DNA of 64,000 bases from an uncultured Acidobacteriota bacterium (GTDB taxonomy: Bacteria; Acidobacteriota; Thermoanaerobaculia; Multivoradales; UBA5704), in contig CAVYRF010000002.1 of assembly GCA_963770895.1 (NCBI GenBank), positions 1,504,001-1,568,000 on the forward strand, given 5' to 3'. Every line of letters begins with the position of its first letter. Within the stretch, counting starts at the first letter, position 1. A program made the translations under genes and the position numbers. Below the pieces are notes generated by a model. The model ran no database searches. It saw only the letters and a program-made list of their open reading frames with translations, and had not been told where the DNA came from. Below, piece after piece: positions 1-64,000 of the stretch.

Positions 1-446
1 AGCGCCCCGACCGCGCGCTGCATGGCGGCGGCGTCGACGCGCGCCGGAACCCGCAGCGCAAAGGGCGCGTCGAGCGGCGACAGCACGTCGGCGCGGCTCA
101 TGCGGTAGCAATACTGCTTGGCGCGGGCGGCGCGCCGAGCGTGGAACCCGGCGCCCACCGGCTGCGCCGACAGCACCCGGACGTCCGCCGGCAGCCAGTG
201 GTTGGTGCCGTGGACCAATTTCCGCGGCGGCAGACGCGCCACCCGCTCGGACGGCTGCACGTGCGCCGCCTGGCCGCGGGCGTGGACCCCGGCATCCGTG
301 CGGCTGGCGCCCACCAGGCGCACCGGCGCGCCCAGCAGCTCAGCCATGGCATCCTCCACAACCTGTTGCACGCACAGGGCATTGGCCTGCCATTGCCAGC
401 CGGCGTAGGCGGTGCCGCAATAGGAGAGGGTCAGCAGAACCGACAT
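1..446 (-). CDS. truA: tRNA pseudouridine(38-40) synthase TruA (3' part runs off the window)
   Basis: Manual translation from ATG at 446: MSVLLTLSYCGTAYAGWQWQ...GASRTDAGVHARGQ...GFHAR; contains the TruA YxGxxYxGWQ and RTDAGVHA catalytic motifs. Confidence 0.93.
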   Translation of the reverse strand, partial: MSVLLTLSYCGTAYAGWQWQANALCVQQVVEDAMAELLGAPVRLVGASRTDAGVHARGQAAHVQPSERVARLPPRKLVHGTNHWLPADVRVLSAQPVGAGFHARRAARAKQYCYRMSRADVLSPLDAPFALRVPARVDAAAMQRAVGA

Positions 447-751
447 GGGATCCGGCGGGCAGGCGTCGAGTTTGCATGGCTTGGCGGCAAGCCCATGGAG
501 CGCCGGTCGATCGGTCCGAGGCTTGGCTTGCGCGGCCCAGCCGCTATACTGTTGGCCGCGATCGCGAGCGGGTGGATGTTCGCGCGCTTATTGCGCGTCG
601 TCGGACGGCGTCCAAGGCAAAGGCCGCGAGCGCGGAGCTCCGGCGAGGACAGCGAGTGCGAGGAAGAGACAATGACCCAGGTACGCCGCGATCGACCGCG
701 CGATAGGCGCGATACCGCCCGCTTTGCCGGCGCCAGCGCGGGGCCCGCGCG

Positions 752-2251
752 ATGATCCCGGCAGCTCTGGGGCCGGCGGTGCTGGGCCTCTATTACCTGA
801 TCCTGTCGATCCTGGCTTTCTTCGGCGTCCATCGCCTGTGGATGGTGCTGCTCTACCTGCGCACGCGCAACCACGGCACCCAACGCCCTCCCGATCCTGA
901 AACGTGGCCGCTGGTCACGATCCAGCTGCCACTCTACAACGAGATGTACGTAGCGGCGCGCCTGATTGATTCAGTCTGCCGCCTGGACTACCCGCGCGAC
1001 CGGCTGGAGATCCAGGTGCTCGACGACTCGACCGACGAGACGATCGCCATCGTCGATCGCCTGATCGAGGAGCACCGCGCCGCGGGCATCGACATCAAGG
1101 TGGTGCGGCGGGCGGAGCGCACCGGCTTCAAGGCCGGCGCCCTGGCCCACGGCCTCACCCTGGCGCGCGGCGAGCTGCTGGCGGTGTTCGACGCCGATTT
1201 CGTGCCGCAGGCCGAGTTCCTGCGCCTGTCGGTGCCCTACTTTGCCGATCCGCGCATCGGCCTGGTGCAGGGGCGCTGGATGCACATCAACCGCGGGTAT
1301 TCGCTGCTGACGCGGGTGCAGTCGATCTTCCTCGACGGGCACTTCCTGATCGAGCACATCGCCCGCAACCGCAGCAACTGCTTTTTCAACTTCAACGGCA
1401 CCGCCGGCATCTGGCGGCGCGACGCGATCGTGCAGGGCGGCGGCTGGGAGCACGACACCCTGACCGAGGACCTCGACCTATCCTACCGGGCGCAGCTGAT
1501 CGGCTGGAAGTTCATCTACCTGCCCGAGCTGGCCGTGCCGTCCGAGCTGCCGGTGGACGTCAACGGCTTCAAGACCCAGCAGTACCGCTGGGCCAAGGGC
1601 GCCATCCAGACCGGCCGCAAGCTGATCGGCAGGGTGCTGCGGGCGCCGCTGCCGCTGCGCGTCAAGTTCGAGGCGTTCGTCCATCTCACCAACAACATCA
1701 GCTATCCGCTGATGCTGCTGCTGTCGCTGCTGATCTTCCCGGCCATGCTGCTGCGCCACGGCAATACGCCGCGCATGCTGCTGCTGGTGGACCTGCCCTT
1801 GTTCCTGTCGGCGACGCTGTCGGTGCTGGTCTTCTACCTGATGAGCCAGGTGGCGGCGGGCACCGGCTGGCGCAAGCAGATCCGTTACCTGCCGGCGCTG
1901 ATGGGCCTGGGCATCGGCCTTTCGGTGGTGAACGCCCACGCCGTGCTGACCGGCCTGGTGCAGCGCGGCGGCGTGTTCCTGCGCACGCCCAAGTACAGCA
2001 TCGAAAGCCGCGGCCAGGACTGGCGCCGCAAGCGCTATCGCGCCGGCGTCAGCTCTTCGTTCGTCACCGAAGCCGCGCTGGGCGTCTACTTCGTCTTCTG
2101 CACGCTGTACGCCGCGCTGCACGGCATGTGGCTTTCGGTCCCCTTCCTGCTGCTGTTCGTGCAAGGTTACGGCTACATGGCGCTGCTCTCGATCCTGCCG
2201 GCGCTCGACGGTCTGCGCCTGGCGCGCACCGGAGCCAGCTGGCAGAGCTGA
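752..2251 (+). CDS. Glycosyltransferase family 2, cellulose-synthase-like membrane enzyme
   Basis: QLPLYNE, DDSTD, KAGAL, FDADF, TEDLDLS and QQYRW (QxxRW) motifs of processive GT2 enzymes, with N- and C-terminal TM helices. Confidence 0.92.
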   Translation: MIPAALGPAVLGLYYLILSILAFFGVHRLWMVLLYLRTRNHGTQRPPDPETWPLVTIQLPLYNEMYVAARLIDSVCRLDYPRDRLEIQVLDDSTDETIAIVDRLIEEHRAAGIDIKVVRRAERTGFKAGALAHGLTLARGELLAVFDADFVPQAEFLRLSVPYFADPRIGLVQGRWMHINRGYSLLTRVQSIFLDGHFLIEHIARNRSNCFFNFNGTAGIWRRDAIVQGGGWEHDTLTEDLDLSYRAQLIGWKFIYLPELAVPSELPVDVNGFKTQQYRWAKGAIQTGRKLIGRVLRAPLPLRVKFEAFVHLTNNISYPLMLLLSLLIFPAMLLRHGNTPRMLLLVDLPLFLSATLSVLVFYLMSQVAAGTGWRKQIRYLPALMGLGIGLSVVNAHAVLTGLVQRGGVFLRTPKYSIESRGQDWRRKRYRAGVSSSFVTEAALGVYFVFCTLYAALHGMWLSVPFLLLFVQGYGYMALLSILPALDGLRLARTGASWQS

Positions 2252-2307
2252 TCGGCCCATGGATGCCACACCCGGCACGCGCCAGGCATATGCAGGCATA
2301 GAATGAA

Positions 2308-2862
2308 TTGATGTTTGCCGAGCGCACCTCCTCGCCGGTCGTGACGCTGCGGCCGGCGGCGCCGCGCGACGCGGAGCTGCTGCGGCTGTGGCGCTCCGAA
2401 ACCAGCGTGCGCCGCTTCCAGCCGCTCAACGACCTGCCGACCTCGCAGCTGCGCGCCGACGTGGCCAGCCAGCGGATGTCCGAGCTGTACCGCGGCCAGG
2501 GCGACAAGTTCCAATGGATCGTGCAGGTGGACGGCCAGCCGGCGGGGTGGATCACGCTGGTGGTGAGCAATTGGGAGCACGGCCTGTCGGAAGTCGGCTA
2601 TGCGCTGTCGAGCGCCTTTCAGGCGCGCGGCCTGATGACCGAAGCCCTGGGCCTGCTGCTCGCCGACCTGTTCACCAACACCAACCTGGAGCGCATCGAA
2701 GCGCGCTGCGCGGTCGAAAACGACGCCTCCAGGCGGGTGTTGGAAAAGAACGGCTTCCGCCTGGAGGGCCAGCTGCGCGGCTACTTCAAGCTGCGCGGCC
2801 GCCGCGTCGACAACTACCTGTTCGCGCTGCTGCGCGAGGAATACACCCTGCCGCGCCGCTAG
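2308..2862 (+). CDS. GNAT N-acetyltransferase, RimJ/RimL family
   Basis: EVGYAL...FQARGLMTEAL...ENDASRRVLEKNGF..EG pattern typical of RimJ/RimL. Confidence 0.88.
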   Translation: MMFAERTSSPVVTLRPAAPRDAELLRLWRSETSVRRFQPLNDLPTSQLRADVASQRMSELYRGQGDKFQWIVQVDGQPAGWITLVVSNWEHGLSEVGYALSSAFQARGLMTEALGLLLADLFTNTNLERIEARCAVENDASRRVLEKNGFRLEGQLRGYFKLRGRRVDNYLFALLREEYTLPRR

Positions 2863-5256
2863 TCACAGCACTTCGAGGTTGGCGTAGCGGGCGATCAGCT
2901 TGCGCTTGCCGGTCTTGTCAAAAAAGACCGTGATCTTGGCCTCTTCCCCCTGCCCTTCCAGCTCCAGCACCACGCCGTGGCCGAGCGACGGATGGCGCAC
3001 CCGGCTGCCGCGGCGCAGCCGCTGGCGCTGGGGGCCCGGCGCCGCATCGCCGCCGTCTCCGTCGGGGTCGGGGACCACCCGGCGCCCCGCCGGCGAAGGC
3101 TGGCCGGTGCGCGCCGGCTGGCGGTAGCCGCCGCCGGACCACGCCGGGGCCGACCCCGGCCGGCCGACCCCCGCGGCCCCACCGCCGGTCGAGCGGCCGC
3201 CGCCGGCGGCGCCGGCGCCGCCCGGAGCCGCGCCGCCCGCCGGACCGCCGCCGAAGAACGAATAGATCCCCTGGGCGCGGGAGTCGTAGCGCGGCGCGGC
3301 GAACAGCGTCGGGCTCTGCCGCACGTCCATCAGCTCGCCGGGCAGCTCGGCCAGAAAGGGCGACTCCATCTGGTCCTGGTAGCGGCCGGCGATCCGCCGC
3401 CGGCCGCAGCACGTCAGCAGCAGCCGCTCGCGCGCGCGGGTCATCCCCACGTACAGCAGGCGGCGCTCCTCTTCGATGTTTTCGGGCTGCCCCTGGGAGT
3501 TGAAATGCGGCAGCAGCCCGTCCTCCAGCCCGGTCACCACCACCACCCTGAATTCCAGCCCCTTGGCGCTGTGCAGCGTCATCAGCGAGATGCCGCGTTC
3601 GCCCTGGTAGGAATCCAGGTCGCTGACCAGCGACACGTGGTCCAGGAAGGCGGTCAACAGGTCGGGGTCGCTGCTGTTGTAGCTGTTGGCCTCGGTGAAG
3701 CCCTGCGCCGCCGACAGGAACTCGCGGATGTTTTCCAGCCGCGCCTGGTCGTCGGGGTCGTCCTGGCGATAGAGATCGGCGTAGCCGGTCGCCGCCAGCA
3801 GGCGATCCAGCAGGGCCGGCAGCGGCAGCTCGGCGGCGTCCTGCTGCAACCCCACGATCAGCTCGCGGAAGCGGCCCACGGCGGCGGCGCTGCGCGCCGG
3901 CAGCCCCCCCAGCTGCTCCAGGTACACCACGTCCCACAGCGTCTGCCCGAGCTGCAGGGCCTGGTCGCGCAGCAGCTCCAGCGTCGACTTGCCGATGCCG
4001 CGCGGCGGCTGGTTGACGATCCGCGCCAGCGAGAAGTTGTCGCGCGGGTTGCGCAGCACGCGCAGGTAGGCCACCAGATCCTTGATCTCGGAGCGGTCGT
4101 AGAAGCGGACGCCGCCGACCAGGGCGTACGGAATCTCGCGCTTGAGCAGCTCTTCTTCAATGGCGCGGGTCTGCGCGTTGGTGCGCACCAGGACCCCCAT
4201 GTCGCGCAGCTTCACCTGCCGGCTGGCCGACTGCAGGGTGTCCACCACCCAGGCCGCCTCCTCCAGCTCGTCGGCCGCCCGGTAGAGCTCGACCTTGGCG
4301 CCGCTGCCGCTGTCGGTCCACAGCGTCTTGCCGCGGCGGTTGCGGTTGTGGGCGATGAGGGCGCCCGACACGTCCAGGATGGTCTGCGTCGAGCGGTAGT
4401 TCCGCTCCAGCTTGCGGATGGTGGCGCCGGGGAAGACGGTTTCGAAGTTCAGGATGTTGTCCAGGTCGGCGCCGCGCCAGCGGTAGATGCCCTGGTCCTC
4501 GTCGCCCACCGCCGTCAGGTTGCCGTCGTCGCCCGCCAGCTCCTGGATGAGGCGCAGCTGGGCGTGGTTGGTGTCCTGGTATTCGTCCACCAGCAGGTGG
4601 CGGGTGCGGGCCCGCACCCGCGCCCGCACCTCGGGGTCGGTCGCCAGGAGCTTGACCGCCATCGCGATCAGGTCGTCGAAATCGACTCCCGACGCCTGCA
4701 GCAGCAGCCCCTGGTAGCGGCGGTAGAGCGCCGCGACCTTCTTTTCGAAGAAGTTGTGCGCCGCCGACTCGTAGGCCGCGGGCTCGATCAGGCGGTTCTT
4801 GGCGGCGCTGATCTGAGCCAGCACCGCGCGCGGCGAAAACGCCGTTTCGGCCAGCCCTTCGGTGGCCAGCGCCTCCTTGATCAACGCCAGCTGGTCGGCG
4901 GCGTCGTGCACCGCGAAGTCGCGCTTGACGCCCGCCCGCTCGCCGTAGCGCCGCAGCAGCAGCAGGGCGAAGCGGTGAAAAGTGCCGACCGACGCCGGCA
5001 GGGGGTGCAGCCCGAGCAGGTCTTCGACCCGCTCGCGCATCTCGGCGGCGGCCTTGTTGGTGAAGGTGACGGCGGTGATGTGGCCGGGATCGACGCCGCG
5101 CTCCTCCACCAGCCACGAGATCCGATAGGTTATGACGCGGGTCTTGCCCGACCCGGCGCCCGCCAGGACCAGCTGCGGGCCGTCGCCGTGGGTGACGGCG
5201 GCGATCTGCTCGGCGTTGAGGTGGCGGGCAAGGTCGGCTGTGGCGCGGCTGCTCAC
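2863..5256 (-). CDS. uvrD: ATP-dependent DNA helicase UvrD/PcrA
   Basis: AGAGSGKT Walker A, TFTNKAA, VDEYQDTN, VGDEDQGIYRWRGA, NYRST, TLHSAKGLEF, EEERRLLYVGMTRA; C-terminal Tudor-like VRHPSLGHG. Confidence 0.95.
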   Translation of the reverse strand: MSSRATADLARHLNAEQIAAVTHGDGPQLVLAGAGSGKTRVITYRISWLVEERGVDPGHITAVTFTNKAAAEMRERVEDLLGLHPLPASVGTFHRFALLLLRRYGERAGVKRDFAVHDAADQLALIKEALATEGLAETAFSPRAVLAQISAAKNRLIEPAAYESAAHNFFEKKVAALYRRYQGLLLQASGVDFDDLIAMAVKLLATDPEVRARVRARTRHLLVDEYQDTNHAQLRLIQELAGDDGNLTAVGDEDQGIYRWRGADLDNILNFETVFPGATIRKLERNYRSTQTILDVSGALIAHNRNRRGKTLWTDSGSGAKVELYRAADELEEAAWVVDTLQSASRQVKLRDMGVLVRTNAQTRAIEEELLKREIPYALVGGVRFYDRSEIKDLVAYLRVLRNPRDNFSLARIVNQPPRGIGKSTLELLRDQALQLGQTLWDVVYLEQLGGLPARSAAAVGRFRELIVGLQQDAAELPLPALLDRLLAATGYADLYRQDDPDDQARLENIREFLSAAQGFTEANSYNSSDPDLLTAFLDHVSLVSDLDSYQGERGISLMTLHSAKGLEFRVVVVTGLEDGLLPHFNSQGQPENIEEERRLLYVGMTRARERLLLTCCGRRRIAGRYQDQMESPFLAELPGELMDVRQSPTLFAAPRYDSRAQGIYSFFGGGPAGGAAPGGAGAAGGGRSTGGGAAGVGRPGSAPAWSGGGYRQPARTGQPSPAGRRVVPDPDGDGGDAAPGPQRQRLRRGSRVRHPSLGHGVVLELEGQGEEAKITVFFDKTGKRKLIARYANLEVL

Positions 5257-5427
5257 CGGCGGAGTTTGTCCGACCCCCGCATGGATGGCAAGCGGCGCTG
5301 GCGCGTATGCACGCGTAGATGGGGGAATCGGCGCCGCGGTGGCGCGGTTCTCACCATCGCTCGGCGCCCGCCGAGGTCAGGGCCGCCGCGCCGGCACGGC
5401 CGGCGCATCCGGCGCAGGAAGGGAGAT

Positions 5428-6525
5428 ATGAAACCCGTCGATATCTACAATGAGATGGAAACCCAGGTCATCGGCCAGCAGGAGGCGCTGCGCTTCGTGT
5501 CGGTCGCCATCTTCAAGCACCTGGAGGGCGAGCGGTACGGCAACCTCCTGCTGATCGGCAACTCCGGCACCGGCAAGACCACCATCATGCGCGCCATCGA
5601 GTCGCTGTACTCCAACCACGACGACCTGGCGGAGTACCGCGTGGTGATGATCATGAACGCCAACACCTTTGCCACCGACGAGGGCGCGGTCGACACCAGC
5701 CGCCTGTTCGTCCGCCTCGAAGAGAAGGTGCGCCAGGTGGTGGGCCCCGGCGCCTCGGCCGAGCAGATCGGCCGCATGATGGAGCGCGCCACCGTCTGCC
5801 TCGACGAGATCGACAAGGTGTCGGGCATGGTCGGCGGCAAGCCCTACGTCACCGGCATCAACATCCAGCAGGCGCTGCTCACCCTGATCGAGGGCGAGCT
5901 GGTGCCGCGGCAGATCACCGGCATCGAAAACGGCGTTCCCCAGGCGCGCTCGGTGTGGGTGGACACCAGCAAGATGCTGTTCCTGTGCGCCGGCGCGTTC
6001 GAAACCCTGTACGACCAGGTCTTCGCGCGCGTCGTGTCGCCCAAGAGCGGCACCAAGCTGCCCACCGTCACCACCTACGTCAACGGCAAGATCCAGATCC
6101 GCGAATACTTCACCCTGCGCCACCACTTCCGCCAGGAGGACCTCTTCGAGTACGGCATGCAGCCGCAGTTCCTGTCGCGCTTCGACAACGCCGTCATCCT
6201 GGAAGACCTCAACCCGGCGCTGCTGTCGCGCATCTTCACCGAGCCCGAAAACAGCGTGCTGCGCACCTCGCAGGGCTTCTTCCGCCGCTACAACATCGAC
6301 CTCCAGGTCACCGACCAGGCGGTGCAGCGGATCGCCGAAGAGGCCGCCAAGAGCAGCCGTATCGGCGCCCGCGCCCTCAAGTCGATCTACGGCCGCATCA
6401 TCAAGCCGTTCGAATTCGACCCGTTTTCCCACTCCCAGGTGCAGCCGCTGGGCGAAGACGGCGAGGGCTACCGGCTGGTCATCGACGACGGACTGGTCGC
6501 CAACACCCTCAAGCCGCCGATCTGA
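5428..6525 (+). CDS. ClpX/HslU-like AAA+ ATPase lacking the N-terminal Zn-binding domain
   Basis: RBS AGGAAGGGAG before ATG 5428; VIGQQEA, NLLLIGNSGTGKT, LDEIDK, IQQALLTLIEG, LFLCAGAF, IGARAL. The 1182-aa ORF in the track is an overextension across uvrD. Confidence 0.85.
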   Translation: MKPVDIYNEMETQVIGQQEALRFVSVAIFKHLEGERYGNLLLIGNSGTGKTTIMRAIESLYSNHDDLAEYRVVMIMNANTFATDEGAVDTSRLFVRLEEKVRQVVGPGASAEQIGRMMERATVCLDEIDKVSGMVGGKPYVTGINIQQALLTLIEGELVPRQITGIENGVPQARSVWVDTSKMLFLCAGAFETLYDQVFARVVSPKSGTKLPTVTTYVNGKIQIREYFTLRHHFRQEDLFEYGMQPQFLSRFDNAVILEDLNPALLSRIFTEPENSVLRTSQGFFRRYNIDLQVTDQAVQRIAEEAAKSSRIGARALKSIYGRIIKPFEFDPFSHSQVQPLGEDGEGYRLVIDDGLVANTLKPPI

Positions 6526-6560
6526 CCGCCGGCGGCTGACCGGCGGCGCGCGTCACAACG

Positions 6561-8681
6561 ATGTCGCGGTCGCTTACAATCGCCACCATGACAAGCCTTG
6601 ACATCGAGCAAGCCGTGATCACGCAGGGCGGCGCCGCGGCCGGCGCGCGCGAGCGCGCCATCGACCACTTGGTGCAGGCGCACGGCGCGCAGCACGGCGG
6701 CCGCATCCGCACCGGGGTGACCCAGGTCGCCGACCGCTGGTGGCCCCAGGACGGCGACGATCAGCAGTTCGTGGAGTTCTGCGCCGGCGCCTTTCAATCC
6801 GACCCGCAGGCGCTCGACGCCGCCTTCGACCGCCTGCAGCAGGTGATGGAACAGGTGGACGGCCACCTGCACGAGGTGCGGCGGGAGGTGCTGCTGCCCC
6901 TGGACGTGGAGCGCGCGCCGCACGCTCCGCCCTCGCCGGTCGACCGGCTGCTGGTCGACCTGGACCTGGCGCCGCACGTGGACGAAGACCTGTTTCGCGG
7001 CAAGGTCGCCTTTTTCGCGCTGCTCAACTTCCCGGTGCACACGCTGCGCGAGCGCTTGGCCTTGAGCAGCGCAGCCGGCGGCTGGGACCGCGCCACCTGG
7101 GCGCGCTCGCGCATGATGGACCGCTTCGCCTGGCGCGTGCCGGCAGCGGTCTGGCAGACGGTGACGCGGGCGCTGACCGCGGCCGAGGAGTACATCAACT
7201 CCTACTACATCCGCATGGACCGCCTGGTGGACGCCCAAGGCGAGCTGCCCTTCCCCGAAGGGCTGCGGCTGATCAGCCACTGGGGGCTGCGCGACGAGCT
7301 GCGCGGGCATTACGCGGACCCCGATCGCGACGCCGCGCTGTCCGCCCAACGGCTCATCGTCCGCGTCATGGAGCGCATCATCCGGCAGGAGATCCCGGCG
7401 GCGGTCATCGACAACCCCGACCTGCTGTGGGAACCCGACAGCAACCTGGTGACGCCCTGGCCCGGCGGCGACGCGGCCGGCACTCCCGGCGCGCCGGCCC
7501 CGGCCGCGCGCGAGGAGGACCGCCGCTACGCCCATCTGCTCAGCCAGTTTGCGGCCAATCGCGAGCTGGATCCCTATACGCCGACGGCGCCCAGCCTGCG
7601 GGCGCGGCGCTTCGAATCCGAGCGCCAGATCCCGGAAGAAGAAGTCGAGGCCCTGCTGGTCTCGGTTCTGGAGGCGCCTGAGATCGACGGCCTGGCGGGC
7701 CGCATCGCCGCGCGCCTGGGCCGCCCGCTGGAGCCGTTCGACATCTGGTATTCCGGCTTCAAGGCGCGCCGCGGCCACTCCCAGGGCGACCTGGACGCGC
7801 GCGTGCGCCAGATCTACCCCACCGTCGCCGCCTTCAAGAGCGGCCTGCCGGACCTGCTGATGCGGCTTGGCTTTGCCGCCGACCGGGCGGCGTGGCTGGC
7901 CGAGCGCATCGAAGTCGATCCGGCGCGCGGCGCCGGCCACGCCATGCCCGCGATACGGCGCCAGGACCACGCGCACCTGCGCACGCGGGTGGGGCAGGGG
8001 GGCATGGACTACCAGGGGTACAACGTCGCGATGCACGAGCTCGGCCACAACGTCGAGCAGGTCTTTTCGCTCAACGGCATCGACCACTGGTGGTTGGCCG
8101 GGGTGCCCAACAACGCCTTCACCGAGGCCTTCGCCTTCACCTTTCAGGAGCGCGACCTGGAGCTGCTCGGCCTGGCCGAGCCGCGCGCCTCGGCCGGCGC
8201 GACCAGCAACGCCGCCGCCTTTCACGCCCACGCCCAGGCGATGCTGTGGAACACCTACGAGATCGCCGGCGTGTCGCTGGTCGACATGCAGGTGTGGCGC
8301 TGGCTGTACGCCAACCCCGACGCCACGCCGGCGGCGGCGCGCGAAGCGGTGCGGCGCATCGCCCGCGACGTCTGGAATCGCTGGTTCGCGCCGCGCCTGG
8401 GCAGTCCCGACTGCGAGATCCTGGCGATCTACTCGCACATGATCGCCTACGCCCTCTACCTGCCGGACTACGCGCTCGGCCATATCGTCGCCTTCCAGCT
8501 GGCGGCACGGCTGCAGCGGCTGCAGGGCACGGACTGGGGCGCCGAGATCGAGCGCACCACCCGCCAGGGGCGCCTCACCCCCGATGCCTGGATCCGCGGC
8601 GCCGTCGGCGGCCCGCTGTCGGCCGAAGCGCTGCTCGGCGCCGCCCGCGCGGCGCTGGCGGCGCCCGACGACGGCGGCTAG
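6561..8681 (+). CDS. Putative gluzincin (M3/M32-like) zinc metallopeptidase
   Basis: HELGH (HExxH) followed by NNAFTEAFAF (third ligand E) and a C-terminal SHMIAYALYLPDY segment; start may be ATG 6588. Confidence 0.65.
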   Translation: MSRSLTIATMTSLDIEQAVITQGGAAAGARERAIDHLVQAHGAQHGGRIRTGVTQVADRWWPQDGDDQQFVEFCAGAFQSDPQALDAAFDRLQQVMEQVDGHLHEVRREVLLPLDVERAPHAPPSPVDRLLVDLDLAPHVDEDLFRGKVAFFALLNFPVHTLRERLALSSAAGGWDRATWARSRMMDRFAWRVPAAVWQTVTRALTAAEEYINSYYIRMDRLVDAQGELPFPEGLRLISHWGLRDELRGHYADPDRDAALSAQRLIVRVMERIIRQEIPAAVIDNPDLLWEPDSNLVTPWPGGDAAGTPGAPAPAAREEDRRYAHLLSQFAANRELDPYTPTAPSLRARRFESERQIPEEEVEALLVSVLEAPEIDGLAGRIAARLGRPLEPFDIWYSGFKARRGHSQGDLDARVRQIYPTVAAFKSGLPDLLMRLGFAADRAAWLAERIEVDPARGAGHAMPAIRRQDHAHLRTRVGQGGMDYQGYNVAMHELGHNVEQVFSLNGIDHWWLAGVPNNAFTEAFAFTFQERDLELLGLAEPRASAGATSNAAAFHAHAQAMLWNTYEIAGVSLVDMQVWRWLYANPDATPAAAREAVRRIARDVWNRWFAPRLGSPDCEILAIYSHMIAYALYLPDYALGHIVAFQLAARLQRLQGTDWGAEIERTTRQGRLTPDAWIRGAVGGPLSAEALLGAARAALAAPDDGG

Positions 8682-9388
8682 CCGCAGTAGCGGGTGAGGG
8701 CGGCGCGGTCCAGGACGTGGATGCGGTGGTCGGAATCGACGGCGATCAGGCCGCGCTGCTTGAAGTCCACGATGGCCTGGTTGACCCGCTCGCGCGACGC
8801 GCCGACGACCTCCCCCAGGTCGCTCTGCGTCAGGCGCAGCGGGATCTTGGTCGGACCGCCGGCCGCCGCTTCCCCGGCGGGCGGCTGGCCGTAACGGTCG
8901 GCCAGCGCCAGGATCTGGCGCGCCACGCGGCCGGGCACGTCCAACGTGCACAGCGCCTGGATCTGTTCGTTGGCGAAGCGCAGGCGGCGCGACAGCAGGC
9001 GCACCAGGTTGTTGGCGAGCGGCGCCATGACGCGCAGGCAGGACTGGAACGAGGCGCGGTCCAGCCACAGCAGGCGGGACGGCTCGGTGGTCACCACGTT
9101 GGCGGAGCGGCCGGCGCTGTCGACCAGGCTCATTTCGCCCACCGTGTCGCCGGGACCCAGAAAGGCCAGGATGACCTCGCGGCCGTCGGACTGGCTGACG
9201 TAGATCTTGACCGTGCCCTGCAGCAGCACGTAGACCACTTCGCCCGGCTGCTCGGCGGTGATGAAGTTGGCGCCGGCGGGCACGCTGCTGGCGTGCAGGA
9301 GCTGGTTGAGCCGCACCAGCTGATCCGCTTCCAACCCCTGGAACAGCTCGAGGTCTCCAAGCCTGTTCGGGTCGGCGACGGCTCCCAT
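8678..9388 (-). CDS. Crp/Fnr family transcriptional regulator
   Basis: cNMP-binding GEMSLVD...RSANV and C-terminal HTH LTQSDLGEVVGASRERVNQAI. Confidence 0.93.
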   Translation of the reverse strand: MGAVADPNRLGDLELFQGLEADQLVRLNQLLHASSVPAGANFITAEQPGEVVYVLLQGTVKIYVSQSDGREVILAFLGPGDTVGEMSLVDSAGRSANVVTTEPSRLLWLDRASFQSCLRVMAPLANNLVRLLSRRLRFANEQIQALCTLDVPGRVARQILALADRYGQPPAGEAAAGGPTKIPLRLTQSDLGEVVGASRERVNQAIVDFKQRGLIAVDSDHRIHVLDRAALTRYCG

Positions 9389-9395
9389 GGCACCC

Positions 9396-10562
9396 TCAGG
9401 AGCCCAGCAGCTCGGCCAGCACGGCGACGCCGCGGTCCACCACGTCGGGCGGCGCGGCGGTGAAGCAGACCCGCACGTGCGTCGGATAGGGACCGAAGCT
9501 GGGCCCCGGCGCCACGAACAGGCCGCGCTCCACGCAGTCCTCCAGGAAGCCGCCCAGCCCGCGGGCGTCCAGGCGGTGGGCGACGTCGAGGAACAGGAAG
9601 GTGCTGCCGCCGGGAGCCGGCAGGCCCAGCCGCGCCGCGGCCCGCGCGCCGGTCTGCCGGTACTGGTCGCGCGCCTGCTCGATCCAGGCGTCGCCGGCGC
9701 CGCTCAGCACCTTGACGGCGGCGATCTGCGACGCCGTGGGAGTGCTGTAGAAGCTGTGCAGCCCGACCTTGCCCAGCTGCGGCATGGCGGCGGCCGGGCC
9801 GACGACGTAGCCGCAGCGGTTGCCGGCCATGCCGTACGCCTTGGAAAACGAATGGACCGCAAAGGTGCTGTCCGGCGCCAGCGGCCGGCACCAGGTGTGG
9901 TCGCCGTCGTAAACGTAGTCTTCGTACACCTCGTCGGCGAGGATCCACAGGTCGTGGCGGACCGCCCAGGCGACCAGCGCTTCGACGACGGGGCGCGGGA
10001 TGACCAGCCCGGTCGGGTTGCTGGGGGTGTTCAGGTACAGCGCCACCGTGCGGCCGGTGCGGTGCGCGGCGACCGCCTCGATCGCGGTTTCGGGCGAGTC
10101 GGCGCGAGCGAAGAACGGCACCTCGACGGGCTGTCCATGAAAGGATCTGACGATGCCGGAAATGAGCGGCCAGTGCGGTGCGAGCAGCAGCACTTCGTCA
10201 CCGGGCTCGAGGATCGCGCCGGCAACCGCGCCCAGGGCGCCCGTGGCGCCGGTCGCCACCAGGATGTTTTCGCGCCCGGTCGGGACGCCGGTGCGCCGGC
10301 GGACCCGCTCGGCCACGGCGTCGAGCAGCGCCGGCATGCCCTGCGGCGCGGCATAGCGATGCATGCCGGGATATTGGGCGACGGTGAGGTCCTCCATCCG
10401 GCAGCCCGGCGGCGGCTCCATCCAGGTATCGCCCACGTGCAGGGGGTATGCCTCGCCGGCAAAGGTTGCCAGGCGGTGGGCCAGGGTCGAGTAGACGGCA
10501 CCCGAGATATCGGCCAGCGACGGCGAAAAGTGGGGATGTCCGGGCATGGCGACGGCACTCAT
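9396..10562 (-). CDS. PLP-dependent aminotransferase class I/II
   Basis: NTPSNPTG, ADEVY and SFSKAYGMAGNRCGY (PLP lysine) motifs. Confidence 0.92.
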   Translation of the reverse strand: MSAVAMPGHPHFSPSLADISGAVYSTLAHRLATFAGEAYPLHVGDTWMEPPPGCRMEDLTVAQYPGMHRYAAPQGMPALLDAVAERVRRRTGVPTGRENILVATGATGALGAVAGAILEPGDEVLLLAPHWPLISGIVRSFHGQPVEVPFFARADSPETAIEAVAAHRTGRTVALYLNTPSNPTGLVIPRPVVEALVAWAVRHDLWILADEVYEDYVYDGDHTWCRPLAPDSTFAVHSFSKAYGMAGNRCGYVVGPAAAMPQLGKVGLHSFYSTPTASQIAAVKVLSGAGDAWIEQARDQYRQTGARAAARLGLPAPGGSTFLFLDVAHRLDARGLGGFLEDCVERGLFVAPGPSFGPYPTHVRVCFTAAPPDVVDRGVAVLAELLGS

Positions 10563-10685
10563 GCTATCGCAGAGGCATGCTACGCGCGCGCCCGGCCGCC
10601 GGCACCACCGGCGGCGCCGGCTGTTGACGGAATGCTGGCAATTGACTCGATAGCGTATACTTTGTGGTGATCCCGAGACTCTCTA

Positions 10686-12965
10686 TTGCGCGATGATCGA
10701 CCCATCCGCGCCGCGCTCGCCCTGGCTCTGATCCTGGGCGCCTTGGCGTTGCTGTACCTCCAGGTTACCGAGACGGCACGCAGCGAAGCGCGCCGACTCG
10801 GTTACAACCTGGTGAACCAGCCGGAAGGCATTCGCATCCAGCCGGTCATCCCGGGCCTCCCCGCCGACCGTGCCGGCCTGCGCGACAACGACCTGGTGAC
10901 CGCGGTCAACGGCGTGGCGGTGCACGATCAGGCGGACTACGGCCCCATCGCCAAGCGCTTCCGCGCCGGCGCGCCGGTGGTCTTCCGCGTCGTGCGCCAG
11001 GGCCGCACCCTGGAGCTGACGGCGCATCCGGGCGTGGCATTCCCGCTGTTCGCCGTCCTGTTCAATGCCGTAGCCGCCTTCGGCTTCCTGGCGGTAGCCC
11101 TGCTGGCCGTGATGCAGGGGTTCAAGGACCTGCGCACCCGGCTGCTGCTCGGGTTCACCGGCGCGGTGGCGCTCGAGCTGCTGCTGCCGGGCGCGATCCT
11201 CTCCGTCATCGGCAGCGGCTGGCTGGGCGCCGCCTCCACCAGCGCCTTCTACCTGCTCGCCGGCGTGCAGTTCGCCCTGGAGCTCCACCTGGCGTCGCTG
11301 ATCCCCGAGCGCCCGCGATGGCTGCAGCGGCGCGGGTGGGTCGTGCCCCTCTACTACGCCGTCGGCATCGGCGTCGGCTGCACCCTGTGCGCCACCTACC
11401 TGACCGACGAGGTGATGGGCAAGCGGGTCTTCCCCTGGAGCAGCCTGCAGGCCGACAGCTGGCTCAATCAGATCGCCCTGCCGTTCTGGGCGCTGGCGGT
11501 GTCGGTGCTGCTCGGCGCGCAGGCGCTGCGGCACGCCGAACCGCGCGGGCGCCACCAGGCGGGGCTGGTGCTGTCGGCGACGGCGGCCTGGTTTTTCTTC
11601 ACCCTGTACAGCTCGGTGGTGCTGCAGACGGGAGCGCCGGTGCCGCGCTGGATCGTGCCGCTGCAGACCTTCGTCCTGCTCTGCTACCCGGTGGCGATGT
11701 TCGCCGCCATCTTCCGCTATCACCTGTTCGACATCGAGCTGGCGGTGCGCCGCGGGCTGCTCTACACCACCGTGAGCGGCGCCCTGGTGCTGGTCTTCTA
11801 CGGCGCGCTGGGCGGGCTGTCGCTGCTGCTGCCCTCGTCGTTCCGCGGCCAGCCGCCGATGTGGGCGGTGGCCATCGCCATGCTGTTGCTGGGTCTGCTG
11901 TTCGCGCCGCTGCGCCGCTTCGCCCACCGCCTCATCGACCGCGGTTTCTTCCCCGAGCGCAACGAGATGCGGCAGCGGCTCATCACCCTGGCCGCCGAGC
12001 TGCCGGCGCTCGGCAAGCTGCCGCTGATGGGGCGCCACCTGGTGTCGCGGCTCGAACCGATCTTCGGCTCGCGCGGCGCGATGCTGCTGATCGCCAGCCC
12101 CGAAAGCGGCCTGCTCAAGGTGCTGGCCGCCACCGGCAGCCGCTGGGGAGCGATGGAGCGCTCGTTCCTGGTGGCGCTCGACGACCCCGGCGTCGAGATG
12201 CTGCGGCGCGCCTCGCGGCCGTGCGCCATGGCGCAGCTTGCCGCCCGCAGCCCGGCGCTCGCGCACCGCATGGCGGACCTGGACCCCGCCGGGCTGTGGG
12301 TGCCGCTGCTCAGCCACCAGCGGCTGATCGGCGCGCTGTTGATCGGCGCCCGCGAAGACGGGCAGCCCTACCTTTCCGAGGAACAGGACCTGCTGATCCT
12401 GCTGGCCCACCATGCCGCCTCGGTGATCGAGAACGCCCGCCTGTTCGAATCCGCCACCTACGAGAGCCTGACCGGCCTGCTGCGCCGCGAGGCGATCCTG
12501 GAGCAGCTGGACAAGGAGCTGGAGCGGGCACAGCGCTACGGCCGGCCGCTGACCCTGGCGATGGCCGACCTGGACTACTTCAAGGAGGTCAACGACCGCT
12601 ACGGCCACCTGGCCGGCGACACGCTGCTCAAGGCGATCTCGACGGTCGCCGCCGAGGGGCTGCGCAGCACCGACCTGATCGGCCGCTACGGCGGCGAGGA
12701 ATTTCTGGTGCTGCTGCCCGAAACCGAGATCGCCGGCGCCGTCAGCGTCGCCGAAAAGATCCGCAACCTGGTGCAGGCCACGTCAGTGCCGATGGACGAC
12801 GGCTCGCTGGTCGGCGTCACCATCTCGATCGGCCTGGCTTCGTTGCGCGACGACCACCCACGGCAGGACCGCCTGACCAGCCGCGACCTGATCGCCGCCG
12901 CCGACCGTTCCCTCTACGAAGCCAAGAACGCCGGCCGCAACCGCGTCTTCCCCATGGTCGCCTGA
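10686..12965 (+). CDS. Membrane diguanylate cyclase (PDZ + multi-TM + GAF-like + GGDEF)
   Basis: PDZ-like VIPGLPADRAGLRDNDLV; several TM helices; DLDYFKEVNDRYGHLAGD, RSTD I-site and GRYGGEEF active site. Confidence 0.92.
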   Translation: MRDDRPIRAALALALILGALALLYLQVTETARSEARRLGYNLVNQPEGIRIQPVIPGLPADRAGLRDNDLVTAVNGVAVHDQADYGPIAKRFRAGAPVVFRVVRQGRTLELTAHPGVAFPLFAVLFNAVAAFGFLAVALLAVMQGFKDLRTRLLLGFTGAVALELLLPGAILSVIGSGWLGAASTSAFYLLAGVQFALELHLASLIPERPRWLQRRGWVVPLYYAVGIGVGCTLCATYLTDEVMGKRVFPWSSLQADSWLNQIALPFWALAVSVLLGAQALRHAEPRGRHQAGLVLSATAAWFFFTLYSSVVLQTGAPVPRWIVPLQTFVLLCYPVAMFAAIFRYHLFDIELAVRRGLLYTTVSGALVLVFYGALGGLSLLLPSSFRGQPPMWAVAIAMLLLGLLFAPLRRFAHRLIDRGFFPERNEMRQRLITLAAELPALGKLPLMGRHLVSRLEPIFGSRGAMLLIASPESGLLKVLAATGSRWGAMERSFLVALDDPGVEMLRRASRPCAMAQLAARSPALAHRMADLDPAGLWVPLLSHQRLIGALLIGAREDGQPYLSEEQDLLILLAHHAASVIENARLFESATYESLTGLLRREAILEQLDKELERAQRYGRPLTLAMADLDYFKEVNDRYGHLAGDTLLKAISTVAAEGLRSTDLIGRYGGEEFLVLLPETEIAGAVSVAEKIRNLVQATSVPMDDGSLVGVTISIGLASLRDDHPRQDRLTSRDLIAAADRSLYEAKNAGRNRVFPMVA

Positions 12966-13051
12966 GCGCCTCCCGGCTTCCCGGCGTCCCCGGGGCTGCC
13001 CGCGGCAAGGCGCGGTTCGGGCAACGCGGCAGGTGCTAGCATGGCCCCGGC

Positions 13052-13426
13052 ATGGAACCGGTCCTGATCGAAGTGCTGCGGCAGCCTGAGGTGCGGCGGC
13101 TGCGGCTCACCTGGAGCGACGGCCACGCGGCCGCGTACGACTGCGACTACCTGCGGGCCTGGTGCCCCTGCGCCGGCTGCCAGGGACACGTGGGTCTGAC
13201 CATCCGCTACCAGCCGGCGGCGGGGCCGGTGAAGGCGGACGGCATCCAGGCGGTGGGCAACTACGCCATTTCGATCGCCTGGTCGGACGGTCACTCGACC
13301 GGCATCTACCGCTTCGATTTCCTGCGCCAGATCTGCCCCTGCGCCGTCTGCCAGGGCGGCGCGGCGGACGCGGCCGGCACGGCGGGCGCGGTGGGCGCCA
13401 AGGGCAGCGTCACTCTGGAACCCTGA
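13052..13426 (+). CDS. DUF971 / GBBH-like N-terminal domain protein
   Basis: WSDGH...YLRAWCPCAGC...VGNYAISIAWSDGHSTGIY.F..LR signature. Confidence 0.88.
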   Translation: MEPVLIEVLRQPEVRRLRLTWSDGHAAAYDCDYLRAWCPCAGCQGHVGLTIRYQPAAGPVKADGIQAVGNYAISIAWSDGHSTGIYRFDFLRQICPCAVCQGGAADAAGTAGAVGAKGSVTLEP

Positions 13427-14138
13427 GCGCCAGCCAGCGGTCCAGGTCCAGCGGCGTGTTCAGATTGAGAAACAGCTCTTCCGGCGGGCCAAAACGCCTC
13501 AGCCGGGGGCCTTCCAGGTAGCCCACCTTCAGGCCGGGGACGTGGCGCAGGCGGTGCGGCGCCGCATCCCCCCGGCGCACCGCGGCCGCCAGCGCGGCCA
13601 GCGCCGCCGGCTGATAGAGGGCGCACAGCGGCTCGATGCCGCGGCGCCAGCGCGGCACCACCAGGTCCGCGGCAGGCCTTTCAGGCGACCCCTGCCGGCC
13701 ACGCCCAGGGGCCGCCGGCGACGCCTCGCTGCCGGTGGTGCCGGCGGGGCCGGGACGTCCGCCGCGGCCGGCACGGCCGGCAAGCATCGCCAGCAGCGCC
13801 ACCGGTACCCGCGGCAGGTCGCAGGCCAGAACCAGCAACGGCTGGCCGGGCCGCGCCGCCGCCGCGGCCAGGATGCCGCCGGCGGGCCCCTGGACCGGCT
13901 GGTCAGGCAGCGACAGAAAACCCGCCACCAGCTGGCGCTGGCCGTCGGCGATCAGGACTTCGCCGCACACCGCCAGCAGCCGTTGGGCCGCCAGCTCCGT
14001 CAGCGACGGACCGCCGGCGGTCAGCATCGCCTTGTCCTGTCCCATGCGCCGCGAGCGCCCGCCGGCCAGCACGACGCCCACGACGCCGGCGGCCGGTGGC
14101 GCCAAAGGCAGCGTGGTAGCATCGCCGCCCGTCTGCAT
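13410..14138 (-). CDS. mobA: Molybdenum cofactor guanylyltransferase MobA
   Basis: VLAGGRSRRMGQDKA, GPAGG, LACDLP, EPLCALY, NLNTP.D motifs; exact start uncertain. Confidence 0.85.
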   Translation of the reverse strand: MQTGGDATTLPLAPPAAGVVGVVLAGGRSRRMGQDKAMLTAGGPSLTELAAQRLLAVCGEVLIADGQRQLVAGFLSLPDQPVQGPAGGILAAAAARPGQPLLVLACDLPRVPVALLAMLAGRAGRGGRPGPAGTTGSEASPAAPGRGRQGSPERPAADLVVPRWRRGIEPLCALYQPAALAALAAAVRRGDAAPHRLRHVPGLKVGYLEGPRLRRFGPPEELFLNLNTPLDLDRWLALRVPE

Positions 14139-14162
14139 CTTCAAGCAAGGAGGAGATTCCAT

Positions 14163-14732
14163 ATGCATGCCAGCTTAGCTCTGATCGCCGCGCTGCTGGC
14201 CGCCATCGCGCCGGCCACGCCGGCGCCGGCGCCCGCGGCCAAGCCCAACCCGCGCGTCACCCTGGAAACCAGCAAGGGGAAGATCGTCATCGAGCTGTTC
14301 CCCACCAAGGCGCCCAAAACCGTCGAAAACTTCCTGCACTACGTCAAGACGGGCCACTACGACGGCACCGTGTTCCACCGGATCATCGCCGGCTTCATGG
14401 TCCAGGGCGGCGGCTTCGACACCAAGGGTGTCGAAAAGCCCACCGGCGCGCCGATCCACAACGAATCCAACAACGGCGTCTCCAACGTGCGCGGCACCAT
14501 CGCCATGGCGCGCACCGGCGACCCGCACAGCGCCACCGCCCAGTTCTTCATCAACGTGGTGGACAACAGCCGCCTGGACTACAGCGCCACCCCGCAGCGC
14601 TGGGGCTATACGGCCTTCGGCAACGTGGTCGCCGGCATGGACGTGGTGGATGCCATCGCCGCCGTGCAAACCGGAGCGGGCGACCAGCCGGTGCAGCCGG
14701 TGATCCTGCAGAAGGCGACGCTCACCCACTGA
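14163..14732 (+). CDS. ppiA: Cyclophilin-type peptidyl-prolyl isomerase with signal peptide
   Basis: RBS AAGGAGGAG; APKTVENFL.Y, FHRII.GFMVQGGG, GTIAMART..PHSATAQFFIN, GYTAFG.V. Confidence 0.93.
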   Translation: MHASLALIAALLAAIAPATPAPAPAAKPNPRVTLETSKGKIVIELFPTKAPKTVENFLHYVKTGHYDGTVFHRIIAGFMVQGGGFDTKGVEKPTGAPIHNESNNGVSNVRGTIAMARTGDPHSATAQFFINVVDNSRLDYSATPQRWGYTAFGNVVAGMDVVDAIAAVQTGAGDQPVQPVILQKATLTH

Positions 14733-14962
14733 CAAAGCGTAGGACCGCCGGCCGCCGGGCCGCAGCGCGGCCTGGCGCCGCCTGTGCCCGGCGGCTCGCG
14801 GGCTGCCGCGGCGGCAAGCAACTCGGCTGATGCTGGCGCGCGGCGCGGTGCCCGCGGCGCGCGGGCAGCAGGCAGGCGGTGCCTGCGGCGCAAGGCCGGA
14901 ATGTCAGGGCGTCACGACATCGGGTATCGGGTGCCAGGTGCCTGGCCAGGTGTCAGGAGGGA

Positions 14963-15047
<85 letters not shown>

Positions 15048-15091
15048 TCAAACGTCATTCTACTGGCCCTGGCGCCGTTCAGCGTGTGTCG

Positions 15092-15535
15092 CTAGTGGGC
15101 CGGCGCGGGGCTGGGAGTCTGCGGCGCCGGCGCGCTGGACCCCTTGGGGGGCGAGACGGGCGCCGGAGAGGCCGGGTTGGGTGCCGCCGGACGGGGCGCG
15201 CTGGTGCCGGCGCCGGCGGGAGGCGTGGCCGGCGCCTGCGTCTTGCGTGCCGCGGCGGCCTTGCCCGCCGCCGTGGTCTTACCGGCCGCGTCGCTCAGGA
15301 CCGACTTGCCGCCACCGAAGTGGATGCCGATCGCCAGGGTGGTCAGCACGAAGATGATGAACGAGGCGACCGTGAGCTTGTGCAGGAAGGTGGTGGCCCC
15401 CCGCGCGCCAAAGGCGGTCTGGGTGCTGCCGCCGCCGAAGACGGAAAGATCGGCGCCCTTGCCCTGCTGCAGCAGGACGACCAGGATCAAGAAGACGCAA
15501 ACCAGCACGTGCAGCGTGTACACCAGGTAGATCAC
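15092..15535 (-). CDS. secG: Preprotein translocase subunit SecG
   Basis: LILVVLLQQGKGADLSVFGGGSTQTAFGARGATTFLHKLT signature; follows tpiA. Confidence 0.95.
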   Translation of the reverse strand: MIYLVYTLHVLVCVFLILVVLLQQGKGADLSVFGGGSTQTAFGARGATTFLHKLTVASFIIFVLTTLAIGIHFGGGKSVLSDAAGKTTAAGKAAAARKTQAPATPPAGAGTSAPRPAAPNPASPAPVSPPKGSSAPAPQTPSPAPAH

Positions 15536-15603
15536 GGATCAAGCCTCCAAGCAGGTGAAGGACCGGGAATCAGGCTGGAGCGCTTCTCGCGCGAGACGGC
15601 CCT

Positions 15604-16413
15604 TCAACCGGAGCCCGCTATGATAGCAAGGAACTGCCGCGGGTCAAGACTTGCGCCGCCGACCAGAAAGCCGTCGATGTCGGGTTCGGCGATCAGCGTC
15701 GCCGCGTTGGCCGGCGTGACCGAGCCGCCGTAGAGCAGCGTCACCGCGTCGGCGTCCACCCGGGCCAGCGCGCAGACGGTGCGCCGCACCACGGCGTGCA
15801 CCTCCTGGGCGATCTGCGGGCTGGCGGTCAGGCCGGTGCCGATCGCCCACACCGGCTCGTAGGCGACGACCAGCGGCACCGGCGGACCGGGGTGCCGGGC
15901 AAGGCCTCCCAGCAGCTGGCGTTCGAGCACCCCGAAGGTGCTCCCCGCCTCGCGCTGCTGCTGCGTCTCGCCGACGCAGAGCAGCGGCACCAGGCCGTGG
16001 CTCGCCGCCGCCTCCACCTTGTGGGCGATCAGCTCGTCGCTTTCGCCGTGATCGCGGCGGCGCTCGCTGTGGCCGCACAGCACCCAGCGGCACCCGGCGT
16101 CGGCCAGCTGCGGCCCCGACACGTCACCGGTGTGCGCCCCCTTGGCGGCGGGGTGGAGATCCTGCCCCCCCACCTCCACGGCGCTGCCGGCCAGCTCGCG
16201 GGCCACCACCGGGAGCAGCGGAAACGAGGGAAACAGCAGCACCCGCGGAGTGCCTCCCGGCTGCGCCGCACTTGCGGCTTCGGGCAGACCGCGCAGCAGG
16301 TCGGCGCAATAGGCGGCCGCATCCGCCCGCCCCAGATTCATCTTCCAGTTGCCGGCGTAGATGCGGCGCCGCGCGCCCCCGCCCTCGCTCCCCACCCCGC
16401 TGCCGGCGCTCAC
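15604..16413 (-). CDS. tpiA: Triosephosphate isomerase
   Basis: AGNWKMN, GAHTGDVS, GHSERR, AYEPVWAIGTG, LYGGSV, GFLVGGASL; GTG start overlaps the pgk stop. Confidence 0.96.
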   Translation of the reverse strand: MSAGSGVGSEGGGARRRIYAGNWKMNLGRADAAAYCADLLRGLPEAASAAQPGGTPRVLLFPSFPLLPVVARELAGSAVEVGGQDLHPAAKGAHTGDVSGPQLADAGCRWVLCGHSERRRDHGESDELIAHKVEAAASHGLVPLLCVGETQQQREAGSTFGVLERQLLGGLARHPGPPVPLVVAYEPVWAIGTGLTASPQIAQEVHAVVRRTVCALARVDADAVTLLYGGSVTPANAATLIAEPDIDGFLVGGASLDPRQFLAIIAGSG

Positions 16414-17612
16414 GAGCGGTACTCCAGCACGGCGATGCCGGGCAGCTCGCGGCCGGCCAGAAACTCCAGCGAGGCGCCGCCGCCGGTCGAGACGTGTCCG
16501 ATCCGGGCGGCGACTCCGGCCTGGTGCGCCGCGGCAACGGTTTCGCCGCCGCCGATCACCGAGAAGCCGGCGCAATCGGCCAGCGCCTGCGCCACCTCGC
16601 GCGTGCCGGCGTCGAAGGGCGGGCGCTCGAAGACACCGAGCGGGCCGTTCCAGAAGAGCGTGCGGGCGGCGCCGATCGCCGCCGCGAAGTCGCGCCGGGT
16701 GGCCGGCCCGACGTCCACCGCCTTCATGCCCGGCGGCACGGCGCCGGCGGCGACGGTTTCGACGCGGCGCGGGTTGTCCAGGTCGTCGGTGACCACCAGA
16801 TCGGACGGCAGCTTCACCGTCACCCCATGGCGCTCGGCGCTGGCCAGGATGTCGCGCGCCACGTCCAGGCGCTCTTTTTCGAAGAGCGACGCCGCCATGT
16901 CGTGACCCTGGGCAGCCAGAAAGGTGTTGGCCATGCCGCCGCCCACCAGCACCACGTCGAGGCGCGGCAGGAGGTTGGCCAGGGTGTCGATCTTGCCCTC
17001 GATCTTGGCGCCGCCCAGAAGCGCGGTAAAGGGGCGCTCCGGCTCGCCCAGCAGCCGGCCGAGCGACGTCACCTCTTTTTCCATCAGGCGCCCGGCGGCC
17101 CGGCGCGGCAGGTGAGCGACGATGCCCACCACCGAGGCGTGCGCGCGATGGGCGCTGCCGAACGCGTCGTCCACGTAGGCGTCGGCCAGCTCGGCCAGCG
17201 CCGCCGCGAAGCCGGGGTCGTTCTGCGTCTCGCCGGCGTGGAAGCGGAGGTTCTCCAGCAGCACCACGCCGCCCGGGATCACCTCTTCGACCGCCTCGTG
17301 GGCAGCGGCCCCCACGCAGTCGGTGGCAAAGGCGACCGGCGAGCGCAGCAGCTCGGCCAGCTTGCGCGCCACCGGCCGCAGGCTGTACCGCGGGTCGGGG
17401 GCGCCCTTGGGGCGGCCGCAATGCGAAGCCAGGACCAGGCGGCCACCGGCGGCGGCCAGCTCGCGCAGGGTCGGCACGGCCTCCTGCAGGCGCGTCGCGT
17501 CCATCACCTCGCCGTCCGGCGACAGCGGCACGTTGAAATCGACGCGCACGAAGATGCGCTGCCCGGCAAGGCGCCGGAAATCGAGATCGGACAGGGTCAG
17601 CAAGGGGATCAT
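16410..17612 (-). CDS. pgk: Phosphoglycerate kinase
   Basis: VRVDFNVP, LLENLRF, DAFGSAHRAHAS, GGAK, WNGPLGVFE, HVSTGGGASLEFL. Confidence 0.96.
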   Translation of the reverse strand: MIPLLTLSDLDFRRLAGQRIFVRVDFNVPLSPDGEVMDATRLQEAVPTLRELAAAGGRLVLASHCGRPKGAPDPRYSLRPVARKLAELLRSPVAFATDCVGAAAHEAVEEVIPGGVVLLENLRFHAGETQNDPGFAAALAELADAYVDDAFGSAHRAHASVVGIVAHLPRRAAGRLMEKEVTSLGRLLGEPERPFTALLGGAKIEGKIDTLANLLPRLDVVLVGGGMANTFLAAQGHDMAASLFEKERLDVARDILASAERHGVTVKLPSDLVVTDDLDNPRRVETVAAGAVPPGMKAVDVGPATRRDFAAAIGAARTLFWNGPLGVFERPPFDAGTREVAQALADCAGFSVIGGGETVAAAHQAGVAARIGHVSTGGGASLEFLAGRELPGIAVLEYRS

Positions 17613-17627
17613 GGCGTGGCTCTCTCC

Positions 17628-18677
17628 TCAGCGCGAAGGTGGTGGCACAGCGGCAGCGGCGGCAGCGTCAGTGGCAAGCCGCACCAGCAGGTCGGCCAGG
17701 CGGTTGGCATAGCCCCACTCGTTGTCGTACCAGGCGACGACCCGCACCAGGCCGTCCCGCTCTTCGATCAGCGGCAGGTCGACGACGCCCGAGCGCGGCT
17801 CGCCGACGAAGTCGGACGACACCAGGGCGTCGTCGACCGCTCCCAGGACCTCCGCCATCGCGCCGTCGGAGGCGGCCCGGAAGGCCTGCCGCACCGCGGC
17901 GGCATCCGGCGCGTCGCGCAGGTCGGCGACCAGGTCGAGCATCGCCACGACGGGTGTCGGCACCCGCACGGTGAGCCCGGCGATCCGCCCGGCGAGCGAC
18001 GGCAGCACCAGGCCCAGCGCCGCCGGGGTGGTGGTCGCAACCGGCACGATGTTCAGCCCCGCGGCGCGCGCCCGGCGCGGATCGGCGTGGGCGCCGTCGA
18101 GCAGACGCTGGCTTTCGGTATAGCTGTGGATCACCGTCGCCACGCCGCGCCGCAGCCCGAACGAGTCGTCCAGCACCTTGGCCACCAGGGCCAGGCAGTT
18201 GGTGGTGCACGACGCGCCGCTGATCACGAACTGGCGGGCAGGATCCAGGTCGCCATCGTTGACGCCCCGGCACACCGTGACGTCGGCAAGGTCGCCGGGG
18301 TCGGGATTGGCGCTCAGCACCACGTGCCCCGCGCCGCCCGGCGCGGCCAGGTGACCGGCGGCCTGGGCCCGGCCCAGAAACCGTCCAGTGGCCTCCACCA
18401 CCACGTCCACCCGCTGCGACCGCCAGTCGATGCGCGCCGGGTCGGGCTCGTGCCATATCGGCACGAAGCGCCCGTCGATCTCCAGCCCGCCGGCAACCTC
18501 GGCGACCCGGCTGCCGAAGGGTCCGCGCACCGAGTCGCGCGCCAGCAGCCGCGCCAGGACGGGGGCCGCCACCACGTCGTTGACCGCCGCCAGCTGCAGC
18601 TCCGGCCGCTGCCCGGCGACGCGCGCCAGCGCCCGCCCGACGCGGCCCAGACCGTTGATACCGAAGCGCAATGCCAT
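17628..18677 (-). CDS. gap: Type I glyceraldehyde-3-phosphate dehydrogenase
   Basis: GINGLGRVGR, EATGRF, ASCTTNCLA (catalytic Cys), RVPT, WYDNEWGY; first gene of gap-pgk-tpiA. Confidence 0.92.
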   Translation of the reverse strand: MALRFGINGLGRVGRALARVAGQRPELQLAAVNDVVAAPVLARLLARDSVRGPFGSRVAEVAGGLEIDGRFVPIWHEPDPARIDWRSQRVDVVVEATGRFLGRAQAAGHLAAPGGAGHVVLSANPDPGDLADVTVCRGVNDGDLDPARQFVISGASCTTNCLALVAKVLDDSFGLRRGVATVIHSYTESQRLLDGAHADPRRARAAGLNIVPVATTTPAALGLVLPSLAGRIAGLTVRVPTPVVAMLDLVADLRDAPDAAAVRQAFRAASDGAMAEVLGAVDDALVSSDFVGEPRSGVVDLPLIEERDGLVRVVAWYDNEWGYANRLADLLVRLATDAAAAAAVPPPSR

Positions 18678-18866
18678 GATCAGTCTCGCCTGGCCCGCGG
18701 GCCGGCGGCCAGGTACTCTATCAGGCGGTGTCCCGTTGCGGGCTCGCGCCTGCACCATCTTCTAGCGAACGGCTTGAGGGTCTACCGCGCGCCACGTGGC
18801 GGCGGACTGGCGCCAGGCCGCCGGCCGACGAGACCACCGGCACGGCGAACAAGGAGGACCACGACC

Positions 18867-19217
18867 ATGGAAATGGGTAACTACTGCAAGGCCTACCTGG
18901 CCCAGCAATTCCGCCAGTATTCCGGCTGGACCGAGAACAAGGCCAACGTCCGCAAAGAGAAGAAAGAGATCGACGGCAAGGAAGTCGAAGTCGACCGCGA
19001 CCTCGACGACGATTCGATCCTCTACCTGCAGGAGAACTACATCGTCACCGACGGCATCTTCAAAGATGAGAACATCATCTTCGAGAACGTGACCGACGAC
19101 TGGAAGCACTTCTGCACCGAAACCCTCGCCTTCGAGATCCCGGTCTACGAGCCGATCGAGATCCCCAAGGCCCCCGAGGCCGAAGCCCAGCCAGTCGCCC
19201 CGGCTCCCGCCGGCTAG
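18867..19217 (+). CDS. Acidic hypothetical protein (116 aa)
   Basis: Strong RBS AAGGAGG, strongly biased codons; MEMGNYCKAYLAQQFRQYSGWTEN...LYLQENYIVTDGIFKDENIIF. Confidence 0.85.
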   Translation: MEMGNYCKAYLAQQFRQYSGWTENKANVRKEKKEIDGKEVEVDRDLDDDSILYLQENYIVTDGIFKDENIIFENVTDDWKHFCTETLAFEIPVYEPIEIPKAPEAEAQPVAPAPAG

Positions 19218-19380
19218 CGATCCGCACCCGCCGGGCCGCGCCCAGGCGCACCCGGCGACAGGCCCCACCCCGGCGTGGGGCCGGGCTCAGTCGCAAGCCC
19301 GCCTGCCGTCCCGCCAAGGCCCCGCGGCAGCCGCCGCAAAGCCGGGGCCGGCGGGGCGGGCGTTCGCATACACTGTCGCG

Positions 19381-20562
19381 GTGCGCCAGCCCCTGGTCTT
19401 AGGCATCGAGACATCCTGCGACGACACCGCCTGCGCCGTGCTGGACGGCGCCGGCCGCGTCCTGTCGTCGATCGTCAGCAGCCAGGTCGCCGCCCACCGC
19501 CCCTACGGCGGCGTCGTCCCCGAAATCGCCTCGCGCGAGCACCTCGCCAACTGGCTGCCGGTCAGCGACGCCGCCCTGGCAGCCGCCGGCGTCACCGTCG
19601 CCGACCTGGACCTCATCGCCGCCACCCGCGGCCCCGGCCTGGTCGGCGCCCTCCTGGTCGGCCTCTCCCTGGGCAAGGCCCTGGCCTACGCCCTGGGCCG
19701 CCCCTTCCACGCCGTGCACCACCTGGAAGGGCACCTCTACTCCCCCTTCCTGGCCCCTCCCACCAGCCCAACGGCCAAAAGCCCATCCTGCCCGCCAGCC
19801 GGCGAGGCGCCAGGCGTCGCACCCCCTGCCGCCGCCGGCGACGACGCCGCGGAGGTCCCCCAGGCCTTCTACGGCCTCATCCTGTCCGGCGGCCACAGCG
19901 GCCTGTTCTCGGTCCTCCAGGGGCAGGTCGAAACCCTGGGAGAAACCCGCGACGACGCCTTCGGCGAAGTCTTCGACAAAGTGGGGAAGCGCCTGGGCCT
20001 GCCCTATCCCCAGGGCCCGCGCGTCGACGAGCTGGCCGAGCGAGGCGACGCGCAAGCCTTTCGCCTCCCCATCCCCGCCTGCGGCGACGCCTTCGAGTTT
20101 TCATACTCCGGCCTCAAAAGCCGCACCCTGACCGAAATCGAGCGCCTGGAGACCCGCCTGGGCCCCCTGGACGGCGAGCTACCCCCCGGCAGCGACGCCC
20201 GCCACCTGCCCCAGCCCGTCCTGGACCTGCTGGCCAGCTTCCGCCACGCCGCCGTAGCCCAGGTGCTCGACCGCCTGGACCGCCTTGTCGCCGCCGGGTG
20301 GCACCGCCAACAGCACGCCAACCGCCCCCCCCTGGCCGTCTCCGGCGGCGCCGCCGCCAACCGCCTCCTCCGCCGCCAGCTCCCCGCCTGGAGCGCCCAT
20401 CACGGCATCGACCTCCGCCTGGTGCCCCTCCCCTACGCCGGCGACAACGCCGCCATGATCGCCTTCGCCGCCCTCCAGCGCCAATCCCGCGGCCAATCCG
20501 ACGACCCCTTCGCCGCCGAAGCCGAAAGCCGCATCCCCTTCACCCACCCCATCGGCAACTGA
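19381..20562 (+). CDS. tsaD: tRNA N6-adenosine threonylcarbamoyltransferase TsaD
   Basis: LGIETSCDDT, HRPYGGVVPEIASREH, GPGL, HHLEGH, SGGHS, TRDDAFGE.FDK, SYSGLK, GDNAAMIA. Confidence 0.95.
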   Translation: MRQPLVLGIETSCDDTACAVLDGAGRVLSSIVSSQVAAHRPYGGVVPEIASREHLANWLPVSDAALAAAGVTVADLDLIAATRGPGLVGALLVGLSLGKALAYALGRPFHAVHHLEGHLYSPFLAPPTSPTAKSPSCPPAGEAPGVAPPAAAGDDAAEVPQAFYGLILSGGHSGLFSVLQGQVETLGETRDDAFGEVFDKVGKRLGLPYPQGPRVDELAERGDAQAFRLPIPACGDAFEFSYSGLKSRTLTEIERLETRLGPLDGELPPGSDARHLPQPVLDLLASFRHAAVAQVLDRLDRLVAAGWHRQQHANRPPLAVSGGAAANRLLRRQLPAWSAHHGIDLRLVPLPYAGDNAAMIAFAALQRQSRGQSDDPFAAEAESRIPFTHPIGN

Positions 20563-20651
20563 TACTCCGACAAGCAGGCGTCTACGCCTGTGTTGACACT
20601 GAAAAATCAGGGATGTTGGCAGCGGACCTTCAGGCCAGGTCGGATCGCCGT

Positions 20652-20811
20652 GTTGCCCCGATCGCGACGCGCCTGGCGGCGCGTGCGCAATCGGGCCGGG
20701 GGGGCGGGGCGAGGCGTCTTGCCACGCATGGAGGGTGTGCGGCGACGGTGGCCTGTGGAGCCGGGCCAAAGACGAAGCGCCTTTCGTCGCGGCAAGACCT
20801 TCCCTCTTCGC
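20652..20811. repeat. Structured intergenic repeat, copy 1
   Basis: GTTGCCCCGATCGCGACGCGCCTGGCGGCGCGT...GTCTTGCCACGCATGG...TCGTCGCGGCAAGACCTTCCCTCTTCGC recurs in the same orientation at 23786-23934. Confidence 0.85.
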
Positions 20812-21026
20812 TCCCCGGCCCGAGCGCGGTCGCGCCGTCAGGCGCGCCGCGGTCGGGGCAACCAGCCGCCGGCCTGGGCGTTCTTCCTGATACCGTAGGT
20901 GCACCAGGCCGCCGCCGTGGGGGGCGGCCTTGATGACACCACCCCGCTGCCGCATGCCGGCGCGCGTGCTTGCAGCCGCGGCAAGGCGCGCCAGCGATAC
21001 CCAGCCTGCCGGAGAACCCAGCACCG

Positions 21027-22013
21027 ATGCCATTTGACCAGAGAGCGACCAGTTCTGCCTCCCAGGGCCGCCTCCCCGAGCCAGGGCCAGAGGTCCTTGC
21101 CTGGCTGCTTGATTCCGATCCGGCGATCCGCTGGCAGGTGATGCGCGACCTGACCGGCGCCGCTCCAGACGAGGTGGCGGCCGAGCGCGAAAAGGTCGCG
21201 CACGAAGGTGCGGGCGCACGGCTGCTCGCTCTCCAGGCACCCGATGGGCGATGGGGCGGCGCGGCGTGGAACCGCGGCTGGGACTCCACGATGCACGTCC
21301 TGTCGCTCCTCTGGGAGATGGGTCTCGATCCCGCCAGCGACAAGGCGCGGCGCGCGGTGGGCCTGGTTCGCGACCGCGTGACCTGGCGCGGGTGCGGCCC
21401 GCAGGAGGCGGACAACAACTCCTACTTCGCCGGCGAGGTCGAACCCTGCATCAACGGCCAGGTGGCGGCGCCCGGCGCCTATTTCGGCCAGGACGTCCAG
21501 GGCATCGTCGATCGCCTGCTCGGCGAGCAGCTGGCCGACGGCGGCTGGAACTGCGAAGCGCCCAACGGCTCGACGCGCTCGTCCTTCCACACCACGATTT
21601 GCGTGCTCGAGGCCCTGCTCGAGCACGAACGGGCCGGCGGCGGCGGCCCGGCGGTGACCGCGGCCCGGCTCCGCGGGCAGGAGTACCTTCTCGAGCGCCG
21701 CCTCTTCCGCCGCCGCTCGACCGGAGAGGTGATCGACGCGGCCTGGACGCGCTTCGCCTTCCCGACCTGGTGGCACTACGACGTGCTGCGGGGGCTCGAG
21801 TACCTGCGCCGCGCCGGCGTCGCGCCCGACGAACGCGTCGCCGAGGCAATCGATCTGGTCGTATCGAAACAGGACCACGACGGCCGCTGGCTGCTCGACA
21901 CCCGCTACCCGGGCAAGATGCCCCTCGAAACCGGCGAGGCCGAGGGCCAGCCGAGCCGCTGGAACACCCTTCGCGCCTGGCGAGCGCTGAGCTGGTATTC
22001 GTCACTGGTCTGA
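21027..22013 (+). CDS. Prenyltransferase/squalene-cyclase-like alpha-barrel protein
   Basis: WLLDSDPAIRWQV, QAPDGRW, QLADGGWNC and QDHDGRW (QW-like repeats), SRWNTLRA; RBS GGAG before ATG 21027. Confidence 0.7.
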   Translation: MPFDQRATSSASQGRLPEPGPEVLAWLLDSDPAIRWQVMRDLTGAAPDEVAAEREKVAHEGAGARLLALQAPDGRWGGAAWNRGWDSTMHVLSLLWEMGLDPASDKARRAVGLVRDRVTWRGCGPQEADNNSYFAGEVEPCINGQVAAPGAYFGQDVQGIVDRLLGEQLADGGWNCEAPNGSTRSSFHTTICVLEALLEHERAGGGGPAVTAARLRGQEYLLERRLFRRRSTGEVIDAAWTRFAFPTWWHYDVLRGLEYLRRAGVAPDERVAEAIDLVVSKQDHDGRWLLDTRYPGKMPLETGEAEGQPSRWNTLRAWRALSWYSSLV

Positions 22014-22039
22014 CGCAGAGGCGGAACTGCGCCGCGGTG

Positions 22040-23461
22040 TCAGCGGCCGCTCAGGCCGTTCCCATTCCCACCGCGGGGCTTTCTCCATGCTGAGGCGGAG
22101 CCCCTCCTGTTCGGCACTCTCTCTAACTTTCCGGCATCTCTCAAGCGATAAAAGACCTCCTTCACCTTGTTCTCTGAAGCAATACCTGTAAGATCACGCG
22201 CTATTGAGTTGGTGATCTCGTCATGATCGCCAAGGTAGGCAAGGATCGCCTCTTCGGGAGCCGCGAGCCGTTCGTGCCGTATGAAGACTATTACGCTATT
22301 CTGTCGCTCCTCGATAACTGGTTCCTTAAGGCGAAGGGCTCGCATTGCTTGGAATGCCGTATTCAACCCCTCGCCGACGTCCTTATTGGGCGGATCGGGA
22401 AATTTGTTAATGAGGCGAACGATCGCGCCATTACGAGCAAACTGCTCTTGCAATATATTGTTCGGAGTTACGTGGCCCGGCAATGTTCCCGGGCTCTCAA
22501 TCTCTACTCGGTTGTCGAAAACCCTGATGTGGATATCAGCGGGTATGCTGTAATCGCGATGCAGCGCAGCGTTTGTAATGATCTCATGCAAAGTCTCATT
22601 GGGGTATTTGATAGCCTCAAGGCCAGACGGCCCCATTACTTGGACGCCCGCTACCAGGCGAACAGTCTCTTCTACAGCTCTGGCTATCTGGTCATAGAGA
22701 TGACCCTCGATTGTTAAAATATCTCCCGCCAGCGTATCTCTGCTGCCTTGACCTCCAGTTGTCTTATATCTATAGAGTTTAATGCTGCATCGCTTTGGCA
22801 GGATCGCCTGCGGCAGCTCTGTAAACAATAGAACTGCCGCCACCACAAGCTTGCCCCCGACGATCATCAATTGCTTCCGCAACCAAGGCTCAGGCTCAGC
22901 AGTGGGGACCACAGACAAAAGAAATTGAAGAATTACAACGGAGTTCGTGGCCAACCGCAAGCCTGCTACAACAGTTTCGTTCTCAAATGAAGTGACGCCC
23001 TTGTCGAGGCGTAGGCGGGCAAGTTCCTCCTCGGTAAGAATTGGCAGATTCTGCGCGCCTCGGCGAAGGTATGTCCTGCCATCGGACGCCTTGTAAATGT
23101 CTCTCGTCTTCAATACCTGCACCTGCAGAACCAGCCCATTTTCGGAAGCGCATTTCAAAAATGTTGCGGTGAAATATGATCCGAATGGGAGGGTGTTCGC
23201 GAACACTTGCACATGGCCATTTGCAGCTTCTGGATCAGGGAAACCTCGCCAGGTCCTAATCTTGCCACCACCAGGTCCTAAGGTTTCATCGATACCGATA
23301 TAGAGTTCACCGCCGGCGGCATTAGCAAAACCAGATATGGTTCTTGTCAGCTTGCCCGGCGCTATGTCTCGGGATTTAAGGTCGTGGAAATGCCCTTCGG
23401 GCAAGCTCAGGACTATGTCTCGCTGCTGCTGGGTGATTTCGACGGTGTCTAGACTCGTCAT
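22040..23461 (-). CDS. AlbA_2 (Schlafen-like) + RecG-C/HATPase_c_4 + wHTH protein
   Basis: E.HFHDLKS...ISGFANAAGGELYIGIDE (AlbA_2); YP..TLHEIITNAALHRDY, FDNRVEIESPG.LPG, RN..IV; visibly AT-richer than flanks. Confidence 0.85.
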   Translation of the reverse strand: MTSLDTVEITQQQRDIVLSLPEGHFHDLKSRDIAPGKLTRTISGFANAAGGELYIGIDETLGPGGGKIRTWRGFPDPEAANGHVQVFANTLPFGSYFTATFLKCASENGLVLQVQVLKTRDIYKASDGRTYLRRGAQNLPILTEEELARLRLDKGVTSFENETVVAGLRLATNSVVILQFLLSVVPTAEPEPWLRKQLMIVGGKLVVAAVLLFTELPQAILPKRCSIKLYRYKTTGGQGSRDTLAGDILTIEGHLYDQIARAVEETVRLVAGVQVMGPSGLEAIKYPNETLHEIITNAALHRDYSIPADIHIRVFDNRVEIESPGTLPGHVTPNNILQEQFARNGAIVRLINKFPDPPNKDVGEGLNTAFQAMRALRLKEPVIEERQNSVIVFIRHERLAAPEEAILAYLGDHDEITNSIARDLTGIASENKVKEVFYRLRDAGKLERVPNRRGSASAWRKPRGGNGNGLSGR

Positions 23462-23465
23462 CGCA

Positions 23466-23644
23466 TCAGTCCTCGGTCTTCAGGAACTGCCGCAGCGCTT
23501 CCCGCATGATCTCAGAGGCAGCCACCGCCCGCTCGACGGCCGCCGTCTTGAACGCTTTCCTCTCGTCCTGGTGCATGCAGGCCAAGCCCCGCACGGTGAC
23601 AGTCGTCTTGCCCCCATCGGACCCAGCCTCGTCTTTTCCGGCAT
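23466..23644 (-). pseudogene. Small ribbon-helix-helix/CopG-like regulator, possibly frameshifted
   Basis: C-terminal ERKAFKTAAVERAVAASEIMREALRQFL resembles RHH helices; ATG at 23644 joins the frame only if an A4 run were A5; stop is 4 bp upstream of the AlbA_2 gene. Confidence 0.4.
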
Positions 23645-23785
23645 GACAGTAGGTTACACAGGCGACCTTGGGTCCAATTGACGCTAGCGACAATACTGAC
23701 ATGGATTAATCGCCATGAACAGCGATTTGACGGCGCCTAAGCCTACGTAGCCATGAGAAAGATTGCGTTCTAACTGCCGGCAACA

Positions 23786-23934
23786 GTTGCCCCGATTGCG
23801 ACGCGCCTGGCGGCGCGTCGCAATCGAGGTGGGAGGGCAGCCGAAGCGTCTTGCCACGCATGGTGGCGATGATGGCATGTGGAACCGGGCCGAAGGCGAG
23901 GCGCCCTCGTCGCGGCAAGACCTTCCCTCTTCGC
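23786..23934. repeat. Structured intergenic repeat, copy 2
   Basis: Diverged direct copy of 20652-20811; hairpin GATTGCGACGCGCC..GGCGCGTCGCAATC and GTCTTGCC/GGCAAGAC pairing. Confidence 0.85.
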
Positions 23935-24285
23935 AACCAGCCGCTAGTGCAAACCGGAGGCGTAGAGTGGGCCGCAGTCCGACTTTAGCGGCCCGGGCGA
24001 AAGGGGTCGTGGCCCTGGCATCCACCGCACCAACCAAAGGTCCATCTTTTCCAGGCAAGCCCGCAGCGAGCCCCTCTTCGTATCCGCCCGCGATCTGAAG
24101 GCTACAAAGCGTCCACGCCAAGCCGGAAAAGCCAAAACGCCTGCCTCCACCCTTCTCGCCTCCGTTCACGACTCAAAAGGCGCCCCTCGCCGACGATCGT
24201 TCGGTAGATCGGGCTTATCGCCGAACAAATCTCTTGCGTTGCGCCTGATTTCGCCATATCGTCTTGGAGAGAGGCGAGGTGGCGA

Positions 24286-24825
24286 ATGATCGACGCTATT
24301 GACCGTGAAATTCTGAATATCCTTCAGCAGAACGCTCGTACTTCCAACGCAGAGATCGCTCGGCAGGTGGGGATGGCGCCTTCGGCCATCTTGGAGCGGG
24401 TGCGCAAGCTGGAGGGGCGTGGGGTGATCAGGGGCTACCAGGCTCAGATCGACCCCGAAGCGATTGGGCTCCACCTGCTGGCATATATCTTCGTGCGCAC
24501 GACCGACCGCGCCGGCGAGGTGCGCACCGGCGAGGTGCTGGCTGAGATCGACGAGGTGCAGGAGATCCACCACATCGCCGGCGAAGACTGCTACCTGGTC
24601 AAGGTGCGGGTCAGCGATCCGCGATCGCTCGGCCGTCTGCTGCGCGAACGGTTCACTGCCGCGATCGGGGTGCTGTCGACCCGGACCACGATCGTGCTCG
24701 AAACCTTGCACGAAAACACCCAGCTGCCGCTCCCGGCCGCGCCGGAGACGCCCGAAGCCATCGCCGCGGTGGAAATTGGCGCCCTTGCGGAGGTGAACCA
24801 TGTCCGCGAAGAGGTGGCGCCGTGA
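24286..24825 (+). CDS. Lrp/AsnC family transcriptional regulator
   Basis: IDREILNILQQNARTSNAEIARQVGM...RVRKLE.RGVI.GY; EIHHIAGEDCYLVKV. Confidence 0.94.
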   Translation: MIDAIDREILNILQQNARTSNAEIARQVGMAPSAILERVRKLEGRGVIRGYQAQIDPEAIGLHLLAYIFVRTTDRAGEVRTGEVLAEIDEVQEIHHIAGEDCYLVKVRVSDPRSLGRLLRERFTAAIGVLSTRTTIVLETLHENTQLPLPAAPETPEAIAAVEIGALAEVNHVREEVAP

Positions 24826-25847
24826 GCGCTGCGGCGCGCGGCACGGCACCGATCAAGGTCAGCACCGCCAGCATCGCCCTGGCCCTGGCCGCGGTGTACG
24901 TGCTCTGGGGCTCGACCTATTTAGGCATGCGGCTGGCGATGGCGACGCTGCCGCCCTTCACCATGGCTGGCCTGCGCCAGACCACCGCCGGCGTCCTGCT
25001 GTACGTGTTTGCGCGGGCGCGCGGCGCCGCTCCGCCGCGGCCGGTGCATTGGGGGTCGACGGCGATCGTCGGCGCGTTGCTGCTGCTGATTGGCAACGGC
25101 GGCGTGGCGTGGGCGGAGATGCGGATCAGCACGGGGATGGCGGCGCTCCTCATCTGCTCCGAACCGATGTGGATCGTGTTGCTGGTGTGGCTGCTCCCTG
25201 GCGGGCAGCGGCCGAGCGCGCGGGTGCTGGGCGGCCTGCTGGTCGCCTCGGCGGGGCTGGTGATCCTGGTGCGGCCGGCCGCCGGCGGGTCCCTGGCGGT
25301 CAATCCGGCGGCCGTCGCGGTGCTGTTGATCGCGGCGATCGGCTGGGCGGCCGGTTCGATCTACGTGCAGCGCGCCACGCTGCCGGAGTCGCCGCTGCTG
25401 GCGACGTCGATGCAGATGCTGTGCGGCGGCGGCCTGCTGCTGGCGGCCGGGGCGCTCACCGGCGAATCCCCTGCGCGCGCCCTGGCGCACATTTCGACCG
25501 GTTCGGTGCTGGCGCTCCTCTACCTGGTCGCCTTCGGATCGCTGGTCGGCTTCTCCTGCTACACCTGGCTGCTGCGCGTCGCGTCGCCGGTGCTGGTTTC
25601 CACCTACGCCTACGTCAACCCGGTGGTGGCGGTGCTGCTCGGTTGGGCGTTGATCGGCGAGCCGGTGACGCGCGGGACGCTGCTCGGCGCCGCGGTCATC
25701 CTGGGCGGCGTGGTGCTGATCACCACCGCTTCCCACCGCCCGGCGGCGACGCGCCAACCCGGCAGCGCGACACGGTCAGTGGAGAGCGGCGCCGGCCTTG
25801 AATTGGGTAGTGGTCGGAGTCCCGGCAAGGCCGGCGCGACGGGCTAG
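24822..25847 (+). CDS. EamA/DMT family transporter (YedA-like)
   Basis: VYVLWGSTYL, GNGGVAWAE, FGSLVGF, TYAYVNPVVAVLLGW; about 10 TM helices; coupled to the Lrp gene. Confidence 0.92.
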   Translation: MSAAARGTAPIKVSTASIALALAAVYVLWGSTYLGMRLAMATLPPFTMAGLRQTTAGVLLYVFARARGAAPPRPVHWGSTAIVGALLLLIGNGGVAWAEMRISTGMAALLICSEPMWIVLLVWLLPGGQRPSARVLGGLLVASAGLVILVRPAAGGSLAVNPAAVAVLLIAAIGWAAGSIYVQRATLPESPLLATSMQMLCGGGLLLAAGALTGESPARALAHISTGSVLALLYLVAFGSLVGFSCYTWLLRVASPVLVSTYAYVNPVVAVLLGWALIGEPVTRGTLLGAAVILGGVVLITTASHRPAATRQPGSATRSVESGAGLELGSGRSPGKAGATG

Positions 25848-27047
25848 CGACAGCTGCGGATGGGGTTCGCCGCCGGCCAGGATGACGCCGGCGGCGTATT
25901 CGCCCAGCGCCGGACCCAGCTTGAAGCCGTGGCCGGAGCCGCCGCCCAGCAGCCAGACGTTGGCGGCTTCGGGATGGCGGTCGAACAGCAGGTGGCCGTC
26001 CTCGCTATTTGCGTATTGGCAGACGCGGGCCTCGAGCAGCGGCGCTCCGGCCAGGCCGGGGAAGCGCCGGGCGAGCGCGGCGCGGGCGCGCTCCAGGCCG
26101 GCCGCCGAGGGCGTGCGATCGCCGCCGGTCGGATCGAAGCGCTCGCCGCGGGTATCGTCGGCGACCTTGAAGCCGCGCCCCTCGTTGCCCGGCACGCCGT
26201 AAAAGATGCGCTCGCCCATGTCCAGCCACGCCGGCAGGCAGGTGTCGTCGTGGCGCGCGCCGTCCAGCCTGGGAGTGCCAAAGTAGAAGACCTCTTGCCG
26301 GGTGGGCAGCAGGCGCTGCCCCAGAACGTCGGGGAACAGCTGGCCCAGCCAGGGTCCGCAGGCAAAAACGTACAGGTCGGCAGCCAGGCGGCTGCCGTCG
26401 GCCAGCTCCAGCGGCGCCATCTGCCTGCCGCCGGCGCCGTGGGCCTGCGTCAGGGCGCCGGGCGCGGCGGCGACGCAGCGCACCGTGCCGCCGGCGGCGG
26501 CAACAGCGCCGGCAACCGCCCGGCAGGCGCGCCGCGCCATCAGGTAGCCGGCGTGCTCTTCGAAGAAGACGCTGTGGATCCCCGCGAACGACACCGCGGG
26601 GAAGCGCAGGGAGGCGGCGGCCAGGTCCAGCTGCGCGGCCGGCAGGCCGGCCGCGGCCAGGTGCGGCAGCGAGGCGCGGGCATAGCTGTCGTCGCCGGCA
26701 AACATCCACAGCACGCCGGTCTGCCGGTAGAGCCGCTGGCCCCACGCCGCCTCGGCCTCCTGCCACAGGCCGAGAGCGCGCGCCACCCATTGGGTGTACA
26801 GGCCGTCGCGGCCGTACGTGCCGCGCAGCACGCGGGTTTCGCCGCCCGAGCTGGCGCGCGAGTTGCCCGGCCCCCAGGCGTCCACCAGGGTCACCCGCGC
26901 GCCGCGCCGCGCCAGCCACAGCGCCAGCCAGCCGCCGAAGGCGCCGGCGCCGACCACCGCGCAGTGCGGCGCGGCGGTTGCCGGTGCGTCCGGCGGGGCG
27001 GGCGCCCCGCTATCCCTGGCGCCGTCCCGAACCGGCGGCGCCGACAT
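25776..27047 (-). CDS. FAD-dependent oxidoreductase, sarcosine oxidase/DAO-like
   Basis: VVGAGAFG, ASSGGETR, ACGPWL, CQY, GGGSGHGFKLGPALG. Confidence 0.88.
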   Translation of the reverse strand: MSAPPVRDGARDSGAPAPPDAPATAAPHCAVVGAGAFGGWLALWLARRGARVTLVDAWGPGNSRASSGGETRVLRGTYGRDGLYTQWVARALGLWQEAEAAWGQRLYRQTGVLWMFAGDDSYARASLPHLAAAGLPAAQLDLAAASLRFPAVSFAGIHSVFFEEHAGYLMARRACRAVAGAVAAAGGTVRCVAAAPGALTQAHGAGGRQMAPLELADGSRLAADLYVFACGPWLGQLFPDVLGQRLLPTRQEVFYFGTPRLDGARHDDTCLPAWLDMGERIFYGVPGNEGRGFKVADDTRGERFDPTGGDRTPSAAGLERARAALARRFPGLAGAPLLEARVCQYANSEDGHLLFDRHPEAANVWLLGGGSGHGFKLGPALGEYAAGVILAGGEPHPQLSLARRAGLAGTPTTTQFKAGAALH

Positions 27048-28824
27048 CGCTGGTCTTGGCGAAGCCCGTGACGATGTAGGTGCCCGAGCGCTGATCCTTT
27101 TTCAGCTTGACGATGCTCTTGCGCTCGGCGTCCTCCAGCAGCTCGGAGAAGGTGCTGTAGCCGTAGTAGCCCTCGTTGAACGAAGGCTTTTTGCGCTGCA
27201 TCGTCTGCTTGATCATCGATCCCCACAGCACGTCTTTGTTCTCACGCACCAGCGCCTGGATCGACTCGACCATCAGGCTGAACGCTTCGGCCGTCTTCTT
27301 GCTCAAGCCGTCCAGCTTGGGGCCTTTTTGCGAGTCGCGCCAGATGTCTTCGTAATAGATGAACTCGTCGCAGTTGTCGACCAGCAGGTTCGACGAAGAG
27401 TTCTTGACGCCGATGCCGATGACGTACTTGTTGTTCTCCTTGAGCTTGGACACCAGCGGCGAAAAGTCGCTGTCGCCCGAAAGGATCACGAAGGTGTCCA
27501 GGTGCTCCTTGGCGTAGGAGAGATCCATCGCGTCGACCACCATCTTGATGTCGGCGCTGTTCTTGCCCGAATAGTACTTCTGCGGGATATCGATCAGCTC
27601 GATGGCCGCTTCGTGGAACGGGCGCTTGTAATCGCTGTAGCGCTCCCAGTCGGCATAGGCCTTCTTGACGATGATCTTGCCCTTTTCCAGCAGCCGCTCC
27701 AGGATGAGATTGATATCCAGCTTGCTGATCTCGGAGTCCCGCACGCCCAGGGCGATGTTCTCAAAATCGCAGAACACCGCGATCTTGCGCTCTTCGTGCT
27801 GCGGCCGCTGGCGATCGGGGACGGAGATGATGATTTCGCGGGTCATCGAGTCCAGATCGCCGCCCGAGATCACGTAGCTTTCTCCGGAACGGGCCGGGCG
27901 GACGCTGGGGAAGATCTGCGCCGGTGCCGGCGGAGGGGGCGCGGCCACGGCGAGCGCCTCTTCCAGCGCCAGGGGCGCCAGGTCTTCGTCGTCTTCGTCG
28001 GCAAGGTCGGCCGGGCCGCCCGCCAACGCCGTGCGGCCGTTCTTGCGCCGGCCGCCGCGGCTGCGGCGCGAGCGCTTCTTCTTGGCTCCGGCGGGTTTGC
28101 CCTCTTCGTCGCGCTCTTCGGTTTCACCCTCACCTTCGTCGCCTTCGGCGTCCAGGTCGGCCGCGTCGCCGAGCGTCTGCGAGCTGGCCGCGAACGCCGG
28201 GCTGGCCGGTGCCGCCGAGGAGTCCGCGCCGGCGGTGGCGTGATCGTCCTGGGTGTGGGAGGAGAGCGCAGCCGGCGGCACGACCGGAATGGGCGGCGCC
28301 AGCGGAGTGAGCGACGTCATCGGGTTGACGGCCGGCGGTTCCGTTGCCGAGTCGGCGGCAGTCCACCCACTGGCGCTGTCCGCGGCGCCCGACCAGGCGG
28401 CGGCCGGAGACGCTCCGTGGTGCGACGTCGAAGCGGGCACCTCGTTCGGAGGGGTTGGAAGGGTTGCAGGGGTTGCGGCGGCCGGCGGCGCCGGGCGCTG
28501 CCAGAAGGGGCGGTAGGGTTCAGGCGGCGCCTGGGTGGTCGTGGTTGAGGACGGGTGCAGCGGCGAGGAATCGGCTGGAGCGTCGGACCACGACCGCACG
28601 CCGGTCTTATCGGCATCCCCGGCGCCGAGTGCGCCATGGGCATCGCCGGCCAGGTTGGTGGAGGAGGCCGCCGCGCTTGCCGGGGCCTGCGCCGCCGGCG
28701 CTTCGGCGCCCGGTGCGGCTGACTCCTTCCCTGCCGCCGGCGGCTTCGGGTTGAGGTCTTTCTGGGGTTCGTTCTCTTCGTTCGCAGCGCCCTCGGATGT
28801 GGGGCGTAGCCACCATGGACTCAA
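27010..28824 (-). CDS. NYN (LabA/DUF88) ribonuclease domain + OST-HTH/LOTUS with long disordered N-terminus
   Basis: IAVFCDFENI, KAYADW, GKNSADIKMVVDAMD, SGDSDFSPLV, CDEFIYY; C-terminal PSFNEGYYGYSTFSELLE; probable TTG start at 28824 after AAAGGGA. Confidence 0.88.
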   Translation of the reverse strand: MSPWWLRPTSEGAANEENEPQKDLNPKPPAAGKESAAPGAEAPAAQAPASAAASSTNLAGDAHGALGAGDADKTGVRSWSDAPADSSPLHPSSTTTTQAPPEPYRPFWQRPAPPAAATPATLPTPPNEVPASTSHHGASPAAAWSGAADSASGWTAADSATEPPAVNPMTSLTPLAPPIPVVPPAALSSHTQDDHATAGADSSAAPASPAFAASSQTLGDAADLDAEGDEGEGETEERDEEGKPAGAKKKRSRRSRGGRRKNGRTALAGGPADLADEDDEDLAPLALEEALAVAAPPPPAPAQIFPSVRPARSGESYVISGGDLDSMTREIIISVPDRQRPQHEERKIAVFCDFENIALGVRDSEISKLDINLILERLLEKGKIIVKKAYADWERYSDYKRPFHEAAIELIDIPQKYYSGKNSADIKMVVDAMDLSYAKEHLDTFVILSGDSDFSPLVSKLKENNKYVIGIGVKNSSSNLLVDNCDEFIYYEDIWRDSQKGPKLDGLSKKTAEAFSLMVESIQALVRENKDVLWGSMIKQTMQRKKPSFNEGYYGYSTFSELLEDAERKSIVKLKKDQRSGTYIVTGFAKTSDVGAAGSGRRQG

Positions 28825-29042
28825 GTTGTATTCCCTTTCTCGAGCCCGGGGTGGGCTCGTCGGATCTCGCCGTCGGTGATCGACCGTGCGAAGCTTGTTC
28901 GGCGGGAGCGGCGGCGGGCGGCGGTTGGGAGCAGGCCACAGCGGCGGAGGGGGCAAGCCGAACCGCCCCTCATTCTACCATTTCTTGAATCGGCATCGCG
29001 AAATGGGGCCGGCGCGGGGTGTTGGCCGGGCGAAACCAACCC

Positions 29043-29351
29043 CTAGTCGAGGTCGAACGGACGCCGTGGCGGCCCCTGGTCGGGTTCCTCTTCGGCCCGC
29101 CGCATGGCCTCGCGGAACTTCTCTTCCAGCAGGCGGTCGCGGTCCTTCAGCGCCGCGACCTCCCGTTGAAAGACGTCTTCCGCCCGCGCCTTGTCCTGGT
29201 CCAGCCCCTGCAGCAGGGAGTCGAGATCCTTGCCCCCCGCCGGCGGCTGCTTGGGCCGGCGATGCGACAGCACTTCGCCGGTCGCGGCGTCCACCACCAG
29301 CTCGGAGCCGCATTCGGGGCAGCGCGCGGTCAGCTTGTGCGTCTCGCTCAC
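29043..29351 (-). CDS. Small CxxC-containing coiled-coil hypothetical protein
   Basis: GTG start; ARCPECGSELVVDAATGEVL then helical region ending RRPFDLD. Confidence 0.75.
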   Translation of the reverse strand: MSETHKLTARCPECGSELVVDAATGEVLSHRRPKQPPAGGKDLDSLLQGLDQDKARAEDVFQREVAALKDRDRLLEEKFREAMRRAEEEPDQGPPRRPFDLD

Positions 29352-29539
29352 GTCCGCATTGTAGCTCGGTTCGCCGCCTGGTACCTGCGCGCCGGCCGGC
29401 GCGCCCCAGGGGCGCCCGCGAGATTCGGCGCCGCCAACCGTGGCGGTCGCTCCTCCCCGGCCGGCCGGCACAGCCCGATCTGGCGCTGTCGCAGGTCGAG
29501 GCATCGAAGCTCGCGGGCACCCGGAGGCTCACCCGGCGA

Positions 29540-29698
29540 TCAGCAGATGCACTGCGGCCTTGCCAGGCCGGTTTCGGTTGGGGTGCATTTCAGCGAGACA
29601 CCGCCCGCGGCTTCCTTCAGGTTTGCGCTCTCCAGCGCCTTGAGGGTTTCCCGGTGCAGGGTCAGAGGCGTGCTGCGCTTGATGCCCTTCTTTTGCAT
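29540..29698 (-). CDS. Putative RiPP (lanthipeptide-like) precursor, 52 aa; absent from the ORF track
   Basis: RBS CAGGAG; MQKKGIKRSTPLTLHRETLKALESANLKEAAGG|VSLKCTPTETGLARPQCIC: LxLxRETL leader, GG site, Ser/Thr/Cys core. Confidence 0.75.
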   Translation of the reverse strand: MQKKGIKRSTPLTLHRETLKALESANLKEAAGGVSLKCTPTETGLARPQCIC

Positions 29699-29747
29699 TG
29701 CGGTCTCCTGTGCCTGAGTTGGAGCCGTCCTTTATCAGGCGGCCCTC

Positions 29748-32213
29748 TCAACGAGGTGTGGGCAAGCCTTGAGAACGATCCGCCCCCAGCTGACCGCGCC
29801 CGCGACCGCGGCTGGTGGACAGCGGGGCAGGCACCCACAGCGCAATTCCGGCGGCGATCGCCAGGGCGGCGATCAGCAGGCCGGCAACGAAGCCGCGCGG
29901 GCGGTAGAGCAAGTCCAGACGATGGGCGCCGGGCGGCAGCGGCGCGCTCAGCAGGCGGCCGGCAGCGGGCGCCGGGGCCGCCCGGCGATCGATCAACAGC
30001 CGCCAGCCACCATCCTGATAAACGCTGGTGACAAGGGTTGCCGCCTGGTCGCGCGGCCGCACGCGCGCCGCGATCTCCTGCTCGTCGCGGTGCCTCAGGT
30101 CCAGGCCGCCCTGCCGCCACTCGCCCGCGTCGCGCGCATCAGCAGTGGCGGCGGCGGTGAGATACAGGCGCGGAGCGACCTCGGGCTGGCGGTAGATCCA
30201 GCCGGCTGGCCGGGCGAAGACCAGCTGCCAGGGGGCCGGCAGGCGGATGCCCGGCGCGGTCAGCAGGTAGCGGACGCCGAGACGGCGGTACAGCGGGTCG
30301 CCGGGCGAGCCCAGCTGCGGCAGCTCGCCCCACCAACCCGCGGTGATCGGCGCCAGCAGCCCCAGATAGGGCGCGGGGGCCATCGGGTTGTAGACGCGGG
30401 CGTCGTCCAGCTCGAAGAGCGATGCCAGGTTGGGCGGCAGCGCCCGGCCCAGGGCGGCGATGCGTTCGCCGCTGCTGGCGGCCAGGTCGGTGAGGACGGC
30501 GAGCGGCGGCGGCGGCAACGCCAGGCGCAGCGGCATCGCGGGGTTGGCCGGAGCATGGGCGAGCAGCAGCTCGGCGGCCACGGCCGCCGCCAGGCCTGCC
30601 GCCACCAGCCCGCGCCAGCCGCGACGCCGCGCGATCAGGCCGGCCGGCAGCGCCAGCAGCAATGTTGCCCCGGCCAGGAAGCGCGCCTGCCAGCGCAGCC
30701 AGCCGAAGCGCAGGACCGCCAGGCGTGCCGGATCGCCCGGCGCGGGATGGGCAAGGTAGCCCCAGGCCAGCACACCCGCCAGGGCAGCAGCCGCCACCAG
30801 CACCGATAGCCGGTCCAGCTCCCCGCGGCGGTGACGCTCCAGCCCGCAGGCGCCCAGGTAGGCCACACAGAACGCCACCACCATCAGGCACCGGCCGCTG
30901 CCCGCGAGCGCCGGAGCCGCCGCCAGCAGCATCCGGTGCACCGGCGCCGGGTCGGCCAGCAGCAGCAGGCACAGCGGCACGGCCGCCGTCGCCACGGCTT
31001 CGCCGGGCAGCCATCGCCGCCGTCCCGCCCCCGGCAGCGCCGCCGCCAGGGCGGCCAGCAGCATCACCGTCCCGGCGAACCCCGCCGCGTCCTCGTTGGT
31101 GTTGCGCAGCCCCCAATAGCCAAAGTAGCGGCTGTTGCCGTACGCGTTGGGCGCCACGATCGGCAGCCAGCGCATCGCCAGCCCGCCACCCGCGGCGACC
31201 TGCCCACCAGAACAACAGTCACCACCCGCACCGGCCCCTTCGCCGGAAGCGCTCGCCAGCGACTGCGTCCGGGCGGCCGGCGCCGGGTGGGCCAGGCGCT
31301 CGGCGCGCAGGGTTTGCGGCAGGTAGTCGACCGCCGGCAGCAGCGCCGGCGCGGCCAGGCCCGCCGCCACCGCCGCCGCGGCGCCATAGCGCCCCAGCAG
31401 GCGCCGCCGCAGGCCGGGCGGGCAGCGCCACAGCGCTTCGCACGCGAAGGCACCGGCCAGCAGGCAGGCATAGAGGATGGTTTCGGGGTGCCCCGCCAGC
31501 AGCAGCGCGGCCAGGCTGCCGGCGAGCAGCAGGGCATCGCGGCCGCCGGCTTCCGGCGCCGCCACCCGCACCAGGGCGTAGAGGACGGCCGGCAGCAGCG
31601 CCGCGGCGCTGGCGAGCGGCCAGCCCACCCACAGGACGACGAATCCGCACAACCCGAAGGCGAGGGCGCCGGCCAGCGCCGGGCCGACGGCCAGCCCCTG
31701 GCGGCGCAACAGCAGATAGGTGAAGACCAGGGCCAGGTAGACCCGCAGCGCCGCCATCACCGCGGCCCCGCGCAGGGGCGGCAGCGGCAACGCCGCCAGC
31801 GCCAGCGGCGCCAGGGCCTGCGCCTGGGGATCGGCCAGCAGCGGCATGCCGGCGCCCACCCGCGCGTTCCACAGCGGCCAGCGGCCGGCGGCGAGGCGGC
31901 GGCGCGCCGCGGCCAGCGACGGCACCACCAGCTCGATCAGGTCGCCCTGCAGGGGGTTTCCCGGCACCGCCGCCGCCGGCAGCTGGCGAAACGGCACCGA
32001 CCCGCGCAGGTCGTCGAGCGGCAGCAGCACCTTGCCGCCGAACAGCGCCCCGCCGAACAGCAGGCAGACGACCGCGCCCGCCACCGCCAGGACGCGCCTG
32101 GGCAGCGGGTCGTACCACCGGCCCAGGGCCGCCGCCAAGCCCAGGGCCAGCGCCGTCGCGTACAGACCCGGCAGGAGATCCAGCGGACTCCAGTCAGGCG
32201 CGCCGGCGGTCAT
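29748..32213 (-). CDS. YfhO-like polytopic membrane protein (GT-C-type glycosyltransferase-like)
   Basis: GRWPLWNARVGAGMPLLADPQ, LLAGHPE, C-terminal GWRLLID...GAHRLDLLYRP; ATG 32213 overlaps the upstream stop. Confidence 0.75.
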   Translation of the reverse strand: MTAGAPDWSPLDLLPGLYATALALGLAAALGRWYDPLPRRVLAVAGAVVCLLFGGALFGGKVLLPLDDLRGSVPFRQLPAAAVPGNPLQGDLIELVVPSLAAARRRLAAGRWPLWNARVGAGMPLLADPQAQALAPLALAALPLPPLRGAAVMAALRVYLALVFTYLLLRRQGLAVGPALAGALAFGLCGFVVLWVGWPLASAAALLPAVLYALVRVAAPEAGGRDALLLAGSLAALLLAGHPETILYACLLAGAFACEALWRCPPGLRRRLLGRYGAAAAVAAGLAAPALLPAVDYLPQTLRAERLAHPAPAARTQSLASASGEGAGAGGDCCSGGQVAAGGGLAMRWLPIVAPNAYGNSRYFGYWGLRNTNEDAAGFAGTVMLLAALAAALPGAGRRRWLPGEAVATAAVPLCLLLLADPAPVHRMLLAAAPALAGSGRCLMVVAFCVAYLGACGLERHRRGELDRLSVLVAAAALAGVLAWGYLAHPAPGDPARLAVLRFGWLRWQARFLAGATLLLALPAGLIARRRGWRGLVAAGLAAAVAAELLLAHAPANPAMPLRLALPPPPLAVLTDLAASSGERIAALGRALPPNLASLFELDDARVYNPMAPAPYLGLLAPITAGWWGELPQLGSPGDPLYRRLGVRYLLTAPGIRLPAPWQLVFARPAGWIYRQPEVAPRLYLTAAATADARDAGEWRQGGLDLRHRDEQEIAARVRPRDQAATLVTSVYQDGGWRLLIDRRAAPAPAAGRLLSAPLPPGAHRLDLLYRPRGFVAGLLIAALAIAAGIALWVPAPLSTSRGRGRGQLGADRSQGLPTPR

Positions 32214-33229
32214 GTCCTGCCGATTTGTCGTTTCTCGATGTAGCGGCCCAGGCGTTGCGATGGGGTTTGCGATTCGTCGTGGCGGGTCAGAAACTGGATG
32301 ATCTGGTCGGGATCGTCGGTGACCAGCACGCGCTGTGCAAAGTCGTCGGGCTTGAACAGCGCCTGCAGGACCGCCACCGCCGGAATCCGCCGCGTCCAGT
32401 AGTCGACGCCGTAAAACGTCATGGGGCTGAAGTTGCCGAAGACCCGGTAGAAGTTCTGGTTGGCGTCCTGGAAGATCTCCTGCAGGGTGCCGGCACCCCC
32501 CTCGGAGTAGATGACGCCGTGCGTGGCGACCGCCAGCAGGCCGTCTTCGCGGATGCTGTTCTGGAAGTATTTGGCGATGTGGGTGGCCAGCAGGGTGGTG
32601 GGCTCGTGGCCGTAGAGCCAGGTGGGGATCGCGACACTTTCGCCGGGATTCTTGACCCGCATCATGATGCGGGCGGCCGGCAGCGTCCAGGCGTGCGCCG
32701 CCACCACCAGCGCGCCGTCGACGGCGCCGCTCGGGTCGATGACGTTTTGCAGGTTGTCCGGCAGCAGCGGCTGCGTCGCCAGAAGGGCGATGGCCTGGTC
32801 CAGGTCCTGCGGGCTGCCGTGCCGCAGCAGCGCCCCCAGGTGCGTCGCCTCCATCGCCCCGGGACCGCCACCCGAAAGCAGGGTGAAGCCGCGCCGCGCC
32901 AGCTGGTAGGCCAGCCGCGCGATCTTCTGGTATGCCGCCGAGCCGCGCGCCAGCTCGTGCCCGCCCATGATCCCCACCGCCTTGGCCGACGACTCGGCCA
33001 GGTATTCGTGCGTCGCCAGGGTGATCGAATTGTCGTGCAGCGCCTGCATCATCGCGGTGAAGTAGTCGTCCGGCTGCGACCTGCCGGCCGCGATGTACTG
33101 CCGATAGATGCGGAAATCCATCATCTCGGCATAGCTGGCCGGCCGCGCCGGATCGAACCCCGCCGCCAGCTCCTCCGGCGAATACAGCGTTTCGCGCAGC
33201 GGCCGGAAGGCGAACGGGAACTTCGGCAT
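32210..33229 (-). CDS. LOG/SLOG family nucleotide-binding protein
   Basis: GIMGGH, SGGGPGAMEA, PTWLYGHEP, KYFQNSIREDGLL, EGGAGTLQEIFQ (PGGxGTxxE-like). Confidence 0.85.
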   Translation of the reverse strand: MPKFPFAFRPLRETLYSPEELAAGFDPARPASYAEMMDFRIYRQYIAAGRSQPDDYFTAMMQALHDNSITLATHEYLAESSAKAVGIMGGHELARGSAAYQKIARLAYQLARRGFTLLSGGGPGAMEATHLGALLRHGSPQDLDQAIALLATQPLLPDNLQNVIDPSGAVDGALVVAAHAWTLPAARIMMRVKNPGESVAIPTWLYGHEPTTLLATHIAKYFQNSIREDGLLAVATHGVIYSEGGAGTLQEIFQDANQNFYRVFGNFSPMTFYGVDYWTRRIPAVAVLQALFKPDDFAQRVLVTDDPDQIIQFLTRHDESQTPSQRLGRYIEKRQIGRT

Positions 33230-33271
33230 GGCGGACAAATATCACGTTTCACCGCCCCGCAAGAGCGGCGC

Positions 33272-33300
33272 TTGACACCCGGTCGGGGGTGGTGCAAAGT
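33272..33300 (+). promoter_or_regulatory. Possible sigma70 promoter for wzm
   Basis: TTGACA-N17-CAAAGT ending 8 nt before the ATG at 33309 (near-leaderless). Confidence 0.35.
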
Positions 33301-33308
33301 CGCGCCGG

Positions 33309-34112
33309 ATGCTCCGGGTGGCGCGCCAGATCTTTCGTTTTAGGGGGTTGCTGGCGACGCTGACGGCGCGTGAGCTGAAGGCTCGCTACCGCGGTTCGGT
33401 CCTGGGGTTTCTCTGGTCGCTGGCCAATCCGCTGCTGCTGCTGGGGATCTACACTTTCGTGTTCGACGTGATCTTCCGGCCGCGCGTCGAAGGGATCTCT
33501 CCGTACGCGCTGTTCGTGGTGTGCGGGCTGTTTCCCTGGATCTGGCTCTCCGCTTCGACGCTGGAAGGCTCAATGTCGCTGGTCGCCAATTCGGGGCTGA
33601 TCCGCAAGGCGGTCTTTCCGGCGGAGCTGCTGCCGATGGTGGCGGTGCTCGCCAACGCCGTGCACCTGCTGCTGGCGATGCCGGTGCTGGTGGCGGGGCT
33701 GGTGACGGCGCGGCTGCTCAATCACTCGGTGGGCGGCGTGTCGGGGTTTCTGCTGCCGGCGGTGCTGCTGCTGCAAATTCCGATGATCGCCGGGCTGGCG
33801 GTGGGGGCGTCGGCGCTGACCGTCTACTTCAAGGACGTGCGGGACCTGCTGGCCAACCTGCTCAACCTGCTGTTCTTCGTCACCCCGATCCTCTATTCGC
33901 TGCAGTCGCTGGCCGGGCGGCCCGTGCTGTACTGGCTGGTGCGCCTCAATCCGTTCACCCCGTTCACCGCGGCCTACCAGCAGATCCTGTTTTTCGGCCG
34001 GCTGCCGGCGCTCTCGCTGTGGCTGCAGATGGCCGCCGTCAGCCTGGTCGCGTGGGCGCTCGGCGCCGGGATCTTCGAACGCCTGCGCGAGAACCTGGTC
34101 GAGACCGCATGA
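33309..34112 (+). CDS. wzm: ABC-2 polysaccharide export permease Wzm/TagG-like
   Basis: RELKARYRGSVLGFLWSLANPL, LIRKAVFPAE, FFVTPILY, LNP. Confidence 0.92.
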   Translation: MLRVARQIFRFRGLLATLTARELKARYRGSVLGFLWSLANPLLLLGIYTFVFDVIFRPRVEGISPYALFVVCGLFPWIWLSASTLEGSMSLVANSGLIRKAVFPAELLPMVAVLANAVHLLLAMPVLVAGLVTARLLNHSVGGVSGFLLPAVLLLQIPMIAGLAVGASALTVYFKDVRDLLANLLNLLFFVTPILYSLQSLAGRPVLYWLVRLNPFTPFTAAYQQILFFGRLPALSLWLQMAAVSLVAWALGAGIFERLRENLVETA

Positions 34113-35599
34113 GCCGCCCGGATTCCGCTCCGGCGACGGCGCCCGGCGGCGACACGGCGGCGCCGCCGGTCATCCAGGTCCAGGACGTCGGCAAACGCTT
34201 CCGGCGGTCGCTGCCGGGCGACCGGCTGCGCACGCTCAAGAGCGCCCTGGTCGGCGGCCTGCGGACGCGCGACCTGCCGCCCGAAGACACCATCCCGGCG
34301 CTCTCCGGCGTCACCTTCAGCGTCGCGCGCGGCGAATCGTTCGGGTTGATCGGCGGCAACGGCTCGGGCAAGTCGACGCTGCTCAAGCTGGTGGCGGGCA
34401 TGCTGCGGCCGACCACCGGGCAGGTGGTGGTGGACGGGCGGGTGGCGGCCCTGATCGAGCTGGGGGCCGGGTTCCATCCCGAGATCTCGGGCCGGGAAAA
34501 CGTCTACATCAACGGCGCCGTGCTCGGCCTGTCGCGGCGTGAGATCGACCGCCGCTATGCCGACATCGTGGAGTTCTCGGGGTTGGGCGGCTTCATGGAG
34601 GAGCCGGTCAAAAACTATTCGTCGGGGATGTACGTGCGGCTGGGGTTCGCCGTCGCCATCCACACCGACCCCGACGTGCTGCTGGTGGACGAGGTGCTGG
34701 CGGTGGGCGACGAGGCGTTCGCCCACCGCTGCGTGCGCCGCATCGAAGAGTTCCTGGCGGCCGGCAGGACGCTGCTGCTGGTCAGCCACTCGCTCGACCT
34801 GGTGGCGGAGCTGTGCGATCGCGTGCTGTGGCTCGACCGCGGCGACCAGCGGCTGGTCGGCGAGCCGCGGCGCGTGGTGGACGCCTACCGCCAGGCGGTG
34901 GCCGAGCAGGAGGGCGCCGAGCACCTGGCGGCGGCCAACCGCCAGCGCGCGGCGCTCGCGGCCGGCGGCACCGCCGCGGACGCCGACAACCCCGCAAATC
35001 CTGCGCACCCCGCGCACCCTCCAAACATCGCGAACGTTGCAGGCGCCACCGCCGGCGGCGGCAGGGGCGGCCGCACCGGCGCCGGCGATGCCGCCGCCGA
35101 AGCGGACCGCTGGGGCTCGCGCGCCGCCGAGCTGACCGGCATCCGTCTGCTGGGAGCCGACGGCGCCGAGCGCTACCTGCTGGCGTCCGGCGAGCCGGCG
35201 GTGTTCGAGCTGCGCGCCCGCGCCCTGGCGCCGCTGGACGACTTCGTGTTCGGCATCGCCATCCGCACGCCGCGCGGCTTCGAATGCTGGGGCACCAACA
35301 CCGACCTGGCGGGCTACCTGCCCGGCCGCCTGAGCGGCGAGGTGGTGGTGCGGGTGACCTGCCCGGCGCTGCGCCTGGCTCCCGGCGAATACACCCTGGA
35401 CGCGGCGGTGCACGCGCGCGACGGCGCTCCCTACGACTACCACCGCCGGGCGCTCGGCTTCACCGTCACCGCCAGGGCCGGCGGCATCGGCGTCTACTTC
35501 CCCGAGCACCGCTGGGACTTTGCCGGCGACGTCGCCTGGGAAGCGGCCCCCGAAGCCGCGGGCGCGGCCGCCGACACCTCACCCGCCTCACCCGCCTGA
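34109..35599 (+). CDS. wzt: ABC polysaccharide export ATPase Wzt with Wzt-C domain
   Basis: GGNGSGKST, ELGAGFHPEISGREN, YSSGMYVRLGF, VDEVLAVGD; C-terminal carbohydrate-binding-like domain; ATGA overlap with wzm. Confidence 0.92.
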   Translation: MSRPDSAPATAPGGDTAAPPVIQVQDVGKRFRRSLPGDRLRTLKSALVGGLRTRDLPPEDTIPALSGVTFSVARGESFGLIGGNGSGKSTLLKLVAGMLRPTTGQVVVDGRVAALIELGAGFHPEISGRENVYINGAVLGLSRREIDRRYADIVEFSGLGGFMEEPVKNYSSGMYVRLGFAVAIHTDPDVLLVDEVLAVGDEAFAHRCVRRIEEFLAAGRTLLLVSHSLDLVAELCDRVLWLDRGDQRLVGEPRRVVDAYRQAVAEQEGAEHLAAANRQRAALAAGGTAADADNPANPAHPAHPPNIANVAGATAGGGRGGRTGAGDAAAEADRWGSRAAELTGIRLLGADGAERYLLASGEPAVFELRARALAPLDDFVFGIAIRTPRGFECWGTNTDLAGYLPGRLSGEVVVRVTCPALRLAPGEYTLDAAVHARDGAPYDYHRRALGFTVTARAGGIGVYFPEHRWDFAGDVAWEAAPEAAGAAADTSPASPA

Positions 35600-35697
35600 G
35601 CCGGCGGCGCCCCCCACCCCCTGCCCCTCGCCCCGGCGGCCGGACCCTTTGCTGTACGATCGCGCGGCAGGTCCAACGCCGCGCAAGGAGGTTGCCG

Positions 35698-35988
35698 ATG
35701 GCCGAGCCCGCCGAGGGTCAGAACCTGAACGTGAAGATCAGCGACGACGAGCTGCGGGGCCACTACTCGAACCTGCTCCGCATCGCACACACCCGCGAGG
35801 AATTCATCCTGGACTTCATCAACGCGCTGCCGCCCCAGGCCATCGTGTCGGCGCGCATCCTGACCAGCCCCGGACACCTCAAGCGGATCATCCGGGCGCT
35901 GTCCACCAACCTGGAGCGATACGAAGAGACGTTCGGCCCGGTGCGGGAAGCCGCCGAACCGGCCGCCGCCGACGGCAGCGTCCACTGA
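35698..35988 (+). CDS. DUF3467 family protein
   Basis: RBS AAGGAGG; GHYSNLLRIAHTREEFILDF...ARILTSPGHLKR...YEETFG. Confidence 0.85.
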   Translation: MAEPAEGQNLNVKISDDELRGHYSNLLRIAHTREEFILDFINALPPQAIVSARILTSPGHLKRIIRALSTNLERYEETFGPVREAAEPAAADGSVH

Positions 35989-36109
35989 AGATCTGACTGA
36001 AGATTTGAAGACCGCCGCCCTCCCGCGTGCCGCCGCTCGCGCCGCGACACGCCGGGAGGGTCCTGCATCCTGGAACCGCGGCCTGGCGGCTACGGCCCCT
36101 CCTGCACCG

Positions 36110-36586
36110 TCAGCTGACGGCCAGCAGCTCGACTTCAAACACCAGCGTGGCACCCGGCGGGATGACGCCGCCCGCTCCCTGGCGGCCATAGCCCAGCTCC
36201 GCCGGGATGACCAGCTTGCGCTTGCCGCCGACCTTCATGCCCGCGACGCCCTGGTCCCAGCCCTTGATGACCTGGCCGGCGCCGAGCTTGAACTTGAACG
36301 GTTGGTTGCGGTCCAGGCTGGAATCGAACTTGGTGCCGTTTTCGAGCCAGCCGGTGTAGTGCACCTGGACCACGTCGCCAGCCTTGGCTTCGGCGCCGGT
36401 GCCTTCCTTGAGCTCGGTGTACTTCAGTCCGGTTGCGGTGACGATCTCTTTGGGCGCGTTGGCTGCACTGGATGGTTCCATGGGCTTGGGTTCCTGGGCG
36501 ACGAGGACCGCCGCCGAAAGCATGCCCGCGACGGCGAGCGACACCACTCTCGCCAGGAGAGCACGCGCGCTGGGCTTGGGGTTCAT
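36110..36586 (-). CDS. FKBP-type peptidyl-prolyl isomerase with signal peptide
   Basis: [58 protein letters not shown]. Confidence 0.95.
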
Positions 36587-37872
36587 GGGCCGATCTCCTT
36601 TTCGGTATCGAATCGAGGAGGATTGTACGCCAGGAGCCGGCCGCCTTTGACCACCGCCACAACCGGGTTGATGCCGTAGTGGTAGGCCAGGTGCAGCAGG
36701 TTGGGAGCGTCGAGCAGCGCCAGGTCCGCCCGCTTGCCGACCTCGATCGAGCCGATCTCGCCGCCCAGGCCCAGGCTGCACGCGGCGTTCAGGGTGGCGG
36801 CGGTCAGGCTCTCCTCGATCGACAGGCCCAGCTCGAGGACCGCCAGGACCAGCACCATCGGCATCGATTCGGTGTGCGACGAACCGGGATTGCAGTCGGT
36901 GGCGAGCGCGATCGGCACGCCCGCTTCGACCAGCCGCCGGGCCGGCGCATAGCGATGCTTCATCAGGAAGAAGCTGGTGCCCGGCAGCAGCACCGCGATC
37001 ACCCCGGCGCGCGCCAGGGCGTCGATGCCGGCGGGGGAGACCGCGATCAGGTGGTCCGCCGACAGCGCGCCCAGCTCGCCCGCCAGCTGGGCGCCGCCGG
37101 AGTCGACAAACTCATCGGCGTGCAGACGCGGCGCCAGGCCGTGGCGCACGCCCGCCTGCAGCACCCGGCGCGATTCCGCGGCGTCGAACACCCCATGTTC
37201 GCAGAACACGTCGCAGAAGCGCGCCAGGCCCGCTTCGGCGGCGGCCGGGATGATCTCGCCGCAGATCAGGTCGAGGAAGCGGGTGCGATCGTGGCGCGCT
37301 TCGGGCGGCACCTCGTGCGCCGCGAGCAGGGTCGGCACCAGGTCCACCGGGTGGCCGGCGGCGGCGCGCTGGATGGCGCGCAGCTGCTTGAGCTCGGCGG
37401 CGAGCGACAGCCCATAGCCGCTCTTGGCTTCCGCCGTGGTCGTGCCCCAGCGCAGCATCTGGTCGAGGCGGCGGCGCACCGCGACGACCAGGTCGTCCTC
37501 GCTGGCGCGCCGGGTGGCGGCGACGGTGGAAAGGATGCCGCCGCCGGCGGCGGCGATCTCCTGATAGGTCTTGCCGGCCAGGCGCGCGGCAAACTCCTCT
37601 TCGCGGCTGCCCGCCCAGGGCAGGTGGGTGTGGGGGTCGACAAAGCCCGGCACCAGCGTCCTGCCGCGGCCGTCCACCCGCGCCACGTCGGGCAGTTCTC
37701 CCAGCTGCTCCAGCCGCTCGGCGCGCGAGCCGACAAAGGCGATGCGGCCTTCGCGGCACAGCACCTCGGCATCGCGCAAGCGCAGCACCCGCCCCTGGTC
37801 GGCGCCCCGCCGCGGCACGGTACCGAGCGGCGTGGCAAGCTCCGCCAGGTTTTCGATCAGCAGCGCCGTCAT
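36583..37872 (-). CDS. hutI: Imidazolonepropionase
   Basis: [48 protein letters not shown]. Confidence 0.95.
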
Positions 37873-37889
37873 TCGGTTGCTCCTCGGGG

Positions 37890-38606
37890 TCACTCCTGGA
37901 GGGAGGGGGGGCCGTCCCGCAGGCCGACCTGCGCGGCTCCCAGCTCCTGGACCGCGGCCCGGCGCCAGGCTTCGACGTCCTCCCAGGCGACCGGCACGGC
38001 CAGGCGCGGCATGGCTTCGCCGGCGGTCTCCGAAAGGTCGGCCAGGGCTTTGAGCGCCTGCAGCTGGAAGTCGCGCACGTGCCCGAACTTGGCGGCGGCG
38101 CCCGCCAGCAGCTGGGGCAGCGGCAGCTCGCGGCAGAGCAGGTACAGGTCGACGAAGTCGCGCCGCGAGCCGCGGCTGATGAGCGCTCCGAGCTTCATCA
38201 GGCCGAGGTCGAAAGCCGAGGCGAGCGCCAGGCCGTCGATCTCCTCGACCGGCGCCACCAGCGGATACGGATAGTAGTAAAAACGCACGCCGACGCCGGC
38301 ATCGGTGCCGCCCAGGCGGACGAAGAGGTACCCATCGCGCGCCGTCTCGACGCGCGTCGCGGCATCGAGCGCCAGCAGCGCCTGCAACAGGTCGCGGCGC
38401 TCGGTGCCGGTCAACCGGTTGGTGCCGGTCATCAGGTCCAGCTCGCCGGCGGGGCGGTGCCCCAGGTAGAGCGCCAGACCGCTGCCGCCGGCCAGGTAGA
38501 AGTCCTCCGCCCACGGCGCCGCGGCCAGCCGGCCGGCCAGCGCCTGGGCGCGCGGCGACAGCGCCTCGCGATGGCTGGGTGCCAGAGAAACCGGCGGCGG
38601 GATCAC
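37890..38606 (-). CDS. AbiEii/AbiGii-type nucleotidyltransferase toxin
   Basis: FYLAGGSGLALYLGHR...ELDL, MKLGALISRGSRRDFVDLY. Confidence 0.8.
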   Translation of the reverse strand: MIPPPVSLAPSHREALSPRAQALAGRLAAAPWAEDFYLAGGSGLALYLGHRPAGELDLMTGTNRLTGTERRDLLQALLALDAATRVETARDGYLFVRLGGTDAGVGVRFYYYPYPLVAPVEEIDGLALASAFDLGLMKLGALISRGSRRDFVDLYLLCRELPLPQLLAGAAAKFGHVRDFQLQALKALADLSETAGEAMPRLAVPVAWEDVEAWRRAAVQELGAAQVGLRDGPPSLQE

Positions 38607-38649
38607 GCCGTCGCCCGTCCGCGGTCGAGCGCCCCGCCCGGGCGGGACG

Positions 38650-38961
38650 TCAGAGCGGCCACAGTTCGCGCCGCCGCCCGAGCGCCGCCTGGAGCTCTGG
38701 CGGCGCCGGCGGCAGGTCCAGGACAAGCGTCCAAAAGGCGAGGCTGCGGCGCGACAGGCGCCGGGCCCCGTGCTGCTCGACCCATGCCGCCAGGGATGCC
38801 CGCGGCAGCCGGCGGCAGAGCCAGGCGAGATCCGCGCCGTCGCCGTCTTCCAGCAGCCGCCCGACCACGTGCGGGTCGGGCGCGGCAGGGTCGAAAGGCG
38901 CCGGCACCTCCGCAAACAGGCGCAGCGCCGCGGCGGGCATCTCCATGCCGGACGGCAACAA
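38650..38961 (-). CDS. Putative antitoxin (DUF6922-like) partner of the AbiEii-type toxin
   Basis: VVGRLLEDGDGADLAWL...RRLSRRSLAFW; small gene directly upstream of the NTase. Confidence 0.6.
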   Translation of the reverse strand: MLPSGMEMPAAALRLFAEVPAPFDPAAPDPHVVGRLLEDGDGADLAWLCRRLPRASLAAWVEQHGARRLSRRSLAFWTLVLDLPPAPPELQAALGRRRELWPL

Positions 38962-38973
38962 GCGGGTCAGGGG

Positions 38974-39474
38974 TCAGGCTTCCCGTCGCTTGCGCGGCAG
39001 CGTCAGGACGGTCGCCGAGTTGCGCTCGTCCTCCATCTCGGCTTCCAGGACGCGCTGGAACAGGTCCAGGTTGTTCTTGAACTTGACCTGCAGCTCGCGG
39101 CGCAGCGTGCGCAGTTCGGCGATCTTGCTTTCGATCCGCGAGGACTGCTCGATGGCCTGCTGGACGATGCGATCCGCCGCCAGCTCGGCCTCCTTGACCG
39201 TCAGCTCGGCTTCGCGCTTGGCGGTGGCGGTGATCTCATCCGACACCTTTTGCGCCCGCAGCAGCGTCTGCTGCAGCTGGTGCTCCCGGTTTTCGGTCTC
39301 TTCCAGCCGCTGCTTGTAGTAGCGCGCTTCGTGTTCCAGCTTTTCGATCTGGGACAGCCGGTCCGCCAGCTCGTCGGCGACCATGGCCAGGAACAGCTCG
39401 ACTTCGCCCGTGTCGCAACCGCGCAGTTTCTGCGGGAAGCGCATGCGCTGGATTTCGAGGGGAGTCAGGCCCAT
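38974..39474 (-). CDS. divIVA: DivIVA domain protein
   Basis: MGLTPLEIQRMRFPQKLRGCDTGEVELFL followed by coiled coil; next to yggS. Confidence 0.88.
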   Translation of the reverse strand: MGLTPLEIQRMRFPQKLRGCDTGEVELFLAMVADELADRLSQIEKLEHEARYYKQRLEETENREHQLQQTLLRAQKVSDEITATAKREAELTVKEAELAADRIVQQAIEQSSRIESKIAELRTLRRELQVKFKNNLDLFQRVLEAEMEDERNSATVLTLPRKRREA

Positions 39475-39532
39475 AGGCGATCCTTTATGCGGCGATCCAC
39501 CCGGCGGCATCGCCACGTCTAGAGAAGGATGC

Positions 39533-40354
39533 CTATCTTAGCATGGACAAAGGCTGTACCCGCGGACCGAAGAGCGCGGTGCCGACCCGCACGTGGGTCG
39601 CGCCCTCTGCGATCGCCGCCTCGAAATCGTCGCTCATCCCCATCGACAGGTACCCCGGCCAGCCCGCCCATTCGGGCAGCGCACCCAGCGCGTCGCGCAG
39701 CTCCCGCAGCCGGCGGAACCAGGCGCGCGCCGCCGCGTCGGATTCCTCCTGCGGCGGGATGGCCATCAGGCCGACGATGCGCAGCGCGGGCAGGGCGGCG
39801 AGCGGGCGCAGCGCCACCGCCAGGTCGGCAGCGCCAAAGCCGTGCTTGCTCGGCTCGCCGGCCAGGTTCACCTCGATGAAGCCGGTCAGGGCGAGACCGC
39901 GCCGCGCCGCCTCGCGATCCACGGCGGTGACGATGGCGGCGCGGTCCAGCGAATGGATGCAGGTGAACAGATCGAGCGCCTGGCGGATCTTGTTGCTTTG
40001 CAGCGGCCCGATCAGGTGCCATTCGATGTTGGGGGCCGGTGGGGCCAGTGGAGCCGGTGGCGCCGCGGCCGCCTGGGAGGCAGGCGCCGCCGGCCCGGCG
40101 GCAGGCGGCATCAGCAGCGCGAGCTGGCGGCTTTTGGCCAGCGCCTCCTGGACCCGGTTCTCCCCCAGCAGGCGCAGGCCGGCGTCGACGAAGGGGCGGA
40201 CCGCTTCGGCGGGCTGCGTCTTGCTGGCGGCGACCAGGGTGACCGAGCCGGGCGGCCGGCCGGCCCGGCGGCAGGCGGCGGCGATCCGCTCGTCGATCAC
40301 CGCCAGCCGCTCGGCCGCAGGGGCGGCCGGGGAGCCGGCGGGAGGAACGGTCAC
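39533..40354 (-). CDS. yggS: PLP homeostasis protein YggS/PROSC
   Basis: LVAASKTQ, GENRVQEA, WHLIGPLQSNK, SKHG, GLMAIPP, LSMGMSDDFEAAIAEGATHVRVGTALFG. Confidence 0.94.
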   Translation of the reverse strand: MTVPPAGSPAAPAAERLAVIDERIAAACRRAGRPPGSVTLVAASKTQPAEAVRPFVDAGLRLLGENRVQEALAKSRQLALLMPPAAGPAAPASQAAAAPPAPLAPPAPNIEWHLIGPLQSNKIRQALDLFTCIHSLDRAAIVTAVDREAARRGLALTGFIEVNLAGEPSKHGFGAADLAVALRPLAALPALRIVGLMAIPPQEESDAAARAWFRRLRELRDALGALPEWAGWPGYLSMGMSDDFEAAIAEGATHVRVGTALFGPRVQPLSMLR

Positions 40355-40388
40355 CGCTGGCTCCTGCCGACCGCGAGGCGCCAGCCGG

Positions 40389-41132
40389 TCAGACCGGCTG
40401 CTCGACCAGGTGCAGGATGCGCTTGCAGCTGTCGCACTGCACCAGCCCCTCGCCGTTGGTGATCTCGACCACCACCTGGGGCCGCACCCGGTAGTTGCAG
40501 ACGCCGCAATGCCACTCGCGCGGACCCTTGCGCGGCCCCTCGATGATGCGGACGGGCGCCAGGGCGCCGGCGGGGTTGCGTTCCAGGATGCGCTCGAACT
40601 GCGCCAGCACCGCGCGCGGCAGCTTGGCGCGCAGCTGTTGGATCTGCTCGCGCAGAGCCTTCGCCTGGCGCTGAATCTCCGGCTTTTCGGCGTCCCAGCG
40701 CGCCAGCTCGGTGGCATAGCGGTCGGCCAGGTCGCGGAACGCATCGCGCTTTTCGGTCACTTCCAGCTGCTTTTCGTCGTGACGATCGAGCGACGTCAGC
40801 GCCTGTTCCTCGAAGCCGCCGATCTGCGACTTGACGGTGTCGATCTCCTGCAGCAGGGCGCCGTACTCCCGCTGCGTGCTGACGCGGTTGATCTGCTGCT
40901 GGTACTTCTTGAGCTTGTCTTGCGCGTCGGCAACCGCCGCTTCGGCGGTGCGCCGCTCTCGCGACGCCTCTTCCATGGTCTGTTCCAGCTCGTCGATCTC
41001 GGCTTTGCGCTGGGCGTGCTCATCGTGCAGCTCGCGCATCCAGTCGGGGATGCCGTGCAGTCGGTGCTCAGCCTCCCGGAGGGCCAGGATGGCTTGCTGC
41101 AGCTCCACGACGTGTTGCAGATTCGGGTTCAT
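40389..41132 (-). CDS. Coiled-coil + C4 zinc-ribbon protein (DUF164/CT398-like)
   Basis: Long coiled coil with REYGALLQEID; CGVC...CDSCKRIL. Confidence 0.88.
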   Translation of the reverse strand: MNPNLQHVVELQQAILALREAEHRLHGIPDWMRELHDEHAQRKAEIDELEQTMEEASRERRTAEAAVADAQDKLKKYQQQINRVSTQREYGALLQEIDTVKSQIGGFEEQALTSLDRHDEKQLEVTEKRDAFRDLADRYATELARWDAEKPEIQRQAKALREQIQQLRAKLPRAVLAQFERILERNPAGALAPVRIIEGPRKGPREWHCGVCNYRVRPQVVVEITNGEGLVQCDSCKRILHLVEQPV

Positions 41133-41244
41133 CGACAGGACAGCTCCTCTCTCCGATTCGCGGCGCCACCGGCGCCCGGACGCTCATCGCCGGGACGGCT
41201 GCGGGACCGCGGCCTCAAAAAAACAGGGATCATGCCGTTCGAAG

Positions 41245-41317
41245 TGGGTCCACCTGGATTTGAACCAGGGACCTGCCGGTTATGAGCCGGACGCTCTAAC
41301 CGCTGAGCTATGGACCC
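41245..41317 (-). tRNA. tRNA with CAT anticodon, likely tRNA-Ile2 (lysidine); CCA not encoded
   Basis: GGGTCCATAGCTCAGCGGTTAGAGCGTCCGGCTCATAACCGGCAGGTCCCTGGTTCAAATCCAGGTGGACCCA; paired G1-C72 excludes fMet; resembles ileX-type genes. Confidence 0.9.
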
Positions 41318-41410
41318 GGAAGAGCCCTGGTGCGGGCGTGCCAGTATAGCACTGCGCGATGGGCCGCCGCGGGCGGCCGGATCTGCGCTCGAACGGTGGT
41401 GGGTCATCTT

Positions 41411-42870
41411 CTAATCGGCCTTCCCGGGCGTCGTTTCACCCGGCAGCTGGTCGATCCAGGCGCGGTCTTCGGCCGCCGGCGTCCGCTGCTCGGTGACGAA
41501 GTCGCCCCAGCGCGCGGCCAGCCGGCGCGCCAGCGCCGCGGCCTTGGGCGGATCGTCGACCGGGCGGCTGCCGCCGCCGGCGTCCCAGCGCCACAGGGTC
41601 AACCGCGGCGGCGCGGCGCCCGCGACGCCGGCAGCCGCGGCGCCGAGCGGCGGCGCGACGGCGAATGCGTCGTAGAGGCGGGACGCGATCACGCCGAAGG
41701 TGTCGGCGCCGCCCGGCGTGGTCGCGGTGCCCGCGAACTCCGCCAGGCGGGCGCGATGCCAGCGCGGGTCCGCGGCGGCAAAGCGAGCCTCCCACAGCAG
41801 CTGATCGTCGCCCGCAAGCAGCGAAAACAGGTTGGCGCCGTTGCTCGAATAGAGCTCCGACAGCACCTCGTCCGAGGCGCCATGAAACAGGCTGGGCGCC
41901 ATCGCCGGCGGCGGCTCCCCCCCGCGGCCTCGACCAGGGTCGCCCAGACGCGGGTCAGCGCCGCCCGCTCTCCGCGCGCGACCGCCAGAGGGCGCCGGCA
42001 CCAGCTGGGCAGCTTGACGGCCAGGGGCACCTCGAGGCTGGCGCGCGCCAGGTCGTCGCCGTGGCCGACGACGCCCTGCTCTCCCATCTCCTCGCCGTAG
42101 TCCGCCGCCACCACCACCAGCGAACGATCCCACTGGCCGCTGGCCTGCAGCGCGTCGAGCAGGCGCCCGACCTTTTCGTCGGCCCAGGCGACGTTGAGCT
42201 GGTACATCAGCTTGAGGCGCCGCAGCTCGGCGGCGGGCAGCGGCACCGCCGGATCGGCGTGGGCTTCGACTTCCGCCGGCTCGATCAGCCGCGGCAGGGC
42301 GCGCAGTTCGGCGGCCGGAACGCCGGCGGCCAGGCTGGGCAGCAGCCAGTCGCGGCGCACGAAGGGCGTGTCGGGCTGGGTGATGTGCACCCAGACCAGG
42401 ACTTTGCCCCCTTCCAGCGATTCCAGCAGCTCCGCCGCCTCGCGGTTCCTGCCGGCCACGTCGAAGGTGTCGAAGCCGCGGTCGTAGCCATATTCGGCGG
42501 TGTACCAGCGGCCGCCGGAGAAGCCGGCGGTGCGATAGCCCAGGGCCTTGAACGCCCGCGGCAGCGTCAGCAGGTCGTCCGCCAGCTCGGCGTCGCCGTC
42601 CAGGATGGCGTGGTGCTGCCACGGCGAAAGGCCGGTGAAGAGCGACGCCATGGCCGGCACACCCCAGCTGGACGAGGCGACGCCGCGCCCCACCCAGTCG
42701 GCCTGGCGCAGGAAGCGCGTCAGGTAAGGGGTCAACCGCGGATCGCCGCCCAGGCCGCCCACCGCGTCGGCGCGCAGCGCGTCCAGGGTGATCAGCACCA
42801 CCGGCCCGCCCGGGGTCGCATGGCGCTGGGAGCTGCAGGCGGCCAGCAACAGGAGCGCCGCCAGCGCCAC
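41411..42870 (-). CDS. Sulfatase-like lipoprotein, frameshifted at a G7 run (41917-41923)
   Basis: Lipobox LLLLAAC; LITLDALRAD, TP, ASLFTG, GYRTAGF, GFDTF, VPL; C-terminal part continues in the 41411-42622 frame (EPPPAMAPSLF...SELY). Confidence 0.75.
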
Positions 42871-42925
42871 TGCCGCCCGCAGCGGCGCCGCCCGCCGGGG
42901 CGTCGCCGCCCTGGGAGCGCGCCGG

Positions 42926-45192
42926 TTACCCGGCGGCGTGGGGATAGAGCCGTCGATAGCTGTCAGAGAGCACCAGAATGCGTTTCACGTAGATCTTCGA
43001 CTCCTCGATGCTGAGACCTTCGAGGAAGCGGTCGAGATCGGTGGTCCGCGCTTCGCGCCACATGCGCTTGATGCGGTACGGGCCGCCGTTGTAGCCGGCC
43101 AGGGCCAGCTCGACGTTGCCGCCGAACATGGCCAGCACCTGACGCAGGTAGGAAGCGCCCACCCGCACGTTGAAGGCCGGCTCGGCCAGCCGGTCGCGCG
43201 CCCAGCTGAGCCCCAGCCCGCGCGCCAGCTCGCGCGCCGTGCCGGGCATCAGCTGCATCAGGCCGCGCGCTCCGGACCGGCTGAGGGCGTTGGTGTCGAA
43301 GGCGCTTTCCTGGCGGATGACGGCGAACACCAGCGATGGCGGCAGGCCGTTGGCCGCCGCCGCGGCGCGGATGTCTTCGGCAAAATCGAGCGGATAGTAG
43401 AGCTTGAGAGCCTGCTCCGGCACCGTCGCCTGGAGCGGGCCGCCGAGCGCCGGGAACGCCTCGTGGATCGCCATGACGCTCTTGCGGCGGTCGCCCAGCC
43501 GGGCCAGGATCACCGCCTGGAGCGCCGCCACCGGCCGCGGCTGGGCGCGGTCCTGCACCAGCGCAAGCTCCGACTGCGCCAGGTCGTCCAGGCCGAAATC
43601 GCTCAGCAGCTGCGCGCGCACCAGGGCCGGATCGTAGGGCCACGGCTCGGCGGCGTTCGCCGTCCCATCCTCCGGCGGTGGCGCCTTGAAGCGGGCAAGC
43701 CGCAGCACGGCGTTGCGGCGATAGAAGTCGGCGGTATCGGCGGCGGCGACCTGGCTGTACAGCTCCTGGGCGCGCGCCGACTCACCCTGGCCCTCGAAGC
43801 AGCGCGCGATCCAATAGCGGGCGCGCCGGCTGGCGCTGTCGCCAGGATAGAGCGTGGTCAGCTCGGTCCACAGGCGCACCGCGCCGACGGAGTCGCCGCG
43901 ATTGAAGCTCTGCCAGCCGCGGTTCCACAGGAAACTGGCGCCCGCCGTATCGCGCGGATCGACGGCGTGCAGCCGGCGCAGCGCGGCGACCGCTTCGTCG
44001 TAACGGTCCTCTTCGATCAGGTGCAAGAAGAGGGCGCGCCACGCCTTGGCGGACAGCGCCGGATCGACGCCCATCTCGGCGGCGCCCCGCAAGTAGAGCT
44101 CCGCCGCCAGCCGCATCTTCTGCCGCTCGGCCTTGGCGCTGGCGCGTTTGCGCGGCTCGCTGGCGGCCACGTCGTCGCTGGCTTCGGCGAGCGCCCAATC
44201 GAGAGCCGCCATGTCCTGGCCCTTGAGCAGCGGTTGCATCTGGCGCAGGGCGCGGTCCCTGGCGGCATGGTGGTCGCCGCGCGGGTCGCTGGTTTCGAGC
44301 GGCGCCAGCAGGGCGAGCGCGTCGCGGCCGCGGTGGCCGCGGGTCAGCACCTCGGCCTTGAGCAGCATCCAGGACAGGTCGCGGTCGGCCGGGGCCACGG
44401 CGTCGAGCGTCACCAGCGCGTTGGGGAAGAGTTGCAGCGCGAGCAGCGCCTGCGCCCGCTGCCGCAGCTCGGACGTGGTGAGGATGTCGGTCCACACCAG
44501 GCTGCCGTCGGGGCGGCGGAACACTTCGGCGACATCCAGCTGGGCGGCGGCCAGGGGCGACGACACCAGCAGCTGGCGCGCCTCCTGGGCGCGGAGCTTG
44601 GCGTCGCCCAGCCGGGTGCCGATCTGCCAGGCAAGGCTGTCCAGGTGGGTCCGTTCCTCGCCGCGCAAACCTTCCGCCGCCGCGCGGCGGACCAGCGCCA
44701 GCGCCGCGTCGGCGTCGTTTTGCTCCCAGGCAAGATAGGCCGCCCGCTCCAGCGCGCGCGGCCGCAGCGGCGAAGCGGGGTCGTCCGCCACCAGCTTGGC
44801 CAGGGCCGCCCGCGCCACCAGCGCGTGGCCGCGGGCGCGCGCGGCGTCCGCCAGGAGCAGCAGGCGCCAGTCTTCGAGCAGGCCGCCCGGGTTGCGCGCC
44901 GCGAACAATCGCTCTTCGGCCAGCGCCACCTGGCCGCACGAGTGCGCGTAGAGGCCCGACAGCAGGCTGGCCAGGCGCACGTCCGGCCCCTGCGCCGCGA
45001 GCATCGGCGCCAGGTCGGCCTGGGCCGCCGCGCAGTCGTGGCGGCGCATCGCTTCGCCAGCGGTATGGAACTCTTCGGCGCCGCCGGACGACAGGTCCAC
45101 GGCGCGGGGGGGACCTGCTGGGTGAAGCCAGCCAGAACCGGCAGGCAGACCAGCGCCAGGGCAATCAGCTGGCTGGAACGTCCACGTCTCAC
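42926..45192 (-). CDS. slt: Slt-type lytic murein transglycosylase with TPR-like repeats; signal peptide offset by a frameshift at 45106-45112
   Basis: AVIRQESAF, SGARGLMQLMPGTA, LAGYNGG, ESKIYVKRI; signal peptide MRRGRSSQLIALALVCLPVLAG is in the adjacent frame. Confidence 0.85.
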
Positions 45193-45253
45193 AATGGCTT
45201 GCTACCTCGGCGCGCGTAGACCCGGGCGCACGACACCTGCAGGGCGCGCGGCC

Positions 45254-47611
45254 TCAGATGCCCAAAGCCTTTGCATCGCCAGATGCCAGAATGCGCACCA
45301 GCTCCTGGTAGAAATAGTCGGTGGACTTCACGATGCGCGGGTCGACGCGCTCTTCGTACATCTGGCGCGAACGGTCGATGTCTTCGCGCAGCCGCTCGTA
45401 GATGTCGCGGTTGCGGCGGCCGGCTTCCACCTGCTCTTCGTTGTACAGCTTGATTTCGCTCACCAGCAGGCGCGCCAGACGCCGGGCCTCTTCGTGGAGG
45501 GTGTCGTCGCCGCTGCCGCTGGTTGGCGCCATGCGGGTGGTGGCAAACGCCCAGCCCGGACCGTGCACGCCGCTGGGCGGACGGACTTCCGGGGTGGCCG
45601 AACCCAGCGCGCCGCCGCGCAGCGGCTCGAAGGCGGGCGCCGCCGCGGGGGGCACCAGGGGAGTGACCGGCGCGAGCGGCGGCCGTGCCGGCAGGGCGTC
45701 CTGGTCGAGGCCCGCCGGCAGCTGCGAGGTCTCCAGCGGCAAGGCGGCGTCCGGCGAGGCCGGCGCGAGCGGCGCCACGGCGCGCAGCGAGCCGGGTCCG
45801 GCCAGCACGGGCGCCACCGGCGGGACGGCGGCCGGGAAGGTTCCGGCGGCGTGGTCCTGTGCGGCGGCGCCGCGGTCGCCCGTGTCCGCCGGTGCGGCGC
45901 TTTCGCGTTCCTGCGACGGTCCCTGTGCCATGCCCGCCTCCGCACCCTTACGAGCCCATGACGCCACTCCCGCCTCGCGCAGCGCGACCGGCGGCAGCAG
46001 CACCGTCGCGTTGTCGGGTCCGCTGCCGGTGCCGGCGGCGGCCGTTTCCACCGCGGGGGCCCGGTCCGCGGCGGCCGGCGCCGGGGGTTCCGAGACCTGA
46101 GGGGCAGGGAAGGCATGGCCGCCGTCGCCTGAGGTTGCGGCGCCGCCGGACCCGGCCGCGGAGGCCAGCGAATCGTCGGCATCGGGCTCGGAGGCCGCCA
46201 GGGGCGGCGCCGGCTCCGGGCGGCTGTCGGCTCCCTCCAGCGGGCGCACCGGCCAGGGGCGCGGGATCTCCGCCGTACGCTGCACCAGCGGCACCCTGGG
46301 CGAGTCGTAGAGCGCCGTCGGAGACATGCCGAAGGGTTGCTGCGCCTGACCAAGTCCCGCCGGCCTGGCGCCGCCGGACGGCTGGGCGGAACCCGGATCG
46401 CCGGTCGCTGCCGCCGGCGCGGCCGGGCTGGAGGCAGCCGGCGAGTGGGTCGCAACGGCGGGCGCTTCACCCGCGTCGTTGGCGGGGGCGGGGGCGGGGG
46501 CGGGGATTGCCGGGGTCGCAGGGGCTGCCGGCGTGGCGGCGAGCGCCGGCGTCGCACCGGTGATCCGGGCACCCGACACGGCGCCGGAGCTGACCCAACC
46601 GGCCGGGGATGCGAGCGAGGCAAGGCCGGCGACGCCGGCGCCAAGGCCCGCGGCACCCGCACTGCCGGCGGCGTCGCTGCCGGCAGCGTCGGTGTCGGTG
46701 TCGGCGGGCCGGTCGGCGGCGTCGGTGCTGCCGGCGCGGTCGGAGGCAGCGGAGGCAGCGGAGACGTGGGCGCCAGAGCCCGCGGCGCCGGCTTCCTGCA
46801 CGGACGCGTCTGCCGAGATCAGGCTGGCGGTCGCGGCGCGATGCCGGAAGGCAAGGGTTTCAATGGCCAGCGCCGCCACATAGGCGAGGCTTTGCAGCGC
46901 GGGCATGGCCGCGGTCGTGGACGCCGCGGCATGCGCGGGCGCCGCGGCGGCGTCCACCGGCGCCGCCGACGCCAGGTCGTCGCCGTACAGCACGGCCACG
47001 ACGCGATCGCGCAGCACCAGCGGCACCAGCACTCCGGACGCCGGCATGGGGCTTTCCAGCGGCCCGCACAGCACCGCGCAGTCCGCCGCCGACAGGCGGA
47101 CCGCGCCCGCCGCCACGGCGTCCGCGATGCCGACCGCACGTTGCCAGGCGCTGTCGGCGGCCGGCGACAGGCGCACGTCCTTGACGGCGGGCGCCGCGTT
47201 GCCGTCGCCGCCGGCAGCCGGACCGAAGCCCTGTGCGCCCCAGCCCTGCAGCCCGTTGCCGCGCACCAGCAGCAGCGCGCTGCGCGAGCAGAATCCCGCC
47301 GCCGCCGTCAGCAGGGCGCCGAGCACCTCCACCTGGGTGCGAGCGCGGTCGAGATCCGCGAAGGCGTTCCGCAACCTGCCGGCCGCATCGGCGCTCCCCT
47401 CCGCCCGCGCCGCCGCCGCCGCCGGAGCCAGGTCTTCATGCGCCACGTAGGGGCCGGTCGGCGGCGCGGCGATCTGGTCGAGGTGGCGCTGCAGATCCTG
47501 ATGCCCCTCGCGCAACCGATCCTGGACCTCGCGGCGCAAGGCCGAGAACGCCTGGTCGAACGTGGCGCCAATCTGTGCGTTCAGCTGATCGATATTTTCC
47601 ACAAGGGCCAT
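45254..47611 (-). CDS. Hypothetical protein: GAF-like N-domain, Ala/Pro-rich linker, helical C-domain
   Basis: VLVPLVLRDRVVAVLYGD (GAF-like); C-terminal HEEARRLARLLVSEIKLYNE...DIDRSRQMYEERV. Confidence 0.75.
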   Translation of the reverse strand: MALVENIDQLNAQIGATFDQAFSALRREVQDRLREGHQDLQRHLDQIAAPPTGPYVAHEDLAPAAAAARAEGSADAAGRLRNAFADLDRARTQVEVLGALLTAAAGFCSRSALLLVRGNGLQGWGAQGFGPAAGGDGNAAPAVKDVRLSPAADSAWQRAVGIADAVAAGAVRLSAADCAVLCGPLESPMPASGVLVPLVLRDRVVAVLYGDDLASAAPVDAAAAPAHAAASTTAAMPALQSLAYVAALAIETLAFRHRAATASLISADASVQEAGAAGSGAHVSAASAASDRAGSTDAADRPADTDTDAAGSDAAGSAGAAGLGAGVAGLASLASPAGWVSSGAVSGARITGATPALAATPAAPATPAIPAPAPAPANDAGEAPAVATHSPAASSPAAPAAATGDPGSAQPSGGARPAGLGQAQQPFGMSPTALYDSPRVPLVQRTAEIPRPWPVRPLEGADSRPEPAPPLAASEPDADDSLASAAGSGGAATSGDGGHAFPAPQVSEPPAPAAADRAPAVETAAAGTGSGPDNATVLLPPVALREAGVASWARKGAEAGMAQGPSQERESAAPADTGDRGAAAQDHAAGTFPAAVPPVAPVLAGPGSLRAVAPLAPASPDAALPLETSQLPAGLDQDALPARPPLAPVTPLVPPAAAPAFEPLRGGALGSATPEVRPPSGVHGPGWAFATTRMAPTSGSGDDTLHEEARRLARLLVSEIKLYNEEQVEAGRRNRDIYERLREDIDRSRQMYEERVDPRIVKSTDYFYQELVRILASGDAKALGI

Positions 47612-47696
47612 CCTAAGGTTCTCCGCCGGGCTGGCGTGGGCCCACAGGCCACCGAGGTCATCGCCAGGCACCTTCCTGCGGTTCTAAGGGAGATTG

Positions 47697-47725
47697 ATTA
47701 TTCTGTAGCGGTCCCCCCATGTCAA
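47697..47725 (-). promoter_or_regulatory. sigma70-like promoter for the 45254-47611 gene
   Basis: Minus strand TTGACA-N17-AATAAT. Confidence 0.55.
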
Positions 47726-47763
47726 GGTAAAGCGCACGCGCAAAAGCACTGTCGCATCAGAGC

Positions 47764-48703
47764 TTAGACCCCGCCACCCCACCGCTCGACCGGCCCGCGC
47801 GGGCTCGGCATCCGCAACGCGTAGCCGAGCAAGGCGAGGACACCTCGCGCCCGCCGGTGCAGCACGGAGGACTTGGCAAAGGCGACTTGGGCGCGCTGCA
47901 GCTCACGGCGCGCCAGCATCCTGCGCCATTGATCCTCTCTGCAAAAGCTCACCAGATCGAGGAATACCAGGGCCGCGCTGTGGTCTTCGGAAATGCGCAA
48001 CAACCCGCTCAGCACTTTCAGCAGACGTCGGATGGCCTGCCAACGGCGGACCGTGCCGGTGTGCCACCTGCGCGGCCTGCCAGCGCAGCCGTAGACGGGT
48101 CACCGGCTCGCTCACCTGGTCGATGGCCACATCGGCATCGGCAAGCAGAGAATCGACTGCCCGCGGGTTTTTGATGTCGATCAAGGCCAGCGCCAAGCCA
48201 AGGCACGTTGAGACGCTGGTCGCCGGTATCGATCGGGTCAGGTCTCGGGCTTGCAGGAAGATTTCCAGCGCCTCGCTGGGCTCCCCTACCAAAAGTAGGG
48301 TCCAGCCCAGCTCATTGCTGGCCTCACCCAATTCCGCGTCACCAAGGACCTCGAACAGGCTGACGGCGCGGCTGGCCAGGGCCAGCGCCTCTTCGTGACG
48401 CCCCTGCTCGCGCCGCAAGCGCGCCAGCGTCTGGCAGTAGAGCGCCCGTGCGTAGTCGAGATCCGGGGTGAGAATTGCCGCCGCTCTTTGCAGCTCCTGG
48501 TACGCCGCCGGCCGATTGGTCAAATCGAGCAGGCCCTGGGTGCTGGCACACCGGCACTCCACCACCAACTGCCGATGCAGCGAGCTTCCGGCCGTGAAGT
48601 GGCGGCAGAAACGGCAGGTCGCCACGTGGCGCAGCAGTTCCTTTTCGGCATCTCCAAGCGCATTCAACCGCGTCGGCACCAGGTGACGCATCGGTGGCCT
48701 CAC
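47764..48703 (-). pseudogene. Degenerate zf-HC2-like + TPR protein, frameshifted near 48050
   Basis: HVATCRFC (HxxxCxxC), TPR-like LARLRREQGRHEEALALASRAVSLF; continues as RRWQAIRRLLKVLSGLL in another frame. Confidence 0.6.
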
Positions 48704-48930
48704 GAACGGACATCCTCGATGCGTCGAAGCAGGGTCGAGAAGGTGCCTACGATCGACTCCAAGGTTTCGACCACGATTTGCCGGCCCTCGCTGTCCATCT
48801 GTTCGATTTGCTGCAGGCAGTGGACGAGCCGGGGGTTCAGCACCGCGTACCCCGGCACGGTATCGACGGGTACGCGGAAGACACTGGCCAGGCGCATCAG
48901 AACGATGGTCGGGGGCGTATTACGGCCGCG
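48700..48930 (-). pseudogene. 5'-truncated XRE-family HTH regulator
   Basis: RGRNTPPTIVLMRLASVFRVPVD is the C-terminal half of an XRE HTH; the N-terminal helices are missing. Confidence 0.55.
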
Positions 48931-49729
48931 CGGCACCTGCGCTCCGTTGCTGATCGCCCGTATCGCCGATCTCACGGCGTCCCTTCTTGGCGCCCAGCGG
49001 CGGCTCGGCGAGGGCCAGAAGATTCTGGCGCTGGCAGAGCAGGTCTACCTTGAGGCGGGGCAGGAGCACTTGGCGGGGCGGGCACTGATCAAGGCCGGGA
49101 ATCTGGCGGGGCTGAACGGCACGCCGGGAAAGGCCATCCACCTCCTGCGGCGCGGGTTTGAGCTGATCGAGCCGGAGCGCGAGCCCGCTCTGGTCACCCA
49201 AACCCTGCGGAGCATGATTTGGGGCCTCTGCGACCTGGGGCACTTCCGTAGTGCTCGGCGCCTCCTCTGGCGCAGCCGCGTCCTGTTCGTCCGGGAAGGC
49301 AACGACCTCGACCTGCTGCGGCTCCGCTGGCTCGAAGGACGAATCTATGCGGGCCTATCCGATTTCGCTCGTGCAGAGGTTGCTTTCCAGGAGACGCGAA
49401 GCGGTTTTGCCGCCAAGGGCCAGATCTACCCGGCGGCTCTGGCGGGCCTCGATCTGGCTGCCCTCTGGACACGGCAAGGTCGCGCCCCGGAGGTCTGCGC
49501 ACTGGCCGAGGAGATGATCGGCACCTTCCGGGCGCTGCACATTGCTCGGGAAGCCATCGCCGCCCTGGTGATGGTCAAGCACGTCTGCTCGGTTGAACGT
49601 GGCCGGCGGGTGCTCGATGTCATCCGCCTGGTGGTGCGGTTCCTCGAAGAGCTGGAGCAGCAGCCCGTCCGGAATCAATCCTCCAGCGGCACTCGTCGAG
49701 TGTCAACGTCCAGCTTGCCGTCGTCCTGA
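48931..49729 (+). pseudogene. 5'-truncated TPR-like protein
   Basis: PLLIARIADLTASLL...HLAGRALIK...LRLRWLEGRIYAGL...AALAGLDLAALW...FRALHIAREAIAAL; no start or RBS before the XRE junction. Confidence 0.6.
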
Positions 49730-50150
49730 TCGCGCCGGGCCTGTCGCTCCAGCTGCAGACGATCCACGACTCGCCGCACCGTCTCTTCGACGAGGCGATC
49801 GAAACCTCCTGGTGGCGGCGGATCGTCTTCGACCGACGACAGGTCGCCCTGGTACCCCATGGCTTCAAAAGCCTCCAGCAGCTCGTCCGCTGCTGCACGG
49901 CGCTTTTTCGCCGCTCGGCCACGATCTCGAAAAACTTCTCCTCGGGCATGCCGAGCACGTGCAATACGGAAACGATGTGTTTGACCTTCAGGTCGACCTC
50001 GCCGCAGAACACCCGCCGCAGGGATTTTGGTCCCTGCCCAAGCCGCCGCTCCACTTCGGTCACCGTCAGGCCGGCAGCGCGGATGATCTGACGCAGGACG
50101 ACCCCATAGTGACGGACTTCCTGCTCGGCCGAGAAAGGCTTCTTCGCCAT
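49675..50150 (-). CDS. XRE-like HTH regulator, frameshifted at A5 (49904-49908)
   Basis: LRQIIRAAGLTVTEVERRLGQGPKSLRRVFCGEVDLKVKHI; one extra A gives RKKRRAAADELLEAFEAMGYQGD..., joining the 49675-49860 ORF. Confidence 0.7.
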
Positions 50151-50331
50151 GGTCGTCGCAGTGTAGCTGATTCTTACCCTTCTACCCCCCTTTTCCGACC
50201 TTCCGGCAGCAGATGAAACACTCAGCATTTACGGCGACCCAATGCGCGTTTCGACGCCGCGGGTGAGCCACCGGCAGGACCAGGGCCGGCCCCCCCATGC
50301 AACAGCTAAGGGCTGCTGTGCGCGCCGCCGT

Positions 50332-50375
50332 CCCGGCGCAAGGCTCGGCGACGACGGCAGGATCATCAGGTCTTC
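50332..50375. repeat. 44-bp remnant of rhsB (copy of 56661-56704)
   Basis: CCCGGCGC(A/C)AGGCTCGGCGACGACGGCAGGATCATCAGG(T/C)CTTC; encodes LMILPSSPSLAPG in both places. Confidence 0.85.
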
Positions 50376-50760
50376 AAGCCGGATCATCCTCGATGGCGAC
50401 GAAACCGCCAAGGATGCTTTCGAACCGATGAAAGTCAAAATCACAAAGCACACGGCGGAAGTCGTCCGTGAGCGCAGCCCCGTACACCTCCAGTCTACGA
50501 GCAACGGGATGTTGGTCATATCCGCCATGATGCCTGTCGATCGTTGCAACCATACCTGCACCCAGCTCCTCAGGGGAACGAAGCTTCGAGTTGTCGAAGG
50601 TTGTCACCTCCCGGCCCTCAGCCCTCAGCCGTCGTATGACAGGACCATTGGTCTCCGAATTCACGACCCAGACCGGCGCGCGAGCGGCCAGCGCCACGAG
50701 ACCCTCGCCAAGCTCGTGGTCGAGAACCAAGGCTACCGTGGACCATGCATGAGTGGGCAT
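50374..50760 (-). CDS. Putative immunity protein for the orphan Rhs cassette
   Basis: Small ORF directly downstream of the orphan toxin tip; VALVLD...PVWVVNSETN...TTF...IDRHHG...LEVYG; start at 50760 or 50790. Confidence 0.65.
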   Translation of the reverse strand: MPTHAWSTVALVLDHELGEGLVALAARAPVWVVNSETNGPVIRRLRAEGREVTTFDNSKLRSPEELGAGMVATIDRHHGGYDQHPVARRLEVYGAALTDDFRRVLCDFDFHRFESILGGFVAIEDDPA

Positions 50761-50838
50761 CAAGATTATCCTTGCTAAATGTGGTGGCATCTGGTGCCGT
50801 GCTTACGAACCAGGGGCCTCAGTCAGGTATACCTCACC

Positions 50839-52880
50839 TCAATCTTCAACCAGTGTAGCCCACCCGTAGCCCGGCGGACCCGTTCGGGACGTAGACTGCG
50901 CGTTGTCGCTGAGCCACTGCAGGAAGGGAGGTAGCTTCAGTAGGTTCTGCAGCTCCTGCTGGTACAGCATCTGCAGCACAACGCCTTCCGTAGCCAGGAG
51001 GTTCATGAAGTTGCTCAGGCTACTGGGCGACGGGATGCTGTCGTCTGGCACCAACTGCGGTTGTGAGGGATCGGTAGGTATCGGCAATGAGCTAGGGGGA
51101 AGCGCCCCTGGTACGCGGGGACTGGGGCCTCCTCTCTGCCAATTCTTCCACTTCCAGTCATGAGCGTGTGGATCTCCCTGACCGTGATCGTGGCCGTAGT
51201 CAATGTCTTTGTCGGCACAGCCGTCGGGACCAAAGTGCCTCCAAGTTCCACCCCCATCGGGATCAGGGATCCATTGCCACGTGTCCGGCGGACCCCCCCG
51301 AGCGGGGGGTTTCCAAGAGTCGCCGAGGGGGTCGAACAGATTCACCGGATCACCGGACGCGTATTGGTAAAGGCCTGTCTCGCCAGTCTGCGGTTTGGGA
51401 TCGCGGCTCTCCCACCGTCCGAGGCTTGGATCATAAGCGCGGAACTTGGTGAGGGAGAGGCCCGAGGGAGAGTGGTAATAGTAACTTGCAAAACCGAACC
51501 TTGGCGGGGTGCCTTCGTTGATGGTGAGGCGGCCGTACGGGTCATAGTCGTAGCGGCTGACGACATTGCCGCTGGTATCGGTGACTTCGCGCACGCTGCC
51601 CAGATGGTCGTAGGAGAAGTAGTAATTGCCACCGCCGGACTGCATGCCTCCCGGGAAGAAGCGGGTGAGGATCGGCTCAGTTGGGCAGGTGATGGTCTTG
51701 GGGGTGTCTCCCAAGGGGATGGTGGTGCCGGAATAGGTGATGGACAGGCTGTGGGTGGTGCCGGAGTAGAGGGCTGGCGTGGAGTAGGTGAAACCGTGGT
51801 CGCCGTTGCCCTTGCCGGCAGTTTGCAGGTCCTGGCGGAAGTTGGCGGCGGGGATGGTGGCGAGCAGGGCGCCGTTGTCGTAGATGTCCACGTTGAGGGC
51901 GGCGTTGGGTTGATTGGCATCCCAGGCCCAACCAACCAGCTGGGTGCAATCGGCAGTGTCGAAGTACCCGCCGAAGTTGGCGCTGGAACAGGTGAGCGTT
52001 TGCGGGGCGCCGATGACCGTCGGCGTGCCGCCGGCTTTGAGGGTGATGGTCTGAGCGGTGCCGGTCTTGAGGGCAGCGGGGGTGGGGAGGAAGAAGCCGT
52101 GGGCGCCGTTGCCAATGCCGGCGTTTTCCAGGTCCTGGCGGAAGGTGCTGGCAAGGACGGTGGCGATCAGGGTCGTGCCGTCGTAGACGTCGACGTTGAT
52201 CGGGTCGTTGGGTTCGGTGGCGTCCCAGGCCCAGCCGGCGAGCTGGGTGCAGCTGGGGCTGGCGAACGAGCCCGCAAAGCTGGGCGCGGTACAGGTCACG
52301 GTGCGGGTGCCGAGCGACGTCGTCGTGCCGGTGAGCAAGAGCGTCACGGCCTGCGCCGTGCCGGTCTTGAAATGCGCGGGCAAGGGGTAGGTAAAGCCGT
52401 GGTTGCCGTTGCCGGCGCCGGCGAGCTTGAGGTCGCTGCGGTAGGTGTTGGCCAGCACCGTTGCCTCGCTGGTCGTGCCGGACTCGATGCTGACGCTGAC
52501 CGGCGTGTTCGGCTGGGCGGGATTCCACGCCCAGCCGGCCACCTGGTTGCAGTTGAGGCTGTCGAAGTTGCCAGGCGCGGTGACGGTTCCGGTCGGATCG
52601 ACGGTGGCGTCCGTCTCTTCGACGATCTGGTCTTCCACCCAGATGTAATGCCGGCTGCTCGCCACTGCGCCGTTGTTCAGCTCGGTGATGAGCACGCGCC
52701 GCCCCAACCCGTCGTAGGCGAACTGGCTGCGCTGGGCGCCGATGTTGATCGCGGTCAGCCGATTCTCTGCATCCCATTCGTAGGTGCGGGTGCCGTCGGA
52801 CAGCAGGTTGCCGTTGGCATCGTATTGGAACGCCTGCCCCTGGCCGAGAGCTGCGACGACCGCGTTGCCGAGGCCTGGAT
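50839..52880 (-). pseudogene. Orphan Rhs C-terminal cassette (YD repeats + 3 inserted domains + Rhs core + toxin tip)
   Basis: Near-identical to rhsB 54880-56240 (offset 3361); DHLGSVRE, RAYDPSLGRWESRDP, DPVNLFDPLG, then a different tip; no credible start. Confidence 0.85.
51520..52880. repeat. ~1.36 kb direct repeat shared with 54880-56240
   Basis: Base-by-base match at both ends with constant offset 3361 and only scattered substitutions. Confidence 0.92.
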
Positions 52881-52953
52881 TTGATCCAGTGCGAATCGAG
52901 CCGGTGCGACAGAAATGGTCTCTGTCTGCTATCCTTGACTGAGGAGGACCTTC

Positions 52954-53304
52954 ATGCCTTTCCCAAGAAAATTTAAACCCCTGCTTGATATCGAACTCCC
53001 CGACGTCGACAGACCGGATTACGCATGGCTCGTCTACGCAGTTTGCGCCTGCAGCAAGGATGCATGCGGCTGGGGGGGGTGGATTATCGACTCCGTGTAT
53101 CAACATACGCAGGAGCTTCGGGAGACAACGCGCGTGGATAAGCTCCTCCCCTTCGATGACACGCAGAGATGCCCGAGCTGCGGCGGCACTCTATTCAGAA
53201 CGGGAGCCGAATTGAGATTCGAGCCCTCGATCGATCAATCCCCCAAATGGGGAACACCCGGCGTCGATTATGAAGTTGTCACGATGAAATTTGAGGACGA
53301 ATGA
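52954..53304 (+). CDS. Cys-rich hypothetical protein in inverted orientation within the Rhs array
   Basis: RBS GAGGAGG; YAVCACSKDACGWGGW and RCPSCGG motifs; AT-richer than the host genes. Confidence 0.7.
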   Translation: MPFPRKFKPLLDIELPDVDRPDYAWLVYAVCACSKDACGWGGWIIDSVYQHTQELRETTRVDKLLPFDDTQRCPSCGGTLFRTGAELRFEPSIDQSPKWGTPGVDYEVVTMKFEDE

Positions 53305-53420
53305 ACCTCATCGCGCCGCGGGCGTCTGCGCTGACCGGACGGCAGCTGCCGCGCCAGGGCGGCTGCTGCGGATCTTCATTTCGTCGACGCCTCACCTCCC
53401 TCACGAGCAGTGTCGCGTTG

Positions 53421-53615
53421 TCACCAGACCAACCACAGGAAAGGTGAAGGCGGCAGCGGCGGCGGCGAATTCGACGCATTCGACCGTTGCGCTTGCAGGT
53501 AGTCAGCCAGGCCTTCCAGACCTTGCGACCACTCGTTGATGGAGTTGGCAGCCTGCGCGGCATACATTCCTTCCAGCAACTGCAAGCCCCACATCCATTG
53601 ATATAACGGGTTGGG
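53421..53615 (-). pseudogene. Remnant C-terminal tip of another Rhs cassette (tentative)
   Basis: PNPLYQWMWGLQLLEGMYAAQAANSINEWSQGLEGLADYLQAQRSNASNSPPPLPPSPFLWLVW*; similar in style to the orphan's tail and followed by the same GAGGTGAGG. Confidence 0.4.
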
Positions 53616-53650
53616 AAAGGCGAGGACACCTCGCGCCCGCCGGTGCAGCA

Positions 53651-53803
53651 GCCGCCGCCATCCCCCGCCCCCCAGACGTCACCAACCGAACCGCCTCTAA
53701 CTTGAACTCCCGACTGAATTTCCGTCTCGTCTCTGCCATCGCGTCACCCCTCTCGCCCATTATGCGGGCTTTTCGAGGTGTCCGCTAATCCGGGGCAAGG
53801 CCA
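53651..53803 (-). mobile_element. Truncated IS3-family element (left end + start of orfA)
   Basis: IRL-like TGGCCTTGCCCCGGATTAGCGGACAC; orfA MAETRRKFSREFKLEAVRLVTSGG breaks off after about 30 codons. Confidence 0.8.
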
Positions 53804-54210
53804 GAGGTTTCACCATGGCCTTCAGTGAGCTCCTCTACGGTCACACCTTCGGCCACCACCTCGATTTCACCACTTTTCGGGGTCAGGACCAGAACGTAAA
53901 GGCGATCTTTCTCGGATGCACTGAAGAGGTTGGGAAGCTCCGGGTTCTTCTCCTTGGAGAGCTCGAGGTTCTCAAAAATGCTGTCGTAACACGCAGTCTT
54001 AAACTTTAGATCGAGGACGGCGCGAAGCCCACGGGCATTCTGAAAGGTGACCTCGACCTCTCGCGGTGGGACTCGAGCCGACCGCTCGTCGGTGCGGATC
54101 CGAAATCTGACCTCATTCCCGTAGCGCGTTTCGCTCACTGCAACCGTACGCACGGAGAATTCGAACAGGCGCCAATCGTGGAAGTCGATGCGTTCAAATG
54201 CGCTGGCCAT
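53785..54210 (-). CDS. Putative immunity protein for RhsB
   Basis: Starts 22 bp after the rhsB stop with RBS GAGG; acidic 141 aa with N-terminal DFHD motif. Confidence 0.7.
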   Translation of the reverse strand: MASAFERIDFHDWRLFEFSVRTVAVSETRYGNEVRFRIRTDERSARVPPREVEVTFQNARGLRAVLDLKFKTACYDSIFENLELSKEKNPELPNLFSASEKDRLYVLVLTPKSGEIEVVAEGVTVEELTEGHGETSGLAPD

Positions 54211-54232
54211 GCTTAACCTCGCTGTAAGGCGT

Positions 54233-57200
54233 TCACAACGTTGCCAGGGCCACGACCGCGCAGCATTCAGGGCAGATTATGCACCCTACAACGGCGCCGG
54301 CGGCGCCAAGTGCTAGCGCGGGAATCAACCACGGCGATGCAGGTGAGGCTGAGGGGAAATCCGGCAACTGGTGCCACCACGGGCTGAAATTGGGGATCTG
54401 CCACTTCTTGACCGGACACACCTGCGGCTTCGTCGGGTCCGCCGGTCGCGGCCTGGGATTGTCCAGTTCGTGCGCGTCGCCTCGTGCTGGGGCGTCCGGG
54501 TCCGAGTGATCCCAATCGTGACCATGGGGCGAATTCAGCTCGGGATGGTGTTCGGGATGGCCCCAGTCTTGATCGTGCAGCGGTTCTCCCTGCGGTCCCC
54601 ACAGCCGCCACTGTCCGCCCCTTCCCTGGGTGTCTCGGGAAGGGAACCACTCCCAGGTGTCCGGCTGCCCGCGAGAAGGTATGGCGCCGTCTCGATCAGA
54701 AAGGTCCTGGGGATCGTTGTCTGCATATGCATACAGGCTGGTTCCTAGGAACGGGACCGGATCGCGGCTTTCCCAGCGGCCCAGGTTGGGGTCGTAGGCG
54801 CGGTATTCGGTCAGGCTCAAACCCGACGGTTGGTGGTAGTACATCCCGGCGTACCCGAAGCGGGGCGGAACACCCTGGTTGACGGTCAGACGCCCGTAGG
54901 GGTCGTAGTCGTAGCGGCTGACGACGTTGCCGCTCGTATCGGTGACTTCGCGCACGCTGACCAGGTGGTCGTAGGAGAAGTAGTAATTGCCGCCGCCGGA
55001 CTGCATGCCTCCTGGGAAGAAGCGGGTGAGGATGGGCTCGGTTGGACAGGTGATGGTCTTTGGGGTGTCTCCCAGGGGGAGGAGAGTGCCAGAATAGGTG
55101 ACGGACAGGCTGTGCGTGGTGCCCGAGTAGAGCGCCGGCGAGGTGTAGGTGAAGCCGTGCGCGCCGTTGCCCTTGCCGGCGTTTTCCAGGTCCTGGCGGA
55201 AGTTGGCGGCGGGGAGGGTGGCGAGCAGGGCGCCGTTGTCGTAGAGGTCCACGTTGAGGGCGGCGTTGGGTTGATTGGCATCCCAGGCCCAACCAACCAG
55301 CTGGGTGCAATCGGCAGTGTCGAAGTACCCGCCGAAGTTGGCGCTGGAACAGGTGAGCGTTTGCGGGGCGCCGATGACCGTCGGCGTGCCGCCGGCTTTG
55401 AGGGTGATGGTGTGGGCGGTGCCGGTCTTGAGGGCGGCGGGCGTGGGGAGGAAGAAGCCGTGGGCGCCGTTGCCAATGCCGGCGTTTTCCAGGTCCTGGC
55501 GGAAGGTGCTGGCAAGGACGGTGGCGATCAGGGTCGTGCCGTCGTAGACGTCGACGTTGATCGGGTCGTTGGGTTCGGTGGCGTCCCACGCCCAGCCGGC
55601 GAGCTGGGTGCAGCTGGGGCTGGCGAACGAGCCCGCAAAGCTGGGCGCGGTACAGGTCACGGTGCGGGTGCCGAGCGACGTCGTCGTGCCGGTGAGCAAG
55701 AGCGTCACGGCCTGCGCCGTGCCGGTCTTGAAATGCGCGGGCAAGGGGTAGGTAAAGCCGTGGTTGCCGTTGCCGGCGCCGGCGAGCTTGAGGTCGCTGC
55801 GGTAGGTGTTGGCCAGCACCGTCGCCTCGCTGGTCGTGCCGGACTCGATGCTGACGCTGACCGGCGTGTTCGGCTGGGCGGGATTCCACGCCCAGCCGGC
55901 CACCTGGTTGCAGTTGAGGCTGTCGAAGTTGCCAGGCGCGGTGACGGTTCCGGTCGGATCGACGGTGGCGTCCGTCTCTTCGACGATCTGGTCTCCCACC
56001 CAGATGTAATGCCGGCTGGTGACCACCGCGCCGTTGCTCAATTCGGTGATCAGCACGCGCCGCCCCAGCCCGTCGTACGCGAACTGGCTGCGCTGGGCGC
56101 CGATGTTGATCGCGGTCAGCCGATTCTCTGCATCCCATTCGTAGGTGCGGGTCCCGTCGGACAGCAGGTTGCCGTTGGCATCGTATCGGAACGCCTGCCC
56201 CTGGCCGGGAACGGTGACGACCGCGGTTGCGGAGGCCTGCACCTGCGGGTCGGCGTGGCTCGCGGCGGTGATGGTGACGGTGCCGTCGATCGTGGGGGCC
56301 GTGAAGAGCCCGGTCGCGTCGATCGAACCTGCCGACGCGGACCACAGGACGCCGGTGTCGGCGGCGCCGGTGACGGCGGCGGTGAACTGCTGCATGCCGC
56401 CCGCGGCCACCGCGGTTTCCGCCGGGGCGACGGCGATCCCGATCAGCGGGCCGGCGCTCACGGTCACCGTCGCCAAGCCCTGCACGGGACCGCCTCCCAC
56501 CGCGGTGGACGCCGCCAGGACGTGATAGACGCCAGCGCTGGCGGGAGCAGTGTAGAGCCCCGCCGCGGTGATACTGCCGCCCGCTGAGCCCTCCTGGACG
56601 CTCCAGGTCACGGCCGGGTTGGCGACGCCGCTGACCTGCGCGGTGAAGGCCTGGCTGGCGCCCGGCGCCAGGCTCGGCGACGACGGCAGGATCATCAGGC
56701 CTTCGCCCACCGTCACCGTCGCGGTGCCCGATTGCGCCGGATTCGCCGCTGCCGTGGCCGTGACGGTGTAGACGCCGGGCACGGCAGGCGCGGTGAACAG
56801 GCCGTTGGCTGCAATCGACGCTGCGCCCGGACCGGCAACCGACCAGGTCACCGCCTGGTTGGGATGCGGCTCACCGTTGGGGTCTTCCACCACCGCCGTG
56901 AAGGGCTCCTGCTGCCCGGAATCGAGCACCGAGCGCGACGGCGAAACGGCGACTCCGCTCACCGGCATGGTGGTCACGACCGTCAGCGCCGCGGTGCTGG
57001 TCGCCAGCGGGTTGCCCAAGGTCTGCACCGTGACGGTGTAGGAGCCGGCGGCCGCGCTGACCGGCACCTGGAGCAGACCGGTGCTCGAAAAGATAGCTCC
57101 CGGCAACGTCGAGGACCATTGCACGCTCTGCTGGCTGCCGGTCACGTCGGCAAAGAATTGCCGCGAGGTGCCTGGCAGGACGGTCACGGCCGCCGGCGCC

Positions 57201-57838
57201 ACGGCGACGTCGACCACCTGCACGGTCGCAACGGCCACGACACCGGAGAGGTTGTTTTCCAAGTTTTCGACATAGACGTGGAACGTCCCTCCCGACCGGC
57301 CTGCGTTGTGGTAGAACTGGCCGACGGGGCCAGCATCCGCTTGACCACCCCCAAGCGCCCAACCGCTCGGATCATCCGTCCACCAAGCGTATGCCTGCGA
57401 GCTCGCGTTGACGACGCTGGCGTAGAAATCGATGGTCTGGCCGGCAGCGACCACGGCAGTCAGCGGGCTCACCGAGGTCACCGGAGGGCCTGGAACGGTG
57501 ATGTTGAGATGCCCCGTGGTGCCGTCACCGCCAGTGCCGGTCAGGGTGTACACGCCGGCCGTGGTGCCGGCAGTGACCTGGATCGACGTATTGGTGAAAT
57601 TGCTCAGGGTGACTCCTGCCGATGGGTAAATCGACCAGGTGACCCCGTAGGCACCGGGATTGTCGATTCCGTTGTAGGTCGCATATTCGGTCTGGTTCAA
57701 AGTGGTCGGTCCGCTGATCGTGACCGTTTCCTGGGCACCTGCCGGCCGGATCGAGCCGCCGGCAACGATGACGGCGCACACCAGGACGAACGGCAGCCAC
57801 CGGCCGCGCACGGCTTCCACCCGACGCTCAGTTCTCAT
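54233..57838 (-). CDS. RhsB: signal peptide + Ig-like repeats + distal Rhs shell and core + C-terminal toxin
   Basis: RBS GGGAGG; signal peptide ...PAGAQ; BIG2-like VxPxxxxV...QFTAxV...VxWS...G.I...GLFTAP repeats; YDANGNL, WDAENRL, YDGLGRR, YDPYG, RAYDPNLGRWESRDP, DPQDLSDRDG. Confidence 0.88.
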   Translation of the reverse strand: MRTERRVEAVRGRWLPFVLVCAVIVAGGSIRPAGAQETVTISGPTTLNQTEYATYNGIDNPGAYGVTWSIYPSAGVTLSNFTNTSIQVTAGTTAGVYTLTGTGGDGTTGHLNITVPGPPVTSVSPLTAVVAAGQTIDFYASVVNASSQAYAWWTDDPSGWALGGGQADAGPVGQFYHNAGRSGGTFHVYVENLENNLSGVVAVATVQVVDVAVAPAAVTVLPGTSRQFFADVTGSQQSVQWSSTLPGAIFSSTGLLQVPVSAAAGSYTVTVQTLGNPLATSTAALTVVTTMPVSGVAVSPSRSVLDSGQQEPFTAVVEDPNGEPHPNQAVTWSVAGPGAASIAANGLFTAPAVPGVYTVTATAAANPAQSGTATVTVGEGLMILPSSPSLAPGASQAFTAQVSGVANPAVTWSVQEGSAGGSITAAGLYTAPASAGVYHVLAASTAVGGGPVQGLATVTVSAGPLIGIAVAPAETAVAAGGMQQFTAAVTGAADTGVLWSASAGSIDATGLFTAPTIDGTVTITAASHADPQVQASATAVVTVPGQGQAFRYDANGNLLSDGTRTYEWDAENRLTAINIGAQRSQFAYDGLGRRVLITELSNGAVVTSRHYIWVGDQIVEETDATVDPTGTVTAPGNFDSLNCNQVAGWAWNPAQPNTPVSVSIESGTTSEATVLANTYRSDLKLAGAGNGNHGFTYPLPAHFKTGTAQAVTLLLTGTTTSLGTRTVTCTAPSFAGSFASPSCTQLAGWAWDATEPNDPINVDVYDGTTLIATVLASTFRQDLENAGIGNGAHGFFLPTPAALKTGTAHTITLKAGGTPTVIGAPQTLTCSSANFGGYFDTADCTQLVGWAWDANQPNAALNVDLYDNGALLATLPAANFRQDLENAGKGNGAHGFTYTSPALYSGTTHSLSVTYSGTLLPLGDTPKTITCPTEPILTRFFPGGMQSGGGNYYFSYDHLVSVREVTDTSGNVVSRYDYDPYGRLTVNQGVPPRFGYAGMYYHQPSGLSLTEYRAYDPNLGRWESRDPVPFLGTSLYAYADNDPQDLSDRDGAIPSRGQPDTWEWFPSRDTQGRGGQWRLWGPQGEPLHDQDWGHPEHHPELNSPHGHDWDHSDPDAPARGDAHELDNPRPRPADPTKPQVCPVKKWQIPNFSPWWHQLPDFPSASPASPWLIPALALGAAGAVVGCIICPECCAVVALATL

Positions 57839-60800
57839 GGCTGCCCTCCCTGACGCTGTCTGAAGCCGCCTGGGCGGCTCCGGCTGGACTTCGCGGCGGC
57901 GCCGCCGGCCGGCGGGCGCGCAGCTGCTGCATCGCCGCCTGCGCCTGCAAGCTGAGGCCGGAGTCGAGCGTGAGCAGCTGATTGGCGCCGTCGTAGGTCG
58001 CGGTCGAAAGAGCCGTGTCGATGGTCTCGCTGGTGCGGTTGCCCGACGGGTCGTAGCCGGCCGCGTAGGTGTGCAGCGTCGTCACCGGCGACTGCGCCGG
58101 GTCGGTAGTCTGCTGGCGCGCGATCAGCTGCTGGGCGCCGTCGTAGGTGAAGTTGAAGAAGCGGCCCGCCGGGTTGTCGACGTCGAACCAGGAGAGGCCG
58201 ACGATCTGCTGGTGCGCAGGATCGTAGGAGTAGCTGAACTGCGACAGGTTGGGGCCGTTCGCGGTGGAACCCCAGACCACCTGCGATAATCGGAAGTCTT
58301 GCGTCGGACCGAGATAGGAATACGCCGCTCCCTGGCCATTGGGATAGGACAGCGTGGCCATGCGGTTGGACGATCCGACGTAGGTCGCGGTGAACGTGCC
58401 GAGCGGGCTTGCCAGGGTCGTCAGACGGTCCTCGCTGTCGTAGGCCCGCGTCTGCGCCACGCCGTCGACCGTCTGACCGACGCGCCGACCATTGACGTCG
58501 TATTGAAAGGTGATCGTGTGATTGGGGGCCGGCGCAGTGATGCTGGCGATCTGCCCCGCGCCGACGCTGCCCGCGGGGTTGTAGCCGTAGAGCGTCGAAC
58601 CGAACGCATCGGTCATCATCGTCAAGCGCGGATAGTACTGGTCGTAGAAGTACTGCACGCCGGGCGTCGCGTGCACGCTGTTCTGATAGGTGATCGCCGC
58701 CAGCCGGTTGTCGACGGTATAGCTGTAGTTGGTGACCTGGCCGAGACCGTCGGTGCGCCGGATCAACCTGCCGGCGTCGTCATAGGCGAAGAGCGCCACC
58801 GTGGCGCCGTTGACCTGCTTGCCGACGACGCGGTTGAGGCCGTCGAGCATCCAGGTGGTCAGGTAGCCTCGCGGGTCCGCCACCTGCGACAGCGTGCCAC
58901 AGCCGCACCAGGAATAGGTCGTGGTTCTGCCTGCCGGGTCGGTGACGGTAGCCAGGCGGTCGGCCGCGTCGTAGGCGTACGTGGTGACCCGTCCCATCCG
59001 GTCCTGGTAGGCCACGACATCCAGTTTGTTGAAAACCACCTGATCCACCGTGCCGTCCGGATAGGTGATCTGCGTGAGGCGATCCAGCGAGTCGTAGCGG
59101 AACGTCAAGGTGTAGCCGTCGGTCGACGTCCAGGTCAGCAGCCGATTGGCGGAGTCGTAGGTGTAGGTCTCCTGGTAGGTGGTCCCGGCGATCGCTTTCT
59201 GGATCAGAAAACCCCGGCTGTCGTAGGTGTAGTTGGTGGTCACCCCATCCGGCCGCTGCGCGGAAGTCATCTCGCCCAAGCCGTTATAGGTGAACGTCGA
59301 CCGCTGGCCCGCGTAGTCGACGTAGGTGAGCGGTTCATGTACCGAGTTGTAGGTCAGGGCGGCCAGCTGCTCGCCGGCCCACGTGATGCCGGTGCCGCCA
59401 CCGTCCAACTGCGCGGCGAGCACCTTGATCAGATCGATTCCGTTGGCTGCATACAGGTAGTTATAGCTGCGGCCCGCCGGGTCGGCGTAGGTCAGCGGCC
59501 GACCCGAGGAATCGTAGCTGGAGGTGCTTGTCTGGGTCTGGCCGGTGTCGAGCACCGTCGCCGTGACGGTCGGCGCCGAAAGGCTTCCCTGGTCGCTGTC
59601 GCCAGGCATGTTGGGATAGTTCATCCAGATGCGGCGCTCCCCCTGCGGCTGGACAAAACCCGGGATCGAGGAGGCCGCCGTCCCGCCTTCCGAAAAATCG
59701 CGCAGCCAGTGGGTGGTGAAAGTCGCGTTCAGATATCGGTTGGGGTCGGCGGCGTTGTACTGCTCCATCGCCGTCGGATTCCAATAGTAGGTGTTGCGGT
59801 ACGCCAGGTTCTCGTTGCCGAAGCCGGCGGGGATCGGCTCGGTCGTGGTCTCTGGAACGTTCTGCGCTTGGTGGGTGAACTCGATCCGCTCCTGGTGGCC
59901 GAGCGGGTCGGTCGCCAGAAGCCAGCGGATGTTGCCCAGGTCGGTTTCGACGCACGGCGGCGCCTCCCCCATGGCGAAGGTCGTCGTGCCGTAGGGAGTG
60001 GTCATCGCGTTCATGAAATCTGCCGGCACCGCGTACACCGTGTCGTAGCCGCTGTTGAGGCAATAGGGCGGCGCCGGCGGCGGCACGGTCGGACCGTAGG
60101 CGAACGACGACGTCATGCCGGCGGCGTCGGTGACGCTTTGCAGCTCGCCGCCGGAGTACTGGAACAGCGCCTGGCGCCCAAACGGGTCGGTGACCGCGGT
60201 GACCTTGTACATGTCGCCCGCCAGCCCATAGGTGAGCGTCGTCGTCTGGCCCAGCGCATCGGTGATCGACAGCAGGCGCGTCGTCGCGGCGTCGTAGTTG
60301 AGGGTGACCGTATTGCCCACCGCATCCGTCACCGCGGTCAGGTAGTACTTGCGCATCGTGGCAGCGTTGTCCGAGAGCTCATAGGTGTCCTGCGAACCGT
60401 CGGGGTACTGCCGCACGAAGCCGACGGTGCTGTTCGCACCCGTCTGGAACAGGCGCATCACCGTGTCGTGCGCGCCGCTCACGTTGGGGCCATACGCCCA
60501 CCAATAGACTGCCGAAACCTGCGACAGGATGTACGAGCCGCCGCCGCGCTCGGCGACGCGGATGGTATTGCCGTTGCCGTTGGGGTCGTCATCTTCGACG
60601 TAGGAGAGCCAGTCGAAGTTCCAGCGCGAGCCCAGGTTGGTGTACGTGAACGTGGCCGGCTGAAAGTCCTCGCGGCTGTTGTAGGTGATGCCGAACCGCA
60701 TCGCCGGTCCGCGCGGCGGCTGGTAGCCGACCGGAGAGTCGGTGATGTTCAAGCTCACCACCGCGGTGTGAAAGTTGTAGACCGGCATGCCGACGCCGTT

Positions 60801-61859
60801 GCCGCCGCACAGCGCCGGCTTCTTGGGGTCGGCCGGCGTGGTCGCTCCCGGATTGGGGTTGGCGCTGGCGCCTCGGCCGCGCACCGCGGCCGCCTCCGCG
60901 GGCGTCACCGCACGCCACCCCGCCGGCAGGGACTCCCCAAGCCGGGCGAGCAGGTAGCCAGAGGACTCCTCTTCCACGGCGGCGCGGCTCAGCCAGCGGT
61001 TGTCGCCGAACGTCATGTCCTTGACCAGGTAGCGGCTTCCCTGCTGCGCGACGAGCGCCGCGAAGTGGCCGGCCTTCCAATGCACCACCGCCGGCACCGG
61101 GATGGGAGAGCCGGCCTGGCGCTGGACCGCGCGCAGATCCAGGCCGGTCGCCTGGGCGAGGTGCGCCATCTCGGCCAGCGACGTGCCCTGGCCCGTCGAG
61201 CGGTAGCGCAGCACCCGCGGATCGGGAGCGGCGCCCGGATGCAGCACCGCGGCGACCCGCTCAATGGCCAACGGGCCGCAGCGGAAGGAGCTGCCCGGAT
61301 CGTGGCGCATCTGCCACAGGCTCGACCGCGCGCCCGAGACGATCTCCGCGGCGTGACCGCGCAGGGAACGGCTCCGCACCGCGTCGAGCAGAGCCGTCAG
61401 CTCCTCCGTGCGGCCCAGGGCGGAGGTGATCTCGACGCGGGTCGCCAGCGCCGTATCGGCAATCCTGGTCGCCTCGGGGTCTGAAGACGTCGCGGTCCGC
61501 CGCCAGGCGTCTTCGGCCGCGGCCAGGGCGCGGTCCAGGTAGCCGGTGTGGCGGTAGAGCACCGCCAGGTTGGCGAGCAAGGACGGCTTCCAGGCCGAAT
61601 CGGGGTGGCGTTGCAGAAAGTCGACGACCGGCTGCACCGCCTCGATGTCCCCGGCGGCGCGATAGGAGCGGATCACCGCTGCCAGCTCGCGGGTCTCCTT
61701 CATGCCAGGCTCTCCCACCGGCCTGAGCGGTTCGGCAAACGTCCGCCCTGGCTCAGGCGGCTCGATCTTGACCGCGCCCACGTATGTCTGGCCATAGCTC
61801 ATCGAGGCGAGCACGACGGTCGCCACTGTGGCCATCAGCAGGGGTTTTTCCAGTCGCAT
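57828..61859 (-). CDS. RhsA: signal peptide + TPR-like + C39-like peptidase + YD repeats, without Rhs core
   Basis: Signal peptide ...SMSYGQ; FRCGP, GTSLAEM, VVHWKAGHFAALV, YLVKD; many YD repeats (YDAADRL, YDSLDRL, YDPSGNR); ends at YDGANQL with no RYxDPxxGR or DPxG. Confidence 0.88.
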   Translation of the reverse strand: MRLEKPLLMATVATVVLASMSYGQTYVGAVKIEPPEPGRTFAEPLRPVGEPGMKETRELAAVIRSYRAAGDIEAVQPVVDFLQRHPDSAWKPSLLANLAVLYRHTGYLDRALAAAEDAWRRTATSSDPEATRIADTALATRVEITSALGRTEELTALLDAVRSRSLRGHAAEIVSGARSSLWQMRHDPGSSFRCGPLAIERVAAVLHPGAAPDPRVLRYRSTGQGTSLAEMAHLAQATGLDLRAVQRQAGSPIPVPAVVHWKAGHFAALVAQQGSRYLVKDMTFGDNRWLSRAAVEEESSGYLLARLGESLPAGWRAVTPAEAAAVRGRGASANPNPGATTPADPKKPALCGGNGVGMPVYNFHTAVVSLNITDSPVGYQPPRGPAMRFGITYNSREDFQPATFTYTNLGSRWNFDWLSYVEDDDPNGNGNTIRVAERGGGSYILSQVSAVYWWAYGPNVSGAHDTVMRLFQTGANSTVGFVRQYPDGSQDTYELSDNAATMRKYYLTAVTDAVGNTVTLNYDAATTRLLSITDALGQTTTLTYGLAGDMYKVTAVTDPFGRQALFQYSGGELQSVTDAAGMTSSFAYGPTVPPPAPPYCLNSGYDTVYAVPADFMNAMTTPYGTTTFAMGEAPPCVETDLGNIRWLLATDPLGHQERIEFTHQAQNVPETTTEPIPAGFGNENLAYRNTYYWNPTAMEQYNAADPNRYLNATFTTHWLRDFSEGGTAASSIPGFVQPQGERRIWMNYPNMPGDSDQGSLSAPTVTATVLDTGQTQTSTSSYDSSGRPLTYADPAGRSYNYLYAANGIDLIKVLAAQLDGGGTGITWAGEQLAALTYNSVHEPLTYVDYAGQRSTFTYNGLGEMTSAQRPDGVTTNYTYDSRGFLIQKAIAGTTYQETYTYDSANRLLTWTSTDGYTLTFRYDSLDRLTQITYPDGTVDQVVFNKLDVVAYQDRMGRVTTYAYDAADRLATVTDPAGRTTTYSWCGCGTLSQVADPRGYLTTWMLDGLNRVVGKQVNGATVALFAYDDAGRLIRRTDGLGQVTNYSYTVDNRLAAITYQNSVHATPGVQYFYDQYYPRLTMMTDAFGSTLYGYNPAGSVGAGQIASITAPAPNHTITFQYDVNGRRVGQTVDGVAQTRAYDSEDRLTTLASPLGTFTATYVGSSNRMATLSYPNGQGAAYSYLGPTQDFRLSQVVWGSTANGPNLSQFSYSYDPAHQQIVGLSWFDVDNPAGRFFNFTYDGAQQLIARQQTTDPAQSPVTTLHTYAAGYDPSGNRTSETIDTALSTATYDGANQLLTLDSGLSLQAQAAMQQLRARRPAAPPRSPAGAAQAASDSVREGSHEN

Positions 61860-62423
61860 ACAGTTCTTCCCTCTGGGCAGTTTTGGCCCTTCCCATCTAC
61901 ATTTGTTTTGATGCTGTCCTGCTCCAACACTTTAATAGTTTCCGCTGGGGCAGGGTTGCGGGACATCGGGCCAAGAGGCCATGCCTTCACAAACCTCCTG
62001 AGCACGCCTCCCCAGCGAGCTGCCGCTGCCCGAAGGGCGTCGTCGCATCCATCCCCCCGGTAGACGACCGGGCAGCAGGGGCGCCGGCGTACTCCCTCCA
62101 GCCACGGCAGCGGAGGAGCCCCGAGCCTCTCTGAGCCAGGTCATTCATGAAGCTGTGAATGCATGACTTCACGACTTCTGGGTGCCGCTGGCTAGCGGCG
62201 GCGGGCACCTCTGCCATTGACCGAAATTCGAGGGCGGGGAGCCGGTCGATCGAAAGCGCGGCGCGGGCTTGCGCAGATGCCCGCTATCACTCCCAGCGGC
62301 CATCACCGTGGCGGGCCATCTTGCCTGTATCGCCGAACCGCGTCAGTCCGCCGCGGTCGAGCCCGCGCGCCGGTGCCTGCATCGCCCTGAGGGGTCGAGG
62401 CCGCACGACGATATGCTGCCTTC

Positions 62424-63557
62424 ATGATGAGGAGGAATCGCCTGAGAATCCTGGCCGGCGCGCTGGGCACGTCGCTCGGTCTTGCCGGCCTGAACGGCGC
62501 CGGCGGCCCAGGTGGCCTTGGTGCTGTCGGCCGGATGGGCGGCGTGGGTGACATAGGCGACGTCGGCGGCCTGGCCGACCTGCCGGGCCTGGCCGCCGTG
62601 GGCAGCGCCCTGGGCGAGATCGGCGCCGCCGGGGCGGCGGCGCTCCTGGCCGCGGGATGCTCGCGACGCGGCGATTCCGGCCCGGCATCGCCGGCCACCG
62701 ACGCCGAATGGGCCTGGCTGGAGGCTGCCAAACGCCAGCTCGACGCCAAGCGCGCCCAGCTGGCAAACGCCGATGGAGCCGCGGTCCCCCTGCCCGGATT
62801 CGGTCCGGCCGGCGTCGCGCGCGGCACGCCCGCCGCCGGCGCGCCAGCCGCCCCCACCCGCGACGCCCTCGAACACGAGGTCGACACCCTGGCGGCGGAG
62901 CTCGGGCGCCGGCTGGTCGATACCATCAATGCCAACCCGCCGGTCGAAGACACGCCGCTGACCGCCCACCAGCTGGCCGCCGTCCGCATGAAGAGCGACG
63001 AAGAGATCGTCGTGGCGCAGGAATTCATCAGCCGCGCCGGCGACTATCGGCGCGCCTGCGAGATCCTCACCGCCGCGCTCGCCATCGATCCACTCAACCC
63101 CCGCCTGCGCGACCAGCTGGCCAGCGCCCAGGCCGCCCGCTACGTCACGCGCGAGCGCTTTGCCCGCGTCGCCCCCGCCATGACCCCCGAGCAGATCCGC
63201 GACGCGCTGGGGCCGCCCAACGCTCACGACGTCCGCACCTATCCCCAGCGCGCCAGCCAGACCGGCGGCATCGTCGCCTGGTTCTATCCCCGCGACCCGA
63301 ACGGCGCCGCCGCCGCCGTCTGGTTCCAAACCAGCGAGGGTCGCTGGCTCGCCTACCGCTGCGACTGGGACGCCCTGCCGGCAGCCACCGCCAGCGGCAC
63401 CGGTACCGGCTCGGCTCTGCCTGTCACCGGCGCCACCCCGCCGCACCCCGCCCCCGGCGCCGGCTCTCCATCCCCGCCCATGCCCACCCGCCAGCCCGCT
63501 CCGGTGGCAGCAGGCGGCGACCCTGCTGGGCCGCCGCCTATCCCCAACCGTGGGTGA
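62424..63557 (+). CDS. Putative lipoprotein with TPR-like and BamE/SmpA-like domains
   Basis: ALLAAGC lipobox-like motif; GDYRRACEILTAALAIDPLN (TPR-like); FARVAPAMTPEQIRDALGPP (SmpA-like); start uncertain. Confidence 0.6.
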   Translation: MMRRNRLRILAGALGTSLGLAGLNGAGGPGGLGAVGRMGGVGDIGDVGGLADLPGLAAVGSALGEIGAAGAAALLAAGCSRRGDSGPASPATDAEWAWLEAAKRQLDAKRAQLANADGAAVPLPGFGPAGVARGTPAAGAPAAPTRDALEHEVDTLAAELGRRLVDTINANPPVEDTPLTAHQLAAVRMKSDEEIVVAQEFISRAGDYRRACEILTAALAIDPLNPRLRDQLASAQAARYVTRERFARVAPAMTPEQIRDALGPPNAHDVRTYPQRASQTGGIVAWFYPRDPNGAAAAVWFQTSEGRWLAYRCDWDALPAATASGTGTGSALPVTGATPPHPAPGAGSPSPPMPTRQPAPVAAGGDPAGPPPIPNRG

Positions 63558-63608
63558 CCCGCCCACCCACCCTTTACGCTTGCACTAGGGTCGTTGCACC
63601 GGTTGCGG

Positions 63609-63752
63609 TCAGCAGTAGCAGGTTTGCGGCCTGCACGTGATGCACACCGTGCAGATGGTCGCCTTGGCGGACGTGGTGACGCCGCCCACGACACCGGTCA
63701 GCCCCTGCACTGTTTCGCGGTTCAGCTTGAGGTGCTTCGTTGACTTTTTCAT
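63609..63752 (-). CDS. Putative RiPP (lanthipeptide-like) precursor, 47 aa
   Basis: RBS GAGGAG; MKKSTKHLKLNRETVQGLTGVVGG|VTTSAKATICTVCITCRPQTCYC. Confidence 0.78.
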   Translation of the reverse strand: MKKSTKHLKLNRETVQGLTGVVGGVTTSAKATICTVCITCRPQTCYC

Positions 63753-63968
63753 CGCAATTTCTCCTCGCAAAGGGCGCCGCGGAGTGTCGCGGCGCACTCT
63801 GGCAAGGTGCGGCCAGCGGCCAAAAGCAGCCACCGCCGCCGGATGCCTTGTCGCTCAAAGGCCTTCCCGGTGCTTGACTTTGCGCGCGGGGTGAGCGAGG
63901 ATGCCTGGCCTGGTGTCGGCGATATCGGCACCTGCGCAAATCCGCAATAGAAGAGAGGTGAGTTCGAG

Positions 63969-64000
63969 ATGCCCGTTGTGCACGTGCGCGAGGAAGAGAG
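63969..64000 (+). CDS. rpsU: 30S ribosomal protein S21 (5' end only)
   Basis: RBS GAGAGGTG; MPVVHVREE.. matches the S21 N-terminus MPxVxVRExE. Confidence 0.7.
   Translation, partial: MPVVHVREEE

Follow-up and report, generated by a model that had tools for sequence, protein, structure and literature searches.

A conserved two-gene split of a secreted Rhs toxin in Acidobacteriota, with parts that may assemble in trans

Can the cage of an Rhs toxin be divided between two genes and built from two exported proteins? WapA-type Rhs/YD toxins of Gram-positive bacteria combine an N-terminal signal peptide, a YD shell, a core and a polymorphic tip, and are accompanied by an immunity gene. In the window studied here, a 64,000-nucleotide stretch of the genome of an uncultured Acidobacteriota bacterium, comparable parts are distributed over two adjacent genes, rhsA and rhsB (Table 1). 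A preliminary description had suggested that the two products, each bearing a signal peptide, form one cage in trans, with A as a constant shell/protease subunit and B as an exchangeable adhesin-plug-toxin subunit. We consider it fairly probable that rhsA-rhsB represents a conserved gene fission of widespread secreted Rhs toxins, whose parts would assemble in trans like TcB-TcC. In that case a soil Acidobacteriota lineage would make the "cage" of this toxin from the products of two neighbouring genes, each exported by itself, in a split similar to the two-part cage of insecticidal Tc toxins but of independent origin.

Table 1. Features of the rhsA-rhsB locus, in window coordinates.
Feature	Position	Strand	Basis
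rhsA, shell subunit, 1343 aa (P0001)	57828..61859	-	ORF and translation
RhsA signal-peptide-like N-terminus, about residues 1-23	61791..61859	-	by-eye reading
RhsA C39-like peptidase domain (predicted), residues 194-304	60948..61280	-	PF03412
RhsA YD-repeat shell, about residues 360-1302, ~940 aa	57954..60782	-	AlphaFold model and TIGR01643
RhsA C-terminal tail, residues 1303-1343: one predicted helix, then low-confidence stretch	57831..57953	-	AlphaFold model
rhsA/rhsB stop/start overlap, 11 nt, GGAGG 6 nt upstream of B start	57828..57838	-	sequence
rhsB, adhesin-plug-toxin subunit, 1201 aa (P0002)	54233..57838	-	ORF and translation, domain profiles, alignment with 9 other B proteins
RhsB signal-peptide-like N-terminus, about residues 1-36	57731..57838	-	by-eye reading
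RhsB Ig-like (Big_2-type) array, residues about 37-545, ~500 aa	56204..57730	-	Pfam
RhsB resumed YD strands, residues 546-640	55919..56203	-	RHS_repeat at 552-577 and TIGR01643
RhsB three tandem repeats, about 95-100 aa each, between YD strands and core, residues 641-940	55019..55918	-	seen in translation; beta-rich
RhsB Rhs repeat-associated core (plug and predicted autoprotease), residues 941-1052	54683..55018	-	TIGR03696
RhsB variable C-terminal toxin tip, residues 1053-1201, hydrophobic Cys-rich end	54236..54682	-	alignment
P0003, candidate immunity gene of 141 aa without a visible signal peptide	53785..54210	-	position only
Transposase helix-turn-helix fragment, 85-aa ORF	53503..53760	-	PF01527 HTH_Tnp_1, E 1.6e-4, below cut-off
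Orphan rhsB tail P0004, 755 aa: YD strands, three repeats, core, different toxin tip	50839..53106	-	homology to P0002
Candidate immunity gene of orphan tip, 138 aa	50374..50790	-	position

Both reading frames lie on the minus strand as originally placed, and their N-termini, read by eye, are consistent with the proposed leader on each half: a charged n-region, 12-15 hydrophobic residues and a small-x-small site. In RhsA, a short charged stretch and a hydrophobic run lead to small residues ahead of about residue 23. The Peptidase_C39 profile (25.7 bits, cut-off 22) covers a region in which C194, H265 and D281 are invariant across 23 split homologues, and across 49 split and fused homologues; the match to the C39-like domain of HlyB (3zua) is weak (E 0.012). 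RhsA carries a papain-like C39-type domain with catalytic Cys and His, a predicted peptidase that, unlike bacteriocin-processing C39 peptidases, which are fused to an ABC exporter and cut double-glycine leaders, is accompanied by no ABC transporter domain in Pfam and NCBIfam searches. YD/RHS repeats were readily detected (PF05593 RHS_repeat, 171.8 bits; TIGR01643, 101 bits), and the same two libraries gave no match to the Rhs-associated core, as first reported. An AlphaFold model of residues 145-1343 (pLDDT 86.6, pTM 0.82) has beta-hairpins unbroken up to model residue 1158 (P0001 residue 1302), a helix at model residues 1160-1171 and, from residue 1173 of the model onwards, pLDDT values under 50. 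Its fold matches are Rhs cocoons, among them 8qjc (E 4e-44), teneurins, TcdB2-TccC3 (4o9x) and YenB/YenC2 (4igl), and the model suggests that RhsA is itself a cocoon ending in a helix and a low-confidence tail. This tail is the fastest-evolving part of A (omega 0.54-0.87) and is missing from aligned fused homologues.

RhsB supplies what RhsA lacks, and adhesin-like domains, core plug and toxin all proved to lie on this one protein, as the adhesin-plug-toxin label implied. By eye, it opens with an Arg-rich n-region, a hydrophobic run of 14 residues and an A-G-A site, and comparable leader-like N-termini were seen in every B examined. Several of these have Arg-Arg directly ahead of the hydrophobic run, so Tat export of folded B may be possible as an alternative to Sec. 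The Ig-like array is weakly matched (Big_2, 26.7 bits; I-set, Big_1 and PKD near or below cut-off; Big_2/Ig matches at residues about 118-415), with its last two domains kept in alignment even in B proteins of Holophagaceae, which have a Kelch and Ig array where P0002-type B is Ig-like. The resumed YD strands have counterparts of 35-60% identity in fused homologues, which align close to where the A-equivalent region ends or as much as ~80 aa beyond it. The three-repeat insert that follows has no Pfam match and is missing from aligned Holophagaceae B proteins and all fused homologues. TIGR03696 (Rhs_assc_core) matched residues 978-1051 with 60 bits against a cut-off of 32.5, and the core also matches those of 8h8a, 9pt5 and TccC2 (6l7i_G). 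An Asp-Pro-x-Gly type cleavage motif column is conserved among 10 B proteins, with P0002 itself deviating slightly there, and the core is a predicted autoprotease of Rhs type. Past this motif B proteins become unalignable, which marks their tips as hypervariable; the tip of RhsB had no Pfam match up to an E value of 1.

The 11-nt overlap with its upstream GGAGG agrees with the separate start and ribosome-binding site first assigned to RhsB, and an indel fusing A and B is excluded by metagenome contigs from four runs of two studies that span 57828-57838 without one. The source genome holds seven A-B loci of 60-95% identity, here p1 to p7. The junction is retained at six, and all six keep both stop and restart: in each, A stops about 45 aa beyond one and the same YD repeat, and B opens anew from a Met of its own, followed by a hydrophobic leader. 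Around the 11-nt overlap, the C-terminal residues of A and the N-terminal residues of B are common to p1-p5. In p6 the overlap is 4 nt long (ATGA); at other A-B junctions the genes overlap at GTGA or are separated by 38 or 56 nt. Two of the seven loci look damaged: p7 has an out-of-frame deletion at the junction, and p4 has an interruption in the N-terminal part of A. A MAG protein of 1905 aa on a 6.8-kb contig (P0020) reads in frame from A into the B Ig array, has two internal deletions and may be either a real fused derivative or a misassembly. This read-through and the damage at p7 and p4 count against the favoured reading.

Beyond the source genome, A was present in three of 60 other genomes of relatives, once as a fragment, and all three full loci were split with B downstream. 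The same stop and restart occur at two loci of Holophagaceae MAGs (L031 and L100) and one of Acidobacteria (L044). Relatives in two Acidobacteriota classes carry the split, which belongs to a lineage spanning Thermoanaerobaculia and Holophagae. When 401 genomes of the phylum were sampled, the B-specific Ig-YD junction was found in seven, and A lay directly upstream in both new genomes with upstream DNA. In at least seven other genomes the same stop is followed by a fresh start, a leader and B-specific domains that add 500-1700 aa. The search for the pair across genomes that had been proposed at the outset shows that it recurs, and with seven loci in the source genome and further ones in other genomes the arrangement is far beyond chance. 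Omega was 0.11-0.36 over the A shell; in B it was 0.31-0.42 over the Ig array, 0.14-0.33 over the YD strands and 0.26-0.29 over the core, with dS reaching about 1. Between p1 and p2, dN was 0.023 for the A shell and 0.125 for B Ig. These rates support A as the more conserved partner. The "constant" half of its proposed description stands, and the "protease" half requires recasting: the Rhs autoproteolytic core belongs to B, and the predicted peptidase of A is C39-like.

Database homologues point to a single-chain ancestor. The parent-type secreted family runs from an N-terminal leader through a C39-like peptidase, YD shell and core to the toxin, and of the best 120 database homologues, 84 are fused into one chain of 1500-1880 aa (35-42% identity), with B-type YD strands and core placed in frame behind the A-equivalent region. 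Fused homologues such as P0091 (NCBI name Sorangium sp.) continue straight through the point where A stops and, as first noted, the YD region of B resumes. They are homologous to the whole of A (about 94% coverage) and to the YD strands and core of B, and have the invariant Cys/His/Asp of the C39-like domain in common with it, but each is one polypeptide that lacks an internal leader, an Ig/Kelch array and the three-repeat insert. We know of no experimental study of this fused family, and a literature search gave none. A further 25 of the 120 are A-only, and 23 of these fall into one clade (support 99) of an unrooted FastTree phylogeny in which three changes were counted, with the same count from A columns alone. 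That one clade holds 23 split-type proteins makes a single lineage-specific fission likely as its origin. Since the tree is unrooted, fission rather than fusion is argued from the spread of fused forms over many phyla (Verrucomicrobiota, Acidobacteriota, Fibrobacterota, Proteobacteria and Myxococcota). A genome-locus survey covered 80 loci, of which a script classified 45 and left 35 unclassified; 33 of the 45 are fused. One of the surveyed loci, L055 from a Verrucomicrobiales MAG, is a frameshifted fused gene. Searching turned up no long fused form above 33% identity. The concern that homologues might always be single fused reading frames thus holds for distant ones but fails for a whole clade, in which conserved stop and restart depart from the usual Rhs form of shell, core and toxin on one polypeptide.

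The claim that Rhs shells are normally one polypeptide overlooks TcB-TcC, an established two-protein Rhs cocoon (PMC11435725) that is represented among the fold matches by 4igl and 4o9x. Given this precedent, the principle of a two-protein cocoon is not undescribed, and the suggestion of an undescribed system does not hold at that level. Like YenB-YenC2 and TcdB2-TccC3, the A-B pair would make a cocoon from two separately encoded proteins; in both systems the second protein bears the core autoprotease (predicted in B) and a hypervariable tip, and orphan tips exist (PMC11435725, PMC11067744). TcC supplies a large "upper chamber" (PMC11435725), whereas B supplies only the last strands and plug. 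Also unlike TcB-TcC, both A and B have leader-like N-termini, with an Ig/Kelch array on B and a C39-like peptidase on A, and the pair lacks SpvB and a recognised TcA partner. The nearest sequence relatives are single-chain Rhs proteins, which argues that the split arose independently of TcB-TcC. Among solved structures, A is best matched by the T6SS Rhs effectors RhsA (7q97), RhsP (8h8a/8h8b), Tse5 (8cp6), Tre23-Rhs (7pq5) and Salmonella bongori Rhs (8qjb-d), with sequence E about 1e-22, fold E about 1e-43 and TM about 0.5. The core of B is likewise of their type. These effectors are, however, single polypeptides cut after folding, and no PAAR, VgrG or TssC was found in the A-B genome. The absence of PAAR noted in the window thus extends, together with that of TssC, to the whole genome: no PAAR, TssC/VipB or SpvB (PF03534) was found in this 95% complete assembly, with matches in a control search for SpvB, and Pfam shows neither PAAR nor TssC in A or B. 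TcA (PF18276) had no match in the source genome, but its control search likewise matched no genome. WapA-type toxins are single, cell-wall-associated polypeptides of monoderms; A and B are two predicted exported subunits in a presumably diderm phylum.

The reading that competes most directly with trans-assembly, and one we regard as rather unlikely, is that A and B became functionally independent after fission, leaving B as a self-sufficient adhesin-toxin whose YD segment and core serve self-cleavage only, and A as a toxin-less YD shell with a C39-like peptidase, acting for example as a surface structure or protease. With its own leader, large adhesin-like array and entire core and toxin, B could act without A; orphan cassettes are all of B type, and A is predicted to fold confidently alone. 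Against this, every locus examined has A next to B, the two overlapping or nearly abutting in most, and they stand at 1:1 in the source genome; among loci with flanks at hand, neither a lone A nor a lone B was seen. Moreover, the cut falls inside a shell that is continuous in the 84 fused homologues, and the 95-aa YD piece of B, judged from Rhs structures, could not make a shell alone. It is very doubtful that the pair is a divergent Tc-type BC module docking on a TcA-like translocator encoded elsewhere: the two-protein cocoon and the Tc proteins among the fold matches of RhsA would suit it, but SpvB is absent from A and the genome, the nearest solved structures, by fold and by sequence, are Rhs cores of T6SS type rather than TcB, the cut lies near the core and not mid-shell, both proteins have leader-like N-termini and the fused relatives are ordinary single-chain Rhs proteins.

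Two further readings concern the junction itself. Joining of A and B by programmed frameshift or read-through at the overlap could draw on the 11-nt overlap conserved in p1-p5, but the differing overlaps and gaps elsewhere reveal no conserved frame relation, GGAGG precedes the B start and joining would leave a hydrophobic leader buried within the shell; we hold this to be highly improbable. We give almost no credence to a pseudogene or a sequencing or assembly artefact, in which one Rhs gene would carry a frameshift or nonsense error. Genes of this kind are rich in repeats and commonly decay, as p7, p4 and L055 illustrate, but stop, start, leader and B-specific domains are kept at six loci of the source genome and in at least seven other genomes, omega is well below 1 on both sides of the junction, contigs from two studies agree and an error could not create a leader and an Ig array.

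The comparisons show that in the Acidobacteriota lineage the parent gene is cut about 200 residues before the core end. A retains the leader and the C39-like domain together with some 80-85% of the shell, whereas B has acquired a start of its own, a leader resembling a signal peptide and a variable surface-type array ahead of the last YD strands, core plug and polymorphic tip. A small ORF follows B, and orphan B tails lie close by. For trans-assembly of the cage, which we infer, the following sequence of events may be envisaged. The two proteins would be made in coupled fashion from one operon, and each would cross the inner membrane on its own. Once in the periplasm or outside the cell, the YD strands and core of B would complete and plug the open shell of A, with the toxin tip inside and the Ig/Kelch array projecting outward as a targeting part, and the core would then cut off the tip. 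Recombination with orphan tails could swap the toxin, yielding an AB-like, mix-and-match Rhs toxin and a TcB-TcC analogue of independent origin.

An orphan tail that could serve such exchange lies next to the locus. P0004 lacks a signal peptide and Ig array; its homology to P0002 starts at B residue about 537-546, with YD strands and repeats 94-96% identical and the core 74%, and the two tips share about 60 aa at 37% identity. P0003, encoded on the rhsB strand 23 nt further downstream, had no match in Pfam or NCBIfam. The hypervariable tip, orphan tip and candidate immunity ORFs fit an Rhs polymorphic toxin, with the putative immunity role assigned from position. Around the seven loci of the source genome there is no conserved neighbour gene beyond small downstream ORFs and orphan tails. 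These small ORFs vary with the tip and are alike where tips are alike, as at p6 and p7, and the 138-aa ORF behind the orphan tip, unrelated to P0003, matches at 86% identity an ORF that follows the p4 rhsB at a distance of 1.2 kb.

The rhsA and rhsB genes, both on the minus strand, share 11 nt at their junction; a GGAGG motif stands 6 nt ahead of the rhsB ATG, in line with a ribosome-binding site of its own for the second gene. The preliminary description had proposed that an Rhs protein is divided here over two genes. This is borne out by the overlap, by the separate start of RhsB, and by retention of the junction in six of the seven A-B loci of the same genome and in relatives. Family profile searches gave strong RHS/YD matches in RhsA (171.8 bits; TIGR01643, 101 bits) and no Rhs-associated core there, and placed the core in RhsB, as reported.

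Features of the rhsA-rhsB region, in nucleotide positions of the window and residues of the encoded proteins
Feature	Window position	Strand	Residues	Basis or remark
rhsA (P0001, 1343 aa)	57828-61859	minus		ORF
RhsA N-terminus, short and leader-like, then helical region				by eye
Peptidase_C39 match	60948-61280	minus	RhsA 194-304	25.7 bits, cut-off 22
rhsB (P0002, 1201 aa)	54233-57838	minus		ORF
RhsB N-terminus, Arg-rich, hydrophobic, leader-like				by eye
RHS repeat			RhsB 552-577	profile match
Three tandem repeats of ~95-100 aa	55019-55918		RhsB 641-940	between last YD strands and core
TIGR03696 Rhs_assc_core			RhsB 978-1051	60 bits, cut-off 32.5
RhsB tip	54236-54682
Transposase HTH fragment and 116-aa ORF	53279-53760			HTH: PF01527, below cut-off
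Tip of orphan RhsB tail	50842-51309

The seven A-B loci of this genome (8.16 Mb in three contigs, 95% complete) share 60-95% identity. Wherever the junction is kept, RhsA stops ~45 residues past the same YD repeat and RhsB has its own start codon and hydrophobic leader; the 11-nt overlap recurs in five of these six loci, and the sixth has a 4-nt ATGA overlap. Judging from their sequences, two of the seven loci look damaged: an out-of-frame deletion in p7 (G000:C2:5442846-5449723) has removed RhsA from ~1203 to its end together with RhsB 1-121, and in p4 (G000:C2:653032-660506) rhsA is interrupted near the N-terminus. A second, diverged RhsA N-terminal fragment (52% identity) overlaps the interrupted gene in p4. 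Pairwise dN/dS between loci was 0.11-0.36 for the RhsA shell and, within RhsB, 0.31-0.42 for the Ig array, 0.14-0.33 for the YD strands and 0.26-0.29 for the core, with dS up to about 1; both genes have therefore been maintained by selection while split. RhsA was found in three of 60 relatives, as a fragment only in G001, at one locus in G005 and at two in G011, and each of the three full loci has an RhsB ORF with its own start past the RhsA stop. Searching for the gene pair across genomes recovered the split in these relatives and in Holophagaceae.

Metagenome contigs from four runs and two studies cross positions 57828-57838 without an indel, and none carries one that would join the two genes; these short-read contigs are fragmented, with no single one covering the whole 1.1 kb. 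Their lone indel is an in-frame 6-nt insertion in the RhsA tail (window 57899), present in one variant contig that probably derives from a paralogue or strain variant. Reading the split as a pseudogene or artefact was rejected, as was a programmed frameshift joining RhsA and RhsB. We are nearly certain that the fission is real and conserved.

An AlphaFold model of RhsA residues 145-1343 (49 sequences in the alignment) reached a pLDDT of 86.6 and a pTM of 0.82. Its beta-hairpins run unbroken to residue 1302; a single helix and a tail modelled at low confidence come after them. From the modelled secondary structure we infer that this end of the shell would be open. Foldseek comparison with the pdb returned T6SS Rhs cocoons as best fold matches (E about 1e-43, TM about 0.5), followed by teneurins, TcdB2-TccC3 and YenB/YenC2; the same Rhs effectors were matched by sequence at E about 1e-22. 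The Cys, His and Asp of the C39-like domain are invariant across 49 homologues of both the split and the fused form, drawn from many phyla, so the domain is probably an active peptidase. It is a feature of the family rather than of the split, and this large leader-C39-like-Rhs family appears to be unstudied so far.

RhsB gave weak Big_2/Ig-type profile matches, and its core matched RhsP, a teneurin-like protein and TccC2 by sequence. Each of the three tandem repeats ahead of the core has a conserved Cys...GWAW...NG.HGF pattern and no Pfam match, and the insert as a whole is missing from the Holophagaceae RhsB proteins and from every fused homologue. A relative (L028) carries a different insert at the same site.

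The origin of the split was traced through a database search with RhsA, which returned 198 proteins at E<=1e-20. Among the best 120 of these, 25 are A-only, that is, split-type shell proteins of ~1280-1460 aa whose ends fall at nearly the same point (several carry the JGI label 'YD repeat-containing protein'). A further 84 are fused, with shell, YD strands and core in a single polypeptide of 1500-1880 aa at 35-42% identity, and come from Verrucomicrobiota, Acidobacteriota, Fibrobacteria and Sorangium. In these fused homologues, B-type YD strands and core continue in frame after the A-equivalent region, with neither the Ig array nor the three-repeat insert. An unrooted FastTree phylogeny of 109 rows, omitting 11 fragments or odd forms (P0019, P0020, P0022, P0024, P0036, P0051, P0062, P0087, P0098, P0101 and P0108), grouped 23 of the 25 A-only proteins in a single clade (support 99); the remaining two each branch alone among fused proteins and may be truncated versions. 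Labels change three times on the tree, also when RhsA columns alone are used. Because the fused form is spread over many phyla, we infer fission rather than fusion, the tree itself being unrooted. The fused protein P0091 locates the cut: its A-equivalent region ends at 1271, B-type YD strands follow within 7 residues (1278-1353) and the core spans 1362-1471, so that the contribution of RhsB to a shell-plus-core of ~1100 residues amounts to about the final 200.

A scan of species-representative genomes yielded 299 relatives, of which the best 80 were examined and 45 classified, the remaining 35 loci having no match to the RhsA C-terminus at E 1e-4. Fused genes account for 33 of the 45. The core lies in a downstream ORF in five, namely three close relatives, one Holophagaceae MAG and one apparently frameshifted fused gene of a Verrucomicrobiales MAG; four have an A-like end without a detected core, three of which show a B-like ORF start or a contig end; and three run off their contig. 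Locus L039, with 390 aa beyond RhsA, YD strands in frame and no core match, was counted as neither form. In the Verrucomicrobiales MAG locus (L055, ~8871), a fused-type gene has its YD strands and core in another frame, 86 nt past the A-equivalent end; its sequence looks like a frameshift, with neither leader nor Ig array, unlike the split clade.

Holophagaceae loci L031 (8036-14143) and L100 (from 7836) encode an RhsB of ~2040 aa, in which a leader, Kelch-type repeats and many Ig domains precede the YD strands, core and tip, with no three-repeat insert. The Kelch repeats and long Ig series identify the N-terminal module of RhsB as the variable part across the clade. The RhsB-specific Ig-YD junction occurs in seven genomes of a 401-genome sample of the phylum; RhsA lies directly upstream in both new genomes with flanking sequence (G344 and G429), and the three remaining matches are at contig edges. 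In the database search, no fused form above 2351 aa came closer to RhsA than 33% identity, which is weak evidence; only ten proteins of such length matched, and the best of them is 33% identical over 41% of RhsA. One odd form, P0020 (1905 aa, from a MAG of Acidobacteriota), runs from RhsA in frame straight into the fourth Ig domain of RhsB and on to a core and tip, with two internal deletions and an RhsA part short of ~190 internal residues. Natural re-fusion and short-read misassembly of paralogues would each account for it, and its 6.8-kb contig does not distinguish between them.

Assembly of the cage in trans from two exported proteins, as the preliminary description had proposed, is supported in part: the division over two genes stands, and joint assembly is a reading that we moderately favor. 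The N-termini of both proteins are leader-like by eye. RhsA carries the shell, and RhsB the last strands, plug, autoprotease-type core and polymorphic tip, behind adhesin-type modules that vary. From the gene arrangement, rhsA-rhsB would be a coupled two-gene operon. RhsA and RhsB would cross the inner membrane separately, and the strands and core of RhsB would complete the shell of RhsA in trans, enclosing the tip and leaving the Ig/Kelch array on the exterior. The tip would be cut by the core, and the payload could be changed by recombination with orphan RhsB tails. Profile searches of the genome (95% complete) found no TssC, PAAR or SpvB, extending to the whole genome the earlier observation that PAAR is absent, and we saw no conserved accessory gene beside the seven A-B loci.

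The preliminary description had also presented the pair as the strongest candidate for an undescribed system, and in this it overlooked TcB-TcC. Two published accounts describe TcB-TcC as a cocoon built from two gene products, the second bearing the core and toxin (PMC11435725, PMC11067744), and rhsA-rhsB, by its gene structure, resembles it in this respect. The cut is placed differently, however, leader-like N-termini are found on both halves, and Ig/Kelch and C39-like domains are additional. Membership of the Tc-type BC group was rejected, as SpvB is absent and the nearest relatives are single-chain Rhs proteins; no TcA was recognised in the genome, in a search whose control gave no match in any genome. 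The pair belongs to the Rhs/YD polymorphic toxin superfamily in all but its single-polypeptide form. Apart from Tc toxins, the searchable part of the literature yielded no account of a split Rhs, and searches on Acidobacteria Rhs/YD, Sec-linked Rhs cocoons and C39-Rhs proteins found nothing on this arrangement. The principle is not new; the case described here is an independent, well-conserved and putatively Sec-type split of an Rhs cage, with targeting modules on the toxin half.

Rhs cocoons have been studied as protein-encapsulation and delivery devices, and, to our knowledge, all except Tc toxins are assumed to consist of one chain wrapped around its own toxin. A cut near the core that is natural and conserved would mean that a small plug-toxin subunit is able to close the shell and load it in trans, and that this is possible after Sec export. 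Tentatively, we raise the possibility that the split Rhs cocoon was invented a second time, independently, with halves exported unfolded and joining past the inner membrane, and with any one of several RhsB proteins loading and plugging RhsA in trans. RhsA would then be a generic shell with a conserved, probably active C39-like peptidase, and each RhsB would bring its own receptor-binding Ig/Kelch array and toxin. If true, five to six RhsA genes, five to six RhsB genes and the orphan tails could mix and match targeting, shell and payload as a modular toxin of AB type, acting by contact or diffusible, with no need for T6SS or TcA. A clean evolutionary series, from fused relatives through split pairs with Ig, then with Kelch and Ig, to split pairs with extra inserted repeats, lets us ask how assembly of the cocoon, loading of the toxin and targeting can be separated. 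The system is directly testable by co-expression. It also points to a large and apparently unstudied Rhs family of soil and freshwater phyla that is independent of T6SS and has a conserved C39-like peptidase.

The RhsB tip, of ~150 aa, matches no Pfam family, and its last ~30 residues are hydrophobic and Cys-rich, resembling a membrane-spanning segment. Small ORFs downstream of RhsB are tip-specific, and orphan RhsB tails are also present. In the window, a 141-aa ORF without a family match (P0003, a candidate immunity gene) lies 23 nt past rhsB. Further downstream is an orphan tail (P0004), whose homology to RhsB starts exactly at the start of the YD strands and whose C-terminal tip differs from that of RhsB and likewise has no Pfam match. 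The two tips have a His-rich region of ~60 aa in common (37% identity) and then diverge. A Pfam scan at E up to 1 of seven toxin tips and one immunity-candidate ORF identified no tip, its sole match being DUF5997 on that ORF, at chance level. The interval separating the orphan tail from P0003 holds a transposase HTH fragment and a 116-aa ORF, the latter common to two other A-B loci; both may be left over from mobile DNA by which the orphan was introduced or shuffled.
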